DNA of 20,000 nucleotides. Source: an uncultured virus (IMG/VR IMGVR_UViG_3300008120_000127) (lineage: Duplodnaviria > Heunggongvirae > Uroviricota > Caudoviricetes). The notes under the pieces are model-generated. The model was not told where the DNA came from and ran no database searches. It saw only the letters and a program-made list of their open reading frames with translations. Below, piece after piece: positions 1 to 20,000 of the stretch. The stretch is taken from IMG/VR virus record IMGVR_UViG_3300008120_000127. One strand, given 5' to 3'. Positions within the stretch are counted from its first letter, which is position 1, and every line of letters begins with the position of its first letter. The position numbers and the translations under genes were made by a program.

Positions 1-1516
1 AGGTTAATGGTGGCGCCAAAGCACCGGTGTCATATTGCTGATACCCAGTTGATCTAGCGTTACTGCTGGAACCGAGCATGAAGCCGGAAGAGAATAGTGA
101 CGATCCTGCTGTTATTCCTTCAATGTATTTATCTGAATCAAATATTTTATACTTACCAGAAAAAGTATTTAACATTGTATTGATTGCATTTACAAAAATA
201 GGAGTGTTTGTAAAAACATTTTTATCTTCTATAGTTAGATTATTAAATTCTTTTATTTGTTCATCTAAATTATAGATATAGCTATCAAATTCTTGCGGGA
301 ATCTGTACGCATAGTAGTCGATATCTGTTTTCTTATTTTTAGAGATACCTTTAACCGTACTTTTTCTTTTAAAGAACCAATAAATAATATCTTGGAACTT
401 ACTAAAGCGAGCTTTTCGATCATTAATAACAGCTTTAACAAAAGAATCTAAAGCCTTAGAATTTAATTCTGAATTAATTGGTGATCTACTATTTTTTACA
501 TAATCTTGCTGATTAAATATAAATATAATTTTTTTAATAGATTTTTTATTGAATCTTAAATCAAAAACTCTGTTCAATAAAGCCGGACCATTTAAGAGGA
601 CAGTGTAATTTTCAGATGGCGCAATATTGTTTGCATCAACGGGAGAGTTATGATAGACAACTGCTTGAAGAAGTCTAAAGTTAGTTGACTGATTTGGCTG
701 GAATCTAATCGTATCAATATTAATAGGCCTTTGTAGATTTATCTCAACTGCGGATATTGCCCCAGAAACATTTGAATAATCATAGTTGAAGTATTTGATA
801 TAATCTTTTAGCTGAGCTGATAATATTGCTGGAGCCTTAACGGTTACTGACCATGAATCAAAAAAGTTATCATTGAATAAATTCTCAAAACTTGAATCAG
901 TTGTCACGTAGTTATTGTAGTTGTTTGTAATATTTATTGATTTTATATTTCTAATAATATTTTTTACGTCTTGACCTTTACCAATTTTTAAAGTTCCACT
1001 AACTGGATCTATGTACGCGTTGTTTGTCTCGCCAAAAGAAACACCATCTCTATCTGGAATAGGAAATTGTGTGCCATCTGCCCTATAGTCGTTAAAGAAA
1101 CTGTCAAATTTTTCTATGTAGTTAGCGTTAAATAGATCGTCTTTACCAGAAATAAATTCATAATTATCTATAAATACTTGAAGTTTATCTAAATCTTCTT
1201 CAACTTTTTCTATTTCAGAACTAAATACTCCAACAATAGAATTCAGAGCGATGCCCGTAGCATTAGCTGCATTAAAAAGGTTCTGCATTCTTAGGTAGGC
1301 ATTCCTGAATGCGTCAACCATTGCTTCTTTCGTTAAGAGAGCAAAAGCTGGCACCTTAGCGCCTGAGTAATTGAGGTCAACAGTCATGTTTGACATTTTA
1401 GTTACCAGGAAATTTAAGTCAGTTTTTTCAAGCCTCATATCTCTGATTAGAGAGGAGACTGTAGCCCTGGAAGCGGAAGAGTATAAGCTAATTGTTTCTG
1501 GTAATGCGTGTATCAT
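1..1516 (-). CDS. Large putative virion structural protein (>505 aa, 3'-partial) with a discoidin/galactose-binding-like jelly-roll segment; absent from the ORF track
   Basis: Translated by hand. ATG at 1516 directly follows the upstream TAA (1519-1517), with GGAAGGGGAAG upstream. The frame is open to the window edge: MIHALPETISLYSSASRATVSSLIRDMRLEK...GALAPPLT. It has a helical/coiled-coil N-part (EIEKVEEDLDKLQVFID), then NLFNDNFFDSW...VEINLQRPINIDTIRFQP...FNKKSIKKIIFIFNQ, a F5/8-type-C-like pattern. Confidence 0.85.
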   Translation of the reverse strand, partial: MIHALPETISLYSSASRATVSSLIRDMRLEKTDLNFLVTKMSNMTVDLNYSGAKVPAFALLTKEAMVDAFRNAYLRMQNLFNAANATGIALNSIVGVFSSEIEKVEEDLDKLQVFIDNYEFISGKDDLFNANYIEKFDSFFNDYRADGTQFPIPDRDGVSFGETNNAYIDPVSGTLKIGKGQDVKNIIRNIKSINITNNYNNYVTTDSSFENLFNDNFFDSWSVTVKAPAILSAQLKDYIKYFNYDYSNVSGAISAVEINLQRPINIDTIRFQPNQSTNFRLLQAVVYHNSPVDANNIAPSENYTVLLNGPALLNRVFDLRFNKKSIKKIIFIFNQQDYVKNSRSPINSELNSKALDSFVKAVINDRKARFSKFQDIIYWFFKRKSTVKGISKNKKTDIDYYAYRFPQEFDSYIYNLDEQIKEFNNLTIEDKNVFTNTPIFVNAINTMLNTFSGKYKIFDSDKYIEGITAGSSLFSSGFMLGSSSNARSTGYQQYDTGALAPPLT

Positions 1517-4261
1517 TTAAGACCAATCTTCCCCTTCCATGTTTTGCAAATCGAAAACAATTCCGGCTGTTAAGTTATTTCTAATAATATTATATATTTC
1601 TTGTGGCGAAGTAAAGTTTTGTTTAACATTTTCAGGCACTCTAATTATAACATATCCACCGTTCATATAGGATGTTCCGCTTGCGGGATAGGTATCCCAA
1701 TGGGATAGAATTTCAGGAACTTCGTTAATTATATCTGAGTTTTCAATGTCAGCCTTAATTCCGCCTCCTCTTAATCTTAAGTCAAATAATTTAGGTTTAA
1801 CTTTATTTGGATTATTTGTAACATATATAATAGCTACACACAGGGCAAACGGATCGTAGTCTATTGATGTTTCATCAAATATTGTTGAACTATAGGTAAA
1901 ATTAACCGGATTGCTGTATTGAAATTCTGTTACTTTTTCATAACTAAATACATTTACATCAGACTGATTAGGTGAATTCTTTTTATAGATATTTTTAGGC
2001 GTCAAGTAAACATACATTGGCTCATCAAATTGTATGCTATCAGAGTTTAAAAATGGGTTTAACGGTATAGGCGTACCATTAATGTGTCTAACTAGAGAAT
2101 TTTTGTTTATTGTAGAATAATCAACTTTTACCAGTGTTGTTTCGCTGGGTATAATTCGTTTTTTGAATTTGATTAATCCATTTTCACAATCTACATCTGA
2201 TATCAACGAGTCATCGACCTTCACCCAAGGAGAATCAATCGTTGATCTAGTATAAATGTTAACTTCTTGACGGACAATTCCACCTATTGACTGACGGTAA
2301 TCTGTTTTATGATTCCAACTTAAAATTGGCGTTCTTCTTAATTTAATAGATTTACTGTCTATGATTAAAGGATTTTCGTTAACGACATCATAGTAACCAT
2401 AACCATATATCTTAGACCAAGAGACATCAGATAAATCCATTGTAGAATATTCTGCCAACATTTCTTGTCCGGAATATATGGATTTCCAATCTGTATATTG
2501 AACTGAAGATTTTATTTTAATTTTCTTATTAAAAGAACCATTAGAGATTGGGAGTTCCCATGCATCGAATTTTGACAAATTGGCGCTAATGTTATTTATT
2601 TGAACAGCGGATCCACCACCGTGCTTAACGGAATAGATTGGAGTTAAATACTTCAATGGTATTCTTGTTGGAATAAATGTTGTTGAATTATTTTGTCCAA
2701 CAAACTCGTTATCACCATTCGCTCCATCTGAGTCTAAGGCGCAAATGGCTATGTATATATTTTCAAAATTAGTAAAAGATGACCTCGTATAAAAGTCGAC
2801 ATAACTTAAAGAATGCCCTAATAGCTCTTGGGTACTTAAATCATAGAAACCATATCTAAAACCGTCAGAAGGAAGTTCATTAACTAACGAGAAATAACCG
2901 TAAGCTATATCCCTTTCTTCTTGAGAAAATGTTTGAGGATTTGACACTGATGCTGATATTTGCGCTAGTGTTGGCAGCCCTATTGGCTTGCCATTAGAAT
3001 CGCATAGAAGCAATATTCCATCACCATAATTAATTGAATTTTTTCCTTCAGGAAATATTTGTCCCAGGCGATTCTTTAATCTATAACCAGAAGAAAGGTC
3101 TATCTCAGTGGTTCTGGTAAGTGCATCTCCATAAAATGTGCTAGATGTTTCTAGTATAACATTATTTTCTTGCGTTTGCCTTATCGATATTGGTGAACCA
3201 GAAACTGTTTGACCTAGACTTGTTGTATCCGATAGAGTTAAATTTTGCAAAGAAAAAGTTCCAGCTACCACATTATTTCTAAAATTAGGAATCTTTATTT
3301 CATACTCACCAGTCAACAAGTAGTCAACACTATTAAGATTAACACCAGATTCACTGGTAAAAGTTAATTCTCTTTGATTCACTCCATCTGGAGAATAACT
3401 AAGAGATGAAACATATTGAGTTTGCTGAGCCGAAACTCTTTCTACATTGGAAATATTAATCAAGGCCGGAGAAGATGGAGTGACATCGTTTAAGGAAGTA
3501 ATAAAATTAGCTTTTACGTTAATTCTAATTGGGTCCTCATAATCTACTACCTGTGTTATATCTGGATCTTTTACCAATGCTGCAACATTGATTTCAGAAA
3601 TGCCAAACCCCTCACCCTGACCTAGGCCGTATATTCCGCCACCAACAAGATTTACCCATACATATCTTACGCTTTCTGCAGATCTTCCGTTCATTGGAAT
3701 TTCTATATTGGTTGATACCGCAGATAGATCCAGCGCCTCAATGTTTGGATATTCAAATATATTTGTAGAAAAAGATGAATGCCAACCAAAAGAAATGGCC
3801 TTATAATTTCTCCATCTAATGTCTTGATCTGGAACTATGATTATTTTTTCAACACTTAGAACTGATTGAGGTATTTCAAAAAATATTACATCAGAAGCCA
3901 GACTTGGCCCAGCAACTCCGGTGAATGTTGTTTTTCTATAGGTTTTACCAGAACCAATATCTGGCGCCAAACCCATCTCTTCAACCTTTTGTATATATTT
4001 TCTAATATCCTCTGAGGCAAACGTTTTCCAGGATTCAAATAACTGATTATCTGTTGCAATTAAATTAAGCCAATATTTGGCCAAATACCATTTAGTTTCA
4101 CTGTCAACTTTTCCGTCAATGTATCTTTGATTATTTGCAATCTGAAAAGATCTTACTGCGGAAGCGGTTGATGAACCATAATCTCCATCTACTGCTTTTG
4201 TATAGAAACCTGCAGCACCCAGTGTGTACTGTATATATTTAACGTATTCGTGCGTAGCCAT
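1517..4261 (-). CDS. 914 aa virion/baseplate protein with an N-terminal peptidoglycan-binding (PG_binding_1-like) domain
   Basis: AAGGA RBS 6 nt before ATG. The N-terminus VKYIQYTL..AGFY..AVDGDYGSSTASAVRSFQ...IDGKVDSETK..L matches the PGBD consensus. A jelly-roll-like segment follows (VRYVWVNL...FGISEINV). The C-terminus DLRLRGGG...EIYNIIRNNLTAGIVF resembles baseplate wedge protein ends. Confidence 0.8.
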   Translation of the reverse strand: MATHEYVKYIQYTLGAAGFYTKAVDGDYGSSTASAVRSFQIANNQRYIDGKVDSETKWYLAKYWLNLIATDNQLFESWKTFASEDIRKYIQKVEEMGLAPDIGSGKTYRKTTFTGVAGPSLASDVIFFEIPQSVLSVEKIIIVPDQDIRWRNYKAISFGWHSSFSTNIFEYPNIEALDLSAVSTNIEIPMNGRSAESVRYVWVNLVGGGIYGLGQGEGFGISEINVAALVKDPDITQVVDYEDPIRINVKANFITSLNDVTPSSPALINISNVERVSAQQTQYVSSLSYSPDGVNQRELTFTSESGVNLNSVDYLLTGEYEIKIPNFRNNVVAGTFSLQNLTLSDTTSLGQTVSGSPISIRQTQENNVILETSSTFYGDALTRTTEIDLSSGYRLKNRLGQIFPEGKNSINYGDGILLLCDSNGKPIGLPTLAQISASVSNPQTFSQEERDIAYGYFSLVNELPSDGFRYGFYDLSTQELLGHSLSYVDFYTRSSFTNFENIYIAICALDSDGANGDNEFVGQNNSTTFIPTRIPLKYLTPIYSVKHGGGSAVQINNISANLSKFDAWELPISNGSFNKKIKIKSSVQYTDWKSIYSGQEMLAEYSTMDLSDVSWSKIYGYGYYDVVNENPLIIDSKSIKLRRTPILSWNHKTDYRQSIGGIVRQEVNIYTRSTIDSPWVKVDDSLISDVDCENGLIKFKKRIIPSETTLVKVDYSTINKNSLVRHINGTPIPLNPFLNSDSIQFDEPMYVYLTPKNIYKKNSPNQSDVNVFSYEKVTEFQYSNPVNFTYSSTIFDETSIDYDPFALCVAIIYVTNNPNKVKPKLFDLRLRGGGIKADIENSDIINEVPEILSHWDTYPASGTSYMNGGYVIIRVPENVKQNFTSPQEIYNIIRNNLTAGIVFDLQNMEGEDWS
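4075..4252 (-). other. Peptidoglycan-binding domain (three-helix PGBD)
   Basis: V-x-x-I-Q-x-x-L ... VDGDYGSST..AVRSFQ ... IDGKVDSET, i.e. the two canonical DG-x-x-(G)-x-x-T repeats. Confidence 0.85.
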
Positions 4262-4273
4262 AGTATTCCTTAA

Positions 4274-7200
4274 TTAAGATGTTCTTGCTGTTCTCGTCAA
4301 AAATTCAGCTGGTATAATAACTCTTGGGCCCAACTTTTCTTTTAGTTGCTGGAGGCTTATCTTGCCAGAGTTAAGTAGCATTTGTACTTTACCGTCTGAT
4401 TTAGCTTTACCGATGTGAACGCTGTATTCACCTAGGCTATATTTTGATACAATGCCAATATCATAAGATCTTCCTGACATTGATCCATCTTTCAGCCAAT
4501 ATCTCCATTCGGCAATTATAAATGAGTCATATCCTGGACCAGCTAGCTGAATTTTATTCTGATTATGATAATCAAGACTGATCGACTTGAAATCAGAGCT
4601 AGATGTCATCTGCGGAATGGTTTGCGCTGCTACTTCAACAGATGTTGGTATTTTGTTTATTCTTTGCTCAATTCTGTCTGGCGACGCATAGATTGTTGGC
4701 GGATTTAGCTGATAATAATTTGAAATGTACAAAGAGCTAAGGTAGTCCCCTACCGCACGCGCATCTTCTATGGACAAGAATCTTTCAGTTCCATCACCAG
4801 ACGAATCCCATCCCTGCTTCCATATTCTTGTTTCGCCATGTATTTCGATGTCGCCCGTATAAGGGAATACGTTAGATGTTTCAGAAGTAGATTGAGCTCT
4901 TAATAAATCATAATCATCGATAGCAGATTTTATAGAAGAAGTCTTTAAAGTTCTCAGCGCTGGCTCTGGAACAATAACAGTAGTTCTAGTTCTCTTTATG
5001 GTGCCCATTAAATCATATGTTAATTCGCCATTTAACTTAGTTTGGAAAACTGTCGGCTGATCAATTCCTTCATATGAAACAAAAGAAGACTTTAATCTAA
5101 ACGAATACGAATGAAAACCAGAAGAAGGATTAAATCCACTTAGCAGCTGTCTACTTGAAGAACTATTTATAGGCCTTTCCAGCAAGGCGTATGGTCCCAT
5201 CCCGGAAATAGGAGTAAGGGATTTTGAGTACTTTATGGTATATGCATACGCTGCAGCATTTGCTGGATGCGCAGTATCTCCGGTTGATTCATTTATCTCA
5301 TGTAAACTATACGAAGATGGTACATTGATATTTGCCAAATCAGTGTCCGACAATTTGGTTGCGTCTTTAATTAAAACATCAGGATTAGTTACTTCAATGA
5401 AAAAATCCACATCATTAACAGATATCTCTGACAAAATTGATACTTGTGTTGCTGGTAATTTTAATGACATTTTTTCTTTAAAATAATTAAATAAACTAGT
5501 ATTGCTTGACGCTGCGTTCTTGGTCAGTACTCTGGCATATACTGATGTTGAAGGTGAAATTGGAGTTATTTCAAAATCATTTTTCTCAGAGTCATCCAGG
5601 GCGTCACTATACATGACCCATGATGAATTCCAGTCTGTAACAAAATTAGTTAAAGAAGATATGACGGAAGAAGATTGTTGCGATCTAGCCTTTGAATAAA
5701 GGGCATAAGAAATTGTATTGTACAGCAGTTTGAACGGCCCTTCTATAATTGCTGGCAGTACATTTTCTGTTTCAATATTTCCGGCGTGTGTACTTTCATT
5801 GTTATCATTAACTGGTATTTCCGATGCTGACAATGAATACACTTTATTGCAGTATTCCATCACAGGAAAGGTTGTAGCTATGACATTGCCCTTAGATAAG
5901 TTATCTACAGCTGGAGAATATGATATAGCAGTACCTATAGTTTGTTGGGATCCTGTTGTTGGTCCAACCTTAACAAAACTATTGCCAGAAGTCGTATTGG
6001 AAAAATACTTATATGTCTTAGGATTTAAATCTCTTGTATACCTAGACCCAAATATACCATAATAAGTTTTTTCAAAAATGTTATCATTTATATCCCAGCC
6101 ACCATTTTTATTGGAATCTATAATATAATTATCAGCATTCATCGATGCGATAGTGCCAAACTTATTTGTGATGTAATCATTGATCTTTTGCGCCTGAAGT
6201 GGAGTAACTGAAAAATCTGGTGACCAAAAAATAATGTCATACTGAGATAAGTCTTGCGTGCTGACGGTATCAATATTTGTAAGCCAGTACGCACTGGTGT
6301 TTTTGTTTTGTGTATTGGCTAATGGATTTTGAAAATTAAAGTTAGATAAGTTAAAAGGTGAATTTTGTAATCTATATATTGTGTATGGGTTGATGTTTGA
6401 ACTGCTAGTTTCGCCAGAGTATAGTATGCAAGAATTTACTGTTCTATTGGAACCAAAGTTTACTTCTGTTAAATTAAGAGCTCTTTTAACCCTGCCTATT
6501 ATTCTCCAATTGAATACTTCATATGTTCTATAATCCTTAATAGCCTTGCTTGGCACTATGGCTTGATAACCATTTTTGATTACATTAGATTGACCATATG
6601 TGTTTACGAATCTGTTGTCCACTTTTTTAATAGAAAAAATATTTGATCCAATATAATTTGGATCTATAACAAACGACTCTTCTGGTAGCTCCTTAAACAT
6701 TGGGACCGAATTAATATTTTCGGTATACCTGAGCTGATGATTGTGTCTTTTTCCTTTTTCATCTACTTCAAATTTATTATAAATTAACTTTAGACCAACA
6801 GGTGTTGTAGTATCTAAGAAGACTAAAATTTTGTATGGAAGTTCGGAATCGTTTATATTATAATCAGTTTTAAATGGTTCCAATAATATTTTATACTTAG
6901 GCTTATTGGTGTCTTCGTCTACGTATTCTTTTCCATACTGATCTATAATCTTTATGCCAACTTCCGAAATACGTGCGCTATCAAGATAATCATTTAAGGT
7001 TATGACAGAAAAGACAGCTGGCAGTACAGTAAAGTATCTGCTGACATAATAATGATGAGCAAAATTATCACTATCTACTTGCAGAGGATCAACTTTTTGT
7101 GAAGATGTAATTTTATCCACAAATACATTGCTAACGCTTATGTTGTTATTTGAAATAATAGATGACCCATCTGGCCTTGTCAAAATGCCAAACTCGTCCG

Positions 7201-7405
7201 CATACATTAGTTCTGATTGACCAGAAAGTGGGATGCGATTTTCCAATATAGTCCCTGATAAATCAAATATTGTGACATTTTTTTCAGGAGAAATTGGATC
7301 TACATTAAACCAAGCTAGAACAGCGGAATCACTTGGGGCATTCTGGCCAATCTTAATTGATTTTTCATTATTGGAATCTGTCAAGTTAACAAATTTTTCC
7401 ATCAT
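4274..7405 (-). CDS. 1043 aa putative virion structural protein with a central class-I-GATase-like (ThuA/DUF4159-type) alpha/beta segment
   Basis: Long ORF with GAGGA RBS and ATGA overlap with the upstream stop; the start could be 7405 or 7402. DLSQYDIIFW...VTPLQAQKINDYITNKFGTI and KLLYNTISYA match the L-x-x-YD...L-x-x-Y-V-x-x-GG...LL-x-N-x-x-W pattern of GATase-like domains. Confidence 0.7.
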   Translation of the reverse strand: MMEKFVNLTDSNNEKSIKIGQNAPSDSAVLAWFNVDPISPEKNVTIFDLSGTILENRIPLSGQSELMYADEFGILTRPDGSSIISNNNISVSNVFVDKITSSQKVDPLQVDSDNFAHHYYVSRYFTVLPAVFSVITLNDYLDSARISEVGIKIIDQYGKEYVDEDTNKPKYKILLEPFKTDYNINDSELPYKILVFLDTTTPVGLKLIYNKFEVDEKGKRHNHQLRYTENINSVPMFKELPEESFVIDPNYIGSNIFSIKKVDNRFVNTYGQSNVIKNGYQAIVPSKAIKDYRTYEVFNWRIIGRVKRALNLTEVNFGSNRTVNSCILYSGETSSSNINPYTIYRLQNSPFNLSNFNFQNPLANTQNKNTSAYWLTNIDTVSTQDLSQYDIIFWSPDFSVTPLQAQKINDYITNKFGTIASMNADNYIIDSNKNGGWDINDNIFEKTYYGIFGSRYTRDLNPKTYKYFSNTTSGNSFVKVGPTTGSQQTIGTAISYSPAVDNLSKGNVIATTFPVMEYCNKVYSLSASEIPVNDNNESTHAGNIETENVLPAIIEGPFKLLYNTISYALYSKARSQQSSSVISSLTNFVTDWNSSWVMYSDALDDSEKNDFEITPISPSTSVYARVLTKNAASSNTSLFNYFKEKMSLKLPATQVSILSEISVNDVDFFIEVTNPDVLIKDATKLSDTDLANINVPSSYSLHEINESTGDTAHPANAAAYAYTIKYSKSLTPISGMGPYALLERPINSSSSRQLLSGFNPSSGFHSYSFRLKSSFVSYEGIDQPTVFQTKLNGELTYDLMGTIKRTRTTVIVPEPALRTLKTSSIKSAIDDYDLLRAQSTSETSNVFPYTGDIEIHGETRIWKQGWDSSGDGTERFLSIEDARAVGDYLSSLYISNYYQLNPPTIYASPDRIEQRINKIPTSVEVAAQTIPQMTSSSDFKSISLDYHNQNKIQLAGPGYDSFIIAEWRYWLKDGSMSGRSYDIGIVSKYSLGEYSVHIGKAKSDGKVQMLLNSGKISLQQLKEKLGPRVIIPAEFLTRTARTS

Positions 7406-10329
7406 TGTTCCTCATGATCCGGGTGAACTAACTCATAATCAGATATATGGTTTGGTGTTGAGCCAAAAATTCCCATTTGATATTGGTCATACTTTCTTAA
7501 CGGCACCCATCTTGGCGGACTCCAATTCGGAGTTGCGCTACTATAAACAATAGTATTTGAATCGCTATGCTTATAAACAAAGTTAGGAGTTGCTATGATT
7601 TCTGAACCTTGCTGTTTATTTGAAGTATAAATATTGGGTAAGGGTGGGCTTAATTCTTGGTCATACTGAATTGTATCATAGGATTCATACCAATAAATAA
7701 CATCTCCAGATATAGTAACGTCTTGTCCTGCATTAATTTCTTGATCTGCCAACAAAATGCTTTTAGCGTACTCTTCATTTGAAATATTTACTCTAGCAAA
7801 CCAGTATCCCGGAGTCGCTGAGTCTTGCGCAGTTGCAATATTGGCTATTTCCAATTTTCCATCCGAAGAAGTATACGTTGTATAGTCTGGTGTTGCTGCA
7901 AACAAATCTTTTAGTGTTCTAGCCTTATTCCAGGAAACAGGCAGTACCTTGGGCCAAGGCTGATCATCCCAAACCACCTGTCCCACTATGGAGATACCTT
8001 GATCTGAGCCGGCGTTGATTATCAGAGAAGATGGAGCGGCTTTTAATCTTAGGATCTTGGGATCTGATATATTTACACCAAATGGCACTGATGTCACATA
8101 ACCTTGACTCTGGCTATTTATGCCACCATATGGAGTTGCCGAACCAATTCCAGATACATATAAATTGCTTGACTCGTATACTTCTTCTCCGGTATACGAA
8201 TATCTAATTATGGCTTTCCCTATTCCATTGTCATTTGTTGTGACATAAGCTGGTGTAGCTGAAACTATATCTCCATAAACATGGAAGGTTTGACCAGGCT
8301 TGAAATTATTATTTTCATCGTAAGATATTATAGTTAGATACATCAAGTCATCTTGTGAATTGGATATATTTGCAGGAGACAATAATGTTTTGGCGGAACT
8401 AAATGGGTAGTCTGTTTTTGACACATAAATGAATCCTTCATCTATAGGATTGGTAGATGGGACTAAGGATAGATCTATGGAATAGGTATTGTCATTTAGC
8501 GAAGACTCATAGGTAATAGAGTAGATTTCACTTGCATTAGGAGTGGAGCTAAAGTAGATATTTGAATTATAGCTATCAGTATTCTCATCGTATACATTTT
8601 TATCAACATACCAGGCATTTTTTACATCGTAATTGACGGTGTATTTTCTTCCATAAACCGACGGTGTGGCCTCACTGAAGCAGCTGAGTTCATTTGTAGA
8701 GGTTGATAAATTGCTAAATAACTCAACTCCAGTATATGAGTCTTTAACTGAAATGTTTTCAACATTTTCATATGCTAGATAAATGGCATTGCTTACATTG
8801 CCATAAATATCTTCTGTATTATTAAATACAATATTACCCGGCGTTGCTGCGTCTTCGAAAAGAATATTTCTATAATTTTCTTCACCAACTGTCACCATTA
8901 TCGGTGAGCCAGATCTAGGATACTGACTGAGTGGCAGAGAAAAGAATCTTCCTGTAGCAGAATCTGTGACAGGATTAGAGTATATGTAATATTCGTTTTC
9001 ATCTAAATATAACCAACCCGTATGAAGTGCTGGATTATTTTGAACTACATCTTGGGCATCTCTAGCAATTCTTACATCAATATCAACATTTTCGTTGTCT
9101 GCAAATGCGCTAGTCAAACCTAGAATCAAAGAATTTTTGTTATTGACATATGGATCAATATATTGTGTTTCGGATATTAGCTGTGCATCCTTGACAATAT
9201 AAGTGGTGTCTGAATCTAACCCAAAAGAATCTTTAGATAAAGATATCTTTTTTAGAAAATCATCTGAATTAAAGAATATATTGTTTGCTTCATCTGTACT
9301 TTCATAAACATTTTCCAGAGAATCTATGTATCCACTAAATAGCTGAGGAGTAGTTTGAGATGTAAATGAACTGTATTTTGTAAAATAAATCGGATAAAAA
9401 TTATTACTTGCCGACTCAAAAGTAAAATATGAAGGGGTTGCATTATAGTTTATTGTAGCGGAATCAAAGTATTCCGGCGTAGAAATTTCTACATTTGAAG
9501 AATTATATGTTTTATAGCTTATATTTGGAGAGGAAGGAACCAGGTATCTTTCGTTATCGTCTGGATTTATAACTGCGCCACCATAAATATCACTTATCAA
9601 AGTGTCGCCATTAAAATAGGTTAAACCAAGAGGTTTAACGTTATCAATATGTATATATTGCGGTGTTGCTTCCGGAGGAATAATCAACCTATTTACCAAA
9701 CTATCTATTTGCATAGAGTAATTTTGGGTGCCAGATTCAGTTAAATCATTATTATTATTCAAGTAAAAAGAAGAAGTAATTGTTTGTGTATTAAAACTTT
9801 CTACTTTTGTCTCATATACTGTCGAACCTATTCTAATGCTAGCGTCTCTGTAAGAGAATTGAGTTGGTGACGCCAACTCTGCAGACTGACCATAAGATGG
9901 ATTGGCATACCACGTTGTATTTGGAGTAGATCTAGTGAAAGCAACGCGGTAATTTGCTGTAGCCAAAGACTTATCATACGACTGAGTAATATGATTCCAT
10001 CCTCCATTTGAAAAGACTATTTTAACAGAATCTACATCATCAAAATTAATTGTGTTTACACTAGGAGAACTAGAGGCATTGTAGTAGATATTGTTATATG
10101 TCTTATCTCTAAACTGCAAAGAAGATAACGTGTATCCGTCATCATTGAATATTCTAATTAAATTATATTCTGGACTAGCAGGATGATTTTGTGGCAATCT
10201 ATTTCCAACATAGAAATCATCTCTATCTAGATAGTTTAAATTAACATAGAATGTAGATGGTGTGGCGTAGAAATTGTGCGTAGCCATTGATATTTCATAT
10301 GTTAAGCCGACTCCAAAGAAAGATACCAT
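7402..10329 (-). CDS. 975 aa S/T/N/Y-rich virion protein with Big_1/invasin-type Ig-like domains and 11 A-T-P motifs; probably the C-terminal part of the upstream gene
   Basis: Long ORF with no RBS in front of either ATG (10329 or 10287). YLTIISYDENNNFKPGQTF...YVTTNDNGIGKAII fits the Big_1 pattern T-x-x-D-x-x-G-N...TTD-x-NG-x-A. The start is uncertain. Confidence 0.75.
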   Translation of the reverse strand: MVSFFGVGLTYEISMATHNFYATPSTFYVNLNYLDRDDFYVGNRLPQNHPASPEYNLIRIFNDDGYTLSSLQFRDKTYNNIYYNASSSPSVNTINFDDVDSVKIVFSNGGWNHITQSYDKSLATANYRVAFTRSTPNTTWYANPSYGQSAELASPTQFSYRDASIRIGSTVYETKVESFNTQTITSSFYLNNNNDLTESGTQNYSMQIDSLVNRLIIPPEATPQYIHIDNVKPLGLTYFNGDTLISDIYGGAVINPDDNERYLVPSSPNISYKTYNSSNVEISTPEYFDSATINYNATPSYFTFESASNNFYPIYFTKYSSFTSQTTPQLFSGYIDSLENVYESTDEANNIFFNSDDFLKKISLSKDSFGLDSDTTYIVKDAQLISETQYIDPYVNNKNSLILGLTSAFADNENVDIDVRIARDAQDVVQNNPALHTGWLYLDENEYYIYSNPVTDSATGRFFSLPLSQYPRSGSPIMVTVGEENYRNILFEDAATPGNIVFNNTEDIYGNVSNAIYLAYENVENISVKDSYTGVELFSNLSTSTNELSCFSEATPSVYGRKYTVNYDVKNAWYVDKNVYDENTDSYNSNIYFSSTPNASEIYSITYESSLNDNTYSIDLSLVPSTNPIDEGFIYVSKTDYPFSSAKTLLSPANISNSQDDLMYLTIISYDENNNFKPGQTFHVYGDIVSATPAYVTTNDNGIGKAIIRYSYTGEEVYESSNLYVSGIGSATPYGGINSQSQGYVTSVPFGVNISDPKILRLKAAPSSLIINAGSDQGISIVGQVVWDDQPWPKVLPVSWNKARTLKDLFAATPDYTTYTSSDGKLEIANIATAQDSATPGYWFARVNISNEEYAKSILLADQEINAGQDVTISGDVIYWYESYDTIQYDQELSPPLPNIYTSNKQQGSEIIATPNFVYKHSDSNTIVYSSATPNWSPPRWVPLRKYDQYQMGIFGSTPNHISDYELVHPDHEEQ

Positions 10330-11936
10330 GAGTAATCAACTTTTATCGGAGCATATACCTCTTCAATCCCATCTATGTAAACACCGGAAATGGATGCATA
10401 ACCAGAAAAAGATGTTGTAGCTTTTTCTTCTGCTTCCAGTATTAATTTAGCGTCAGCATAGTCGCCAACGCCTGGTTGATAATATTGTGGCGATGCGCTA
10501 GTTTCGACATCGTATATTGCAGGGATTGAAGATATTCCTTCTCCGTCTGCTCCGCCGTAATCCCAATAACCTTCTTCCCATCTTACATAGCCAATATTTG
10601 ATGGGTATCTTTCATTTATGCTTTCAATTAAATCAACAAATGGCTTTAAAGGTTTGCCAGAAGGAGTGAACCATGGAGTTGTTTTTTCCATGTCAGAAAT
10701 TTCAATAACATCCGGAGTGGCTCCAATATAATTAGAATCTGGCTCAACACCGTAGGCCTTCCAAATGTCTAGCTCTCTTCTTACTGTTCTCTTGAATCCA
10801 TCTATATGCGCTGCTGGATAGTTTAAAGCTACGTCAAGAATTCTCTTTTTGTATCTGGCATTAGTCTCCAATAGAAGTCTAGGAAGACCTACCTTTGCAC
10901 CGAACTCATCAAAGTTATTTGGAACATGCAGGGGATACTGATCATATTCAACATCATTGATTGTTAATGATGAAAACTCTCGCATACATATTATTTGCTT
11001 ATTCGTCTGACTGTAATAATATACATAATCAGTCAATTGAGACTTATAAAAAGAAGCTAGACTATCCATCTGTATTAACGGAACATCATCGCCTAAAACC
11101 TTTAGGATATTAACAGGAACATCGTAAGACACATAGGCCCAAGCCAGCATGTTTTCATCTGCGCTTGATATATAGTGGTTGATGTCATATAGGTTTAATT
11201 CGTTATCAAAGTTATCAAGAGACTCTTGGACAAGAGCTGTTAAAAATTTTCCAGCGGTAGAGCTGGGGACAAACAAGGACGGAGTTGCTGGATTTTCCGA
11301 ATCCGCAAACATATCTGTCCATGTTGGGAATCTCTTTAGAATATTTCTTGCATGTTCAGACGCTACAGGGGCAATTGGATCATGTATACCAATTTCCAAA
11401 TAAAATAAAAGACCTAAATCGCTAGTATCTAAAGTTTCAGTAAATATTTCTAACTCTATTTTTATCCAAGGTTTGCAGTCCCTAACAAAGATGACATTTG
11501 AATCAAAAGACAGAATCGACTTTAACCACGGACCATCCTCCGAATCTGATTCATACATCTGAAGATTAAAAGTTGGGACTTCTGTTCCAGGAAGATTGGT
11601 GAATAAATGCTTGTAGGCTAGAACGTCTATCTTGGATGTTGTGTCTATGAATCTCAAAAGAGATGGTGTGGCGTCGTCATAAACGATTTCACCGATATCT
11701 GTTACGTATGCTGCATTGTCTGATAGCGGCGTTGCAACGTCGCCGTTATAAGATGGGGAAGTGAGCTCAAGTCCAACATAGGTATTATCACCTATTGTAT
11801 TGAGGCCATACCTTGATCTGACATAAGAATAATTGGTGAAAGAGCTATTTTTGTATAGGTTTATAGCACTACTTGTCCATGTGTTGCCAGACTTATTGAA
11901 GTCCCCACTTTTTAAAAGTAACAAATACTGCTTCAT
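10302..11936 (-). CDS. Putative baseplate wedge-associated protein (544 aa; gpI/gp48-like motif)
   Basis: AAGGA RBS 6 nt before the ATG at 11936 (the ORF-track start at 11939 is TTG). It directly follows the J-like gene. FDEFGAKVGLPRL..ETNARYKKRIL resembles the LD-x-x-G...R...E-x-D-x-x-YR-x-RI wedge motif. The N-terminal part is jelly-roll-like (DGPW...PWIKIELEI). Confidence 0.65.
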   Translation of the reverse strand: MKQYLLLLKSGDFNKSGNTWTSSAINLYKNSSFTNYSYVRSRYGLNTIGDNTYVGLELTSPSYNGDVATPLSDNAAYVTDIGEIVYDDATPSLLRFIDTTSKIDVLAYKHLFTNLPGTEVPTFNLQMYESDSEDGPWLKSILSFDSNVIFVRDCKPWIKIELEIFTETLDTSDLGLLFYLEIGIHDPIAPVASEHARNILKRFPTWTDMFADSENPATPSLFVPSSTAGKFLTALVQESLDNFDNELNLYDINHYISSADENMLAWAYVSYDVPVNILKVLGDDVPLIQMDSLASFYKSQLTDYVYYYSQTNKQIICMREFSSLTINDVEYDQYPLHVPNNFDEFGAKVGLPRLLLETNARYKKRILDVALNYPAAHIDGFKRTVRRELDIWKAYGVEPDSNYIGATPDVIEISDMEKTTPWFTPSGKPLKPFVDLIESINERYPSNIGYVRWEEGYWDYGGADGEGISSIPAIYDVETSASPQYYQPGVGDYADAKLILEAEEKATTSFSGYASISGVYIDGIEEVYAPIKVDYSWYLSLESA

Positions 11937-11942
11937 CAATTA

Positions 11943-11947
11943 TCCTT
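11943..11947 (-). promoter_or_regulatory. Shine-Dalgarno site (AAGGA), representative of those before nearly every gene in the operon
   Basis: AAGGA/AGGAG/GGAG/GAGGA lie a few nt before the ATGs at 16717, 14522, 13517, 13134, 11936, 7405/7402 and 4261. The 14154 gene is coupled by an ATGA overlap. Confidence 0.7.
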
Positions 11948-11964
11948 AAATATTAATTTGTAAA

Positions 11965-13134
11965 TTAATAATTTGTTCCACCCATTATAACAGAACTAAT
12001 GTTTATTGCGCCTGCTACTGGATATTTTTTAACTGTATCTAACGAAAAATCAACGAGTGGCATATTTGAGCCGTCCGCAAGCATTGCGCTTATATAGCAG
12101 CTGCGAATATAATCTGATGATAATTTAATTTGTCTTTCAATCTCTGACATAGAAACCATATCGCCTACAGTAAGCGAATTCAAGTATCTCTTCACAAAGA
12201 GCGATGCTTGGTTTCTGACTCCGCTAGCCAGATTTTCGCTCAAGCCCATCGGCAAAGTAATGGTAGCCTCTATGTTGATGCTAACTCTTTCTGCAATTCT
12301 GACATTAAATCTAACACCAATTGGCTTTACTGCACTTACAGCAACCATGACTCTTTGAGGGAGATTAGACATATCGGTAGCTGTTTCTGGTACGATTATT
12401 ACGTCACAGGAGCCAACGCCATACGTGCCCTCTCTAATTCTAACGTCCCTGACCCCTCTGACCGCTAGAGCAGCAAATCTTACAGACTCAACTGTACCAG
12501 GCGCCTTAGCCTTTATGGAAGCTATGATTCTTCTTCTAAAATTAGTGTCTGACTCTGCGCTTGTATTGGAATATACTTCTTTGGGGTTTGAGCAAAATAT
12601 AATTACTCCTGCGGGAGAAAATGCGTTATGTTTAGTAAGCGTACTTACGGGCGCCACATAGGCGTTGTCCGTAAAGTTAGGGTCAACTCTTCCGTAAGCT
12701 CTGGTAGATCCTCTGCCTATAATTACATCTCCAGCTAGCTTATAAGTATATTGTTTTGTAATAAAATTAGACACATCATTATATACTAAAGTCCCTGATG
12801 GTATAGTGACATCGGAACTATGTGGCTTGTCTATAAAAAACTGAATATTAAAAGATTCACGATCTTGACTTGAATAATCGCTAATATTTCTTCTAGTTAT
12901 GCCATATAAATCGCCTATTAAGTCAAGGTTACGACCTGATGCTGTCATTAGATCACCTTGGGTAAGGTTGAATCTTAATGCCTCATAAAGATCAGAAACT
13001 TCACTAGTGAAAGCTTCCGCAAACGCTCTAGCTATAGAGCCCGGGTAGACTGCAGATATGCCTGCGTTTTTTTGTAAGCCGTTTAAAACATTAACTAATA
13101 TATCAGCTTTATTTTTTATTCCATATATTGGCAT
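11965..13134 (-). CDS. Baseplate J-like wedge protein (P2 gpJ / Mu gp47 family)
   Basis: PGSIARAFAE, ASGRNLDLIGDLYGITR, VTIPSGTLV, AESDTNFRRRI..., GTVESVRFAALAVRGV, GSCDVII and VKPIGV are hallmark motifs of baseplate J proteins. 389 aa; AGGAG RBS. Confidence 0.92.
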   Translation of the reverse strand: MPIYGIKNKADILVNVLNGLQKNAGISAVYPGSIARAFAEAFTSEVSDLYEALRFNLTQGDLMTASGRNLDLIGDLYGITRRNISDYSSQDRESFNIQFFIDKPHSSDVTIPSGTLVYNDVSNFITKQYTYKLAGDVIIGRGSTRAYGRVDPNFTDNAYVAPVSTLTKHNAFSPAGVIIFCSNPKEVYSNTSAESDTNFRRRIIASIKAKAPGTVESVRFAALAVRGVRDVRIREGTYGVGSCDVIIVPETATDMSNLPQRVMVAVSAVKPIGVRFNVRIAERVSINIEATITLPMGLSENLASGVRNQASLFVKRYLNSLTVGDMVSMSEIERQIKLSSDYIRSCYISAMLADGSNMPLVDFSLDTVKKYPVAGAINISSVIMGGTNY

Positions 13135-13136
13135 TA

Positions 13137-13517
13137 TTATACTCCTAAAGTTTGACTAACAGAAAGAATTATTGGCTCATTAATATCAGATATTATATGA
13201 ATATCAAATCTAATCACATCTCTGCTAGTTGGTACTGCCTTAATTTGAATACCCCTACCCTTAAAAAGGCCTTCCTTTTGAATGCCAGCCATTATCAATG
13301 CCTTACCAAACTCAGCCGTTTCTTTTGTTTGTGGTAAGCCATAAAGCCTAGATAAGTCAACGCCAAGCTGAGGATATATATAGAAGTCTCCAGGCTCAGT
13401 CATTATTCTTAAGTAAATTTGCTGGACATCTTCATGCATAGAGGAGGGTGCTAGGGCAATGTCTTTATTGCCATCTAACATAAAGTCTCCATTTAGCGTT
13501 AAATACAAATCACTCAT
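13137..13517 (-). CDS. gp25/gpW-like baseplate wedge (sheath initiator) protein
   Basis: 126 aa with GD-F-x-L...DIAL, QQIYLRIMTEPGDFYIYPQLGVDL (the T-x-x-GE...P-x-x-G motif). It lies immediately upstream of the J-like gene; AAGGA RBS. Confidence 0.88.
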   Translation of the reverse strand: MSDLYLTLNGDFMLDGNKDIALAPSSMHEDVQQIYLRIMTEPGDFYIYPQLGVDLSRLYGLPQTKETAEFGKALIMAGIQKEGLFKGRGIQIKAVPTSRDVIRFDIHIISDINEPIILSVSQTLGV

Positions 13518-14154
13518 TTGTTTCCTTTAAGGCGAGGCTATGTGCCTCCTCAAAACTGTTTCCACTTTTCATTAGTTCGACCATTAGCAATATGTGTTCT
13601 TTTGAGTGATCAGTTTGATATATTTCAAGCAGCCCTATTTGCTCATCGGTCAACCCAGTCAAATCATACTCTGACTCATATGTTTGCTGAACTTGCTCTT
13701 GCTTACTAGCAAAACCAAACTCACCTATTATAGTAATGGGAGTTTGAGTTTCTTGATCCGCATACTCTTCTATGCCATTTAAATAGTAAGCTATACCATT
13801 TGTAGCTGAATGAATATTTTTATGATTAATTTTAACAAGAGTTGGCTCTATATAGGAAGATGCGCAGTAGTTAAAGTTGTAGCTGTTCCATCTTAAACCA
13901 TCTTCTTTTGTAAAAAATCTAACAGAATCTCCAAATAAAGAAATTGATTTAGATTTTGCGCTTATAACAATACCTATGCCCGGTGCTGCAAATATCTCTA
14001 TGTCGCCACGGTCATTAAGTCTAATAAAACTTGACAGATCGGGGTGCGTTAAGCCAACTTCTCTTTCTGAAAATTCTTTTCTTTTTCTAATCTCAGCGCC
14101 TATTGGAATAGTTGGCTGCTGATAATTATCTCTTTCGATTGACTCTTTACTCAT
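13510..14154 (-). CDS. Putative spike beta-sheet/beta-helix protein (C-terminal half of a gpV/gp45-like spike)
   Basis: REVGLTHPDLSSFIRLNDRGDIEIFAAPGIGIVISAKSKSISLFG shows short beta-strand/turn periodicity like spike beta-prisms. ATGA overlap with the OB-fold gene; position between the OB-fold gene and gp25. Confidence 0.6.
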   Translation of the reverse strand: MSKESIERDNYQQPTIPIGAEIRKRKEFSEREVGLTHPDLSSFIRLNDRGDIEIFAAPGIGIVISAKSKSISLFGDSVRFFTKEDGLRWNSYNFNYCASSYIEPTLVKINHKNIHSATNGIAYYLNGIEEYADQETQTPITIIGEFGFASKQEQVQQTYESEYDLTGLTDEQIGLLEIYQTDHSKEHILLMVELMKSGNSFEEAHSLALKETNE

Positions 14155-14522
14155 GAGCAGACCATAAAATTGGGTATTCCAGTGTTAACAGTATTGTAAT
14201 ATCTATAGCTGCCCATATTTCCCGCATCGTTGTAGAAATTTATAATATATGGCTTAGCTTCATTGTTGTCGCGAAATCCCACTAGGCACCTGTTTCCTGG
14301 TGTTGGGGCGACAGATTGAACACCATTGGTTACTGGACAAACTACGTTTTTTATAACATTACCAATATTCTGGGAGTACTGGTCTTCAAGTATTACAACG
14401 GCTGTGTTTTGACGCTTATCATAAGATGCAATGACTCCGGGCCTACTTCTGGCCTTTTGCATTTCCGTTACATCTATTTGGTCTTGTATTTTTTTGTCAA
14501 ATTTAGGGTAATTAACTGGCAT
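14151..14522 (-). CDS. Spike N-terminal OB-fold protein (gp5/gpV/gp138-N-like)
   Basis: PGVIASYD...TAVV...IKNV..P...GV...P.PG.RCLVGF.DNN...PYII matches the gp5/gpV OB-fold consensus. GGAG RBS. Confidence 0.78.
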   Translation of the reverse strand: MPVNYPKFDKKIQDQIDVTEMQKARSRPGVIASYDKRQNTAVVILEDQYSQNIGNVIKNVVCPVTNGVQSVAPTPGNRCLVGFRDNNEAKPYIINFYNDAGNMGSYRYYNTVNTGIPNFMVCS

Positions 14523-14530
14523 TTTTTCTC

Positions 14531-16717
14531 CTAGCTATCTCCGTTTGCATAATTTCTTGGAAAAACTTCTCCATTCATCCATCTTTCTATATATTTAGCT
14601 GAGGAATTAGCAACTATTGGCAAGAAGACGGATGGATCAGTCGCATATACATTCCTTAACCATGTCTTAAGATCTGCTGCTGTTTTTCCTGTTCTATCAG
14701 AATAAATATCTGCTGCGTCCTGAAACTTTACGCCACCATTCATCCAGCCATAATCTTTGTACCCGTCTCCCCATACCTGGAACTGATACCCATCAAGCTT
14801 TGGATCACCAAAGGCTGGAAGCTTACCAGTACGCGCAGTATAAGCCATCCACGCTTGATTTCTAGGTATCCAAACCCTTCTATCAACTAGTGGCCTCATT
14901 TCTTCTATTACTTTATTTTTAACTCCCCCATTATAAAATAAAGAAAGGTAGTATTTATCATTTATCATTTTATTATAAGTATCTTGAGTTGGGACTGTTT
15001 CTCCAGGATAAACCAAACTCCAGTTTGCTGAAGCAATAAGCCACCCCTGCATTTGCGTTTTGCCAGTTGCATTTGTTAACTCATATGTCTTAGTTCCGTG
15101 AGCCAATCCATCATATCTTCCATACTTTTTGTTAGTTTCAGAATATCTTTTGTAGCCACCCGCACCCATATTGATCTGCAAAAATCCTAAAGAAATAAAA
15201 TCGTCATCACCAATATAAAACCCTGTAGGTCTGCAATTACTCTCTCTAACCGCAACGGCAGCGAGACAGGCTGCTAGTTCCGGCGAGCACCAGGTTTGAG
15301 TTAACACATCATACACTCCTTCTAGTCCAAGACTAAAATCCCATTGGCCATAATAGTTTGCATCTAACATATCTGCAGGGCTAGATCCAGAACCACCATA
15401 TCCGCCACCTCGCATCTGTTTTTCAATCTGTCTTTCCAGGCTGTCTGCACTACCGCTTAGGTTTGACGGACGAGATGTTACGTTTGTTGCTGAAGTAACT
15501 GGCTCTAGACCATCTATAATTCCCAAGTCTAATTTATCACTAACAACAATTGAATCTGGGATTAAATATTGTGGAACCTCTGATAACGCCTCTATTAAGA
15601 TATCCAGGGCAGAGCCGTATACAGGAACGTGATTTGGAGTGCCGTTAGTTGTCTCAACATTAAAGGATTCTTCATTTATTCTTCCGACTTCTCGTATATC
15701 TATAGCTCTACCAAAAGTGTGATCTCCTGGGGTAAATTTATCTGGCTTAATGTATTGAGGTTGATTAGGGTCTCTTCCTGCGCCAAATCCACCTGCTATA
15801 TAATAGTTCTTTTCGTGCAGAAGTATTAACAATTCTATTAGAGCTGCGGATAGAAAGGCATTTGATATTCCGAGTGTGGGCGATTGTAGTATGAGATCGT
15901 CGCTCAGAATTCTTTGACTACTATCTACCTTAGAATCAGGAAAATGAGTCGAGGAACCGTTATAAACATCTCTCGGATCAGCTGCCCACTCATTTGGAAT
16001 ATCAAATCTAAATCCGCCCATAGAGCTATCGTCACTTATTTGTGACTCATATTTAGATCTTAATAAAGTCAACCTTTCCTGATACCATCCCTTTTCCTCT
16101 AATGTAAGTTCCGCTATTAAGGCTACATCTCTTCTTCCCGCACTCTGCATCTCGCCTATTCCCGGAGAGCCAGAACCGCCAGAACCCCTATTGTTATCAG
16201 ATGGATCATCATCCTGTGATGAAGAGATCATTGTGTTTCTTATAATTTGCAAGGAATTTTCCACAAAAGTATTTCCAATGTTTTTTCCAACCATACTTTT
16301 TGACAAAATTTTATTCCATGCGGCGGCTCCTGTTAAGGTTGCATTATTTGAGCCAGTTGGATTACCTTCTCCGTCAACACTAAAATCTGTTGCTTCCGGA
16401 TTAGGTATTGAGATTGTGGCATTTTCAGGAGTAGTAGCAGATGCAGCTGCAGCTCCGCCTGTAATTAGCCCATTTAAAGATCCAGATATGCTTGCATTCA
16501 TCGCTGCTATTGGATACTTTTTACTTCTATTAAGAAGGTCTCCTGCCATAACTCCAGTCACATCAAATGAACTTAAGGTCCTACCCGTAGCGGGAGGAGC
16601 TAATGAAGCACTGGTATTGAGGACTGGCGATTTTCCGCCAGGATAAAAATCACCATGTATTGTTTTTGCAAAAGAGGCACTATCAGAAAGGGATTGCGCA
16701 TTTATACTAAAAGACAT
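14531..16717 (-). CDS. Tail-associated peptidoglycan hydrolase: M15/Hedgehog-DD-peptidase-like plus SLT/lysozyme-like domains
   Basis: GDHTFGRAIDI fits the H-x-x-G-x-A-x-D Zn motif. LAAVAVRESNC...SLGFLQIN...PRNQAWMAY...FQVWG fits the SLT/GH23 motifs (catalytic ES, GL-x-QI). Domains are separated by G/S-rich linkers. AAGGA RBS. Confidence 0.78.
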   Translation of the reverse strand: MSFSINAQSLSDSASFAKTIHGDFYPGGKSPVLNTSASLAPPATGRTLSSFDVTGVMAGDLLNRSKKYPIAAMNASISGSLNGLITGGAAAASATTPENATISIPNPEATDFSVDGEGNPTGSNNATLTGAAAWNKILSKSMVGKNIGNTFVENSLQIIRNTMISSSQDDDPSDNNRGSGGSGSPGIGEMQSAGRRDVALIAELTLEEKGWYQERLTLLRSKYESQISDDSSMGGFRFDIPNEWAADPRDVYNGSSTHFPDSKVDSSQRILSDDLILQSPTLGISNAFLSAALIELLILLHEKNYYIAGGFGAGRDPNQPQYIKPDKFTPGDHTFGRAIDIREVGRINEESFNVETTNGTPNHVPVYGSALDILIEALSEVPQYLIPDSIVVSDKLDLGIIDGLEPVTSATNVTSRPSNLSGSADSLERQIEKQMRGGGYGGSGSSPADMLDANYYGQWDFSLGLEGVYDVLTQTWCSPELAACLAAVAVRESNCRPTGFYIGDDDFISLGFLQINMGAGGYKRYSETNKKYGRYDGLAHGTKTYELTNATGKTQMQGWLIASANWSLVYPGETVPTQDTYNKMINDKYYLSLFYNGGVKNKVIEEMRPLVDRRVWIPRNQAWMAYTARTGKLPAFGDPKLDGYQFQVWGDGYKDYGWMNGGVKFQDAADIYSDRTGKTAADLKTWLRNVYATDPSVFLPIVANSSAKYIERWMNGEVFPRNYANGDS

Positions 16718-16726
16718 AATTTATCC

Positions 16727-19700
16727 TTAACTACCGATTCTTCTAGGAATCAAAGCCGATTCCTCTGCACTAATCACCGCATCGCCTTCTATTTGTAGCT
16801 GCTTTGCGTATACTGTAGCGAGATTATTTGTTACTAGTTCCCAGTTCAAGGTAACTGCATGTCCGTCTTCATAATACTCGTCCCAGAATATAGTAGGCCA
16901 CTCTCTTGTCTTATTGTAAGTAGCTTCTAGAACTTTATATTGAACTAAATCATTATATAGTTTATTTGTCTGCTGATTTGTTAATCCATATCTAACACTC
17001 GTATCAAGCAAGACGGATATTGGAGCAGTATAAACTAACCCTAATACGGACAATGCGCTCAATATAGATTCTTTTTTCACGAAAAGGGGAGAATCTTGAT
17101 ATATTGAATTAAAGAAAGAATCCTTAATTTTTTGCTCGGCTCCAGCACCAGTTTGGTTCCCTATAAAGCAGCTTTCTACAAAGTCCTTTGCCGACTGAAC
17201 TATCGACTCTGGCTGGTAATACCATACTGTTCCAAGAGTTCTCTTTGAGTCTGTAACATCTTTGGTATAATTAGCTACAGTATTTTGTTCAGCGCCAGCT
17301 TCAAAATCTGACTCAGATATAACAGAGCTGGACGCAGCGTTACTTATTCTTATTCTTAAAACAACCAATCTATTTTCCAATTTAGACTGAACAAATATTT
17401 TGGCTTTACCTCCAGGAGTAGTAATTGATGTCATTGTTGTTGAAGGGGTCGAAGAATCGCTATAACTTACTCCTAGATCACCATCATTTGAGGTAACGGT
17501 AAATGTATTTGTTTCGCCTGAGTTTATGCCATCAAATCTTACGGTAAATGTTGCACCAGAGATAACATCTTCTACATCAAACGTGTCACCATCTTTGAAT
17601 TTAGTTATCTTAGCGATAACGCTAAATAATGATGGCTGTAAATCAGTTCTATCTGGCCCCAAGCCACTCAACTGCAACACCCTTGCATGAACAAGAGCAT
17701 TTTCATAGTCTATGTATCTAACTAGATCTGTTATCTGCTTTTCTTGCCAGCCAAGACTCTTAAGGAGATCATCACTTCTAACAAAAACATTTCCTTCTGG
17801 AGTTCTAACCTTAGTTCTTGCGCCGAGAAGTCCAGGTAGCAATACTTTAGAGTGGTGCTTGCCAACGACCATTCCCTGATTGTAGGATAAGCCTGCATCC
17901 ATTGGTTGACCATTTTTATTTAGGTATTGGACATAGCAGCCGTGTTGATCTAGCACATTATCCCTAATCCATTTCCATCCCTTCCATGCCAATTGGCCAA
18001 CTATCGGTACCGACAAAGCAATTCCGAAACCGGCTGCACCAGTTGCTCCAGCTCCCGCCGCCGCAGCGGCAACGCCTACGCCACCAGTTAGCGCCGTTGT
18101 CATTCCCTGAAAAACTGTTCTACTCGCAGAAGAACCATATTGTTGAATGACAGTTTCTGCTCTTTTTGGAAGAGTCGTAGCAGTTTGATTTGCCATTACA
18201 TCTTTAACTAAAGCCGTAGATCCGTGAGTAAACTGCAGACCGCCAATCATTTGTGGGCCTAAAGCGTCTGATAGTCCATCTATAGATATATTTCCTCCTA
18301 CATTTATTCCAGTATTTGAGGCCATTATATTATCCATGTAGAAACGTGTATCATTTCTAAGATTTTGCACAGTGAACCAAGAGTTGATCCAAGAAGTCAA
18401 GAACCATCTAGCGGGATCATTTACGGTCACAAGCGCATTCGGAGTAATTGATGTAATGTATCCCATTTCGGGAGTAAAATGATGGACAACTTGCTCTACC
18501 TCAAAAATTCCATACATTCTTTCGTAAACATCTGACAAATAAACCAAGTCATGCGGACGAATATCTGCATTACCTATAACTATGAGCTCTCCACCATATA
18601 TATCTTTGATGGATTCCTTCAAGTGAGCTAAGGCTATTCTTTTTGCGGAAAGTTCATCAGGTGTTCCTTGAACATTCTTCGCAATTCCTCTAATCGTTTC
18701 CATTGGATGCATGATTGGATGAAGTACGCCCAAGAAACCTGATCCTACAAAATTATCATAATACAAACCTGTTTCAACAGTTTTTTCAGTTTGACGCTCT
18801 GCTGGAGCACCTTTATCTAAAGCTACTGTAATTGGATATTTACCATCTGAAACTGCGGTAACTACGGTTGACACGCCATTCAAATTCTCTTGAATCTGAT
18901 TTGATATAATATGAGAAAATGAACTTAGATAATGGATTCTTTGGAAGGGCTGTCTGATTTCCAATACGGGTTCGCCATATTCGCGAGTAAACGGATTATC
19001 AACAGCCCTTAATAAGGTGCCCTCTCTTCCTAATGAATAATAAATAGAGTCATTCAGAACTTTGTTTAAAATATGTGCTTGCTTACTAAAATTGCCAACC
19101 TCTGAGATGGCATAACCCATTTGCATCATGGAAAGCTTGAACATTCCAAGAAGACCAGAAAGACCGTCACCTATTGCGGTCATAATTGGTCCGATATTTC
19201 TATCGTAGAAATTACCAATATCTTCAAGTGTTCCAGAAATAAATGTCGTAGCACCAGTTCCCTCAGATTTTGTTGAAACTAATAATTGAAGGAACTTATT
19301 GTCATCCTTAGCGTACTGGCTATATGGATTTATGAAAGCCTCAAATATCCTATCGATAGGTTTGAATGACCACTGACCGTCAGATCCTCCGCCTCCACTC
19401 GTAATTAAACCTCTTTTACGGTTAGGCTTCAAAACCAACCATGCTCTGCCATAGGCTGAGTTCCAAAGCTTTTGCCTAAATAAACCAACCATTAAAAGGA
19501 AAAGCTGTTTTGGAGTTTTAATTTTTTCATTTAGAGCAATGGCTTCTTCTGGTTTTTTGGAATTATCTAACGCGTATTCAAGAATTGTATTAATTACTGG
19601 AGAGTCAAAAAAGTTTTCTCTAATACCATTAAGTGCATCAGCAATTGTTGAGTTGAAGTATTGAATGATTCCGGCGTCTGACTCGTTTTCTGCGGCTATT

Positions 19701-20000
19701 AAATCTATATAATTTTTCCTTATAAACTCTACTGCTTTTCTTCTTTCAATTCCATTAGTTATGGGAACGCCTTGTCCACCTAGTTGTGGATTGTTCGGAA
19801 TATTAAAATAGTCAGCGCCCAGCAGGATTGCCAATTCATCGACAGCTGTATTTTCGGTATCAGCCAGTCCAGCAATGGGGATGTTTGAATCCTCAAAGTT
19901 TTTAAAACTATCCTCAATAGAAGATCCTAATATTCTAGAAAACTCTTCTGGGAAAGGATCAATGGACTCTGGATCCATTCCGTAAACTTTTGCAAATATT
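16727..20000 (-). CDS. Baseplate hub-like protein (gp27/GpD/VgrG-type) fused to a C-terminal thermonuclease (SNase) fold; 5'-partial
   Basis: The frame stays open beyond the listed Met to the window edge (IFAKVYG-MDP). Hub C-terminal barrel: GELIVIGNADIRPHDLVYL...GIFEVEQVVHHFT...GYITSIT. SNase motifs: KITKFKDGDTF, VRFDGINSGE, KRTLGTVW, NWELVTNNLATVY. Confidence 0.8.
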   Translation of the reverse strand, partial: IFAKVYGMDPESIDPFPEEFSRILGSSIEDSFKNFEDSNIPIAGLADTENTAVDELAILLGADYFNIPNNPQLGGQGVPITNGIERRKAVEFIRKNYIDLIAAENESDAGIIQYFNSTIADALNGIRENFFDSPVINTILEYALDNSKKPEEAIALNEKIKTPKQLFLLMVGLFRQKLWNSAYGRAWLVLKPNRKRGLITSGGGGSDGQWSFKPIDRIFEAFINPYSQYAKDDNKFLQLLVSTKSEGTGATTFISGTLEDIGNFYDRNIGPIMTAIGDGLSGLLGMFKLSMMQMGYAISEVGNFSKQAHILNKVLNDSIYYSLGREGTLLRAVDNPFTREYGEPVLEIRQPFQRIHYLSSFSHIISNQIQENLNGVSTVVTAVSDGKYPITVALDKGAPAERQTEKTVETGLYYDNFVGSGFLGVLHPIMHPMETIRGIAKNVQGTPDELSAKRIALAHLKESIKDIYGGELIVIGNADIRPHDLVYLSDVYERMYGIFEVEQVVHHFTPEMGYITSITPNALVTVNDPARWFLTSWINSWFTVQNLRNDTRFYMDNIMASNTGINVGGNISIDGLSDALGPQMIGGLQFTHGSTALVKDVMANQTATTLPKRAETVIQQYGSSASRTVFQGMTTALTGGVGVAAAAAGAGATGAAGFGIALSVPIVGQLAWKGWKWIRDNVLDQHGCYVQYLNKNGQPMDAGLSYNQGMVVGKHHSKVLLPGLLGARTKVRTPEGNVFVRSDDLLKSLGWQEKQITDLVRYIDYENALVHARVLQLSGLGPDRTDLQPSLFSVIAKITKFKDGDTFDVEDVISGATFTVRFDGINSGETNTFTVTSNDGDLGVSYSDSSTPSTTMTSITTPGGKAKIFVQSKLENRLVVLRIRISNAASSSVISESDFEAGAEQNTVANYTKDVTDSKRTLGTVWYYQPESIVQSAKDFVESCFIGNQTGAGAEQKIKDSFFNSIYQDSPLFVKKESILSALSVLGLVYTAPISVLLDTSVRYGLTNQQTNKLYNDLVQYKVLEATYNKTREWPTIFWDEYYEDGHAVTLNWELVTNNLATVYAKQLQIEGDAVISAEESALIPRRIGS
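16810..17620 (-). other. Staphylococcal-nuclease-like (SNase OB-fold) domain with large insertions
   Basis: All four ordered SNase blocks are present: DGDT; R-x-x-GI-[D/N]-x-x-E; R-T-L-[G/A]-x-V; N-x-x-LV-x-x-x-LA-x-V-Y. Confidence 0.8.

What the first reader, a model, noticed from the sequence alone, without database searches (positions are those of the whole stretch)
16727..18900. Baseplate hub fused to a hydrophobic segment and a C-terminal SNase nuclease: an 'evolved-VgrG'-like virion-delivered nuclease
Seen: after the hub C-terminal barrel (about 18440-18600), the chain continues ~570 aa through a Gly/Ala hydrophobic stretch to a complete set of SNase motifs. Equivalents of staphylococcal nuclease D19/D21 (DGDT), R35, E43 and R87 are retained, and D40 is N. 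Established: gp27/GpD hubs sit at the tail-tube tip and are the structural equivalent of the VgrG N-terminus. Evolved T6SS VgrGs carry C-terminal effectors, while phage hubs more usually carry wall hydrolases. Inference: this particle may carry a nuclease at its tip, either to inject it (host DNA/RNA attack, anti-defence) or to digest extracellular/biofilm DNA. Alternatively the OB-fold could simply bind the genome end during ejection.
Basis: partly seen in the sequence, partly recalled or inferred. Interest (0 to 1): 0.82.

Follow-up and report, generated by a model that had tools for sequence, protein, structure and literature searches.

The report
Nuclease-fold domain ending giant phage hub
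The last 300 residues of a 3,706-residue tail-tip (baseplate hub) protein of an uncultured giant phage fold like staphylococcal nuclease and keep its key catalytic residues, a pairing first noted on this hub lineage in 2007 whose purpose is still untested.

Summary
On the minus strand, window 16727-19999 is the 3' end of one ORF. It contains a hub-homology core, a 44-residue Gly/Ala hydrophobic stretch, an invariant ~120-residue module of unknown fold, and a ~300-residue SNase-like domain. That domain carries DGDT, R814, N819 (at the D40 position), E822 and R913. The window cuts the gene: in a near-identical 193-kb virus record the ORF is 3,706 aa.

The SNase fold is supported. The AlphaFold2 model has pLDDT 84-96 there. 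Foldseek's top PDB hits are staphylococcal nuclease, and VIA-align gives Z 10.6-10.9. Pfam does not detect the domain. A ~100-residue helical insert splits it.

The hub identity rests on homology and collinearity with Bacillus phage 0305phi8-36 gp147-gp151. My direct fold and profile tests of the hub were inconclusive.

The module plus SNase unit is conserved across the giant-hub family, not swapped. The catalytic pentad is kept in 56 of 69 representative clusters, and one clade has lost it.

Hardies et al. (2007) already reported an SNase-related domain on a hub of this lineage. This scan has also flagged the same family on other DNA (7 windows, 6 genomes). I rate it a new variant of a known kind. 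The function is untested.

The parts
16727..19999 (-). 3' part (C-terminal 1,090 codons plus stop) of a giant baseplate-hub gene. The gene runs off the window and is 3,706 aa in the near-identical record G001.
   Evidence: Searches give the ORF, which is 5'-open. Searches give G001:C1:126398-129646 at 100% identity (rounded), with a 3,706-aa ORF at L002:399-11516(-). PHROG phrog_20474 scores 4.3e-120 for the whole protein.
18344..19048 (-). Hub-homology core (residues 311-545 of the window's protein).
   Evidence: tblastn matched 8 phage records, and only over residues 311-544. Among them are 0305phi8-36 ORF147 and Acinetobacter phage ME3, both annotated as baseplate hub protein. BLASTP to gp147 residues 1180-1415 gives 5e-17. 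This region is almost invariant among 43 homologues. The fold is not verified: AF2 pLDDT is about 30 here.
18179..18301 (-). Conserved linker (residues 560-600), with G562, H585, G586 and D593 conserved in at least 90% of sequences.
   Evidence: Alignment of 63 sequences.
17987..18118 (-). Gly/Ala-rich hydrophobic stretch (residues 621-664), glycine-zipper-like. Its length varies among relatives.
   Evidence: Kyte-Doolittle 19-residue means reach up to 1.47. It is present in most of the 62 homologues, and its length varies. One homologue is named 'outer membrane lipoprotein SlyB' by its source. Membrane insertion is inferred, not tested.
17630..17986 (-). Invariant module of unknown fold (residues 665-783). 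Motif: WKGWKWxRDNVLDQHG[CA]YxQYLNKNGQPMDAGL..NQGMVVGxYH.
   Evidence: It is the most conserved part of the C-terminal region. It is found in 86 representative clusters, and 57 of those are proteins of 2,300 aa or more by my count of the table. No family or PDB sequence match was found, and the ESM Atlas gave no usable hit. AF2 pLDDT is 33-69.
17213..17629 (-). SNase-like domain, N-terminal part (residues 784-922). It contains strands 1-5 and helix 1, DGDT 796-799, R814, N819, S820, E822 and R913. It has two extended loops (829-846 and 879-912).
   Evidence: AF2 block-mean pLDDT is 84-96, apart from loops. Foldseek on PDB gives a best E of 3.6e-4 at prob 1.00, and all listed hits are staphylococcal nuclease or SND1. 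VIA-align gives 1sta_A Z 10.6, rmsd 3.3, 110 aligned residues, 23% identity. NCBIfam 'calcium-activated nuclease EcnA' scores E 4.3e-4, 20.3 bits, far below its cut-off. BLASTP to the phage's stand-alone SNase gives 4e-4, and hhalign gives prob 60%, E 8.4e-5.
16910..17212 (-). Helical insert splitting the SNase fold (residues 923-1023).
   Evidence: DSSP on the model shows helices at residues 924-1025. VIA rows that match only model residues 269-369 are unrelated helical proteins with Z of 5.7 or less. The insert is absent from the stand-alone SNase in the alignment. More distant relatives have tails of only 161-238 aa after the module.
16790..16909 (-). SNase-like domain, C-terminal part (residues 1024-1063). 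W1027, P1028, W1032, Y1036, D1038, G1039, L1044, N1045 and E1047 are conserved.
   Evidence: Conservation is. The stretch AVTLNWELVTNNLATVY aligns with the stand-alone SNase's C-terminal helix region. VIA alignments span model residues 127-409.
16727..16789 (-). Poorly conserved, low-confidence C-terminal tail (residues 1064-1083) and the stop codon.
11965..14522 (-). Downstream baseplate genes collinear with 0305phi8-36 gp148-gp151: a 123-aa gpV-like protein, a 214-aa protein, a 126-aa gpW/gp25-like protein and a 389-aa Baseplate_J protein.
   Evidence: BLASTP gives 1e-4, 8e-6, 3e-15 and 6e-14 to gp148, gp149, gp150 and gp151. Pfam Baseplate_J scores 1.2e-10 and PHROG phrog_6 scores 3.4e-36.

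Best explanation
The window holds the C-terminal 1,090 residues of a 3,706-residue central baseplate-hub protein. The phage is an uncultured ~193-kb contractile-tailed phage whose baseplate genes are related to those of Bacillus phage 0305phi8-36.

After the hub core the chain carries one conserved unit with three parts:
- a Gly/Ala hydrophobic (glycine-zipper-like) stretch;
- an invariant ~120-residue module of unknown fold;
- a divergent staphylococcal-nuclease-type domain, split by a ~100-residue helical insert.

The nuclease domain keeps the metal-binding and catalytic set D796, D798, R814, E822 and R913, with N819 at the D40 position.

What is shown: the domain architecture, the SNase fold, the retained site, the family-wide conservation of the unit, and the hub homology.

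What is inferred:
- The protein sits as a trimer at the tail-tube tip, so the virion would carry three copies of the unit.
- The unit occupies the place where gp147 carries its wall hydrolases.
- On sheath contraction the unit is pushed into the host envelope, and the hydrophobic stretch inserts into a membrane.
- The nuclease domain then cleaves nucleic acid at the entry site. The most likely substrate is host DNA or RNA, as a first strike or counter-defence.
For: SNase fold:
- AF2 pLDDT is 84-96 over the domain.
- The Foldseek PDB hits listed are all staphylococcal nuclease variants plus SND1. Twelve hits have E of 0.001 or below, and the best is 3.6e-4.
- VIA-align searched 48,161 chains. 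Ranks 1-15 are all SN-fold proteins (Z 10.9, 10.7 and 10.6 for Tudor-SN, SND1 and SNase 1sta). Unrelated rows start at Z 5.7.
- After one homologous hub protein, the BFVD hits are mostly viral thermonucleases.

Sequence links:
- NCBIfam 'calcium-activated nuclease EcnA' scores E 4.3e-4.
- The same phage record has a bona fide stand-alone SNase (PF00565, 52.7 bits; phmmer 1e-6 to S. aureus nuclease).
- That stand-alone SNase aligns to the hub domain by BLASTP at 4e-4 and by hhalign at E 8.4e-5.
- It also has N at the D40 position.

Selection on the site. The pentad is kept in:
- 40 of 63 rows;
- 42 of 56 distinct C-termini from IMG/VR loci plus the query;
- 56 of 69 representative clusters at 50% identity.

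Hub identity:
- PHROG phrog_20474 scores 4.3e-120.
- gp147 homology is seen.
- Collinearity with gp148-gp151 is shown.
- gp147 was assigned as a T4 gp27 / P2 gpD homologue in PMC2147016 (section 14 read in full).
- BFVD's top hit is a UniProt entry named 'Baseplate hub protein', at 40% identity.

Conserved unit:
- 165 IMG/VR stretches encode the module.
- In 79 of the 80 loci kept, the module lies about 420-470 residues from the stop.
- 41 of those frames are closed at 2,999-3,758 aa.
Against: - Pfam does not detect SNase in this protein. Of 37 homologues scanned (23, 14), one gave a sub-threshold hit: 15.5 bits against a cut-off of 21.
- A profile of the family finds no SNase among PDB sequences.
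- D40 is N here, and I could not inspect active-site geometry because no coordinates were available to me.
- A substantial minority of relatives lack the catalytic set while keeping the domain: 18 of 63, 13 of 56 and 13 of 69. Two of those 13 are truncated or fragmentary. Catalysis is therefore dispensable in some lineages.
- The unit is conserved rather than exchangeable. That fits a core structural or ejection role at least as well as an effector role.
- The hub fold was not confirmed directly. AF2 pLDDT is about 30 in the core, and hhalign against P2 gpD gives only E 0.2.
- Presence in the virion is not shown for this protein. In the 0305phi8-36 record, gp147's annotation lacks the 'identified by mass spectrometry' note that its neighbours carry.
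- No evidence bears on the compartment, the substrate or the metal.
Confidence: 0.55

Rival explanations
1. The SNase-fold domain is a non-catalytic OB-type binding or structural element. For example, it could hold the leading DNA end, gate the tube exit, or plug the hub until contraction. The conserved acidic and basic residues would then serve phosphate or metal binding, not cleavage.
For: One whole clade has T22 to E, D40 to I/V/L, E43 lost and R87 to K, yet it keeps the fold-defining motifs and the rest of the unit. The unit is conserved, not swapped, like a core machine part. The nearest structural neighbours after SNase are non-catalytic SN-like domains of Tudor-SN and extended Tudor proteins. 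Those domains are also split by an inserted domain.
Against: The full D/D/R/E/R set is kept in 56 of 69 representative clusters spanning very divergent sequences. That is hard to explain without selection on catalysis. In eukaryotic non-catalytic SN-like domains these residues are generally not kept (recalled, not tested here).
Confidence: 0.25
2. The domain acts outside the cytoplasm as an envelope-side phosphodiesterase. It would clear extracellular or matrix DNA, or cut another phosphodiester polymer of the wall, while the tail tip traverses the envelope. This would be analogous to the wall hydrolases at this position in gp147.
For: It occupies the position of gp147's NlpC/P60 and M23 domains. 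One homologue (P0040) has a LysM peptidoglycan-binding domain inserted in a loop of its SNase-like domain (Pfam 4.8e-7; placement). Classical SNase-type enzymes are secreted or membrane-anchored and need millimolar Ca2+ (recalled). [quoted passage not shown]
Against: LysM was seen in 1 of 37 homologues scanned with Pfam. I know of no SNase-fold enzyme acting on non-nucleic-acid polymers. The phage's stand-alone SNase, which shares N at D40, has no evident signal peptide by eye. That hints that this subtype can work in the cytoplasm.
Confidence: 0.15
3. There is no real domain. The SNase motifs are a chance resemblance in a low-complexity C-terminal extension.
For: Pfam gives no hit. HMMER against PDB sequences gives no hit.
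Against: A confident AF2 model has SNase as its top structural match in three libraries. The motifs are conserved across hundreds of relatives. Sequence links to a true SNase exist.
Confidence: 0.02

Closest known systems
BtI1 (Bacillus thuringiensis israelensis prophage-like element) homologue of 0305phi8-36 hub gp147, described by Hardies, Thomas and Serwer 2007 (PMC2147016)
   Same: It is a hub protein of the same lineage carrying a domain related to staphylococcal nuclease. The authors found its purpose 'not obvious' and proposed transfer from a stand-alone phage SNase gene (section 14 read). The record nearest this window also has a stand-alone SNase.
   Different: There the SNase-related domain is N-terminal. 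Here it is at the extreme C-terminus, behind a Gly/Ala hydrophobic stretch and an invariant module, and it is split by a helical insert. I did not see the BtI1 sequence itself.
Bacillus phage 0305phi8-36 gp147 (1,903 aa; annotated baseplate hub protein / endolysin)
   Same: The hub core is homologous (BLASTP 5e-17, residues 317-521 against 1180-1415). The downstream genes gp148-gp151 are collinear. It is also a very large hub with enzymatic domains attached.
   Different: gp147 carries an N-terminal transglycosylase and C-terminal NlpC/P60 and M23 peptidase domains. This protein is twice as long, and its C-terminus is the hydrophobic stretch, module and SNase unit. An extra 728-aa gene separates the hub from the gpV-like gene.
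UniProt A0A6J5M9K0, 'Baseplate hub protein' of an uncultured Caudovirales phage (BFVD piece 3)
   Same: It is a direct homologue of the C-terminal unit (Foldseek E 2.5e-34, 40% identity), already deposited and named as a hub.
   Different: It is only a database name. I found no description of its nuclease-like end in the papers searched.
Staphylococcus aureus nuclease A (thermonuclease; Pfam PF00565)
   Same: The fold matches (Z 10.6, rmsd 3.3, 110 of 137 residues aligned, 23% identity). The equivalents of D19, D21, R35, E43 and R87 are present.
   Different: It falls below Pfam's threshold. N replaces D40. It has two long loops and a ~100-residue helical insert. It is fused to a giant virion protein rather than being a free secreted enzyme. 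Its activity is untested.
Evolved VgrG spikes and TM-bearing PAAR/Rhs effectors of type VI secretion (recalled from the literature, not searched here)
   Same: In both cases an enzymatic C-terminal domain sits on the tip complex of a contractile injection machine. Here it is preceded by a hydrophobic stretch that could help it cross or sit in a membrane.
   Different: VgrG fuses gp27-like and gp5-like modules, and its effector domains are exchangeable. Here the spike (gpV-like) is a separate gene, and the C-terminal unit is conserved across the family.
Tudor-SN and extended Tudor domains
   Same: They have an SN fold interrupted by an inserted domain, and they are top structural neighbours (Z 6.4-10.9).
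   Different: They are eukaryotic, their insert is a Tudor barrel rather than a helical bundle, and there is no sign of common descent beyond the SN fold.

Membership tests
SNase-like (thermonuclease) superfamily | OB-type five-stranded barrel packed with three helices (the SNase fold) | tested here: met
   The AF2 domain has pLDDT 84-96. Foldseek on PDB gives prob 1.00 with a best E of 3.6e-4, all SNase or SND1. VIA-align gives Z 10.6-10.9, and ranks 1-15 are all SN-fold proteins.
SNase-like (thermonuclease) superfamily | Catalytic and phosphate-binding residues R35, E43 and R87, and Ca2+ ligands D19/D21 | tested here: met
   D796, D798, R814, E822 and R913 fall in the same alignment columns as those of the phage's stand-alone SNase. 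That SNase aligns to S. aureus nuclease. Geometry was not checked because no coordinates were available.
SNase-like (thermonuclease) superfamily | Ca2+ ligand D40 | tested here: not met
   N819 is at this position. The Pfam-positive stand-alone SNase of the same phage also has N here. Among 56 pentad-keeping representatives, 23 have N and 22 have D. The residue is therefore variable within true members.
Pfam PF00565 (SNase) as a curated family | Score at or above the gathering threshold (21 bits) | tested here: not met
   There is no hit for the window's protein or for the 3,706-aa protein. The best score among 37 homologues scanned is 15.5 bits. NCBIfam EcnA scores 20.3 bits against a cut-off of 180. 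I file the domain as SNase-fold / superfamily-level, not as a PF00565 member.
SNase-like (thermonuclease) superfamily | Metal-dependent endo/exonuclease activity | not testable with these tools
   This needs expression and assay.
gp27 / gpD / gp44-type baseplate hub | Homology to an established hub family | tested here: met
   tblastn to 0305phi8-36 ORF147 gives 1e-11, and ME3 'baseplate hub protein' is also hit. BLASTP to gp147 gives 5e-17. PHROG phrog_20474 scores 4.3e-120. The link from gp147 to gp27/gpD comes from PMC2147016, not from my own test.
gp27 / gpD / gp44-type baseplate hub | Direct profile match to P2 gpD / Pfam Phage_GPD | tested here: inconclusive
   hhalign of family profiles against P2 gpD gives E 0.2 and 0.24, over only 13-17 columns. 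Pfam gives no hit. My gpD profile had low diversity.
gp27 / gpD / gp44-type baseplate hub | Tube-like beta-barrel domains 1 and 3 (the fold) | tested here: inconclusive
   The AF2 model of residues 1-570 has mean pLDDT 53.7 and about 30 over the hub core. It is too poor to search with.
gp27 / gpD / gp44-type baseplate hub | Position in the tail/baseplate gene order (before gpV-, gpW- and gpJ-like genes) | tested here: met
   The region is collinear with gp147-gp151 and carries Baseplate_J. The upstream 1,327-aa ORF has no family hit, so the tape-measure neighbour is not identified.
gp27 / gpD / gp44-type baseplate hub | Trimer at the tube tip in the virion | not testable with these tools
No proteomics or cryo-EM exists for this phage.
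Evolved VgrG (T6SS) | gp27-like and gp5-like modules fused in one chain | tested here: not met
   The gpV-like spike is a separate 123-aa gene. No gp5-like or beta-helix family was detected in the chain.
Evolved VgrG (T6SS) | Exchangeable C-terminal effector domain among close homologues | tested here: not met
   The same module plus SNase-like tail follows the hub in all relatives examined: 79 of 80 IMG/VR loci and 69 representative tails. Only insert sizes and the catalytic residues vary.

The most novel reading that the evidence does not exclude
The hydrophobic stretch, the invariant module and the SNase domain together form an obligatory, membrane-inserting part of the genome-delivery machine. 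It would be shared by a large, almost wholly uncultured clade of giant-hub phages (86 representative clusters). On contraction, three copies would be driven into the host membrane and anchored there by the glycine zipper. They would place an active nuclease at the DNA entry port. There it could strike host nucleic acid, or a nucleic-acid-based defence, before any phage gene is expressed, or it could process the entering genome end. The invariant module would be a new fold that couples membrane insertion to nuclease release.
Probability: 0.2. Interest if true: 0.65.

Novelty: new variant of a known kind. Interest (0 to 1): 0.4.

Why it matters
Phage tail tips are known to carry wall-degrading enzymes. 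A nuclease there is rare and unexplained. This one is not an odd fusion. The unit is conserved, with its catalytic set, across a large family of uncultured ~200-kb phages, so it probably does something important at the moment of entry. If it is active, it would be a phage counterpart of the nuclease effectors delivered by contractile secretion systems, and a candidate for pre-expression host shut-off or counter-defence. The clade that lost the catalytic residues offers a natural control. The invariant module beside the nuclease domain has no known fold or family, and it is a well-defined target for structural work.

Tried and rejected
- Pfam on the window's protein, on the 3,706-aa protein and on the C-terminal 324 aa gave no SNase hit.
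- Pfam on 37 homologues gave one sub-threshold SNase hit, one LysM and one SLT.
- phmmer and a family profile against PDB sequences gave nothing relevant.
- The ESM Atlas gave no usable hit for the invariant module.
- AF2 of the hub part gave too low a confidence to search with.
- hhalign of the hub family against P2 gpD, single sequence and alignment, gave E 0.2 and 0.24.
- The search for gpD relatives returned only sequences 77-99% identical among those listed, so the gpD profile was shallow.
- Complex prediction, tried for a homotrimer of residues 600-790, was not available and nothing was folded.
- The search of earlier findings by place returned nothing for this genome.
- The paper search for 'EcnA' returned only unrelated plant papers.
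- Paper searches for a tail- or baseplate-borne thermonuclease gave no description other than Hardies 2007. For those searches I saw listings only. The single paper holding both 'thermonuclease' and 'baseplate' (PMC9376991) was not read.
- I rejected the chance-motif reading.
- I rejected the swapped-cargo reading, because no alternative C-terminal domain was found among relatives.
Full report
**What is in the window.**
All large ORFs of the window lie on the minus strand. The finding's interval is the 3' part of one ORF, 16727..19978 from an internal ATG, with no stop up to the window's end at 19999.

The window's own assembly is not held. A virus record that shares 100% of the window's sampled words (G001, 193,454 bp, CheckV 92% complete) contains the same gene as a single 3,706-codon ORF. 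The window therefore shows only the last 1,090 residues. I number residues from the window's internal ATG (protein P0001, 1,083 aa). Adding 2,623 gives the full-length numbering. The window and G001 differ at residue 75 (G versus A).

**Check of the observation.**
- The 'hub C-terminal barrel' at 18440-18600 is residues 460-514.
- The chain continues 569 residues beyond it.
- A Gly/Ala hydrophobic stretch occupies residues 621-664.
- DGDT is at 796-799.
- RFDGINSGE is at 814-822.
- KRTLGTVWYY begins at 912.

All coordinates were re-translated.

The correspondence to staphylococcal nuclease D19, D21, R35, D40 (here N819), E43 and R87 is transitive. The phage's own stand-alone SNase aligns to S. 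aureus nuclease in the alignment printed. MAFFT places the hub residues in the same columns as that stand-alone enzyme. The wild-type residue numbers are recalled, and they agree with the printed alignment.

**Is it an SNase fold?**
Sequence libraries mostly say nothing:
- Pfam gives no hit for the window's protein, the full protein or the last 324 residues.
- Among 37 homologues scanned, one has a sub-threshold SNase hit, at 15.5 bits against a cut-off of 21.
- HMMER against PDB sequences finds nothing.

Three weaker sequence signals do exist:
- NCBIfam 'calcium-activated nuclease EcnA' scores E 4.3e-4 (20.3 bits, far below its cut-off) on residues 788-874.
- BLASTP to the phage's stand-alone SNase gives 4e-4, with 18 of 51 residues identical.
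- hhalign of the family profile against that SNase gives probability 60% and E 8.4e-5.

Structure settles the question.
- An AlphaFold2 model of residues 655-1083 (50-sequence alignment) has block-mean pLDDT 84-96 over most of residues 784-1059.
- Foldseek against the PDB lists only staphylococcal nuclease variants and SND1. The best E is 3.6e-4 at probability 1.00, with TM 0.51-0.56 on the target.
- VIA-align against 48,161 representative chains puts SN-fold proteins at ranks 1-15. Tudor-SN scores Z 10.9, SND1 scores 10.7, and SNase 1sta scores 10.6 (rmsd 3.3, 110 aligned residues, 23% identity). Extended Tudor domains score 6.4-9.6. Unrelated rows begin at Z 5.7.
- In the viral library, the best hit is a homologous 'Baseplate hub protein' of an uncultured phage (E 2.5e-34, 40% identity). 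Most of the next hits are viral thermonucleases.

The fold is interrupted by a helical insert at residues 923-1023. It has two long loops at 829-846 and 879-912.

**Is the upstream part a hub?**
Evidence for a hub:
- tblastn against 50,697 phage records found 8 matches, all confined to residues 311-544. They include 0305phi8-36 ORF147 and Acinetobacter phage ME3, both annotated as baseplate hub.
- The full protein matches PHROG phrog_20474 at 4.3e-120.
- BLASTP shows the window is collinear with 0305phi8-36. The hub matches gp147 (5e-17), the 123-aa protein matches the gpV-like gp148 (1e-4), the 214-aa protein matches gp149 (8e-6), the 126-aa protein matches gp150 (3e-15), and the 389-aa protein matches the gpJ-like gp151 (6e-14).
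- Hardies, Thomas and Serwer (2007, PMC2147016; passages, section 14 read in full) assigned gp147 as a very divergent homologue of T4 gp27 and P2 gpD. It was recognisable only in domains 1 and 3.

My own direct tests were inconclusive:
- The AF2 model of the hub part has mean pLDDT 53.7, and about 30 over the core.
- hhalign of the family against P2 gpD gives E 0.2 and 0.24 over 13-17 columns.

I therefore accept the hub assignment on homology, gene order and the published link, not on a fold shown here.

**Family survey.**
- The C-terminal 524 residues have 62 relatives in the 5.8-billion-protein collection at 35-60% identity. Most cover 95-100% of the query.
- In IMG/VR, 165 stretches encode the module, and 80 loci were kept.
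- In 79 of those 80 loci the motif lies about 420-470 residues from a stop. One locus (L030) had no exact motif and was not analysed.
- Of the 79 frames, 41 are closed at 2,999-3,758 codons, 29 run off the fetched DNA, and 9 are closed at 1,231-2,202 codons. The last group suggests a split gene or sequencing errors in some relatives.
- An exhaustive HMMER search with the invariant module alone found 86 representative clusters at 50% identity (78 at E of 1e-10 or below). By my count of the table, 57 are proteins of 2,300 aa or more. The module is always followed by a tail of about 160-430 residues.
- Close relatives have tails of about 300-400 residues. Distant ones have 161-238 residues, so the helical insert is specific to the query's clade.
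- No alternative C-terminal domain was seen.

**Catalytic residues in relatives.**
The equivalents of D19, D21, R35, E43 and R87 are all present in:
- 40 of 63 aligned rows. Of the rest, 4 end before the R87 column, 18 are degenerate and 1 is broken.
- 42 of 56 distinct C-termini from the IMG/VR loci plus the query. Of the rest, 13 are degenerate and 1 is odd.
- 56 of 69 representative tails. Two of the 13 exceptions are truncated or fragmentary.

Among those 56 tails, the D40 position is N in 23, D in 22 and another residue in 11.

The degenerate sequences form a recognisable group with DGDE and RLEGIIASxxG, and with K for R87. The site is therefore under selection in most lineages and has been given up in some.

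**Other parts of the unit.**
- The Gly/Ala stretch is only moderately hydrophobic (19-residue means up to 1.47). Its length varies, and it is present in most relatives. One source names a homologue after the glycine-zipper lipoprotein SlyB.
- A second stretch of this kind lies at residues 1714-1747 of the full protein, outside the window.
- The module that follows (residues 665-783) is the most conserved part of the whole region. It nevertheless has no family, PDB or Atlas match, and it is modelled at pLDDT 33-69. Its fold and role are unexplained.

**Context that bears on function.**
- In gp147, the region after the hub core carries NlpC/P60 and M23 peptidase domains. The unit here sits in the place of wall hydrolases.
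- One homologue (P0040) has a LysM domain inserted in the loop after the E43 motif. Another (P0123) has an SLT domain within the giant protein.
- The nearest record encodes a stand-alone 132-aa SNase (PF00565 at 52.7 bits; NucI at 2e-18). That enzyme also has N at the D40 position. This fits the 2007 proposal that hub-borne enzymatic domains were copied from stand-alone phage genes.

**Most likely mechanism.**
Shown: the architecture, the fold, the retained site, the conservation and the hub homology.

Inferred: the hub is a trimer at the tube tip. Its C-terminal unit is carried in the virion and is driven into the envelope on contraction. The hydrophobic stretch then inserts into a membrane, and the nuclease domain cuts nucleic acid at the entry site. 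I put 0.55 on this as a whole. Separately, I put about 0.95 on the fold and about 0.6 on catalytic competence in this phage.

Rivals:
- a binding-only or structural OB domain (0.25);
- an envelope-side phosphodiesterase acting on eDNA or wall polymers (0.15);
- a chance resemblance (0.02).

**Comparison with what is known, and novelty.**
An SNase-related domain on a hub of this lineage was described in 2007, at the N-terminus of the BtI1 homologue, with its purpose called not obvious. A direct homologue is already in UniProt under the name 'Baseplate hub protein'.

My paper searches (listings only, apart from PMC2147016) found no other description of a tail-borne thermonuclease and no functional test.

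Earlier notes of this scan report the same family and the same reading on 7 windows of 6 other genomes. They gave me the lead to the 2007 paper, which I then read. I re-tested their fold, insert and conservation claims here.

The features that differ from the published case are:
- the C-terminal placement behind a hydrophobic stretch;
- the invariant unknown module;
- the helical insert;
- the family-wide conservation of the unit, with repeated loss of the catalytic set.

My verdict is a new variant of a known kind, of moderate interest.

Noticed in passing
window 19978-19999 and beyond (L002:399-11516, minus strand): The window cuts the gene. The full ORF is 3,706 codons in the near-identical record G001. 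A second Gly-rich hydrophobic stretch lies at full-length residues 1714-1747.
   Followed up: partly
L004:1477-1872 (minus strand; G001:C1, about 94.2 kb): A stand-alone 132-aa SNase is present in the same phage record (PF00565 at 52.7 bits; NCBIfam NucI at 2e-18). It also has N at the D40 position. By eye, the neighbouring ORF looks like a C5 cytosine methyltransferase; this was not tested.
   Followed up: partly
window 17630-17986 (minus strand): An invariant ~120-residue module has no family, PDB or Atlas match and a low-confidence AF2 model. It is present in 86 representative clusters, mostly giant proteins.
   Followed up: partly
homologues P0040 and P0123 (metagenome proteins): P0040 has a LysM domain inserted in a loop of its SNase-like domain (Pfam 4.8e-7). 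P0123 has an SLT transglycosylase domain at residues 1373-1469 of its giant hub (8.4e-12).
   Followed up: partly
window 14531-16717 (minus strand): A 728-aa ORF sits between the hub and the gpV-like gene. It has no Pfam or NCBIfam hit and only one weak PHROG hit (E 0.0083, function unknown). It has no counterpart at that place in 0305phi8-36. By eye it has Gly-rich runs and motifs reminiscent of wall hydrolases; this was not verified.
   Followed up: no
window 1517-4261 (minus strand): A 914-aa ORF begins with a PG_binding_1 peptidoglycan-binding domain (Pfam 4.1e-10; SleB-like N-terminus). The rest has no family.
   Followed up: no
IMG/VR loci L045, L051, L057, L058, L059, L067, L072, L080, L081: In 9 of 79 related loci the stop-to-stop frame holding the module is only 1,231-2,202 codons. 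In some relatives the giant gene may be split, or the assemblies may carry errors.
   Followed up: no
L002:11985-15965 (minus strand), upstream of the hub gene: A 1,327-aa ORF lies where 0305phi8-36 has its tape-measure gene. It has no Pfam, PHROG or NCBIfam hit.
   Followed up: no
window about 19754-19756 (residue 75 of the window's protein): There is a single amino-acid difference between the window (G) and record G001 (A) in otherwise identical translations.
   Followed up: no
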